Positions 1 through 32,000 of a DNA stretch of 32,000 nucleotides are shown here, piece after piece (position 1 is the stretch's first letter; each line of letters starts with the position of its first letter). Under the pieces are notes generated by a model, which saw nothing but the letters and a program-made list of their open reading frames with translations, was not told the origin of the DNA and did not search any database. Made by a program: the position numbers and the translations under genes. The stretch lies in contig NC_009483.1 of the NCBI RefSeq assembly GCF_000016745.1, positions 3,150,001 through 3,182,000 on the forward strand, in the 5' to 3' direction. Source of the stretch: Geotalea uraniireducens Rf4 (GTDB taxonomy: Bacteria > Desulfobacterota > Desulfuromonadia > Geobacterales > Geobacteraceae).

Positions 1-1
1 T

Positions 2-739
2 GACCTGGACACCGCCGCCGTCTCCGGTTTCCCGGATTTGCCGTCGGGCCCGTACCTGAGGCTGACCGTGCAGGATACGGGGCACGGCATGGACAGTGCG
101 ACGATGGAGCGCATTTTCGATCCATTTTTTACCACCAAGGGACACGGCGAAGGGACCGGTCTCGGACTGTCGGTCGTTCATGGTATTGTCAAGAACCACG
201 GAGGGGCGATCACGGTCAATAGCGAACCGGGCAAAGGAACCAGCTTTCACGTCTTTCTTCCCCGCATCGACCATGAAACGGAATATGGAACAATCGATAC
301 GAACATGTCGACTCCCCGCGGGAGAGAACGCATCCTCTTTATCGACGATGAAGAGGACCTCGTCTTCGCCGGAAAAATGATGCTTGAGCGACTGGGCTAT
401 GAAGTCGTGGCGAAAAAGGACGGCGGCGAAGCGCTGGAACTGTTCCATACCCAGCCGAACGACTTCGACCTGATCATTACCGATCAGACCATGCCGAAAA
501 TGACGGGCACAGAGTTGACGAGGGAGATCCTCCGCATCCGCCCAGACATACCCGTCATCCTTTGCACCGGCTTCGGCCACGCGGCCAGGGACTTTGCCAC
601 GAAAGAGGGACAGGTAGCGGCGGGTATCCGTGAACTGGCGCTGAAGCCCCTCGACCGGGCGGAAATGGCCAAAACCATCCGCCGGGTGCTTGACCAGCAG
701 GATAGTACGGAGGAAGCCCCATGGCAAAGATACTCATAA
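2..739 (+). CDS. Hybrid sensor histidine kinase, C-terminal part (HATPase_c + receiver); 5' end lies outside the window
   Basis: Frame 2 is open from nt 2, so the listed TTG at 38 is not a real start. ATP-binding motifs GHGMD...GTGLGLS...GKGTSF are followed by a receiver domain (ILFIDDEED...DLIITDQTMPKMTG...LKP). The stop overlaps the next gene by 19 nt. Confidence 0.85.
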   Translation, partial: DLDTAAVSGFPDLPSGPYLRLTVQDTGHGMDSATMERIFDPFFTTKGHGEGTGLGLSVVHGIVKNHGGAITVNSEPGKGTSFHVFLPRIDHETEYGTIDTNMSTPRGRERILFIDDEEDLVFAGKMMLERLGYEVVAKKDGGEALELFHTQPNDFDLIITDQTMPKMTGTELTREILRIRPDIPVILCTGFGHAARDFATKEGQVAAGIRELALKPLDRAEMAKTIRRVLDQQDSTEEAPWQRYS

Positions 740-2127
740 TCGATGACGATGACCTGATGTGTCAGTCGTTGTCCCTTGTGGCAGGCCGCTGGGGGCATGA
801 GGTCACCTGCACCCACACCCTGGGAGCAGGGCTGGAAAAGGCCTCCTCACAGGCGTTCGACGTGGTTTTTCTCGATGTGAGGATGCCCGACGGCAACGGG
901 CTGGACATGATTCCCAGAATCGAGGCGACCACCTCTTCCCCGGAAATCATCATCATGACCGGCTTCGGCAACCCTTTGGGGGCAGAACTGGCCATCAAGA
1001 GCGGCGCCTGGGATTATATCGAGAAAGGCTCGTCGGTCAAGGAGATAACCCTTTCCCTTGTCCGCGCCCTGGAATACCGGAAACAGAAGAGGAACGGCAA
1101 AAGCGCAAGGAATGTGGTGGTCCTGAAGCGGGAGGATATCGTCGGCAACAGCCCGAAGACGAAGGTCTGCCTCGAACTGGTGGCCCAGGCTGCGGAATGC
1201 GACGCAAACGTGCTCATCACCGGCGAAACAGGATCGGGAAAGGAGCTCTTCGCCCGGGCGGTACATGAGAACAGCCGGAGAAACGGGAGAAACTTCGTGG
1301 TGGTCGATTGCGCGGCGCTCCCGGAAACGCTCGTCGAGAGCCTCCTCTTCGGCCATGAAAAAGGCGCCTTCACCGGTGCGGAACAGAGCCGGGAGGGGCT
1401 GGTTCTTCAGGCGAACGGAGGGACGCTCTTCCTCGACGAGGTGGGAGAACTCCCCCTCTCCATGCAGAAGGCGTTCCTGCGGGTTCTCCAGGAACACCGC
1501 TTCCGGCCGGTCGGGGGTCACCGTGAAATCGCCAGCGATTTCAGACTGGTGGCAGCGACCAATCGGGACCTGGACCGCATGGTACGTGACGGCCGATTCA
1601 GGGAAGACCTCCTATTCCGCCTCCGTTCCTTCGTCATCGAGTTGCCCCCCCTGCGGGAGCGGCCGGAAGACATCAGGGAGCTTGCCGGATATCATGTGGA
1701 CAAGCTGTGCGAACGTTACGGCCTTTCGGCCAAGGGATTCTCACCCGAATTCATGAAAACGCTCGCCGCATATCCGTGGCCCGGCAATGTGCGGGAGCTT
1801 GTCAACAGCCTGGAACGAACCATTGCCGCAGCCCGGCTGGAGCCGATTCTCTTCCCGAAACATCTGCCGGTGCAGATCCGCGTCCAGGTGGCGCAGGCCT
1901 CGGTGCGAAACGGACCGGACGCCGACCGTCCGGAAGCTGCGCCTCCGGCGGGATTTCCGAAATTGCACGATTTTAGGGAGTCCGTCTATGCCCAGGCGGA
2001 AAAGCAATATCTCCACGACCTGCTGGCACTCTCACAAGAAAACATGAACGAGGCATGCCGGCTGTCCGGCCTGTCCCAGTCCCGCCTCTACGCCCTTCTC
2101 AAAAAACAGGAAATCTCCCATCCCTAA
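721..2127 (+). CDS. Sigma54-dependent response regulator, NtrC family (REC + AAA+ + Fis-type HTH); BccR-like by context
   Basis: Receiver (ILIIDDDD...FLDVRMPDGNG), Walker A GETGSGKE, the signature GAFTGA loop (EKGAFTGA), and a C-terminal HTH (EACRLSGLSQSRLYALLKK). Confidence 0.93.
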   Translation: MAKILIIDDDDLMCQSLSLVAGRWGHEVTCTHTLGAGLEKASSQAFDVVFLDVRMPDGNGLDMIPRIEATTSSPEIIIMTGFGNPLGAELAIKSGAWDYIEKGSSVKEITLSLVRALEYRKQKRNGKSARNVVVLKREDIVGNSPKTKVCLELVAQAAECDANVLITGETGSGKELFARAVHENSRRNGRNFVVVDCAALPETLVESLLFGHEKGAFTGAEQSREGLVLQANGGTLFLDEVGELPLSMQKAFLRVLQEHRFRPVGGHREIASDFRLVAATNRDLDRMVRDGRFREDLLFRLRSFVIELPPLRERPEDIRELAGYHVDKLCERYGLSAKGFSPEFMKTLAAYPWPGNVRELVNSLERTIAAARLEPILFPKHLPVQIRVQVAQASVRNGPDADRPEAAPPAGFPKLHDFRESVYAQAEKQYLHDLLALSQENMNEACRLSGLSQSRLYALLKKQEISHP

Positions 2128-2130
2128 ACC

Positions 2131-2247
2131 TGATGGAACGCAGAAAAATCGGAAAAGGAGGATAAAGGCGGATTAAACCGGAACCCAGAAATCTCAGGTT
2201 TTAAATCCGTTTTTTCCTCTTTTTCCGCCTTTTCTGCGTCCCATTGG
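2131..2247. repeat. Long imperfect palindrome (about 48-nt arms, about 20-nt loop) between the activator gene and the sigma54 promoter
   Basis: By hand alignment, left arm 2131-2177 (tgatggaacgcagaaaaatcggaaaaggaggataaaggcggattaaa) is roughly 80% complementary to right arm 2200-2247 (tttaaatccgttttttcctctttttccgccttttctgcgtcccattgg). Confidence 0.6.
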
Positions 2248-2436
2248 TTTTAAGGTGTTCACCATGTCCGAAAGAAGTGTCGTTCTATGATTTTTCCTGC
2301 CGGACAGGAATAATTCCTGCGCCGCAGGATAAATATCCACCGCATATCCCCCCGCCTTCAACTTACCGACCTCATCATCCCACATAACCAGCTGACATCA
2401 CTGATTTATTTGTTTTGTTAACAAATTCCAACAACA

Positions 2437-2452
2437 TGGCATCTCCGTTGCT
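2437..2452 (+). promoter_or_regulatory. Sigma54 (-24/-12) promoter TGGCAT-N5-TTGCT
   Basis: TGGCATCTCCGTTGCT matches the TGGCAC-N5-TTGCW consensus with correct GG/GC spacing. It lies about 50 nt upstream of the ATG at 2504 (RBS aaaggaga). An A/T-rich stretch with an IHF-like ATCACNNNNTTA lies just upstream (about 2396-2430). The NtrC-type activator is encoded immediately upstream. Confidence 0.7.
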
Positions 2453-2503
2453 CTTACCAGGGTAAACAACCCTTCAGGGAAAACATTTCGAAAGGAGATC
2501 GCC

Positions 2504-2776
2504 ATGAACGCATTAATCAAAAGCTCGATGTCAGGAAAGATCGTAAGCGGAGTGATCATAGCACTTGTACTCGCCGGAACGATTTTCGTCTCCAGCATAG
2601 CCGATGTAGGCCAGAGGGGCGGAATCCTGGCGAACCTCTTCATCGGATTCATCGGTGCCATCATCGCCATCCAGCTCGTCCCCGGCCTGATTCTGTTCGG
2701 GGCAATGGTCAAGGGGCTATGCAGCCTGTTCCGCAAGGAAAAAGAACTACAGGTCGAAACCCGGGAATCGGAATGA
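2504..2776 (+). CDS. Small integral membrane protein (two predicted TM helices), unknown function
   Basis: First ORF after the sigma54 promoter, with RBS aaaggag. Hydrophobic stretches GVIIALVLAGTIFV and LFIGFIGAIIAIQLVPGLILFGAMV. Confidence 0.6.
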   Translation: MNALIKSSMSGKIVSGVIIALVLAGTIFVSSIADVGQRGGILANLFIGFIGAIIAIQLVPGLILFGAMVKGLCSLFRKEKELQVETRESE

Positions 2777-2809
2777 ACGGCGTTTTCAGCCTGTGAAAGG
2801 GAGAGAACA

Positions 2810-3229
2810 ATGGACGAGCGAGGAATTCTCATAGCGGACAGAGATACCGAGTTCCGCAAGCAGGTGGCCGACTATTTCAGAGAAGCGGGCTACCAGGTGG
2901 AGACGACGGATTCGGCGGTCCATGCGTTCTGCAGCATCCTGGAAAAGCAGACCCCCGTTGTCCTGTTGGGTAACGATTTCGATAAAAAGGTCAACTCGGC
3001 GGACCTCATACACCTGCTCAAGAAATGCAACCGGCGCCTGGCCGTGATCCTGGTTTCCGATGAACTCCCCTTGCCGCTTATCAGGAAAATCAGGAAGGAA
3101 GGGATATTCTACCACGCCCTGAAAACGGCCGGGCCCAAAGACAGCGAGGAAATACATCAGGCGGTGGAATGCGCTTTCACGAACCGCCACGATAACTCAC
3201 AGCAGGAAACCACAAGGAGGAAATCATGA
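2810..3229 (+). CDS. Stand-alone receiver-like protein, probable pseudo-receiver
   Basis: CheY-like alternating pattern (ILIADRD...VVLLGNDF...AVILVSDE...YHALK). Hand alignment to CheY places Gly at the phospho-acceptor Asp57 position and Arg at Asp13. Ser and Lys are retained at the T87 and K109 positions. Confidence 0.7.
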   Translation: MDERGILIADRDTEFRKQVADYFREAGYQVETTDSAVHAFCSILEKQTPVVLLGNDFDKKVNSADLIHLLKKCNRRLAVILVSDELPLPLIRKIRKEGIFYHALKTAGPKDSEEIHQAVECAFTNRHDNSQQETTRRKS

Positions 3230-3477
3230 AAACAAAGGCATGGATATGCGGCATTGCAGCCGTGGCAACGGGGTCCGGCTCCCTCGCCTTCGCTGCGCCG
3301 CAGACGAGAGAAGACGGCAGCGGCATCGCGATCGCCATCTTCCTCGCCTTCTGCGCACTGATCGTCATCGGCCAGCTTCTCCCCATCTTCCGCACCAGGA
3401 AGGCCGAAGACGAGGCAGCGGAAGTCGAAACAGTTAAAGCAGAGAGTGAAGAGGATGAGCAGCAGGTTGACCGGTGA
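3226..3477 (+). CDS. Small exported/membrane protein with an acidic C-terminal tail
   Basis: ATGA start/stop overlap with the previous gene and RBS aggagga. Signal-peptide-like N-terminus (AAVATGSGSLAFA), a TM segment (IAIAIFLAFCALIVIGQLL) and an E/D-rich tail. Confidence 0.55.
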   Translation: MKTKAWICGIAAVATGSGSLAFAAPQTREDGSGIAIAIFLAFCALIVIGQLLPIFRTRKAEDEAAEVETVKAESEEDEQQVDR

Positions 3478-3499
3478 GCACCGTCATTGATTCAAGAAT

Positions 3500-3579
3500 C
3501 CCCCTCTTAAGATTAAGAGGGGGTGGGGGGAGTTATGAGGTTGTAACCCCTCCCGGCCTCCCCTTAAACCAAGGGGAGG
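3500..3579. repeat. G/C-rich hairpin elements of the 'PLxxRGG/PPLxKGG' family inside the operon
   Basis: CCCCCTCTTAA-GA-TTAAGAGGGGG (3500-3523) and CCTCCCCTT-AAACC-AAGGGGAGG (3557-3579). They share the architecture of the hairpins flanking the DUF559 gene at 9473-10082. Confidence 0.6.
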
Positions 3580-3672
3580 TGTAGTTCGCCCTGAGGGGGG
3601 AGGACTTCGGGATGAATCCCCCGGCTCCAGAAATAAACGTATTTCTGATTTCAAGACAAGGAGGAAGGTACA

Positions 3673-4773
3673 GTGAAAACAGAGATTATAAAATGGACGC
3701 TCCGTCTTCTCCCGGCGCTCGCCCTGCTCGCCGCCGTTTCCATGGCCTCTGCCGCGGAAGCGGGCGGACCGGGCTACGCATACGGCGGCATTACCGGGAA
3801 AAGCGGCAACTGCCTGGACTGTCACGGAAATGCGAAAAATATCGGCGACCGGTATTTCATCGACCCGGTGAAATACGAACACACCAATCACGCCAGAATC
3901 GGCTGCCCCGCCTGCCACGATTCCATCGGCGGTGGACATCCAGGCGACCAGCTTGTCCCGGCCAAAGCCGGTTGTCTTGAGTGCCACGGCGACACGGCCG
4001 AGGAATATGCCCGGACCGCTCATGCGGCAAAAGCTGCCTGCAACGACTGCCACAACCCGCACCTGGTGCACGCCCCCAACGAAATATCAGGGCAGGAGAT
4101 GAACAGGATGTGCGCCACCTGCCACAACAACGAAGGGATGGTTGCAAAGCACGCCAGGTGGCTGCCGCAGGCCGACCTCCATCTCGGCATGCTCCCCTGC
4201 ATCACCTGTCACACCGGATCGAAAAATTACGTCATCACCCTTTACATCATCAAACGGGAGGGATACAAGCGCAACGGAGAGTTTAAACTGGCCGGCCACG
4301 CAGAGCTGGAAAAAATTGCCGGAGCTAAAGGGATCCGCTCCATGATCGACGGTAACGGCGACAACTACATCTCCCTCGCCGAACTGGGCCTGTTCAACCG
4401 CAACCCCGCTTACAAGCATCTGCGTCTGCAAGGGGTGCTGACCCCGGAAACAGTGACCCACAACTTCGAGATCCTTGAAAACCGCTGGGACTGCACCTTC
4501 TGCCACGCCTCCGGCCCCGACGCCATGCAGACCAGTTCTATCGCCCTGCCGGATAAAAGCGGCGCCTTCCAGCGGGTCGCAGTGGAGAAAGGGGCGGTTC
4601 TCGACACGCTCAACGGCCCGCCCGATTTCTATCTGACCGGGGCCTCCCGCAACGCATCGCTCAACAAGATCGGCCTGGTCATCATTGCCGGCGGCATGGT
4701 CATGCCGGTCGGACACGGCTTCCTGCGTTTCCTGACGCGGAAGAACAGAAAAGGAAAGGAGCACCAGTCATGA
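3673..4773 (+). CDS. Heptahaem c-type cytochrome with signal peptide and C-terminal membrane anchor (CbcA-like)
   Basis: GTG start after GGAGGA. Seven CXXCH motifs: CLDCH, CPACH, CLECH, CNDCH, CATCH, CITCH, CTFCH. N-terminal signal sequence, C-terminal hydrophobic helix (IGLVIIAGGMVMPVG) and an EF-hand-like loop DGNGDNYISLAE. Confidence 0.9.
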   Translation: MKTEIIKWTLRLLPALALLAAVSMASAAEAGGPGYAYGGITGKSGNCLDCHGNAKNIGDRYFIDPVKYEHTNHARIGCPACHDSIGGGHPGDQLVPAKAGCLECHGDTAEEYARTAHAAKAACNDCHNPHLVHAPNEISGQEMNRMCATCHNNEGMVAKHARWLPQADLHLGMLPCITCHTGSKNYVITLYIIKREGYKRNGEFKLAGHAELEKIAGAKGIRSMIDGNGDNYISLAELGLFNRNPAYKHLRLQGVLTPETVTHNFEILENRWDCTFCHASGPDAMQTSSIALPDKSGAFQRVAVEKGAVLDTLNGPPDFYLTGASRNASLNKIGLVIIAGGMVMPVGHGFLRFLTRKNRKGKEHQS

Positions 4774-5438
4774 GTAAACATACGATGATCTATCTTCAGC
4801 CCACCCCGGTGCGCATCTGGCACTGGCTCAACGCCCTGGGCATCGTCACCCTCTGCATAACCGGCGCGCAGATCCGCTTCCCGGAATACCTGGCAATTTT
4901 CGGCAGCTACAAGACGGCCATCCTCCTCCACAACACGGCGGGGATCGTCGTGGCCGTCTCCTTCTCCCTCTGGTTCTTTTACTACAAGATGATCGCCGGC
5001 ACCCTGCTCAAGCTGTATGTCCCCAACCAGGAGGAGTTGCAGCACGGTCTCCTCAGGCAGGCAATCTTCTACTTCTTCAGGTACTTCCGCGGCGACCCGA
5101 GCCCGCACCACGCGACGCCGGACAACAAGTTCAATCCCATGCAGAAGTCGGCCTATCTCGCCATCATGTTCGTCCTTATGCCGCTCGTGAGCCTGACCGG
5201 CATCCTGCTGATGAACGTCACGCCCCTGCGGGAACTGGTGCTCCTGAGCGGCGGCCTGAAGATTCTCGTATCGGGGCACTTCCTCCTGGCGAGCTCGCTC
5301 TGCGCCTTTCTCTTTACCCACGTCTACCTGGCGACGCTGGGGCACTCCCCGATGGCGCACATCAAGCCCATGTGGACCGGGTGGGAAGAGGCGGAAGAGC
5401 ATGGAGAAGTAAAACAGACGGAACAGGGGAATAACTGA
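4770..5438 (+). CDS. Membrane b-type cytochrome (Ni/Fe-hydrogenase / FdnI / PhsC-type cytochrome b family; CbcB-like)
   Basis: ATGA overlap with the cytochrome c gene. Four or five hydrophobic helices carry conserved His at IWHW, LLHN, SGHF and THVY, as expected for a dihaem b. Confidence 0.85.
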   Translation: MSKHTMIYLQPTPVRIWHWLNALGIVTLCITGAQIRFPEYLAIFGSYKTAILLHNTAGIVVAVSFSLWFFYYKMIAGTLLKLYVPNQEELQHGLLRQAIFYFFRYFRGDPSPHHATPDNKFNPMQKSAYLAIMFVLMPLVSLTGILLMNVTPLRELVLLSGGLKILVSGHFLLASSLCAFLFTHVYLATLGHSPMAHIKPMWTGWEEAEEHGEVKQTEQGNN

Positions 5439-5476
5439 CGCACTGCGCCTGAACCCGAAAGGAAAGGAGGCCCATC

Positions 5477-5992
5477 ATGCTCGGACATATGATCGGACAA
5501 ACGAAACGGCTGGAAGATAACCATCCCCGCAAAGCATTCACCGCCGCGGCACAAGACGATATGCGCCGGCTTCAATCCCTTTCCCGCCGGGGCCTCTGGG
5601 CGATGGCGCTCTTCCTCCTGATCAGCGCCCTGGCGCTCTGCCTGCGGGACATCAACCTGCTCGTCCCCCTTCCCGAAGGTATACGGCAGATACTCGGCGC
5701 CCCGCCCCCCCCGATCCTGGTGCACATCGCCCTGGCCGTCTCCACGGTCTCCGCCCTGGTCCTCATCCTGGGTAGGGCAGTGGGAAGCGCCAGGCCTTGC
5801 CACAGCTGGATCAACATCGGGCTGCCGACGGTTTTTTACCCGCTCTATCTGGTTACCGAACCGCTGGATGTAAACTTCCTGGTCGTTCTGGTCGTCGGGC
5901 TCTCCATTATCACGCTTGAGCATCTCACCGTCTGGAGATATTCATCCAGGGCGATTGCGGAGGAGAGGGACCGGCTGGGGAGACGGTTGTAG
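5477..5992 (+). CDS. Integral membrane protein, unknown function (last gene of the cluster)
   Basis: RBS aaaggagg about 7 nt upstream of the ATG. Several hydrophobic helices. No recognisable motif. Confidence 0.55.
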   Translation: MLGHMIGQTKRLEDNHPRKAFTAAAQDDMRRLQSLSRRGLWAMALFLLISALALCLRDINLLVPLPEGIRQILGAPPPPILVHIALAVSTVSALVLILGRAVGSARPCHSWINIGLPTVFYPLYLVTEPLDVNFLVVLVVGLSIITLEHLTVWRYSSRAIAEERDRLGRRL

Positions 5993-6036
5993 GTGTTGAG
6001 ATCGGCCGGACGATGTGAATACGGAAAAACACACCC

Positions 6037-6100
6037 GTAGGGGCGGGGTCACCCCGCCCCTACACCCCGCCCCTACACCCCGCACACCCCGCCCCTACAC
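6037..6100. repeat. GTAG-type REP: perfect palindrome GTAGGGGCGGGGT-C-ACCCCGCCCCTAC followed by tandem ACCCCGCCCCTAC units
   Basis: Read directly. The palindrome spans 6037-6063. Further full or partial ACCCCGC(CC)CTAC copies run to about 6100. Confidence 0.8.
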
Positions 6101-6156
6101 GGTTCATCCCCCCAGAGCATCCCCATCTCAAGAAAAGCATCCTTGACACCCCAAAT

Positions 6157-6177
6157 GGTATGACACATCATCATACC
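6157..6177. promoter_or_regulatory. Candidate operator (inverted repeat GGTATGA-N7-TCATACC) with an upstream TTGACA (6143-6148) in front of the mazEF-like pair
   Basis: Inverted repeat read directly. RHH antitoxins usually autoregulate at such sites. The -10 element is not convincing. Confidence 0.35.
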
Positions 6178-6196
6178 AATGAAAGCGAGGTGCCCA

Positions 6197-6439
6197 ATGG
6201 CAAAAGCAAAGCTTGCCGTAACGCTCGACGAAAAAACGCTCTCCGAGGTTGATAGCCTGGTCAAAAGACGCGTGTTTCCCAACCGCAGCCGTCTCATCGA
6301 GGAAGCGGTCCGCGAGAAGGTTTCCCGGTTGAACCGCGATCGTCTGGCCCGCGAATGCGCCCTGCTCGACCCGGACTTCGAAAAGTCCATGGCCGAAGAA
6401 GGAATGGGAGAGGAGCTGAACGAATGGCCCGAATACTGA
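6197..6439 (+). CDS. Ribbon-helix-helix (CopG/MazE-type) antitoxin
   Basis: [22 protein letters not shown]...[11 protein letters not shown] is a typical RHH N-terminus. The ATG at 6197 has GAGGTG upstream, so it is preferred over the ORF-track start at 6179. It overlaps the toxin gene by 16 nt. Confidence 0.75.
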
Positions 6440-6759
6440 GAGGGGACATCCGCTGGGCCGATCTCAACCCTGTGCGTGGCAGCGAGCAAGGGAGACTGCG
6501 ACCTGTCCTCATCCTGAGTCACGATGTCTTCAACGCCCGCTCCGGTACAGTCATCGCCGTAGCGATAACCAGCCAGCCGCCGCGCGCCGGCTTCCCCCTC
6601 ACCCTCGAACTTTCCTCCCCAATACTTCCCAAGCAGTCCTGGGTCAAGATCAGCCAGATCCGGACGTTATCTGTCGAACGCATCGGTAAGAAGATCGCCG
6701 AGGCAAGTCCCGAAGAGTTGAACCATGTGATCGATGGGTTGAGCGAGATCGTGGGATAA
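6424..6759 (+). CDS. mazF: MazF/PemK-family endoribonuclease toxin
   Basis: [32 protein letters not shown]...VIAVAITSQ...[16 protein letters not shown] is a classic PemK/MazF fold signature. The internal ATG at 6424 is chosen instead of the ORF-track start at 6355. Confidence 0.88.
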
Positions 6760-6864
6760 TTCGGGGGGGAGGATGGGGATGGTCATGGCGGTTGCACCTG
6801 AAGAAGAAAGAGATACCACGAACACTGCGTTTCTGTTATAGTTTTGCCATCAAAGGAGATGACC

Positions 6865-7116
6865 ATGAAAAGCGCGTCAGTCACCGTCAAACTGCCGGAA
6901 CCGGTCAAAACACGTCTGGACCGTCTCGCCAAGGCCACACATCGGAGCAGGTCGTCTCTCGTTTCGGCCGCTGTCGAAGAGATGCTCTCCGTGGAAGAGT
7001 GGCAGATTCAGGGAATCAGGGAAGCTTTGCATGAGGCCGATTCCGGCAACCTGATTGCCCACGAAGAGATCAAACTTGAATGGGAGACACGGCGTGCACG
7101 TCAAGTGGACAAGTAA
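6865..7116 (+). CDS. RHH antitoxin (ParD/CopG-like)
   Basis: SVTVKLPEPVKTRLDRLAKATHRSRSSLVSAAVEEML is an RHH motif. AAGGAG at 6853-6858 favours the ATG at 6865; 6859 is also possible. Confidence 0.75.
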   Translation: MKSASVTVKLPEPVKTRLDRLAKATHRSRSSLVSAAVEEMLSVEEWQIQGIREALHEADSGNLIAHEEIKLEWETRRARQVDK

Positions 7117-7378
7117 GGCACGTCGTGACTTGTACAGCGTCGATGGTTACATTTCACAGGACAACCCCACCGCTGCTGCAGAAACGGTTCTGAAAATCAT
7201 TGCCGCCGTAGAATCGCTCTCCCAGCACGCGGAAATGGGGCGGCCCGGCAGAGTCCCCGACACTCGGGAACTGGTCATTCCCGGTCTCCCCTTTATAGTC
7301 CCCTATCGCATCAGCAGTTCCACAATCGTCATCCTTCGTGTCTACCACACATCCCGCAAGTGGCCAGATCAGCTTTAA
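7094..7378 (+). CDS. RelE/ParE-family toxin
   Basis: WTSKARRDL...I..DNP.AA...GRPGRVPDTRELVIPGLPFIVPYRI...IVILRVYHTSRKWP is a ParE/RelE signature. A GTG at 7094 overlapping the antitoxin 3' end is the plausible start. Confidence 0.8.
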   Translation: MHVKWTSKARRDLYSVDGYISQDNPTAAAETVLKIIAAVESLSQHAEMGRPGRVPDTRELVIPGLPFIVPYRISSSTIVILRVYHTSRKWPDQL

Positions 7379-7446
7379 CCCCGAGATCTCGACAAACACT
7401 GGCTTTGCCGATTTCTTAGCCCTCTTTGAAAAAGGGGGGTGAAACC

Positions 7447-7475
7447 TGGGGAATCCCCACGCATGTGGGGAACAC
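7447..7475 (-). repeat. Solitary type I-E CRISPR repeat with a degenerate 3' end
   Basis: The minus strand reads GTGTTCCCCACATGCGTGGGGATTCCCCA. The first 21 nt fit the I-E consensus GTGTTCCCCRC-N4-GYGGGGAT with the CCCCAC/GTGGGG stem. The usual GAACCG tail is replaced. Confidence 0.65.
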
Positions 7476-7767
7476 GCGCCCCGCCCGGCTGACCGGAGGC
7501 GTAAAGCCGCACCCCGGCCTCACCGATCCAGACGAGGAGGCACCCCACCCGGCTGGCCAGCACCACCGCATTGTGGGAGACCCGCGTCCCCGGCTCCAGC
7601 ATGAGGCAGGCAACGCCGCCGACGGGGACATGGGTGCGGACCCCGGTCTTGTCCACCACAACGAATGCGCCGTCGAGCACATCAAGGTTCCCCTTCTCAA
7701 CGAAGAGGACCGAGAGGCGGTCTTTGATGGGGATCGGTTTCAATGGGGGAAGAATGGGTTCGGTCAT
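7476..7767 (-). pseudogene. cas1: Type I-E cas1, N-terminal ~98 codons only
   Basis: MTEPILPPLKPIPIKDRLSVLFVEKGNLDVLDGAFVVVDKTGVRTHVPVGGVACLMLEPGTRVSHNAVVLASRVGCLLVWIGEAGVRLYASGQPGGAR is co-linear with E. coli Cas1 (YgbT) residues 1 to about 95, as recalled. Similarity stops at GGAR and the ORF then reads through the repeat. Confidence 0.85.
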
Positions 7768-7798
7768 GGGGCGCTCCTTAAAATCGGAAAATATAAAC

Positions 7799-8013
7799 GT
7801 AGGGGCGGGGTCTCCCCGCCCGGATTCTGATTCTCCGGGGTCTCCCCGCCCGGATTCTGATTCTCCGGCAAAAGCGGGCGGGGAAACCCCGCCCCTACGT
7901 CATCATTGGCAAACAGGGGGCGGGGTGATGACCCCGCTCGTAGGGGCAATCTCCGTGTGGTTGCCCCGATTCTGGTGTTATAACGGCGGGCACCCACACG
8001 GGGGTGCCCCTAC
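7799..8013. repeat. Cluster of GTAG-type REP hairpins (BIME-like) downstream of the RAYT gene
   Basis: Multiple units were read directly, including:
- GTAGGGGCGGGGTCTCCCCGCCC.
- A 2x tandem GGATTCTGATTCTCCGGGGTCTCCCCGCCC.
- GGGCGGGGAAACCCCGCCCCTAC.
- GGGCACCC-ACAC-GGGGTGCCCCTAC.
Segment 7799-7925 is a paralogue of 8219-8360. Confidence 0.8.
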
Positions 8014-8708
8014 GTTGGATATTCATCGTCTTCTGTCCATTTCGATGGATTGAAATGGATGTATTCCCGGATGCCGGCCAATTCCGCTTCGTCGCGGATG
8101 ACGCGCTCGAAATAATTGCGTTGCCAGACCGGCACGCCCGGATTGTCGCGCATGAAGTTGATCTGCTTCGTCGTCTGGTATTTGAAAAAACCAACAATCT
8201 GCCCAAGCGTCGGTTTCCGTAGGGGCGGGGTCCTCCCGCCCTGATTCTCCGGGGTCCTCCCGCCCAGGTTCTCCGGGGTCCTCCCGCCCAGGTTCTCCGT
8301 GGTCTCCCCGCCCAGGTTCTGATTTTCCGGCGAAAGCGGGCGGGGAAACCCCGCCCCTACGTCATCATTGGCAAACACAGGGCGGGATGACCCCGCCCCA
8401 ACATCGTCATTGGCAAAAACAGGGCGGGGGAACCCCGCCCCTACGATGCAAATGATGCCTTGGAAATGGTTGGGCATGACGAAGTATTCATCCAATGCCA
8501 CATTCGGAAATTTCCCCGGCAATTTTACCCACCATTCCGCCACCATCCGCCCCGCATCGTTCAGGCGCATTTCACCATCCAGAATATCGCCGAACAAACA
8601 TTCCCGCCCCTGCGCGCATATCGTGACGAAATACGCGCCGTTCGAGGAATAATCGTATTCCCGCAGACGGATGGAACGACGGTGGTGAATGTCAGGGTTA
8701 TAGGTCAT
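8010..8708 (-). CDS. RAYT-like / IS200-type Y1 (HUH) transposase with an in-frame REP-derived insert
   Basis: The N-terminus YNPDIHHRRSIRLREYDYSSNGAYFVTICAQGRECLFG and C-terminus WQRNYFERVIRDEAELAGIREYIHFNP are typical of COG1943/Y1_Tnp proteins. The HUH position reads MPNHFQG. The centre (8219-8444) consists of REP-like repeats translated as VGAGFPRPVFANDD and ENLGGRTP units. Confidence 0.8.
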   Translation of the reverse strand: MTYNPDIHHRRSIRLREYDYSSNGAYFVTICAQGRECLFGDILDGEMRLNDAGRMVAEWWVKLPGKFPNVALDEYFVMPNHFQGIICIVGAGFPRPVFANDDVGAGSSRPVFANDDVGAGFPRPLSPENQNLGGETTENLGGRTPENLGGRTPENQGGRTPPLRKPTLGQIVGFFKYQTTKQINFMRDNPGVPVWQRNYFERVIRDEAELAGIREYIHFNPSKWTEDDEYPT

Positions 8709-8718
8709 AAAATCACCG

Positions 8719-8746
8719 TAGGGGCGGCCCCATGTGGCCGCCCTCG
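8719..8746 (+). repeat. GTAG-REP hairpin immediately upstream of the RAYT start, in inverted orientation relative to the downstream REP
   Basis: GTAGGGGCGGCC-CCATGT-GGCCGCCC read directly. It abuts the last, degenerate CRISPR repeat. Confidence 0.6.
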
Positions 8747-8984
8747 TTTCGCGTAGCAGGCGGGCGCTTCAATACGGGAAGATCGCCGAGGCCATGCGCA
8801 CCATGTTTCAATCCTCGCCCGCCATTGAAGGCGGGCGCTTCTCGTCCAGTTTACGTTCGTAGTCATGGTAGCCGAGGTTTCAATCCTCACCCGCCATTGA
8901 AGGCGGGCGCTTCCAGTAACCTGTTGCGCATCATGCTGTCTCCTTTCGTTTCAATCCTCACCCGCCATTGAAGGCGGGCGCTTC
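8746..8984 (-). CRISPR. Mini CRISPR array: 3 full repeats plus 1 degenerate terminal repeat, 3 spacers (type I-C/I-B-like repeat ending ATTGAAAC)
   Basis: 37-nt repeats lie at 8948-8984, 8877-8913 and 8805-8841. The minus strand reads GAAGCGCCCGCCTTCAATGGCGGG(T/C)GAGGATTGAAAC. Spacers are 34, 35 and 34 nt. The degenerate copy is at 8746-8770. A leader of about 170 nt (8985-9158) adjoins cas2. Confidence 0.85.
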
Positions 8985-9158
8985 TGTCCCCATTTATTGG
9001 CGACAGATTACAGCAACTTACATCCCCGATTCTGCGAACCAGGGAATTTGGGGCCTGAGCAAGGCCAGAGGCTCATCACTCTCCTGAAAAATAGTTTAAA
9101 ATCAACGAAATATCTATCCGCGAACCGCCCATGTTTTTGCCAGTGCATCAGGTTCGCG

Positions 9159-9449
9159 TCAGACAATCAACGGCTCCTCGAAAAATATCGTGCGACTCAA
9201 ACCGTAGGTCTCCACATGATCATCCCTAGGTTCAGTAAGGCGGTAAAGCCGCAGATTATCCTCTTCTTTGACGATTTCTCTCAGAAGTTTCCGGCGCAGT
9301 TCCTCAAACTTCATCTCATTCACCTGGCACTCGAACACCGACTTCTGCACCCGTTGGCCGTAGTTCTTGCATACCTGTGCCACCCTGCGCAAACGTTTCC
9401 GCCCTTTTGGTGTTTCAGTGTTCACGTCATAACAGACGACTATCCACAT
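9159..9449 (-). CDS. cas2: CRISPR-associated endoribonuclease Cas2
   Basis: [43 protein letters not shown]...LRLY is the canonical Cas2 ferredoxin-fold signature. It lies next to the leader and array. Confidence 0.9.
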
Positions 9450-9472
9450 GGTTACCCCCGATCAATCTGAAG

Positions 9473-9584
9473 AAATCCCCCTGAATCCCCCTTTCTCAAA
9501 GGGGGACTTTTTCTGTGCCCACCATTCCCAAAGGGGGACATTTTTATTCCCCCCTTTACGAAAGGGGGGTCAGGGGGGATTTCT
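9473..9584. repeat. Left copy of the ~110-bp direct repeat flanking the DUF559 gene (G/C hairpin element)
   Basis: Contains AAATCCCCCTGAATCCCCCTTTCTCAAAGGGGGAC...CCCCCCTTTACGAAAGGGGGGTCAGGGGGGATTT. By eye it is about 90% identical to 9957-10082, apart from one ~15-nt indel. Confidence 0.8.
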
Positions 9585-9941
9585 GAGCCCTTCTTGAATT
9601 GCATCAATAATCCGCTGTATCACAGCATCCGTATCACGCAATATCTGATAATTGTCGAACCTCAGAACTCTTAACTCTTCTCCGACGAGAAACCTGTCCC
9701 GCTCCTCGTCTCTCCTTGCATTTTCCGGTTCCCGATGTTGACTGCCATCAGCTTCAACCACCAATCCAGCACCGGGAGCAAAGAAGTCCACGATATAGGG
9801 TCCAATCGGCTTTTGACGATAAAACTGCACACCAAGCAACTGTTTTCCTCGTAGATGTGACCATAATCGTTGCTCAGCCTCAGTCATATTTTTTCGAAGT
9901 TCACGGGAGGCATCCTTCAGTACTCGACCATATTCTCGCAT
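9570..9941 (-). CDS. DUF559 endonuclease-domain protein (Vsr-like fold)
   Basis: LRKNMTEAEQRLWSHLRGKQLLGVQFYRQKPIGPYIVDFFAPGAGLVVEADGSQH...RDRFL...G..VLRF is a DUF559 signature. The ATG at 9941 is preferred. The longer ORF to 10013 starts inside the flanking repeat (PPLRKGDLGGF). The stop lies inside the left repeat. Confidence 0.85.
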   Translation of the reverse strand: MREYGRVLKDASRELRKNMTEAEQRLWSHLRGKQLLGVQFYRQKPIGPYIVDFFAPGAGLVVEADGSQHREPENARRDEERDRFLVGEELRVLRFDNYQILRDTDAVIQRIIDAIQEGLRNPP

Positions 9942-9956
9942 GAACGGACCTCTTTC

Positions 9957-10082
9957 AAATCCCCCTAAATCCCCCTTTCTCAAAGGGGGACTTATTCTGT
10001 TCCCACCACTCAAAGGGGAACTTTTTATGTTTCAGGGATTATTTTTATCCCCCCTTTACGAAAGGGGGGTCAGGGGGGATTT
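9957..10082. repeat. Right copy of the direct repeat flanking the DUF559 gene; contains the cas4 stop codon
   Basis: AAATCCCCCTAAATCCCCCTTTCTCAAAGGGGGAC...CCCCCCTTTACGAAAGGGGGGTCAGGGGGGATTT. The cas4 stop is at 10070-10072. Confidence 0.8.
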
Positions 10083-10696
10083 AACACAAACAAGTCACGG
10101 GCTGCCTTCCGGCTCCTCCCCTTCTCCCCCACAACATGCGGCAGGCAAGACTCTTTCAGAGAACAATCCTTGCAACGCTTGTCGTTCACCGGCGGCGGAA
10201 GATGACAATTCGCGATCATCTCATGAGTGGCGGCGACGACCTCCTCCAGATGCGCCCGCATGGCATCGGTAAATACAATCTCTTTCCGCTCCCGCGAACC
10301 ATGCCAGTAGAGTGCCCCTTTCTCCACATTTATGTTGAGCATCTCTTCCAGGCAGACCGCCTGGGCCAGGAGCTGCAACGCCTCATGATGTCCGGCGCGA
10401 TGACGGCCCGACTTGTACTCCACCGGATAGGGAACGTCACCGTGGAACTCCACCAGATCGGCCTTGCCGACCAGCTTCAACCGGCAGCACCAGATGGGCA
10501 AGGCACGTTCATAGCGCACTCCAGCAATCTCGTGGGAGGATTCCGCGTCAACATTCTCATGTACGTCGCGGCCGCGCATGGTGTAGAGGTTCTCGTGAAA
10601 GGTCTGCTCCACATGGATCAGGGCGCACTGGCGCGGGCAGTAGCTGTAATGCTCCAGGGCGGAGATCATGATGGGGTCGGAGGGTTCAGGTATCAT
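10070..10696 (-). CDS. cas4: CRISPR-associated exonuclease Cas4 (RecB-like nuclease with 4-Cys cluster)
   Basis: N-terminal YCPRQC with C-terminal CKDCSLKESC gives the 4-Cys Fe-S motif. RecB-type motif GKADLVEF...YPVEYKSG. About 208 aa, which is full-length size. The last codons (LNPP-stop) derive from the flanking repeat. Confidence 0.88.
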   Translation of the reverse strand: MIPEPSDPIMISALEHYSYCPRQCALIHVEQTFHENLYTMRGRDVHENVDAESSHEIAGVRYERALPIWCCRLKLVGKADLVEFHGDVPYPVEYKSGRHRAGHHEALQLLAQAVCLEEMLNINVEKGALYWHGSRERKEIVFTDAMRAHLEEVVAATHEMIANCHLPPPVNDKRCKDCSLKESCLPHVVGEKGRSRKAARDLFVLNPP

Positions 10697-10789
10697 CGAA
10701 ACAAAACTCCTTTGGGTTGAACTATTGCAAATTTTGCAACAGCTGAGTGCGGTTCAAATCCCTTCCTGCAACTACCAAATTGCGCAGAC

Positions 10790-11140
10790 GGTATCTGCGT
10801 AATTGGCCAAGTCAGGTAAAACAAACGCATCTGTTCGACATTGCGTTTGGAAAACCCGCGTCCAAACCGGCTGGTCAAGTCATGGGCCAGCCGTTCAATA
10901 TCTTTTCTCCATATGCTGCACGTTCGCGGCCACCCTGTTCGCTCTCGACTATCCGGCGTCCAATTTCCCAATAAGTGGCAGTCATGATGGAGTTCACCGC
11001 CCGCGAGGAGGCCCGGCGGGCCTCCTCCAAAAGGCTTACGACACCTGAGAGCATGGCTTCGTAGTCGGTTACGGGCGGGTGATGTGCGGATTTCTTTTTC
11101 TGCTGGTCATGAGAAGCTCCGGTGGCTAATTTCTTTAGTA
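10790..11140 (-). pseudogene. DUF1016 (YhcG-type PD-(D/E)xK nuclease) N-terminal fragment, frameshifted and truncated
   Basis: My own translation gives two pieces. One frame reads DYEAMLSGVVSLLEEARRASSRAVNSIMTATYWEIGRRIVESEQGGRERAAYGEKI. The next frame continues ERLAHDLTSRFGRGFSKRNVEQMRLFYLTWP. Together they match the DUF1016 N-terminal domain pattern. No nuclease half is present. Confidence 0.6.
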
Positions 11141-11204
11141 ACCGTCAATAATCTCCGGCCTGAGCCCACGCACTTCTTGCCGCACCCTGGATTTTGGTTG
11201 CTCG

Positions 11205-11724
11205 TAGGGGCGACACTGCCGTTGAAAGCCAATCACTGTCCGTCAGCGAACTAAACAAAGATTTCCCGCTGAAATCCATTATTAAAGGATACAGGTTCCT
11301 GTGAATTGATATCTGACTCAACAAAACCGACATCATCAATAAATTTTTGCACGACATCCTTGAAATCAGGAACGTCATCGTGAATGTAAGGGTTTGTGTC
11401 GCTCTTCCATGCTGCTTTGTCTGGCATTCCCTTATGGTGGCCGTCAATTGCAATTGATGCTTCATGTATTTTGAATTTACTCGCATATCCGGCTCCCCAC
11501 GAAGCATGAGGCACACTGCCACGACGTCCGCCGTTTTCAAGATAGTTCTGAAATGCCTGTTGGTACTTGCCGAGGTCATGCAATAGACCCGTCATTTTGA
11601 AAATGGGTTTGTATTCCCGACGACAGGCAAATGATTCCACAAGATTAGCGGTTTCATGCAGATGCTTTGCTAGAAGGTGCTTATCTTTGTTATCGTTTTC
11701 CGAATGGGCATAATAATCCGTCAT
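11205..11724 (-). pseudogene. cas3: cas3 remnant: HD nuclease domain only, frameshifted, helicase part deleted
   Basis: YAHS...KHLLAKHLHETANLV...GLLHDLGKYQQAFQNYL...IAIDGHHKG are HD-domain motifs. The next HD motif, SLFSSLTDSDWLST (11220-11261), is in a different frame. Similarity ends at a GTAGGGGCG REP fragment (11204-11220). No Walker A or DEAH motif follows. Confidence 0.75.
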
Positions 11725-12134
11725 AATTCAGCCTCTTCATGCCACAACCCCGCAAACCGTCCATCCTCCGCCACATGCGCTATCGTTGCTTTAAAATCCA
11801 TAGCCGTCCTTCTCCGCCTTCCCCAAATATCGGAAATAACTCTCCATCACCTCTCCCGTAGCCCGTTCTCCCACTCCAAAACAGAATATTCTTTGCAGTA
11901 AAAAATCAGACGATTGCAAAAAAGCGCCGCCACTTTATAGCGTCAAAACCAAACTTATTTCAAGAAGTTAATTGAAAACCGTTATAAAACAATCGACAAC
12001 CTAACGCGGCATAGGTAACCTTTTACAAGACTTCCCGCCTCTAAAATCCCCACGCTGGCAGCCTACCACACTACTATGACATAATACGTCGCAAATACCG
12101 CAATCCATATTTTATCAATCATCCGGGCACAAAC

Positions 12135-12182
12135 GTAGGGGCGCGGCAAGCTAAAACCGGGCGCGGCAAGCAGCGCCCCTAC
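12135..12182. repeat. GTAG-REP variant: GTAGGGGCGC...GCGCCCCTAC with an internal GCGCGGCAAG duplication
   Basis: Read directly: gtaggggcgcggcaagctaaaaccgggcgcggcaagcagcgcccctac. Confidence 0.6.
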
Positions 12183-12314
12183 GGTTCGTTTGCCGGGTTT
12201 TCCTTGTCCATCGTCCATCTCAGCGGTTTAGGATTTAGATAGTTGAAGTGACAAGCTGTTTCCGATATGCTAGATTGTGTTCGCAATTATGTTGAACAAA
12301 AAGGGACAATGCGT

Positions 12315-12533
12315 ATGCATACCAAAAAAGAAGTGTTGGCCGAAGCCCTGAATCTCCCGCCGATAGAGCGAGCCGAGCTGATCGAGGAGCTCCTCACCAG
12401 TTTCGAGTTCCCCGACCGCCGACGCCTCGACCGGCTCTGGGCTGAAGAAGCGGATGATCGCATAAAGGCATTTAAACAGGGTGAATTTGAAACGATCCCG
12501 ATGGAAAAAGTCTTCGCCAAAATCAATCGGTGA
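12315..12533 (+). CDS. Addiction-module antitoxin (putative addiction module component family)
   Basis: KKEVLAEALNLPPIERAELIEELLTS...LWAEEADDRIKAFKQGE is typical of this small antitoxin family. Its stop overlaps the toxin start region. Confidence 0.7.
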   Translation: MHTKKEVLAEALNLPPIERAELIEELLTSFEFPDRRRLDRLWAEEADDRIKAFKQGEFETIPMEKVFAKINR

Positions 12534-12541
12534 ACAAGTCA

Positions 12542-12847
12542 ATGAAAATCAGGTTTTTCCCATCGGCTGAAGCTGAGCTTCAAGACGCCGTCAACTACTT
12601 CAACAGCCAATGCGAAGGCCTCGGATTCGAGTTCGCTGCGGAGATACAGCGAACGATCGAACGCATAATCAGCAATCCAGAAGCATGGACGAAGCTCTCC
12701 GTTTATTGCCACCGGTGCCGCACCAAACGTTTTCCCCATGCCGTGATTTACTACATCGAAAACAACCTGCTCTTCGTTGTCTCCATCATGCACATGAAAC
12801 GCGAGCCAAACTCCTGGCGGACGTACTTGCCGCCTCACAAGCAATAA
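12542..12847 (+). CDS. RelE/ParE-family (plasmid stabilisation type) toxin
   Basis: MKIRFFPSAEAELQDAVNYF......FAAEI...IERI..NPEAW.......RCRTKRFPHAVIYYIENN.LFVVSIMHMKREP. A GTG at 12530 is an alternative start. Confidence 0.8.
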   Translation: MKIRFFPSAEAELQDAVNYFNSQCEGLGFEFAAEIQRTIERIISNPEAWTKLSVYCHRCRTKRFPHAVIYYIENNLLFVVSIMHMKREPNSWRTYLPPHKQ

Positions 12848-12952
12848 GCTTCTTCACAATAAGTCCCGTTTTCGCCGTCAACATCCAGACCTAAACTCGG
12901 CAGTTGGCCGTTGCTGGATAATTGAGGTTGAAGGTATCGAAGGGGGAAGGAT

Positions 12953-14116
12953 ATGGCCGAGATGACCGACAACACAGCAACTGCAAGCTTTTCTACCCTC
13001 GACGAGGGACCAATCCCGGAGGAACTCGCAGCCGCCCATAAGAAGATCGCCCTCGACACCATCATCCCGGTCATGATCGAGGCGATGCCGGATTACGTGC
13101 TGGTCCTCAACCGGCAGCGCCGGGTGCTGGCGGTCAACAGCCGCCTGCTGAAAGCCTTCGGCATAGCGGATGCCCGGATACTGATCGGGTTGCGGCCCGG
13201 CGAGGTCATGCACTGTATTCATGCCGATGAAAGCCCGGACGGCTGCGGCAGCGGCAAGCATTGCCGAAAATGCGCGGCGGTGATGGCCATTGTCGAAACC
13301 GAGCTGACCCATGGCCAGGTAACCAAAGAGTATCGAATCACCGTCGACAAGGGAGAATGGGGCGCACTCGACCTGGAGGTGTTGGTGACGCCGCTGGAAA
13401 TTGCCGACATGCAGCTGAATCTGTTCGTCATGCGTGATATCAGCGCGGAAAAGCGGCGGAAAGTTTTGGAGCAGGTATTCTTTCACGACGTGATCAATAC
13501 TGCCGGAGGCATACATGGACTGGCCGAGACGCTGGCTGAGGAAAACGCGCTCGATGCGGATGAGGAAAGGCACTACAAGCAGTGGATGGTTACCCTTTCA
13601 GGCAAGCTGGTTGACGAGATTCTCTATCAGCGGAACTTGCTGGCGGCGGAAAAAGGGGAATTCAAACCGAACCTGGGGATTGTCGAGGTGGGAGAGCTTT
13701 TGCGCGAAGAGCATGCGCTCTACGCCAAGCATGGGGTAGCTGCAGACAGAAACCTGGTCCTCGGCCCGGTAACCGAGTGCAAGATCATCAGTGATGGGGC
13801 AATCCTGCGGAAGATCCTCGGCAATCTCGTCAAAAACGCACTGGAAGCCACGCAAAAGGGGGGAACGGTGACTCTGTCCTGCGTTGAGGACGATGAATGG
13901 CTCACCTTCCACGTCAATAACCCCGGCGTGATGCCGGAGGATGTGCAGCTCCAGCTCTTCCAGCGTTCGTTCAGCACCAAGGCAGCCGAAGGGAGAGGCA
14001 TCGGCACTTACAGCGTCAAGCTGTTCGGCGAGCGCTACCTGAAAGGAAAGGTGGCCTTCACGAGCCAAGAGCCCGATGGGACCACCTTCACTTTTTCCAT
14101 GCCCAAGAGTACATAA
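12953..14116 (+). CDS. Cytoplasmic sensor histidine kinase with an N-terminal PAS-like/4-Cys sensor region
   Basis: H-box FFHDVINTAGG. ATP-binding motifs ILGNLVKNALEA, NPGVMPE and GRGIGTYSVKLF. No TM helix. Cys motif C-x9-C-x5-C-x2-C at residues 88-107. Confidence 0.85.
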   Translation: MAEMTDNTATASFSTLDEGPIPEELAAAHKKIALDTIIPVMIEAMPDYVLVLNRQRRVLAVNSRLLKAFGIADARILIGLRPGEVMHCIHADESPDGCGSGKHCRKCAAVMAIVETELTHGQVTKEYRITVDKGEWGALDLEVLVTPLEIADMQLNLFVMRDISAEKRRKVLEQVFFHDVINTAGGIHGLAETLAEENALDADEERHYKQWMVTLSGKLVDEILYQRNLLAAEKGEFKPNLGIVEVGELLREEHALYAKHGVAADRNLVLGPVTECKIISDGAILRKILGNLVKNALEATQKGGTVTLSCVEDDEWLTFHVNNPGVMPEDVQLQLFQRSFSTKAAEGRGIGTYSVKLFGERYLKGKVAFTSQEPDGTTFTFSMPKST

Positions 14117-14121
14117 AAAAA

Positions 14122-14140
14122 GGGCGCTGCACCAGCGCCC
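14122..14140. terminator. Bidirectional intrinsic terminator between the convergent HK and pdxJ genes
   Basis: GGGCGCTG-CAC-CAGCGCCC stem-loop, flanked by an A7 run upstream and an A/T-rich stretch (TCGAAATTT) downstream. Confidence 0.7.
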
Positions 14141-14149
14141 TCGAAATTT

Positions 14150-14241
14150 ACCATCAACCATCAACCATCAACCATCAACCATCAACCATCAACCGCCGAC
14201 CGCCTTTACCACCGACCGCCGACCATCGACCACCGACCGCC
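14150..14241. repeat. Heptanucleotide microsatellite: 6 perfect CCATCAA units followed by diverged CCGCCGA/CCATCGA/CCACCGA units
   Basis: Perfect units at 14151, 14158, 14165, 14172, 14179 and 14186. Degenerate units continue to about 14241. The region is intergenic. Confidence 0.8.
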
Positions 14242-14244
14242 TTT

Positions 14245-14964
14245 TCAAGCGTACTTCACCAGATCCACCATATCCCGCACCGCCCTATCCAACCCAACCA
14301 GCACCGCCTTGGAAATGATGGAGTGGCCGATGTTGTACTCCTCGATGCCGCCTAAGGCCGCGACCTTCCTGATGTTGGCGTAGTTCAGCCCGTGACCGGC
14401 ATTTATCCCCATGCCGAGCTTTCCGGCGAGCTTTATGGCGTTTTCGATCTTTGCCAGCTCCGCCTGTTCGCTCTTCCAGTCACGCGCTTCGGCGAAGGCG
14501 CCGGTATGGATCTCGATGTAGTCTGCACCCGTCTTGTCGGCCGCCTTGATCTGGTCGGGATCGGGATCGATGAAGAGGCTGACGATCAGGCCGCCGTCCT
14601 GCAGCCGCTGCACCGCTTCTTTTATGCTTTCCAGGTTGAGCCGCACGTCGAGTCCCCCCTCGGTGGTCAGCTCCTGCCGCTTCTCCGGCACCAACGTGCA
14701 CATGTCGGGCTTGACGGATATGGCGATGTTGACCATCTCGTCGGTGGCGGCCATCTCCAGGTTGAGTCTCGTCTTCACGGTCTGGCGCAGAAGCTTCAGA
14801 TCGCGGTCCTGGATATGCCTGCGGTCTTCACGCAGATGGATGGTGATGCCGTCGGCGCCGGCCAGCTCGGCTATGGCGGCCGCTGCTACCGGGTCGGGCT
14901 CGACGCCCCCCCTCGCCTGGCGGATGGTGGCGACGTGATCGATATTGACCCCCAGTTTAGCCAT
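14245..14964 (-). CDS. pdxJ: Pyridoxine 5'-phosphate synthase
   Basis: [25 protein letters not shown]......[20 protein letters not shown]. The ATG at 14964 with GGAGGA upstream is preferred to the ORF-track start at 15048. It overlaps the glmM 3' end by 8 nt. Confidence 0.93.
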
Positions 14965-16321
14965 GTTCGCTTCCTCCGATGTTTTTCTCGACCAGCTCGG
15001 CAATCTCCTTGGCCCAGCCGGTAATCTGGTACTTGTCCTGACCTTCAAGCATGACGCGCAGGAGCGGCTCAGTGCCGGAGTAACGGATCAGGATACGCCC
15101 TTCGTCCTTCACCTTCGCTTCGATGTCTCCTATCAGACCCGCCACTTCCGGGATGGTCATGACGTCTCTCTTCTCGGTTACGCGGACGTTGACGAGCACC
15201 TGGGGGAGCGGAATCATGACCTCGGCCAGCTCGGAAAGGCGCTTGTTATGACGCTGCATGACGGCCAGCACCTGGAGGGCCGAAAGCACCCCGTCACCCG
15301 TGGTATTGTGGTCGAGGAAGATCATGTGGCCGGACTGCTCGCCACCCAGGTTGTATCCACCCTTCTGCATCTCTTCCACCACGTAGCGGTCGCCGACAGC
15401 GGTTTTTATCACCCTGCCCCCCGCTTTTTTTACGGCGATATCGAGCCCCATGTTGCTCATCACCGTGGCAACGAGGGTGTTCTCGCGCAGCTTGTTCTGC
15501 TTCAGCATGTCGGTGGCGCAGATGGCCATGATATGGTCGCCGTCCACCTCGTGGCCGAACTCGTCGACAAAGATCACCCGGTCGGCGTCGCCGTCCAGGG
15601 CTATCCCCAGGTCGGCCCGGTGCTCCTTGACCGCCTCGCTGATAATATTCGGATACAGGGAGCCGCAGCCGGCATTGATGTTGGTGCCGTTCGGCTTCAC
15701 GCCGATGGCGATGACCTCCGCCCCAAGCTCCTCAAGCACTGCCGGGGCAACCTTGTAGGCGGCGCCGTTGGCGCAGTCCAGAACAATCTTGAGCCCGGAC
15801 AGATCCAGGTCTTTGGGAAACGTGCTCTTCAGAAAGACGACGAATCTACCGACGGCGTCGTCGATCCGGTAGGCCTTACCCACTTCGGTGGCAATGGGGC
15901 GGAGGGAATCGATCTTGCCGGAAAAAATCAGCTCTTCGATGCGCAGTTCCATCTCGTCGGGAAGCTTGAAGCCGTCGCGGGAAAAGAACTTGATGCCGTT
16001 ATCCTGAAAAGGGTTATGGGAAGCGGAGATGACCACCCCTGCGTCCGCGCGCATGGATGAGGTGATGTTGGCGATCCCCGGGGTCGGCAGCGGTCCCACC
16101 TGGAGCACGTCAACACCCATGGAGCAGATGCCGGCGACGAGGGCGTTTTCTATCATATAACCGGAAAGACGGGTGTCCTTGCCGATGACGATCCGGTGCC
16201 TGCGCTTGCCGTTCCTGAATATATAGGCGGCAGCCCGCCCTATCTGCATGGCCATCTCCGTGGTCATGGGATAAACGTTGGCCACCCCCCTGACGCCGTC
16301 GGTACCGAACAGTTTTTTCAT
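14957..16321 (-). CDS. glmM: Phosphoglucosamine mutase
   Basis: [15 protein letters not shown] and the active-site serine loop [19 protein letters not shown]. Length 454 aa. Confidence 0.95.
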
Positions 16322-16359
16322 TTTTGCACCTCCTGACCGGATGATCCGGCAATGCGTTT

Positions 16360-16758
16360 TTATTTGCCCTGTGGTCTTCCAGCCGCTGCCGTTTTCACCT
16401 CGACAATCGCCGGAGAGAGCCCCGTTACCCGCAGTTCACGATCAAGCCTGACAAACCTTTCCAGCCCGCCGAAAACGGTGCTCCCTTCCCTGGCGCTGCG
16501 CAGATCGAGCGTAATTTTCATTCGCTCCCTCTTGAGCTTGAGAAGGAGGATGCGCGGTCCGGCCACAGTCACCTCGACCTGGGCGGGAGGGTGATTGACG
16601 ATGGCGAGATCCGTCGACAGGTTTCCATACTCCAGAGGAACGTTCAGCACAATCTGCCCATCCCTCTCCCCCGCGGTAAACAACCAGAGGAGCACTGCCA
16701 CCAGAAGCGACAGCACCATGAGCCACTTTTCCTTCTCCAGGTTCTCGCGTATGCTCAT
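16360..16758 (-). CDS. YbbR-domain protein (CdaR-like regulator of diadenylate cyclase), short single-domain form
   Basis: Position between cdaA and glmM. N-terminal TM helix ([16 protein letters not shown]) followed by a beta-rich YbbR-like segment. ATGA overlap with the cdaA stop when the ATG at 16758 is used. Confidence 0.7.
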
Positions 16759-17522
16759 GACAACCACCTGGCTTCGATAAGACGCTTCAAAACCTTGCGC
16801 AGGGTGGATGATTCAAGATCGTTGGTTTTTCGTCCGCCAAGCACGACCGATATGGCGCCTGTTTCTTCGGAAACTACGATGACCACTGCATCCACCAGCT
16901 CCGTCAACCCCAAGGCGGCCCTGTGCCGTGTGCCGAGGGCCTTGCTGATTTCCGGGTTCTGGGTCAGGGGGAGAAAGCAACCGGCCCGCGTCAGTTTTCC
17001 CTTCTGAATGATTACCGCCCCGTCGTGGATCGGCGAATACGGGAGAAATATTGAAGATATGAGCTCGCTGGTGACCTTGGCGTCAATATCGGTTCCCACC
17101 GCTATGAAACTGTCGACGGACATCCCCCGTTCAATGACGATAAGGGCGCCGATCCGCTTGCTTGCCAGCGTCTCCGCAGCAGTGGCAAGCTCCTCGATAA
17201 TCGACTCGGCCTCTCCTGTTTCCCGTTGTTTACCGTGGCGGACCCGGTTCAGGGTCGCAAATGCCCGACGGATATCGGTCTGGAAAATGATGACGAGAAC
17301 GATGCATGAGGAACTAAGTACGCTGTTTGAGATCAGACGCAGGGTTTGCAGGCCTGCAAGACGGGAAAACATGGAGCAGAGAAGCAACGAGGCGAGCACA
17401 AGCAGGATTCGAACCGCCAACGCTCCCTTTATGAGCAGGCTGAGTCGATAGATGATGACGGCTGCCAGTGCTATATCGAACAAATCCAGCAACAGGCCGT
17501 AATTTTGCGGAAAGTCTGTCAT
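16755..17522 (-). CDS. cdaA: Diadenylate cyclase CdaA (DisA_N/DAC domain, membrane anchored)
   Basis: Three N-terminal TM helices, then GALIVIER...SPIHDGAVII...GTRHRAALGLTE..DAVVIVVSEETGAISVV. The internal ATG at 17522 is preferred over 17582. Confidence 0.88.
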   Translation of the reverse strand: MTDFPQNYGLLLDLFDIALAAVIIYRLSLLIKGALAVRILLVLASLLLCSMFSRLAGLQTLRLISNSVLSSSCIVLVIIFQTDIRRAFATLNRVRHGKQRETGEAESIIEELATAAETLASKRIGALIVIERGMSVDSFIAVGTDIDAKVTSELISSIFLPYSPIHDGAVIIQKGKLTRAGCFLPLTQNPEISKALGTRHRAALGLTELVDAVVIVVSEETGAISVVLGGRKTNDLESSTLRKVLKRLIEARWLS

Positions 17523-17600
17523 GATTATCGTGTGAGGGGTTACCGGTCCTGCCGCCGGCGGTAGCTCCGCTGAACAGTTCATTTCCCATGATCAAATCGA

Positions 17601-18454
17601 TCAGGCTCCAGGCCTGCTGAGTGCCCTCGCCATGTCTGCGACATCACGCATTTCTTTTACATCATGCACCCGGAAAATTGAAGCGCCGTTGACAAGCGCA
17701 ACGGCAACTACGGCTGCCGTACCGTAAAGCCTGTCATCCGACTCTCGTCCAAGGACCTTGCCGATGAAGGACTTTCGTGACGGTCCCACAAGAACCGGGC
17801 GGCCCAGCTCTGCGAACTCCGCCAGTCGCCGCACAATCTCCAGATTACCAGACACGCTCTTGCCGAAGCCGATACCGGGATCGACGGCGATCCGGTCGGC
17901 GGCTATCCCTGCCGATGCTGCCAGAGCCAGGGAACCTCGCAAGGATGCGGTAATTTCGGCAATTATATCGCCATAAGCCGTATTGGCCTGCATCTCCAGG
18001 GGATTGCCGCGGGTATGCATCACTACCAGACCGGAACCGGCGACTGCGACCACCTCCGCCATCCGGATGTCGAAGGAAAGGCCGCTGATGTCGTTGACGA
18101 TCTCTGCACCCGCAGCAAGAGCGGCCCCGGCTACGGATGCCTTGTACGTATCGATGGAAATGGGAATTTTCAGCCGTCCGGCAAGGCCCTCGATGACGGG
18201 TATCACCCGCCTGAGTTCCTCTTGTTCGTCAACCGGCGCAGCGTTTGGACGGGTACTCTCGCCGCCGATGTCGATAATGTCAGCCCCTTCGGCCTCCATC
18301 TCCAGAGCACGGTCTACGGCCTTTTCACGGCTGAAAAAACTGTTGCCGTCGGAAAATGAATCTGGGGTGACATTGAGTATCCCCATGATGCACGGACGCC
18401 GGGACAAATCGAGGCTGCGACGGCCAATCGCCCAGGTTTCGGGGAAACGTACCA

Positions 18455-18455
<1 letters not shown>
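17601..18455 (-). CDS. folP: Dihydropteroate synthase
   Basis: IMGILNVTPDSFSDG, DIGGESTRP and the overall pterin-binding domain pattern. The start shares 1 nt with the ftsH stop (TAATG). Confidence 0.93.
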
Positions 18456-20308
<1,853 letters not shown>

Positions 20309-20418
20309 GTTTACCCCCGTTTTGATTAACCCGGCGTTGCCGGGCTGCCTCTAAAGAGCGATTTTGTGGTGGTTTAAAGCTGAAAAGTTACCATAAAGGC
20401 CACTTCTTGACAAGTGCT

Positions 20419-21798
20419 TTAAGGAGTGAAATCAAGAATTTCTGCCCTCAGCACCAACTTTGTGGAAGCCGTTACCCTCCCCGCAGTCGCCGGCATGACC
20501 CCGCCTACCCAGAAAAGTGTTTCACCCGAGAAGAGAAGCGGAATGCGACGGCGAAACGGAAGCGGGATTTTCTTGTCGATAAATAGTTTTTTCACCTTTT
20601 TCGACCTGGCCATGCCGAGGGGAGAGAAAACATCCCCGTCGATGAAGGTCCGCACCAGCCAGGGGAATGGCGCTCCATCCCCATCAAAATATGCAACCGT
20701 GGCCGGCACCCCATCCCAGCTCTCCGGGACCGCCGCGACTTCGACAGTCAGAAGTCCGCCGCCGGGGATTGGGTAGCTACCGGGGCCTTCTATGAAAAAT
20801 TCGTAGGGAACGGACGATGCATCGCCATGTTTCTGAAATGTCAGTTCTCCGTAACACCGTTTCACCGTGAACCCTTCAGGCAGAACCAGCCTGGAATTCG
20901 GGCTTGCGGACAATAATAGGGAGTCGATATCGTTGAGGTGCCTGGCGCTGATTTGCGTCAAATCACCTTTCACCTGCAAAACCGCCCGACGGTAAAGACG
21001 CAGGCGCAACCCCCGCAACTCCGTTGCGATACCGGCAACGACAAACTTTACCCGGCCGGCTTCTACAGTCCCAAAGCGGTTGAACGCCTCAGTGGTGACC
21101 TTATCCAGTATTTCCTCATCCTCGGAGAGCGCCGCAGCGGTCGTAACCAGCCTGTCGGTTATAGCCGGGTTATAGCTTTTCAGAAACGGAATCAGTTCAT
21201 GCCGGACGCGATTACGGAGAAAGTTGACATCCGCATTGCTGCTGTCGGTACGGAACACGAGCCCCCTTTCGCGCAGGTAAGCCTCGATCTCAAAACGGGT
21301 AACGGAGAGAAGGGGCCGGACATACATGCCTGCGGATTTTGCCGCCATGGCACACAATCCGCTGCCCCCCGCTCCGCGTAGAAGGCGCATCAGCACGGTT
21401 TCAGCCTGATCGTCCGCATGATGGGCCAATACCACGGCCCGTGCCTTGCAACTGGCAGCTATCTCGGAAAAAAACCGGTAACGGGCAGCCCTTCCCGCCT
21501 CCTCGAGGGAAAGCTTTTCCCGCTTGCTCAGATCCTGTACATCAACGGCCTGCGTGACAAATGTAACGCCGTATTTCCCGGCAAGCTCACGGACAAAGGC
21601 TTCATCCGCATCCGATTCTGCGCCGCGCAGACAATGATTGAGATGGACGACAATAAGTCGGAGTCTCAGCGAGCTGAAACCGGCCAGAACATCCAGCAAC
21701 GCAACAGAATCGGCCCCGCCTGAAACCGCCACAACCACCGTGTCTCCAGGGGAGAAGAGGTCGTGTTCTTCAATAAATCCAGCAACCTTTTTCAGCAC
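20419..21798 (-). CDS. tilS: tRNA(Ile)-lysidine synthetase
   Basis: PP-loop VAVSGGADSVALL plus the typical upstream-of-ftsH position. Length 459 aa. Confidence 0.92.
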   Translation of the reverse strand: MLKKVAGFIEEHDLFSPGDTVVVAVSGGADSVALLDVLAGFSSLRLRLIVVHLNHCLRGAESDADEAFVRELAGKYGVTFVTQAVDVQDLSKREKLSLEEAGRAARYRFFSEIAASCKARAVVLAHHADDQAETVLMRLLRGAGGSGLCAMAAKSAGMYVRPLLSVTRFEIEAYLRERGLVFRTDSSNADVNFLRNRVRHELIPFLKSYNPAITDRLVTTAAALSEDEEILDKVTTEAFNRFGTVEAGRVKFVVAGIATELRGLRLRLYRRAVLQVKGDLTQISARHLNDIDSLLLSASPNSRLVLPEGFTVKRCYGELTFQKHGDASSVPYEFFIEGPGSYPIPGGGLLTVEVAAVPESWDGVPATVAYFDGDGAPFPWLVRTFIDGDVFSPLGMARSKKVKKLFIDKKIPLPFRRRIPLLFSGETLFWVGGVMPATAGRVTASTKLVLRAEILDFTP

Positions 21799-21857
21799 AA
21801 TAACTCCATACGTCCGAATTACATGAGATAATACCGTATTTTCTCATAGCTCGGATA

Positions 21858-21890
21858 CAAAAACACCCCTCAAATTGAGGGGTGTTTTTG
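21858..21890. terminator. Bidirectional intrinsic terminator at the housekeeping/defence-island junction
   Basis: CAAAAACACCCCTC-AAATT-GAGGGGTGTTTTTG, with A/T runs on both sides. Confidence 0.75.
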
Positions 21891-22018
21891 TAATCGGTAT
21901 TTTCTCAATGTGATTTTCCCGACATGCCACCAAATGCACCCCCATAAATTGGAGGCTGCCCTCTTCTTCTGAGTGAATATATTTAATATAGCATATTACA
22001 CGGACGGCAGTCAAAAAC

Positions 22019-22528
22019 CTATTTTTTCTTACCCGGCACAAAAGGAATCAGCCCTCGCTGGAATGCCTCTTCCTGAAGCTCCAGCGGCGCAGTGCGGATA
22101 TCCACGGCAAATCCGTTCACGTTGAGCATCCAGACCAGCGGGTTGCCCTCCAGCTTGCTTGGCAAGGTCCAGCGTGGATCGAGATAGCTGATGCCCATCA
22201 TCTGTTCGATGCTCCGCGCCTTTGTGGTTGCGGTACTCTTTCCGATTCCGAACAGTTCGCACAGCCTGCCCAGCGGCAAATGCGGCGTCTGGCTCTTGTC
22301 GTGGAGAAAGTTGGCGCTGCCGATAACATAGACACAGGCGCAGGCCCACTGCTCCGGTTTGCCTTTCGCCAGCGGCGAGGGGCGTTTGCGGCAGAGAGCC
22401 GCTGCCAGTTCTTGTGAGACGTGGGAGTACTCCTCGTTCAGATGTTTTTGGCAGAATTCGTCGATGATCCCGGCAACGGTGTCGAATACCGACTGCATGG
22501 CTTTGGGGACTTTCAGTTTGTCGGTCAT
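22019..22528 (-). CDS. Hypothetical protein, DUF6398-like, translationally coupled to the Fic gene
   Basis: Its start is 1 nt after the Fic stop. The motif KPEQWACACVYVIGSANFLHDKSQTPHL....LCELFGIGKSTATTKARSI resembles my recollection of the DUF6398 family; this is not verifiable here. Confidence 0.55.
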   Translation of the reverse strand: MTDKLKVPKAMQSVFDTVAGIIDEFCQKHLNEEYSHVSQELAAALCRKRPSPLAKGKPEQWACACVYVIGSANFLHDKSQTPHLPLGRLCELFGIGKSTATTKARSIEQMMGISYLDPRWTLPSKLEGNPLVWMLNVNGFAVDIRTAPLELQEEAFQRGLIPFVPGKKK

Positions 22529-22529
22529 T

Positions 22530-23285
22530 TTATTTCCTCTCCAGGCTCAGCAGCAGCCGCAGGTAGTCCCGCTGGCTTTCCCAGACCATGCTGGAAAACA
22601 GCTTCACGAAGGGCGCGACATTGCCGGTATTGCTCTCCCTGACCGCCGCCAGATACTCACTGCGGAGCACCGGCGGGATAATGGTCACCGGGTAGCCTTC
22701 CTGGAGCAGGGCAAGGTTCATCAGCAGCCGGGCGGCCCTGCCGTTTCCGTCCACGAAGGGGTGGATGGTGACCAGTCGGACGTGCAAGAGCGCCGCGAAC
22801 TCGATGGGGTGTTTCTCAGCCCGGAGGCGGGGAATCTCATCGGCAAAGGCGGCCATTAGCCCCTTCAGTTCGCTCGGAGCGGGAAAAACGAAGTCGGTCC
22901 CGGTGACGACGATGTTCTGCTTGCGGTAGTGACCGGCGTTGGCCTCGTCGATACGGTAGTAGAAGAGCCTGTGCAGCTTCAGGATGTCCCGCTCGGTGAT
23001 TTCCGTGCGGCGTGCGAGCTTTTGCAGATAGTCGAAGGCCTCGGCGTGGCCGATGGCCTCAAAGTGGTCCTTGAGCGGCTTGCCGCCAATGGTGATGCCG
23101 TCCTCGATCACCACCTTAGTCTCGGTCTCGGTCAGGCTGTTTCCTTCCAGGGCGTTGCTCGCCCAGGTCAGGCCGATGCGGAAGTATTCCCGCAACTGTT
23201 TGAGCGCCTGTCCCTTCAAGGGGCGATGCTGGCTGATCTCTTCCTGGAGTTTTTCGGCTTCCGTGATTCTGTTGGTGAATGTCAT
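22530..23285 (-). CDS. Fic/Fido-domain protein (class II, N-terminal inhibitory helix)
   Basis: Catalytic motif HPFVDGNGRAARLL (HxFx[D/E]GNGRxxR). N-terminal SNALEG matches the (S/T)xxxE(G/N) auto-inhibition motif. RBS AAGGAG upstream. Confidence 0.9.
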   Translation of the reverse strand: MTFTNRITEAEKLQEEISQHRPLKGQALKQLREYFRIGLTWASNALEGNSLTETETKVVIEDGITIGGKPLKDHFEAIGHAEAFDYLQKLARRTEITERDILKLHRLFYYRIDEANAGHYRKQNIVVTGTDFVFPAPSELKGLMAAFADEIPRLRAEKHPIEFAALLHVRLVTIHPFVDGNGRAARLLMNLALLQEGYPVTIIPPVLRSEYLAAVRESNTGNVAPFVKLFSSMVWESQRDYLRLLLSLERK

Positions 23286-23463
23286 GGCGTACCTTTATCT
23301 CCTTCTTCGTCAGCCCGTACTTATCCATGAACCAACAGGTTTTGTACAACTGAAATTACCGGAGAGTTGTCATGTGTCGGGGGCTGCTCTACTCGTAACA
23401 ATTGGATTTTATTCAGCAACGAAGTTATGAGCGCTCATATCCCGTTCATAACGCGCAAAAAGT

Positions 23464-25149
23464 TCATGGGCCAACCACACGGTTCAGCATGGACCCGATG
23501 GTGTAATGGGCACCCTTTCTTACTCCCACTGCGACGAGGAACCCTTCATCGCACAATCGCTTCAATTCTCTTGTCGCTGTACTGCGGGTCACGCTAAAAA
23601 CTCGACAATATTCCTGATTCGTGAGCCGATCATGAGCAGAGAAATACGTGATGAGCTTCGGCACACGGCTTTCAAGCCAGGTTTGCTGCTGTTTGATATC
23701 CGGCGCAATTTTGTAGACTGCCCCGCGGCCCGCGGAAGGTGCGCCATGGAGGATACCCATGGTGACCAATTCCTGGATTTCCCGGTACGCCTGATCCCGA
23801 TCAACGCCGGTAAGCTTTCTGTATGTCTCATTGGAGAATCCGCCGGAATTGGCCAGCAGCACTCTCTTCTGGTTCATCCCCAGGCGGAAGCGCTCAATGA
23901 GCATCCCCCACACAGGGCTGTGACCGGTATAAACCGGCTCATTCTTGAGGGTGATGCAGAACGTGGATGTTTCCAGGGAAAATTCAGGCTGGCAGAGAAG
24001 CGACTCTTCCATCTCCTCGAAGATGCGCGGGATTCCCTCGCCTTCTTCGCGCATGATGCCGGCATCCACCAAGACCCTCACCAGAAGCGGATTCCTGCTG
24101 GCATGAACACGCTGGCGGTTCTTAAGTTGTTCTATGGTGACCGGTGGCACGAGATCTCCGGGGCTCTGGATCTCCATCCGGTCGTCGAAGAACCAGATTT
24201 CAATCTCCCGCCCCTGCTCGTTGTAATCCCGGTGGGCGATGGCGTTCACCAAGGCTTCCTGCCAGGCAAGTGTGGGGTATTCCGGCATTTCCCTGAAAAA
24301 AAGGTCATGCAGCTTCTCTGACTTGCCTATCTGCACGACCGTGGACTGATAAGCATCCTCGATCATCCGGGCGAGCGGTGGTTCGAGCGGGGTCCGTTGC
24401 GTGACATTGCGCCGTGTTCCATGCTTGCGGTCGGTCCCGTCAACACGGAAAATACGGACACCGCTGCGTGGATGCCATCGCGCGGAAGGCAGCTTGCAGA
24501 AGAGCAGGAGGGCGGCATTGGTAACGGCAAACGCGTTGCCCTTGGGAATAATGAGACTGTATCGCTGCAGAATCTCCGGAATAGGCCTGCCGGCATACGG
24601 GGTGCCAGCCAGGAACTTCTCTGTCAGGATCAGGTCAAGGTCGTCAATGGTAGCGTCGGGCCGAATCTGCTGCTCGTAGCCGACCCTGCGGTAGGCCTGT
24701 TTTCGCTGGTTTATGACTTCCTGCGGTTCGTGGATGACCTGGTCTCCCACGCGATAGGGAAAGCCATCGCCGTCAACCATGACCGCTTCCGGGGCTATGG
24801 GTATTTGCAAGACAATGACTTCGTGGCCATCCAGAGCGATCCTCTGCGTCTCAACCCGCACCGCCGGTCGTAGACGCCGTTCCGGGACTGCAATGAAGTC
24901 GGCGACAACATCGTCTGGATAGCCATGGCCGGAGGGAATGCCGTCGTCGTCAACGCCAAGCAAGAGTGTCCCTCCATCGGCATTCGCGAATGCCGCCACA
25001 TATTCGGCGATGAAGTCCCTGACCGCCCGGCGGTTAAGGGCTTTCTTATTGCCGTCCTTCTGATCCCAGAGGGACTTGAACTCGATGAACTGACCTTCGC
25101 CCTTGCTGATGAGGCGCTTCAGTTCCGGTGCGGTAAAGAGATCCTTCAT
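23464..25149 (-). CDS. AlbA_2 (Schlafen-like) + HATPase_c_4-like + winged-HTH protein (often annotated as RecG-like putative transcriptional regulator)
   Basis: The N-terminus GEGQFIEFKS...AFANADGGTLLLGVDDDG is an AlbA_2 signature. The central part has EALVNAIAHRDY. The C-terminal part has HTH-like segments. RBS GGAGGG. Confidence 0.8.
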   Translation of the reverse strand: MKDLFTAPELKRLISKGEGQFIEFKSLWDQKDGNKKALNRRAVRDFIAEYVAAFANADGGTLLLGVDDDGIPSGHGYPDDVVADFIAVPERRLRPAVRVETQRIALDGHEVIVLQIPIAPEAVMVDGDGFPYRVGDQVIHEPQEVINQRKQAYRRVGYEQQIRPDATIDDLDLILTEKFLAGTPYAGRPIPEILQRYSLIIPKGNAFAVTNAALLLFCKLPSARWHPRSGVRIFRVDGTDRKHGTRRNVTQRTPLEPPLARMIEDAYQSTVVQIGKSEKLHDLFFREMPEYPTLAWQEALVNAIAHRDYNEQGREIEIWFFDDRMEIQSPGDLVPPVTIEQLKNRQRVHASRNPLLVRVLVDAGIMREEGEGIPRIFEEMEESLLCQPEFSLETSTFCITLKNEPVYTGHSPVWGMLIERFRLGMNQKRVLLANSGGFSNETYRKLTGVDRDQAYREIQELVTMGILHGAPSAGRGAVYKIAPDIKQQQTWLESRVPKLITYFSAHDRLTNQEYCRVFSVTRSTATRELKRLCDEGFLVAVGVRKGAHYTIGSMLNRVVGP

Positions 25150-25320
25150 TTTTTACCCTCCGCCATGGCGGTTTCCTCGGGAATCAGCCTGTAAAATGCG
25201 TAGACGCGTTGGTCAATACCAGTCCGATGTTTTGTGCCCAATGTTTTGTCAATGTGGAGATGCGACACTATGTTTCCGCCCTACGTTTCCGCCGAAAAAA
25301 AATGGAATTTGGAGACGCGA

Positions 25321-25450
25321 CCCCCAGTGTTTCCTTTCCCCCCAGTGTTTCCCCCCAGTGTTTCCCCCCAGTGTTTCCCCCCAGTGTTTCCCCCCAGTGT
25401 TTCCCCCCAGTGTTTCCCCCCAGTGTTTCCCCGACCCCCAGTGTTTCCCT
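25321..25450. repeat. Intergenic tandem array of 9 CAGTGTTTCC cores; the central seven cores are spaced exactly 13 nt apart (unit AGTGTTTCCCCCC)
   Basis: The core A residues are at 25326, 25344, 25357, 25370, 25383, 25396, 25409, 25422 and 25440. The array is flanked by direct repeats GTCAATGTGGAGATGCGACACTAT (25249-25272) and GTCAAAATGTAGACGCGACACTAA (25453-25476). Confidence 0.9.
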
Positions 25451-25527
25451 TTGTCAAAATGTAGACGCGACACTAATATTTGCCCGTAATTTCCAGGTCG
25501 CCGGTCGCCTGTTCCGAACCCCTACTT

Positions 25528-28173
25528 TTAAACAACACCAGCATTAATTATTTCCTGTTGCCAAGACTTTTCCATCAGCATAGTAAAGCTCGTCGGTTGC
25601 GATGATTCTCCCAAATCCAGTTCTCCCGCCCGGATGGCTGTATCCACATGTGCGGTCAGCAGTTCAAACATCTTGCGTTTGTATTCTGTATCGTCATTCC
25701 CCTTCAGGTGCTCACCCTTGGTTTCCAGGACGGTAAATCTGAACTTGCCTTCATCGGTGCCGTGGACACACGCAAGTATATCGGGATAAATCCTGTTCCG
25801 CTGCCACCCTTGCAGGCTGTAGGAACGCTGATTGACGGCTATTCGATGCCACCAGTAGACGGACTGGCGAGTATCCAGATACAAGGCTGTCTCTTTTTCA
25901 AGTTCGTTGAAGTCCCGCTGGTATACCTTCTCAAACAGGCTTTTTTCAATATCGCCGCCATCCTTGCGGTGAAGAAGCCGGTCTTCATCGGATACATCGA
26001 TCTCCAGGGTTTTAGCCAGCTCCCAGTTCAGTTTGGCGTCGCCCGAGGATACCAGACGCAGGGATATGGCCCCGCTTTCCAGCTTTTCACGAAAGAGCGC
26101 TTCAGCAGCGCTATCGACCTGTTTTCTCAAATCCAGTTTCATCGACTTCAACAGGTCAAGGCGATTTACATACAGCCGTTTTTCGCTCACCCCACGGCTA
26201 CGCAATACAGCCAGTGTGTCATCGAGAATCCGCATCCCCTGCCAAGGGTTCGGCACCACATCAAGCAGTTGTCGCACGAGAAAAGCAATATCGAGCCCTT
26301 CATCCGGAATGTGGTCAACCATTTCCTGAAAGAAAAGTTTTGCTTCATCTTCTTTCTTTTGGTCGAGATCGACACGGGCTATGGTCCGTTTAAGCTTTTC
26401 CTGATCCTCCACCTTGACGTTATCGGCTTGCAGGTAACGAAACGCCTCCCAGTCTAGCTCTCCCAGAATATCCCGGTCATAGTCGAGCAGTCGATACCCC
26501 TTGACGGCCTTTTCATCGCGTGCCAGAACCTTTGGAAGGAAGATTGTCGGCAGCTTGGCAAATGCCTCTCGGCGATTAAGTGTGACCTTATTGGTGAATC
26601 GCTGCTTGCCGCCACCACCGACAACCTTGACACTGGAAGCAAGATCGGCCATTCCCTCATCCTGCAAACCCTTGCGCACACCGTTTACCGCTTCGGAAAC
26701 ATCCTGATCAAAGGTAAAGACGTAACACTCATCAAGTGCTTGTCGATGAGTCAGTTGTGCATGGGGCTGTCGCAGCACGCGGCCAATCATCTGGGTCAAA
26801 GCGGTATTCGCCGTAGTTTTGGAGAGGATTGTCAGCACATAGGCAAAGGGACAATCCCATCCCTCCCGCAAGGCATCCTTGGTGATGATGTAACGTACCG
26901 GGCAGTTTTCAGCCAGCAGGTCTTCATCTCCCAGTTCGTCATTTTCAGAGGTCTTGAGACGTATTTCTTCCTCTTTGACCCCCAATTTTTCCTGGAGATA
27001 TTCCCGCGCATGTTCAGCATGAACAAAGGCGGCATCGCGCTGTTCCTTGCCGGTTCGTTCCACCCGCACCAGCATGATCGGCCTGATGTAACGGCCGGAT
27101 TCCATTTGCAGCCGGGCCGCTTCCTTTGCCAGATCCTCAAGTTTTTGATGGGCCAGAGTAAGGGTGTGTTTCCAGCCACCCTTGTCCTCGTTCTCCACAT
27201 TGATCGGCAGTTTGATCATCTCCTCGTCTTTAAGGTCGCGGCCCGGTACGTTCACCAGCATGTTTGATTGATGCTTGCCGCCCGTGTTGGGGGTGGCGGA
27301 GAGTTCGACCATAAAACGGGGATTGAAGCCGCACAGCGTTTCACGGGCAGTGTCGGAATAAGCCTTGTGCCCTTCGTCGATGATCACCACCGGACGTACC
27401 AGGCACAACACGTTGCCGAGGCTCTGCCTGATGGAGAGCGAACCGGGCACAATGCCGTCCATGTAGCCCATGTCGGCTAAATCATTGATCCTCAAGTTAG
27501 GCACGGCATTCAGTAACGCACGGTTTTTTTCACTGTCGTCTTCAGGTGGGAAAAATGAGGTAAAACGGCCACTGTCGCGGAACATCCGCAAGGTGTCTTT
27601 TGACTGGCGGGCCGCCGAGGGAAGCATCAGCAGCATGACGCAAAGTTGACCTTTCACATCCAGACGTGTGAAGGCGTCTCCCTTTTCCAGGAGTTTTACC
27701 CGCCCACCCGAGGCGCGTTCAAGCGTCTGGCGATAGTGATGTTCACGGTTGGCAAGCTGTTTCCATGTTTGACGATAAATGGCGTCCGACGGCACTACCC
27801 AAAGAACCAAGCCGGTCTGCCGTTTGAAATAGTCGGTATGAATGCGTTCCAGCGCACAGGTCGCTAATAGCGTCTTGCCGCCTCCGGTAGGCACTTTCAG
27901 ACATATATTGGGAATGGAGCGGTTAAGTCCGTCATGGCGGGAAAGATAAGGTGCAACAACGGTGTTGCCATCTTTGTCACACAGGGAGGGCAGAACACGT
28001 TCGTTGTTGAGATGGTCCCAGGTTTTCTGGCAAGGATCGCCAATATCGAGATCAAGCCCCTGTTCAGCAATCAGAACTTTGACCTTTTCTACCTTTTCGG
28101 TCTGTTCAGACAGAACCGCAAGATAATGGTCAATCTTGCGTAAGACACCCTGTTGGTATTCTTTCAGTTCCAT
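25528..28173 (-). CDS. res: Type III restriction enzyme Res subunit (SF2 helicase + C-terminal PD-(D/E)xK nuclease)
   Basis: Motif I LKVPTGGGKTLLA, motif II VIIDEGHKA, motif III ELSATP and a C-terminal nuclease-like IYPDIL...FTVLETKGEHL. It lies 4 nt downstream of mod. Confidence 0.9.
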   Translation of the reverse strand: MELKEYQQGVLRKIDHYLAVLSEQTEKVEKVKVLIAEQGLDLDIGDPCQKTWDHLNNERVLPSLCDKDGNTVVAPYLSRHDGLNRSIPNICLKVPTGGGKTLLATCALERIHTDYFKRQTGLVLWVVPSDAIYRQTWKQLANREHHYRQTLERASGGRVKLLEKGDAFTRLDVKGQLCVMLLMLPSAARQSKDTLRMFRDSGRFTSFFPPEDDSEKNRALLNAVPNLRINDLADMGYMDGIVPGSLSIRQSLGNVLCLVRPVVIIDEGHKAYSDTARETLCGFNPRFMVELSATPNTGGKHQSNMLVNVPGRDLKDEEMIKLPINVENEDKGGWKHTLTLAHQKLEDLAKEAARLQMESGRYIRPIMLVRVERTGKEQRDAAFVHAEHAREYLQEKLGVKEEEIRLKTSENDELGDEDLLAENCPVRYIITKDALREGWDCPFAYVLTILSKTTANTALTQMIGRVLRQPHAQLTHRQALDECYVFTFDQDVSEAVNGVRKGLQDEGMADLASSVKVVGGGGKQRFTNKVTLNRREAFAKLPTIFLPKVLARDEKAVKGYRLLDYDRDILGELDWEAFRYLQADNVKVEDQEKLKRTIARVDLDQKKEDEAKLFFQEMVDHIPDEGLDIAFLVRQLLDVVPNPWQGMRILDDTLAVLRSRGVSEKRLYVNRLDLLKSMKLDLRKQVDSAAEALFREKLESGAISLRLVSSGDAKLNWELAKTLEIDVSDEDRLLHRKDGGDIEKSLFEKVYQRDFNELEKETALYLDTRQSVYWWHRIAVNQRSYSLQGWQRNRIYPDILACVHGTDEGKFRFTVLETKGEHLKGNDDTEYKRKMFELLTAHVDTAIRAGELDLGESSQPTSFTMLMEKSWQQEIINAGVV

Positions 28174-28177
28174 GGCG

Positions 28178-30007
28178 TCAGTCTCCCAGAATCCGGTGGA
28201 CGGCGTAAGGCAACTGACAGAATTCGATGCGTTCCTTGGTCAACTCCTTCTGGCTCATGAACTTGGCCACGGCAAAAACGATGGAGCGCTTGCCGGACTT
28301 GTTCCCCGTGGCAATCGCAGCCACTCGCTCGGCGTTCAGTGCCGCCTCGTTGGAGCGCAGCCAGGCGGTATCCGGCTGATAGAAGAGATGGATGCGGAAC
28401 AGTTCGGTTTCGCCGATGAAGCCATCGGTGGAGTGTGCGGCAACCGTTTCCAGTGACCGGCCGGTGGCGGTATAAAAGACATAGCGGGCCAGGGCCTCGA
28501 AATTGGGGAGTCCCTTGCCGGAAAGCAGGTTTTCGATCTCGATCGGCTCGCCCAAGGTACAGTAGGTGAAGCTGCCGCCCAGCCCCGGCGCTGTTTCGGG
28601 AATCTTCCGTTCGCCGGTAACAGTCAGCACGCCGTCCTTGATTTCTTTTTTAACTGTGTCGAACGCTGCGCCTTTGGTCTTTTCGATATGTTCGACTTCA
28701 AGGAGTAGTTTTTGTGACTTTTTGGAAAAATTGGTCCAAGTGATTTTCTCGCTGAACAGCTCTTCGCGCTGGTTCCCGCTGAAGGGATAGCCGTTGATGA
28801 CCCGCCGTACCCGCTCGGCGGTCAGGGTGTCGGCGTATTCCTCGCACTCGATCAGCATGAAACGGCGATTGCCGCCGTCTTTCTGGTTGGCGGCGAGAAC
28901 GGCATGGGCGGTGGTGCCGGAACCGGCGAAGGAATCGAGAATGATGGAGTTTTCGTCAGTGGCTATTTCGAGGATGCGCGAAAGCAGACGTGTCGGTTTA
29001 GGCGTAAAAAATTCCGTGCCTTTGCCCTCCATGATTTCACGTAGTTCCTTCTTTGCCTCGTCCGTGTGCCCTGCAAAGTCATGGGGCCACCAAGTGCTGG
29101 GAACGGTGCCGCCGCCCCCTTGGAGAAGGTGTTTATACCGCTTGAAGCCCGGAACCTTGCCTGTGCCGTCGGCTCCCCACCAAATTAGATCATTATCGAC
29201 GTTGTATTGATGCCTTTCCTTTGAATAACGCCAAACTGCCGTTTTCTTTGGCCAGATCTCTTCGCCTGTATTCGGATTAATTACCGGATAATAAAGGTTT
29301 GGGCGTTCTTCCGCTGTCTTGTTGCAAGTATAATTGTCGGAACGAAAGGTCCCTTTGTCGTCTTCATGGCGGTAGTTTGCGTCATTGCCTGCCGTTCTTC
29401 CCAAGAGATTCCGGCTAAATTCCTCACTCTTGCGATAGACAAGAATATGGTCAAACATAGTGGAAAAACCCTTGGCGTCATTCGATGTAGCATATTTTTT
29501 CTGCCATGCAATATGGCTATAAAAGGCATCCTCACTATGGAAAACCTCATCGAGTATGTCGCGCAGACGGTGTTGCTCGTTGTCGTCGATAGTGACAAAA
29601 AGCACCCCGTCATCTGCAAGCAGCTCATGCAGCAGATTCAACCTTGGCCACATCATGCATAGCCACTTGTCATGCCGCTCCAGGTCTTCCTTATCCACCG
29701 GATTGGCCGACTTCTTCAGCCACTCCTTCATCAGCGGCGAACGGACGTTGTCGTTGTAGCACCACCCCTCATTGCCGGTATTGTAGGGCGGGTCGATGAA
29801 GATGCAGTTGATCTTACCTGCATGGGTAGGAAGCAGGGCCTTTAGCGCTTCCAGGTTATCGCCGTGGATGATCAGGTTGTCGTCCAGCGACGGCTTTTGT
29901 CCTTCGGCGGGCAGAGACTTGGCCGCATCCACTTTTAGCTCCCGAAACGGCACGCTCAGGTGGTGGGAATAGACAAACTGCTTTCCCTTGAATTCCAGTG
30001 TTGGCAT
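28178..30007 (-). CDS. mod: Type III (beta-class) DNA methyltransferase Mod subunit
   Basis: Catalytic motif IV CIFIDPPYNTG precedes the AdoMet motif I ILDSFAGSGTTAHAV, which is the beta-class order. 609 aa. Immediately upstream of res. Confidence 0.9.
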   Translation of the reverse strand: MPTLEFKGKQFVYSHHLSVPFRELKVDAAKSLPAEGQKPSLDDNLIIHGDNLEALKALLPTHAGKINCIFIDPPYNTGNEGWCYNDNVRSPLMKEWLKKSANPVDKEDLERHDKWLCMMWPRLNLLHELLADDGVLFVTIDDNEQHRLRDILDEVFHSEDAFYSHIAWQKKYATSNDAKGFSTMFDHILVYRKSEEFSRNLLGRTAGNDANYRHEDDKGTFRSDNYTCNKTAEERPNLYYPVINPNTGEEIWPKKTAVWRYSKERHQYNVDNDLIWWGADGTGKVPGFKRYKHLLQGGGGTVPSTWWPHDFAGHTDEAKKELREIMEGKGTEFFTPKPTRLLSRILEIATDENSIILDSFAGSGTTAHAVLAANQKDGGNRRFMLIECEEYADTLTAERVRRVINGYPFSGNQREELFSEKITWTNFSKKSQKLLLEVEHIEKTKGAAFDTVKKEIKDGVLTVTGERKIPETAPGLGGSFTYCTLGEPIEIENLLSGKGLPNFEALARYVFYTATGRSLETVAAHSTDGFIGETELFRIHLFYQPDTAWLRSNEAALNAERVAAIATGNKSGKRSIVFAVAKFMSQKELTKERIEFCQLPYAVHRILGD

Positions 30008-30115
30008 ATTTAAAAGCTCCTTAGTAAATCTGGGAACATAATTCTGATTATTCTTCCTATCAAATGGACATCAGTTAGTGTCCCCGGAACATTCATCAGT
30101 CCCGGTGGAACGGTG

Positions 30116-30150
30116 CAGGCGCTGAGCGGCCTTAACCATACCAGCGCCTG
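30116..30150 (-). terminator. Stem-loop just downstream of the AIPR stop (possible terminator)
   Basis: CAGGCGCTG-N17-CAGCGCCTG, a 9-bp perfect stem. The loop is long and there is no clear U-tract, so it is weak. Confidence 0.35.
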
Positions 30151-30151
30151 G

Positions 30152-31831
30152 TTAGCCTCCGCCAAGTAGTGCTCCAACTAATGTCGAACCTTTTGCAACC
30201 TGATCAGTTCCGCCAAGTTCAGTATATTTATCAAGCACTTTATGTAAAGCATTATCGAGGACTTCAGCTGGAATATCAATCTTTGGCACTTGTGCTAGTG
30301 CGTCTGTTATACCATCCTTTGTACCAGCAACCGATATTCCCACAAGCGTTGCTACAAAGAACTTGATGTTTGTTATATCCTTTCTAGGAATATCTACACC
30401 GCAGTGTTGCGGTTTGATATACGTTTCCACAGCCTTCATAATTTGAATCACTTTTAAATAGACATCAATGGGTGTATCAAGGCTAAATATCTTTTTGTAC
30501 TCGGTTTGAGAGTTGATTAACGTAGAAGGTCGTGCTCTTGCACTATCTGGTTTATTTAATGTTAAGGCCATCATAGCTTGTGCCATATATGGAATGCTAA
30601 TGATCTTGGATACAGGCTTGCCTTGGTTTTTATAGAAGTTTTTCTTTCTATCATAGAAAAAACCATTTGCTTTGAGAAAATCTTCAATATTTCTGTGTAT
30701 TTCGTCTGAACTGCGGAGGGATGCAGGTGGTATTGAAGTCTGACTGTTTGTAGCCCTGATGATTCGGTCTCTAGCTTCTTCGTTTTCCTCGCGAATAATG
30801 CGGACAAGAATTTTACGTTCATCTTTCAGAAGTTGCGCAGCTTCAGAAAAGTGATTGTAAATTTCGTGTGAAGTCTGTAGTCCATTAACAATCTGGGGGT
30901 CTTCTATTGTTATTTTTTTCCCAGCTGAAACTGCATTTGGAGTTATAATTGTGACACCATTATTCAAATACCAAAAATCTTCAGATTTTGTATTTGATAG
31001 TGTTTGCTTGATTCCGGTATTAACAACAACACTACCCTGATAGTCTCTGACATTTGATTCGAATATACTTCTGGCTAATGCACCGTCGTCAGATATGAAA
31101 TCATAATATTTATCCAATGAAACTAGACATACGTAGCTACCAGCTTCCGTGCTGATTGGGGTTTCTGCAATTTCTAGAGTTCTACTTGTGGTGGGTATAT
31201 TGCGTGTAAGTTCTAACAATCTACGAGCCCCGATAAATTCGAATTTAAAGGATGACCCACTAAAAAGTGCTAAAATTAAAGATTCCAGTTTCTGAACTTT
31301 TCCGGAAACATTAGGGTGAACTTCGTCTCCTTGGGTCGCATAATAATAACTGATTTCTAGCTTTGGGAAACTGGCAGCAAGTTTCTCATACACAGTCCTA
31401 AATATTATTACTCGTTCGATCAATTCTTGGTTATATCTTTCAGAATAATTATATGGGTCGTTTGAAAGATCAAATAAATCTTCAGCTGTTTCTCTAAATT
31501 TAACAATTGCAACTTCTTTGAAAGTTGTAGACGTTTTTGATTGTATTATCTTTAATTCGATTACGTTCTTTTTTTGATTTACATTTATGTCTGAATCTTC
31601 GTTTATTAATTCACCATTTAGAAGTGTAAATATTGAATCAATACCGCCGTCACCCCCATCACCAACAATACCGTACTTAACATCATCATACGACAAATCG
31701 TGATCTTTCAAAATTTCTGATGCTGTATATATTTCGAAATATTCTGGTTCAGTAATTTCATCGCCTGAATCAGCACACTTACTTTTTATTATCTGATTTA
31801 AAATAACTTGGTCATTTGTTAATTTAGACAT
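30152..31831 (-). CDS. AIPR-family abortive-infection protein
   Basis: The N-terminal region EYFEIYTASEILKD.DLSYDDV..GIVGDGGDGGIDSIF and the overall 559-aa architecture match my recollection of the AIPR (abortive infection phage resistance) family. The gene is conspicuously AT-rich compared with its neighbours. Confidence 0.75.
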   Translation of the reverse strand: MSKLTNDQVILNQIIKSKCADSGDEITEPEYFEIYTASEILKDHDLSYDDVKYGIVGDGGDGGIDSIFTLLNGELINEDSDINVNQKKNVIELKIIQSKTSTTFKEVAIVKFRETAEDLFDLSNDPYNYSERYNQELIERVIIFRTVYEKLAASFPKLEISYYYATQGDEVHPNVSGKVQKLESLILALFSGSSFKFEFIGARRLLELTRNIPTTSRTLEIAETPISTEAGSYVCLVSLDKYYDFISDDGALARSIFESNVRDYQGSVVVNTGIKQTLSNTKSEDFWYLNNGVTIITPNAVSAGKKITIEDPQIVNGLQTSHEIYNHFSEAAQLLKDERKILVRIIREENEEARDRIIRATNSQTSIPPASLRSSDEIHRNIEDFLKANGFFYDRKKNFYKNQGKPVSKIISIPYMAQAMMALTLNKPDSARARPSTLINSQTEYKKIFSLDTPIDVYLKVIQIMKAVETYIKPQHCGVDIPRKDITNIKFFVATLVGISVAGTKDGITDALAQVPKIDIPAEVLDNALHKVLDKYTELGGTDQVAKGSTLVGALLGGG

Positions 31832-31967
31832 ATTGATCTCCGATGTCTTAAAAGGTTAACCCTTGCTTGGGGAAAACTACAGCGTCAGACTTTGATTTTG
31901 GATATTTTGGATATTTGAGGAACTTTCTTAAATTAATTGCAACGTAGTTGACATGGCTACCACCGTT

Positions 31968-31997
31968 GCCGGATGCGCTACGCTTCATCCGGCCTAC
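31968..31997 (-). repeat. GTAG-type REP hairpin of a different sequence class
   Basis: The minus strand reads GTAGGCCGGATG-AAGCGTAGCG-CATCCGGC, an 8-bp stem preceded by GTAG. It lies at the right edge of the window. Confidence 0.5.
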
Positions 31998-32000
31998 ATT

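Follow-up and report, generated by a model that had tools for sequence, protein, structure and literature searches.

The cas1 fragment and its surroundings

The window, i.e., the whole 32,000-nt stretch of Geotalea uraniireducens Rf4 DNA analysed here, contains the 5′ end of a type I-E cas1 gene that runs directly into a solitary type I-E CRISPR repeat. Read in the cas direction, the order is a REP-associated tyrosine transposase (RAYT) gene, REP units, cas1 (codons 1–98) fused to the repeat (bases 1–23), a hairpin element, RelE and RelB in the opposite orientation, a second cas1 start (codons 1–9) and MazF. The features are listed here by window position.

6197–6759, plus strand: MazE (6197–6439) and MazF (6424–6759), the conserved distal flank of the I-E locus
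6761–6788, minus strand: second cas1e 5′ stub (MTIPILPP...), a start codon plus ~9 codons, resembling the cas1 start in genomes G052 (L118) and G079 (L117)
6865–7378, plus strand: toxin-antitoxin cassette of RelB (6865–7116) and RelE/ParE (7094–7378), from NCBIfam RelB-like and RelE_StbE and Pfam ParE_toxin and RHH
7379–7452, unstranded: RelE 3′ flank, ~41 unique nt and then a G/C hairpin element (CCCTCTTTGAAAAAGGGGGG...TGGGGAAT) abutting the cut repeat
7375–7474, minus strand: read-through tail of the 130-aa ORF, from the third base of codon 98 to codon 130 plus the stop
7453–7475, minus strand: type I-E CRISPR repeat, bases 1–23 (GTGTTCCCCACATGCGTGGGGAT), matching array repeats of G001, L130 and many genomes
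7475–7767, minus strand: cas1e 5′ fragment, nt 1–293 (codons 1–98), from TIGR03638, PDB 3NKD and 94.6% nt identity to the intact cas1 of G001
7768–8009, unstranded: cluster of REP-like repeats separating RAYT from the cas1 fragment and taking in the cas1 5′ UTR
8010–8708, minus strand: RAYT gene, from an NF047646 match, tblastn, protein sequence and synteny
8716–8984, minus strand: REP and degenerate terminal repeat (8716–8771) with three 37-nt repeats (8805–8841, 8877–8913 and 8948–8984), the array of a Cas4-containing type I (I-C/I-G-like) system
9159–11724, minus strand: remnants of this second CRISPR type, from NCBIfam matches, including the four features below
9159–9449, minus strand: cas2 of the second type (NCBIfam)
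9470–10080, minus strand: DUF559 insertion with hairpin flanks
10070–10696, minus strand: cas4 of the second type (NCBIfam)
11251–11724, minus strand: cas3 HD fragment of the second type (NCBIfam)

An ORF check of the window confirms a 130-aa ORF on the minus strand (7767–7375). An NCBIfam profile search aligns its residues 10–99 with positions 2–92 of the 269 in TIGR03638 (Cas1e; E-value 6.6e-31), and E. coli Cas1 structures, e.g., 3NKD residues 5–96, align with residues 8–99 (E-value 5e-44). The sequence-only reading, an earlier model-made note, had called this ORF Cas1, and for the N-terminal part the profile search agrees. The score of 107.5 bits falls below the cut-off of 215.6 bits for full-length Cas1e because the N-terminal third alone remains, and a Pfam search of the ORF, Cas_Cas1 included, gave no match. 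Homology to Cas1e stops at residue 98–99, leaving the N-terminal β-sandwich domain only; the catalytic C-terminal domain, which in E. coli numbering holds the catalytic residues E141, H208 and D221, is gone. The remainder of the ORF is a translation of the repeat and the RelE 3′ flank, has no homology and ends in a stop codon that overlaps the RelE stop. An AAGGAG ribosome-binding site precedes the cas1 fragment in its 5′ UTR.

Homology to the cas1 gene ends at nt 293, within Arg codon 98, where the junction reads ...GGCGGGGCGCG / TGTTCCCCACATGCGTGGGGAT / TCCCCAGG. A single G (window 7475) is common to cas1 nt 293 and repeat base 1. The sequence that follows (window 7475–7453) has the type I-E features of a 5′ GTGTTCCCC, a 6-bp stem (CCCCAC/GTGGGG) and a 4-nt loop, and it is oriented relative to cas1 as in intact I-E loci. 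As an exact 23-mer, it is the array repeat in dozens of genomes, many of them unrelated (82 stretches, many with 20–100 copies). It also matches the array repeat of the congener G001 (GTGTTCCCCACAGGCGTGGGGATGAACCG) at 22 of 23 positions, with one loop base different, and that of L130 at 22 of 23. The earlier suspicion of a fusion to a real I-E repeat was therefore right, and this is no chance palindrome.

The 3′ end had been taken as degenerate, as terminal array repeats often are, but the repeat is instead cut at base 23. The 3′ handle GAACCG (...ATGAACCG), which would complete the 29 nt, is absent: the bases after GAT are TCCCCA, matching the handle at 2 of 6 positions. No repeat-spacer series with a 61-nt period accompanies the repeat, which is the sole copy in the window. 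At its cut end it meets the hairpin element of the RelE 3′ flank, forming a second junction, and the same hairpin element lies 3′ of the RelE stop codon in G074 and G079. The hairpin-end motif has ~40 matches dispersed in the genome, and a BLAST of the 68-nt flank within the genome finds it to be unique, the window's hairpin copy being too diverged for a BLAST match. We also considered a resemblance between the repeat's 3′ flank and the sequence after the array of congener G002 (GGATT..CCCCAG), and rejected it as not significant (35 of 300 shuffles reach its score).

The RelBE cassette is convergent with the cas1 fragment. It has relatives (80–83% nt identity over 6829–7377) in G079 and G052, where the cassette is immediately upstream of an intact I-E cas1 and divergently transcribed, and in G024, where it lies between cas4 and a type I-C cas1. 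The second cas1e stub abuts the MazF stop codon and is 42 nt from the RelB promoter motif; the same sequence block and spacing occur in G052 (L118) and G079 (L117). By our own count, 6 of 24 bases differ between the two cas1 starts in the window, and their 5′ UTRs are unrelated, so they are no recent duplication.

On the other side of the cas1 fragment is the RAYT gene, whose reading frame includes REP units and which has HFQ where a HUH motif would be expected. In G001, G002, L130 and L131, too, a RAYT gene stands between cas6e and cas1. Beyond it, the 54-nt block of REP plus terminal repeat is 98% identical in contig C58 of G001. The cas3 HD fragment, cas4, cas2 and 37-nt-repeat array bear out the suggestion that a second CRISPR type is decaying alongside the first.

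A tblastn of all G002 I-E proteins and all ORFs of the G001 locus against the window finds the cas1 fragment and the RAYT gene only. None of the type I-E effector genes (cas3, cse1, cse2, cas7, cas5, cas6e) is present in the window, nor were an I-E cas2, a leader or another I-E repeat found there, in agreement with the sequence-only reading. Elsewhere in the genome, a single contig of 5.14 Mb, a separate I-E locus lies at ~983–997 kb. A genome-wide search for the window repeat, suggested earlier as a way to reveal another I-E array, did reveal one (995,047–996,844), but its repeat is distinct (CTGTTCCCCGCACGAGCGGGGATGAACCG, 30 copies), and the other near matches are isolated ones at unrelated sites.

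Intact and rearranged relatives

In two congeners, G002 and G001, the syntenic site is home to an intact I-E locus, whose neighbours are the RAYT, MazEF and cytochrome genes also seen in the window. G002 contig C35 runs cas3, cse1, cas7, cas5, cas6e, REP, RAYT, a GNAT-type gene pair, cas1, cas2 and a 77-repeat array, after which come one 37-nt repeat remnant, a toxin-antitoxin pair, MazEF and cytochrome genes. It is collinear with the window on both sides, and its MazEF pair, downstream of the array, has 77% nt identity to that of the window. In G001 the order is cas3 to cas6e, RAYT, a DnaQ-like exonuclease gene, cas1, cas2 and the array, which is spread across more than one contig. Alignment with intact relatives, as the first reading had advised, maps the deletion from cas1 nt 293 to repeat base 1 with one shared base. 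In both G001 and L130, cas1 nt 294 and the first repeat are 992 nt apart, which sets the minimum size of the deletion. A metagenome scan for a closer undeleted relative gave only cas1 genes of ~80% identity, none closer than G001.

The window fragment has 94.6% nt identity to the intact G001 cas1 and 83% nt (88% aa) identity to the genome's other cas1, at the ~983–997 kb locus. It is therefore no copy of that gene, and we rejected recent duplication of the genome's own intact cas1 as its source.

The cas1::repeat joint is old and real, because it is found in independent assemblies and in three metagenomic haplotypes. An identical 130-aa ORF is present in L124 (100% nt identity) and L125 (98.5%), the latter found via exact protein identity and therefore a biased sample. 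A 98% variant with the same joint, P0002, is present in four metagenome contigs with three different left-hand contexts. An assembly artefact is ruled out by the single-contig genome and by the recurrence of the joint in separate assemblies.

To the left of the REP-RAYT block, the P0002-type contigs differ. L131 has a complete cas3-cse1-cse2-cas7-cas5-cas6e operon directly upstream of the block. L130 has an intact cas1-cas2-leader and 55-repeat array upstream, followed by RAYT and the truncated cas1; the last repeat of this array breaks off at base 18, where a spacer and repeat of the 37-nt type are attached. The window has the remnants of the Cas4-containing type I system at the same place. 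Because these left-hand contexts differ among L130, L131 and the window, the REP-RAYT block behaves as a recombination boundary, and the cas1::repeat joint predates the left-hand rearrangements.

A probable relic of a type I-E locus

We consider it very likely (roughly 85%) that the fused cas1 fragment and repeat are a non-functional relic, left by deletion, of a type I-E CRISPR-Cas locus that once stood at this chromosomal site. The deletion, of at least 992 bp, took out cas2, the leader and the last two thirds of cas1, along with any repeats before the retained one, and joined cas1 nt 293 to repeat base 1 across the one shared base. The retained repeat is itself cut, ending at base 23 against the 3′ hairpin flank of the RelBE cassette, and this cassette carries a stub, ~9 codons long, of a further cas1. 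Upstream of RAYT, this genome has lost the I-E effector genes, and the Cas4-containing type I remnants now lie there instead.

The sequence-only reading had offered a single deletion to the last repeat of the array. A deletion in place is supported by the intact syntenic loci of G002 and G001, but one event does not suffice: the 3′ end of the repeat is a separate junction, the RelBE cassette brings a second cas1 stub, and L130 and L131 have the joint beside an intact cas1-cas2-array or a full effector operon. Because of these three observations, the locus is best read as a layered graveyard that took at least three events or junctions to form.

The fragment is presumably a pseudogene that cannot integrate spacers, because the catalytic domain, cas2, leader, array and effector genes are missing, and immunity in this genome probably rests on the separate I-E locus at ~983–997 kb. 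Compared with the E. coli K-12 I-E adaptation module (cas1e, cas2, leader, array), residues 1–98 are collinear and the 5′ end of an I-E repeat is present, whereas the catalytic domain, cas2, leader, 3′ handle and repeat series are absent, and with them any expected integrase capacity.

Could the fragment nevertheless be functional, with the Cas1 N-terminal part acting as a modulator of intact Cas1, or the repeat acting as a crRNA-like regulator of RelBE? Against the non-functional reading, the ORF is intact, has a good ribosome-binding site, ends close to the Cas1 N-terminal domain boundary and is retained in several haplotypes; regulatory standalone repeats for cas or toxin genes are also known (bioRxiv 10.1101/2023.03.03.530964). 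We nonetheless judge such a function to be highly improbable. The repeat has neither its 3′ handle nor a partner repeat, the window contains no cognate effector genes, and the neighbouring RelE is itself deleted in relatives. The sequence downstream of the repeat has no match of at least 10 nt to the RelB promoter or nearby targets; within 5000–10500, the only matches of that length are other hairpin elements.

Divergence among the haplotypes might seem to indicate constraint, with 10 synonymous codon changes and 1 non-synonymous change in the Cas1 part (codons 1–98). However, nt 1–188 of the window fragment are identical to the intact upstream cas1 of L130 (5 differences in 294 nt), and the fragment has 12 differences from L130's own truncated copy. 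We therefore attribute the synonymous excess to exchange with intact genes, not to constraint on the fragment, and reject selection as its cause. Three amino-acid differences separate the ORF from that of P0002, and two of these are in the tail, which has thus changed twice at the protein level.

In CreTA-like standalone units, a spacer with a partial match to a PAM-adjacent promoter is usually flanked by two repeat-like units, and a cognate effector is needed (Shmakov et al. 2023 preprint, bioRxiv 10.1101/2023.03.03.530964). The window resembles these mini-arrays in having a solitary repeat-like unit beside a toxin-antitoxin pair in a CRISPR-cas neighbourhood. It differs in having one cut repeat, no target match and no nearby effector: in place of a second repeat-like unit and an intact 5′ handle, there is a single unit cut at base 23.

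As a relic, the single locus is an instance of ordinary CRISPR-Cas decay in a defence island, which is of a known kind. Like other decayed or orphan CRISPR-Cas loci, it has lost its cas genes and array piecemeal in an island rich in toxin-antitoxin genes and mobile repeats, while a working system is retained elsewhere in the genome. Unlike them, its end point is base-exact at a repeat border, and this type of joint recurs in other lineages.

Toxin-antitoxin genes may help to explain what was left behind. A toxin-antitoxin pair is directly upstream of cas1 in nearly every I-E locus that we examined, intact or decayed, and the pairs are diverse: RelBE, VapBC, an HI1420-type antitoxin gene, DUF433/DUF5615, UPF0175/DUF3368, MazF/RHH, a GNAT-type pair and a Fic pair. 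Such a cassette also directly precedes cas1 in at least one I-C locus, and the cassettes survive the decay. We infer that the pairs resist deletion and so preserve the adjacent 5′ end of cas1, which would explain both cas1 stubs in the window. The placement of toxin-antitoxin pairs therefore bears on which pieces of a defence locus persist.

Recurrent joints at repeat borders

To look for similar joints, we screened the best 120 short homologues of the ORF for tails unlike Cas1 and also screened Cas1e fragments in 401 and 239 genomes (phylum and order, respectively), checking the DNA of each case. Three further, independent cas1e truncations are joined exactly at repeat base 1. They are listed here with their break points.

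P0007: break at codon 110, 0 shared bases, then one complete solitary repeat
P0081: break at codon 116, 1 shared base, then three repeats
G028: break at codon 78, 1 shared base, then two degenerate repeats

In a fifth case, P0053, the break is near codon 178 and is followed by G, a 32-nt spacer and a repeat, which puts the joint at the repeat/spacer border. The independent cas1e truncations that end in an array number seven, with 4/7 at repeat base 1 and 1/7 at the repeat/spacer border. Other truncations are not at a clear border: in P0108 a solitary repeat is preceded by ~110 nt of other DNA and a leader-like stretch, P0089 is ambiguous (its repeat begins after 61 nt), G129 is truncated at residue 208 and has no repeat, and P0006 has an insertion of a repeated element at codon 99 with no repeat involved. 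Candidates were discarded if they were contig ends (G567, G171, G236) or frameshifts (P0103, G190), and P0099 was left out of the truncation set.

Ordinary illegitimate recombination could have placed these end points at borders by chance, with the apparent recurrence being an artefact of which cases were noticed. The microhomology is just 0–1 nt, which is common in random deletions. The cases are few and were gathered once the first example was known, and some truncations (P0108, P0089, G129, P0006) have no clear border. On the other hand, if chance is ~2/61 per event, then four or more of seven at repeat base 1 has a probability of ~4e-5 (our own binomial arithmetic, post hoc and on a small sample), and a fifth is at the other border. 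Breaks inside a spacer would usually be noticed too, the ORF in most such cases still running on into the repeat, and none with offsets of 1–31 nt was seen. We therefore regard chance as an unlikely account of the recurrence.

The two borders of a repeat are the sites attacked by the Cas1-Cas2 integrase during spacer integration. The recurrence of joints at integrase cut sites suggests adaptation-linked self-deletion. Under this scheme, a break would first arise at a repeat border, where Cas1-Cas2 cuts during spacer insertion; the break would then widen backwards through loss of DNA from cas2 and cas1 before end joining closed it. Two Ku homologues encoded in the genome make such end joining plausible. 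Of the routes considered, this is the likeliest origin of the base-exact joint, although we put it at somewhat less than even odds, the mechanistic step resting on 7 to 9 junctions in a set gathered post hoc. The first reading had also raised an aberrant integrase event at a repeat; base-exact joints recurring elsewhere lend that idea some support as a possible origin.

Published work describes break-linked hot spots of spacer acquisition at and just upstream of CRISPR arrays (PMC10011333, PMC5737086). The likeness between breaks at Cas1-Cas2 integration intermediates and our cases is that joints recur at both of the attacked borders. However, these papers describe hot spots of spacer uptake, not deletions of cas1 and cas2, and the link between the two is one that we infer.

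An alternative route to a base-exact joint is homologous recombination between cas1 and a self-spacer derived from it. A spacer ends at the first base of the next repeat, so a crossover would fuse cas1 exactly to that repeat, as in the four lineages, and self-spacer uptake is reported to have a hot spot just upstream of arrays (PMC10011333, PMC5737086). The crossover would also remove the self-targeting guide. Several observations make this route rather unlikely in our view. At the PAM position, 33–35 nt upstream of the four joints, the bases are GCG, GCG, CAG and GCT, with the canonical AAG in none, though this test is weak because non-AAG self-spacers are expected to be the tolerated ones. 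A joint between a DUF1016 gene and a repeat in L139 has no AAG at the PAM position either. The available arrays of L130, G001, G002 and the genome's own locus have no cas1-matching spacer, and the P0053 joint, at a 5′ spacer border with non-cas1 sequence between, is not predicted by such a crossover.

Returning to breaks at repeat borders, we tentatively propose, with more doubt than confidence, that these joints form a scar class that recurs in I-E loci and is made by the adaptation machinery. A staggered cut or stalled integration intermediate at a repeat would become a break, the leader, cas2 and part of cas1 would be lost from it backwards, and the remaining ends would join at 0–1 nt of homology. 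The resulting joints would be at repeat base 1 or, more rarely, at the repeat/spacer border, and the toxin-antitoxin pair would limit the loss and preserve the cas1 stub. We found no description of base-exact cas1::repeat scars as a class in the literature searched. Loss of CRISPR-Cas by deletion is reportedly discussed in connection with self-targeting by Stern in 2010 and Vercoe in 2013, both of which PMC8047081 cites.

For this genome, the finding means that a cas1 pseudogene and a solitary repeat are due for annotation. Beyond this genome, the joint matters as the first in a small set of base-exact cas1::repeat joints that arose independently. If the proposal is true, then I-E systems would have a built-in route to destroy their own spacer-acquisition genes, and a spike of end points at the two integrase cut sites, if borne out across a systematic set of genomes, would be genomic evidence of a self-inflicted cost of acquisition, paid as loss of cas1 and cas2. 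It would also give a simple sequence signature with which to score that cost across genomes, and it would help to account for adaptation modules disappearing more readily than arrays or effectors do.

RelBE cassettes and CRISPR adaptation modules

The RelBE family represented in the window is linked to CRISPR adaptation modules. Its members share 73-86% nucleotide identity across genomes, and only two of the eight contexts found have no CRISPR relation. The cassette lies directly upstream of an intact type I-E cas1 in G079 and G052, sits between cas4 and a type I-C cas1 in G024, adjoins an array of 37-nt repeats in G018, and in G066 is ~1 kb away from a I-E array. The window itself carries two relevant features:

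6829-7377: RelBE cassette, with relatives compared at L117 (G079), L118 (G052), L119, L121 and L123
6761-6788, minus strand: second cas1e 5' stub, consisting of the start codon and about nine codons (MTIPILPP)

This second stub has the MazF stop on one side and the RelB promoter on the other. The spacing from stub to promoter is 42 nt, as it also is in G079 and G052, whose loci are intact.

In the metagenomic haplotypes that carry the same cas1e-repeat joint as the window (L130-L133), RelE has lost 123 nt from its interior (window 7153-7276 for comparison), a REP cluster shortens MazF to 45 aa (compared with window about 6424-6629), and RelB is intact. The toxins therefore decay and the antitoxin stays.

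Solitary and cut repeats

A complete I-E repeat can also stand alone within a gene:

L139 3448-3476: solitary I-E repeat, variant ...GATAAACCG, within a DUF1016 gene; also in L140 and L142

In L139 it substitutes for about 42 nt of the gene, and both edges are exact. The next repeat lies 1.2 kb away. The two repeats enclose, as if it were a giant spacer, a segment that holds the 3' part of DUF1016, VapBC and cas1 codons 1-116.

Final repeats are cut where older DNA begins in three arrays: at base 18 in haplotype L130 (5112-5129), at base 16 in L143 (about 1902-1917) and at base 23 in the window (7453). All of these cuts fall within or just past the 3' arm of the stem. These repeats are thus cut rather than simply drifted.

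Genes around cas1

The RAYT gene (window 8010-8708; also L125, L130 and L131) has REP units translated in frame. HFQ replaces the HUH motif in the window copy; the copy in L125, another assembly with the same 130-aa ORF, retains HFH and lacks its C-terminal half. A RAYT gene separates cas6e from cas1 in the congeners G001 and G002; in L131 one occupies the same place, with the cas1 stub instead of a whole cas1. Elsewhere, window 25335-25432 holds 7.5 perfect tandem copies of the 13-nt unit TTTCCCCCCAGTG.

Two further loci have additional genes beside cas1:

L023 7620-8187 (G001): DnaQ-like 3'-5' exonuclease gene, immediately upstream of cas1e and overlapping it
G000:C1:982,000-998,000 (L026): separate I-E locus of the source genome, in the order cas3, cse1, cas6e, cas7, cas5

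The DnaQ-like gene had no match in an NCBIfam search; it is similar to the trimmer exonucleases that are associated with I-E adaptation. In L026, a RAYT paralogue lies upstream of cas3. There cas5 is separated from cas1 by a MazF/RHH pair together with a four-helix-bundle gene, and cas1 from cas2 by an inserted IS4-family transposase gene.

Probable end joining in the source organism

Two adjacent Ku homologues (G000:C1:4,061,750-4,063,285) both exceed the family cut-off score. Geotalea uraniireducens Rf4 is therefore probably capable of bacterial end joining.

Follow-up and report, generated by a model that had tools for sequence, protein, structure and literature searches.

A hairpin-flanked DUF559 gene stands in place of cas1 within a decaying CRISPR locus in the 32,000-nucleotide stretch of Geotalea uraniireducens Rf4 DNA analysed here (hereafter the window). 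The segment 9473-10082 is a local copy of a widespread unit, in which a DUF559 gene lies between inverted modules of about 33 nt, and on balance we favour homing-like spread of the gene and repeat-mediated loss of cas1 as its putative history. The recurrence of this gene with its repeat across many bacteria suggests a selfish-DNA system not described before and similar to REP/RAYT. The features concerned are the following.

8805-8984, minus strand: short CRISPR array with three CRISPR-DR9 repeats (Rfam RF01322, 52-57 bits; gathering score 45)
9159-9449, minus strand: intact cas2 (Pfam Cas2 5e-26; TIGR01573 6.8e-20)
9473-9582, minus strand: repeat copy A, a palindromic doublet of 110 nt (L module 9550-9582, middle, R module 9473-9505)
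9550-9989, minus strand: canonical conserved unit of R module, spacer, DUF559 and L module, the bracket common to other loci
9570-9941, minus strand: DUF559 (Vsr-like PD-(D/E)XK) endonuclease gene, 123 aa (PF04480 1.2e-32), its last codons and stop lying in the L module of copy A
9942-9956, minus strand: spacer from the R module to the DUF559 start codon, with Shine-Dalgarno-like GAAAGAGG
9957-10082, minus strand: repeat copy B, a palindromic doublet of 126 nt (on the gene strand, L module 10050-10082, 60-nt middle, R module 9957-9989)
10070-10696, minus strand: intact cas4 of type I-C (Pfam Cas_Cas4 6e-26; TIGR00372 1.9e-34)
11251-11724, minus strand: cas3 remnant, HD domain only (Pfam HD / Cas3_HD)

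Profile matches agree with the earlier note that cas4 and cas2 are intact and that cas1 is missing from between them, where the DUF559 gene sits. No cas1 was found between the two in the window, which leaves the adaptation trio incomplete, and the window's sole cas1 sequence, at 7375-7767, is a type I-E fragment of 99 residues. In its cas4, cas2, repeat type and upstream neighbours the locus matches the intact type I-C locus of a relative, L202, but it differs from the cas4-cas1-cas2 module there in having neither cas1 nor any effector gene: cas5, cas8c, cas7 and most of cas3 are missing from the window. Because cas1 and all effector genes are gone, the window locus would be unable alone to acquire spacers or to interfere. 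A degenerate CRISPR-DR9 copy can be read beyond the three array repeats, and pseudogenes and toxin-antitoxin pairs occupy the gaps of the decaying locus.

The two flanking copies, previously judged by eye to be about 110 bp long and about 90% identical, proved related on alignment. Homology begins exactly at AAATCCCCC and stops exactly at GGGGGGATTT, with ungapped blocks of 93% (55 nt) and 90% (48 nt) identity and a 16-nt indel between them. Each copy consists of two inverted modules of about 33 nt, made of the hairpin CCCCCTTT-nnn-AAAGGGGG plus GGGGGATTT. The hairpins named by the earlier note were found six times (0.01 expected) and the TCAGGGGGGATTT tail twice (0 expected). Folded as single-stranded DNA, copy A reaches -30.8 kcal/mol (z -4.2) and copy B -29.7 kcal/mol (z -3.9). 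The R module lies upstream of the gene, reads CCCCCTTT-nnn-AAAGGGGG-(2-6 nt)-GGGGGATTT and stops short of the start codon by anything from a few to about 20 nt; the L module, downstream, is the reverse complement of R and overlaps the final codons and stop of DUF559. Module ends are AAATCCCC / GGGGATTT and (AAGT)CCCCC / GGGGG(ACTT). Since terminal inverted repeats of 33-35 nt are present in each copy, each is itself a palindromic doublet and not merely the arm of a direct repeat. The conserved layout is an inverted pair of modules, R-gene-L, not a pair of direct repeats, and the direct-repeat appearance in the window results from a full doublet on each side of the gene, which is true of only a subset of loci. 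As seen in both translations, cas4 and DUF559 each finish in the same repeat-encoded ...NPP-stop. When the 3' end of cas4 was aligned with its orthologues, natively ending in ...ARDLFV[IV]-stop, the window gene read ...ARDLFVL+NPP-stop; its final three codons (NPP) and stop come from the repeat.

The product of the DUF559 gene is a predicted Vsr-like PD-(D/E)XK nuclease, for which homology to the homing endonuclease I-Bth0305I is clear by fold. The PF04480 profile scores 112.4 bits (cut-off 20.6), and the NCBIfam PRK09767 match (1e-18) falls under the equivalog cut-off. Searching with an AlphaFold model (pLDDT 86) returned 3HRL at TM 0.89 and I-Bth0305I at TM 0.78 with probability 1.00; PvuRts1I and Vsr match more weakly. 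Profile searches gave 2e-29 for 3HRL and E 0.008 for I-Bth0305I (3R3P), the latter being weak by sequence. Among 56 sequences F53, E63, D65, H69 and D78 are invariant, D/E-x-D/H columns included, and D52 is nearly so. The protein is identical to a G. uraniireducens protein, and exact-protein look-ups for DUF559 and cas2 returned no record. Neither Y1_Tnp nor RAYT matched it in profile searches, and PADLOC yielded only marginal matches, to the nuclease domains of DpdF and of a methyl-directed restriction enzyme, with no defence-system assignment. The extended open reading frame called by the program (9570-10013, minus strand) had been taken to begin inside copy B; its TTG start is a product of mechanical ORF calling, and homologues all begin with MREY or MLEY, corresponding to the ATG at 9941 after GAAAGAGG. 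In relatives the spacer between R and the start codon has a median of 13.5 nt. No match to an internal promoter for the DUF559 gene was obtained.

The earlier note had taken the hairpin element plus DUF559 for one unit, and their association across loci supports a conserved unit of the two. For an independent sample, DUF559 relatives were picked from metagenomes by two peptide patterns and the best 80 loci were kept, so that the sample covers one clade. Within it, the R module stands directly upstream of DUF559 in 59 of 76 loci, the L module covers the 3' end in 53 of 72, and both are present in 41 of the 68 fully assessable loci; the same bracket was found in 8 genome loci among the matches listed. 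Over 157 kb of the same contigs, R modules number 7 and L modules 6, a background of about 0.5% per searched interval, and the enrichment beside DUF559 genes reaches a binomial P of about 1e-117 for R and 1e-107 for L. About a fifth to a quarter of the sampled genes have no detectable module on a given side. Of the 120 top-ranking protein homologues, at least 93 have a C-terminus encoded by the module (e.g. ..KSPLAPLS-stop, ..NPP-stop or ..IPPDPPLPKGG), and representatives of 50%-identity clusters carry the same N- and C-terminal read-through peptides. R and L arms are more alike within one unit than across units (0 of 5000 permutations), and DUF559 is the only ORF between the arms. Modules are rare in the flanking coding DNA of these contigs, and the 122 flanking ORFs match 119 different Pfam families, mostly housekeeping. 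DUF559 is co-oriented with the upstream gene in 50 of 64 loci. One locus, L100, carries two DUF559 gene copies, and assemblies break off at the repeat.

So regular an arrangement could also be regulatory. With R close to the start codon at a constant distance and a ribosome-binding site between them, a stop codon supplied by L and two arms that could pair in mRNA, the modules might be cis-acting elements of DUF559 expression (operator, mRNA stabiliser, translational control or terminator); nothing would then be mobile, and solo copies would be relics or have unrelated host functions. We regard this as improbable. Solo doublets far outnumber genes and keep a tight spacer of 10-24 nt, genomic contexts are very diverse, a presence/absence difference exists against L202, and at least 17 near-uniform doublets occur in one MAG, which looks like recent amplification. 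T-runs do not follow the sense-strand hairpins. The terminator reading was rejected, as terminator-like matches lie on the antisense strand only.

The modules extend far beyond the gene. At least 253 of them were found in at least 120 genome blocks, and among the matches listed there are 40 R-spacer-L doublets (spacer 10-24 nt) and 60 L-middle-R doublets; only 5 R-gene-L units occur among the 253 modules listed, and DUF559 is present in 8 of the 120 module-bearing blocks. Most modules are thus solo doublets, located between genes in Desulfuromonadales and in several further phyla, and also in viral contigs. No Rfam family matched them at gathering or E-value thresholds, and blastn of plasmids gave a single trivial 37-nt match. 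A multicopy sequence of Geobacter bemidjiensis, Gbem_R5001-R5006, has been listed as conserved, intergenic and present in six copies (Aklujkar et al. 2010, PMC2996986, supplementary table S6); its consensus AAGTCCCCCTTTGCGAAGGGGGATTAGGGGGATTTC equals the R module, and the listing mentions neither structure, doublet organisation nor a DUF559 link.

This preponderance of solo copies, together with the many other genes that modules adjoin and a RAYT-like ORF 1 kb away in the window, is what would be expected if the modules were an independent REP/MITE-like family moved by another enzyme (a RAYT or IS200-like transposase), with DUF559 as passenger or favoured landing site. We think this unlikely, for viewed from the gene side the link is near-obligate, with R/L orientation and distances fixed, whereas no other neighbouring gene family is so bracketed, and distant DUF559 clades have modules of their own. 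The genuine RAYT-like gene that neighbours the unit goes with a different, GTAG-tagged repeat. An integron cassette was rejected as well: module ends are unlike attC cores, the bracketing repeats are inverted instead of direct, and the loci are dispersed among housekeeping genes.

DUF559 genes with 35-48% identity, found in Azospirillum, Sphingomonas, Deinococcus, Pseudanabaena and viral contigs, are bracketed by other hairpin modules, for example inverted repeats of 44, 79 and 40 nt. A crude search detected no bracketing repeat at the DUF559 genes of E. coli, N. gonorrhoeae, Sinorhizobium, Photobacterium and Methylobacterium. The family comprises 23,223 clusters (50% identity, E <= 0.001), 9,614 of them with E <= 1e-10. 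We tentatively suggest, at somewhat less than even confidence, that there is a second class of palindromic-repeat systems, independent of RAYT, and that DUF559 proteins serve it as dedicated nucleases, each clade having its own module and living in its doublet, with homing-like spread and rearrangements across phyla and viruses. If so, the cas1 deletion in the window would be one such rearrangement, a second enzyme class would join the REP/RAYT model of nuclease plus hairpin repeats, and cross-phylum intergenic repeats that break short-read assemblies would be explained.

The analogy with RAYT/REP that the earlier note had drawn fits the architecture: the gene is bracketed by inverted modules, copies are mostly solo doublets, and modules differ by clade. 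Like REP/REPIN sequences, the DUF559 modules are short, GC-rich hairpin repeats, abundant between genes and arranged as inverted doublets; in both systems a small gene is bracketed by inverted copies, the repeat varies with the protein clade and most copies are non-autonomous. However, the DUF559 modules have no GTAG/CGTC tag, and one module variant is nearly unchanged across several phyla, unlike in REP/REPIN-RAYT. Moreover, whereas RAYT is an HUH/Y1 transposase, DUF559 is a Vsr-like PD-(D/E)XK hydrolase (PF04480) and would therefore make no covalent intermediate of the RAYT kind. With IS200/IS605, PATEs and MITEs the modules share terminal or subterminal hairpins and short non-autonomous derivatives, and with IS200/IS605 the lack of target-site duplication, but the unit has no TnpA or DDE transposase, its sole ORF being a 120-aa nuclease. 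A closer parallel in catalytic fold is I-Bth0305I (Vsr-like / EDxHD family, PDB 3R3P), although its N-terminal DNA-binding region is missing in DUF559, for which homing is proposed from sequence. Like free-standing homing endonuclease genes, DUF559 is a small nuclease gene between host genes, co-oriented and without its own promoter; it leaves no target-site duplication. It lies mid-way in a palindrome whose gene-free form, present elsewhere, may be the empty site expected of a homing target. It differs from them in that no intron or intein is involved, and what would be targeted is a repeat with many copies instead of a unique gene.

Target-site duplications, which the earlier note had proposed to look for, did not appear: direct repeats of 2-8 nt were no commoner than in shuffled controls, whether around L-middle-R, R-spacer-L or R-gene-L, so a DDE-type MITE or IS is unlikely. 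R-spacer-L doublets with a 10-24-nt spacer exist, and DUF559 occupies that spacer position. Solo spacers and gene 5' leaders measure 15.5 vs 13.5 nt, with a Shine-Dalgarno-like motif in 20% vs 35%. An all-against-all flank comparison of all fetched loci paired only the window with L202/L203 and gave no orthologous empty/filled pair at one doublet. In the mechanism we propose, the DUF559 protein would recognise module doublets and nick or cut them; an empty doublet, with half-sites about 16 nt apart, would be cut and then repaired from a gene-holding copy, resulting in homing-like spread, and the modules could double as recombination substrates. A PD-(D/E)XK hydrolase is unable to rejoin DNA, and host repair must therefore be assumed. 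Homing accounts for the spread of the gene, not for that of solo doublets.

The literature search found no paper tying DUF559 to repeats and, in line with the earlier note, no published mobility mechanism for DUF559. DUF559 is among the large nuclease families labelled 'unknown function'. A specific, conserved DNA partner gives it a directly testable substrate, and the module link offers a rationale for scattered, multicopy DUF559 genes.

The earlier note had proposed to look for an intact cas4-cas1-cas2 in related strains; L202 has one, with a doublet at the cas1-cas2 junction. Its flanks are 89-95% identical to the window, and its order is cas4, a four-helix-bundle gene, cas1, a solo doublet and cas2. 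Window positions 12132-11216 align to L202 1287-2182, and 9582-8877 to 10115-10822 at 88.8%; nothing in the window matches L202 2183-8012. The solo doublet that separates cas1 from cas2 in L202 is the orthologue of copy A, and after it both loci have the 3' flank CTTCAGATTG.TCGGGGGTAACCATG. Because the right-hand copy already lies between cas1 and cas2 in L202, cas1 was probably deleted by recombination between this resident doublet and the one arriving with DUF559, as judged from aligned sequences. An L202-like ancestor would have carried cas4, the small gene, cas1, the solo doublet and cas2; the DUF559 unit with a flanking doublet would then have inserted at the cas4 stop codon, and homologous recombination between the arriving and resident doublets would have removed the interval including cas1. 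There is one with/without comparison (the window against L202/L203), and its polarity, gain vs loss, is inferred. The earlier claim that exactly the integrase gene had been excised stands for the loss of cas1 but not for its exactness, as the four-helix-bundle gene is also in the replaced segment. The neat gene boundaries would thus stem from recombination between repeats, not from targeting of cas1.

An ordinary deletion in the course of general decay, unrelated to the repeats and with DUF559 arriving separately, seems very unlikely to us. Decay of the locus is evident in any case: cas3 has lost most of its length, cas5, cas8c and cas7 have disappeared entirely, the type I-E cas1 nearby is truncated, and gaps contain pseudogenes and toxin-antitoxin pairs. 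Yet each breakpoint falls on a module end with single-nucleotide accuracy, one at the cas4 stop codon and one at the left end of the pre-existing doublet, cas4 and cas2 are spared, and deletions classically arise between direct repeats such as these, 110-126 nt long. Repeats of this kind can remodel operons with nucleotide precision, as they probably did here, with a CRISPR integrase removed and its neighbours intact. Insertion at host stop codons was rejected as a rule, since 17% of module ends vs 11% of random positions lie there, a weak enrichment. A module end at the stop codon is seen for cas4, for cas1 in L202 and for hsdS in L041 and L085, and in a further relative, L348, a doublet lies directly 3' of cas4.

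The interval between cas4 and cas2 in the window carries the following features:
10070-10696, minus strand, cas4
9957-10082, repeat copy B (126 nt), cas4-side flank of the DUF559 ORF
9570-10013, minus strand, DUF559 ORF (PF04480, Vsr-like nuclease family), extent by mechanical ORF calling
9473-9582, repeat copy A (110 nt), cas2-side flank of the DUF559 ORF
9159-9449, minus strand, cas2

The minus-strand order is cas4, DUF559 ORF, cas2, and cas1 is absent between cas4 and cas2, as the earlier note had claimed. Its statement that the DUF559 ORF starts inside copy B holds for the mechanical call (10013) only, as the true start is the ATG at 9941. Homology between the copies has exact limits, AAATCCCCC at its start and GGGGGGATTT at its end, with 90-93% identity in ungapped blocks (about 90% by the earlier estimate) and a single 16-nt indel. 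Terminal inverted repeats of 33-35 nt lie within each copy separately. The 33-nt L module reads AAATCCCCC-(3-5 nt)-CCCCCTTT-nnn-AAAGGGGG, the R module is its reverse complement, and each copy is an L-middle-R doublet. In single-stranded DNA folding, each copy formed a closed stem enclosing internal hairpins (z about -4); the hairpins and tail first quoted were present far above chance expectation, and the repeat-encoded NPP-stop does terminate both cas4 and DUF559.

From the gene's side, the link to the module is near-obligate. Among the 120 best-matching protein homologues, at 55-82% identity, at least 93 had module-encoded C-termini, including ..KSPLAPLS-stop, ..NPP-stop and ..IPPDPPLPKGG. 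An independent DNA sample, drawn with two catalytic-core peptide patterns and without use of the repeat, gave the best 80 metagenome loci (47-61% identity, one DUF559 clade). An R module ended within 120 nt upstream of the gene, mostly at 0-30 nt, in 59 of 76 assessable loci, an L module lay over the gene 3' end in 53 of 72, and both were present in 41 of 68. At more than 600 nt from the gene, 157 kb of the same contigs contained 7 R modules and 6 L modules, giving a background expectation of about 0.5% per scanned interval (binomial P about 1e-117 for R and 1e-107 for L). The enrichment that the earlier note asked about was observed. Since R lies upstream and L at the 3' end in these loci, the conserved architecture is an inverted module pair around the gene. 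The direct repeats described earlier are real in the window, but that appearance is due to additional modules on the outside; such outer modules are likewise present in loci L041, L085 and L093 and in some metagenome loci.

Outside the hairpins, sequence was unconserved across the sampled metagenome loci, and the R and L arms were more alike within a unit than between units (0/5000 permutations). The DUF559 family comprises 23,223 clusters at E <= 0.001, and 50%-identity cluster representatives gave the same read-through peptides at both the N- and C-terminus. DUF559 genes of 35-48% identity were bracketed by other GC-rich hairpin-plus-box inverted repeats, with lengths including 44 nt (L326), 79 nt (L329) and 40 nt (Pseudanabaena), in Azospirillum, Sphingomonas, Deinococcus, Pseudanabaena and Synechocystis replicons and in viral contigs L326-L331, while a crude seed-and-extend search found no bracketing repeat in the E. 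coli, N. gonorrhoeae, Sinorhizobium, Photobacterium and Methylobacterium examples. Therefore, the pairing is common without being universal, and the sequence of the repeat follows the protein clade.

The module itself is widespread and mostly solo. Modules were detected with hand-made regular expressions, and the exact degenerate pattern matched at least 120 genome stretches from Geobacteraceae, Desulfuromonadaceae, Desulfobaccales, Dehalococcoidia, Thermoanaerobaculia, Absconditabacterales, Planctomycetota and Elusimicrobia (MAG labels may be wrong); Geobacter argillaceus and Algoriphagus confluentis are isolate genomes with the module. In IMG/VR viral contigs, a looser pattern with a free hairpin loop and wider linker had at least 120 matching stretches. 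Among the matches listed, the 120 genome blocks held 253 modules. L-middle-R doublets accounted for 60 cases and R-spacer-L doublets, with spacers tightly confined to 10-24 nt, for 40, but the R-gene-L arrangement for only 5; a DUF559 relative was encoded in only 8 of the 120, abutting modules in 8/8. It is unlikely that the repeats are independent and DUF559 a passenger gene, a reading that the solo modules favour and the near-obligate link counts against.

Single-orientation tandem arrays also occur: six R modules at ~61-nt spacing in L154 (588-922), four R modules spaced ~41 nt apart in L325 (3-166), where a DUF559 gene follows closely, and another array in L004. The MAG CBDUYN01 supplies at least 17 of the 120 blocks among the matches listed (including L002, L014, L024, L026, L030, L033, L034, L039, L065, L069, L073, L098, L101, L110, L112 and L113). 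Most carry near-uniform L-middle-R doublets of ~110 nt, after which a second hairpin, CCGGCGGAC-GAAG-TCCGCCGG, often comes; no DUF559 was seen in the sampled CBDUYN01 blocks, and these doublets look like a recent burst.

Several traits point to a selfish, movable unit. The flanking ORFs closest to the 80 genes, on both sides, match 119 different Pfam families, mostly housekeeping (e.g. carbamoyl-phosphate synthase, succinyl-CoA ligase, topoisomerase, hydrogenase). Two diverged DUF559 copies lie less than 1.5 kb apart in locus L100, and the module was repeatedly found at the ends of short-read contigs. Target-site duplications, suggested earlier as a mark to look for, flank no module configuration. 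The gene and its upstream neighbour are co-oriented in 50/64 cases, and a ribosome-binding site lies between the R module and the ATG in the window unit, inside which no promoter match was found. That the modules are cis-regulatory elements seems improbable beside the solo doublets and the varied neighbours.

The DUF559 and Cas4 proteins of the window are identical to Geotalea (Geobacter) uraniireducens proteins. A 56-homologue profile of DUF559 matched PDB 3HRL (N. gonorrhoeae NGO0050) at 2e-29 and, at 0.008, the catalytic domain of a homing endonuclease, I-Bth0305I (3R3P). The AlphaFold model of the window protein (pLDDT 86, pTM 0.82) resembled 3HRL (TM 0.89) and 3R3P (TM 0.78, probability 1.00), with weaker matches to the PvuRts1I/AbaSI Vsr-like domains and Vsr itself. 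Judging from E63-x-D65 and H69, invariant in the profile, and the nearly invariant D52, the protein is probably an active nuclease.

The gene lies in the spacer of a palindromic doublet of which empty examples also exist, and the empty spacer (10-24 nt) is close to the median R-to-start-codon distance of 13.5 nt. Such geometry would be expected of a dimeric nuclease: it would bind two half-sites and cut between them, and repair would copy the gene in, leaving the site split, as in homing. This homing-like model leaves the multiplication of solo doublets unexplained and would need nick-induced repair or template switching at hairpins as a further assumption. RAYT, the transposase of REP palindromes, performs strand transfer, whereas the DUF559 protein cannot because it is a hydrolase. 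The DUF559 literature searched contained nothing on repeats or mobility, though an earlier description is possible as subscription journals were thinly covered; nothing relevant came up under the family names PF04480, ycjD and IPR007569, under Vsr-like nucleases or under palindromic repeats. PD-(D/E)XK nuclease surveys place DUF559 with Vsr and I-Bth0305I, and the passages searched leave flanking repeats unmentioned. The R module is the six-copy 'conserved sequence' of G. bemidjiensis (Aklujkar et al. 2010, PMC2996986), reported with no gene link.

L202, a Logan contig from a relative (Cas4 91% identical, flanks 89-95% identical, same histidine-kinase neighbour), has an intact type I-C locus and so the cas4-cas1-cas2 module sought since the earlier note. 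Its order is cas3, cas5d, csd1, cas7, RAYT-like ORF (191 aa, homologous to the window 8010-8708 ORF), cas4, four-helix-bundle gene (23S rRNA IVP), cas1, solo L-middle-R doublet, cas2, CRISPR. In L202, cas1 ends with a stop codon that overlaps AAATCCCC. The 25 nt separating the doublet from the cas2 ATG match the window sequence, which makes copy A the orthologue of this resident doublet. Against L202, ~1.5 kb is replaced in the window by copy B and DUF559: cas1 is gone as proposed, but not exactly the integrase gene alone, for the four-helix-bundle gene is missing too. The left breakpoint is the cas4 stop codon, where the native Cas4 end, ..ARDLFV[IV]-stop, compares with ..ARDLFVL+NPP-stop in the window.

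In the simplest history, a DUF559 unit with a downstream doublet would insert at the cas4 stop, and that doublet would then recombine with the resident one, deleting the interval; we infer the direction of gain and loss relative to L202. In their middle sections, copies A and B are more alike than either is to the L202 doublet, a pattern compatible with a crossover close to the R end or with gene conversion. A circular gene-plus-doublet intermediate at the cas4-cas2 locus might instead have been involved. Although the locus is degraded, loss of cas1 in general decay, independent of the repeats, is unlikely, since the replaced interval is bounded by the repeat-encoded cas4 stop and the resident doublet. 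Elsewhere, a doublet lies directly 3' of cas4 in L348 (4630-4757), and L204 has a DUF559 unit between cas7 and cas4, where it reads as if fused to Cas4.

In these relatives, type I-C operon gene junctions are repeatedly taken up by small genes of a selfish or accessory kind (L202 7343-9005, L204 5900-7540, L347, L348), among them a ParE toxin-antitoxin pair between cas4 and cas1 in L204 and another small ORF 3' of cas4 in L347 (4668-4862). L202 also bears a second, orphan cas4 3' fragment (10924-11014, ..CSLRESCLPRVVGEKGRSRKAARDLFVV-stop) past its CRISPR array, nearer to the window cas4 C-terminus than L202's own cas4 end.

The CRISPR-Cas locus around the window DUF559 is a wreck, with three CRISPR-DR9 repeats left and cas3 reduced to an HD fragment adjoining a DUF1016 pseudogene. 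Its neighbours are:
12267-12847, plus strand, Unstab_antitox/ParE-like toxin-antitoxin pair, on one side of the degraded cas region
10693-11054, minus strand, frameshifted DUF1016 (PDDEXK) pseudogene between the cas3 remnant and cas4
8010-8708 (region 7800-8708), minus strand, RAYT-like ORF, partial NF047646 match (3.9e-12, below cut-off)
7375-7767, minus strand, downstream type I-E Cas1 fragment, N-terminal 99 residues (TIGR03638, 6.6e-31)
6844-7378, plus strand, ParE toxin (Pfam) with an overlapping upstream ORF resembling its antitoxin, on the other side

The type I-E match, a second broken cas1 in the window, stops just upstream of a degenerate hairpin, CCCCCTTTTTCAAAGAGGG (7420-7438), so it too possibly lies beside a module remnant. 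The RAYT-like ORF is invaded in frame by GC-rich palindromes with a GTAG tag, GTAGGGGCGGGG...CCCCGCCCCTAC, and by 24/42-nt tandem repeats, which extend on at 7806-7990; together they are a classical REP/RAYT pair ~1 kb from the DUF559/module pair. Upstream of its DUF559 gene, L058 matches window 10933-11075 at 74% identity, a stretch that overlaps the DUF1016 pseudogene. Other window repeats are a perfect 13-nt tandem repeat, TTTCCCCCCAGTG (25335-25432, 7.5 copies), ACCATCA/ACCGCCG heptamers (14150-14241) and a 13-nt repeat, CACCCCGCCCCTA (6050-6100).
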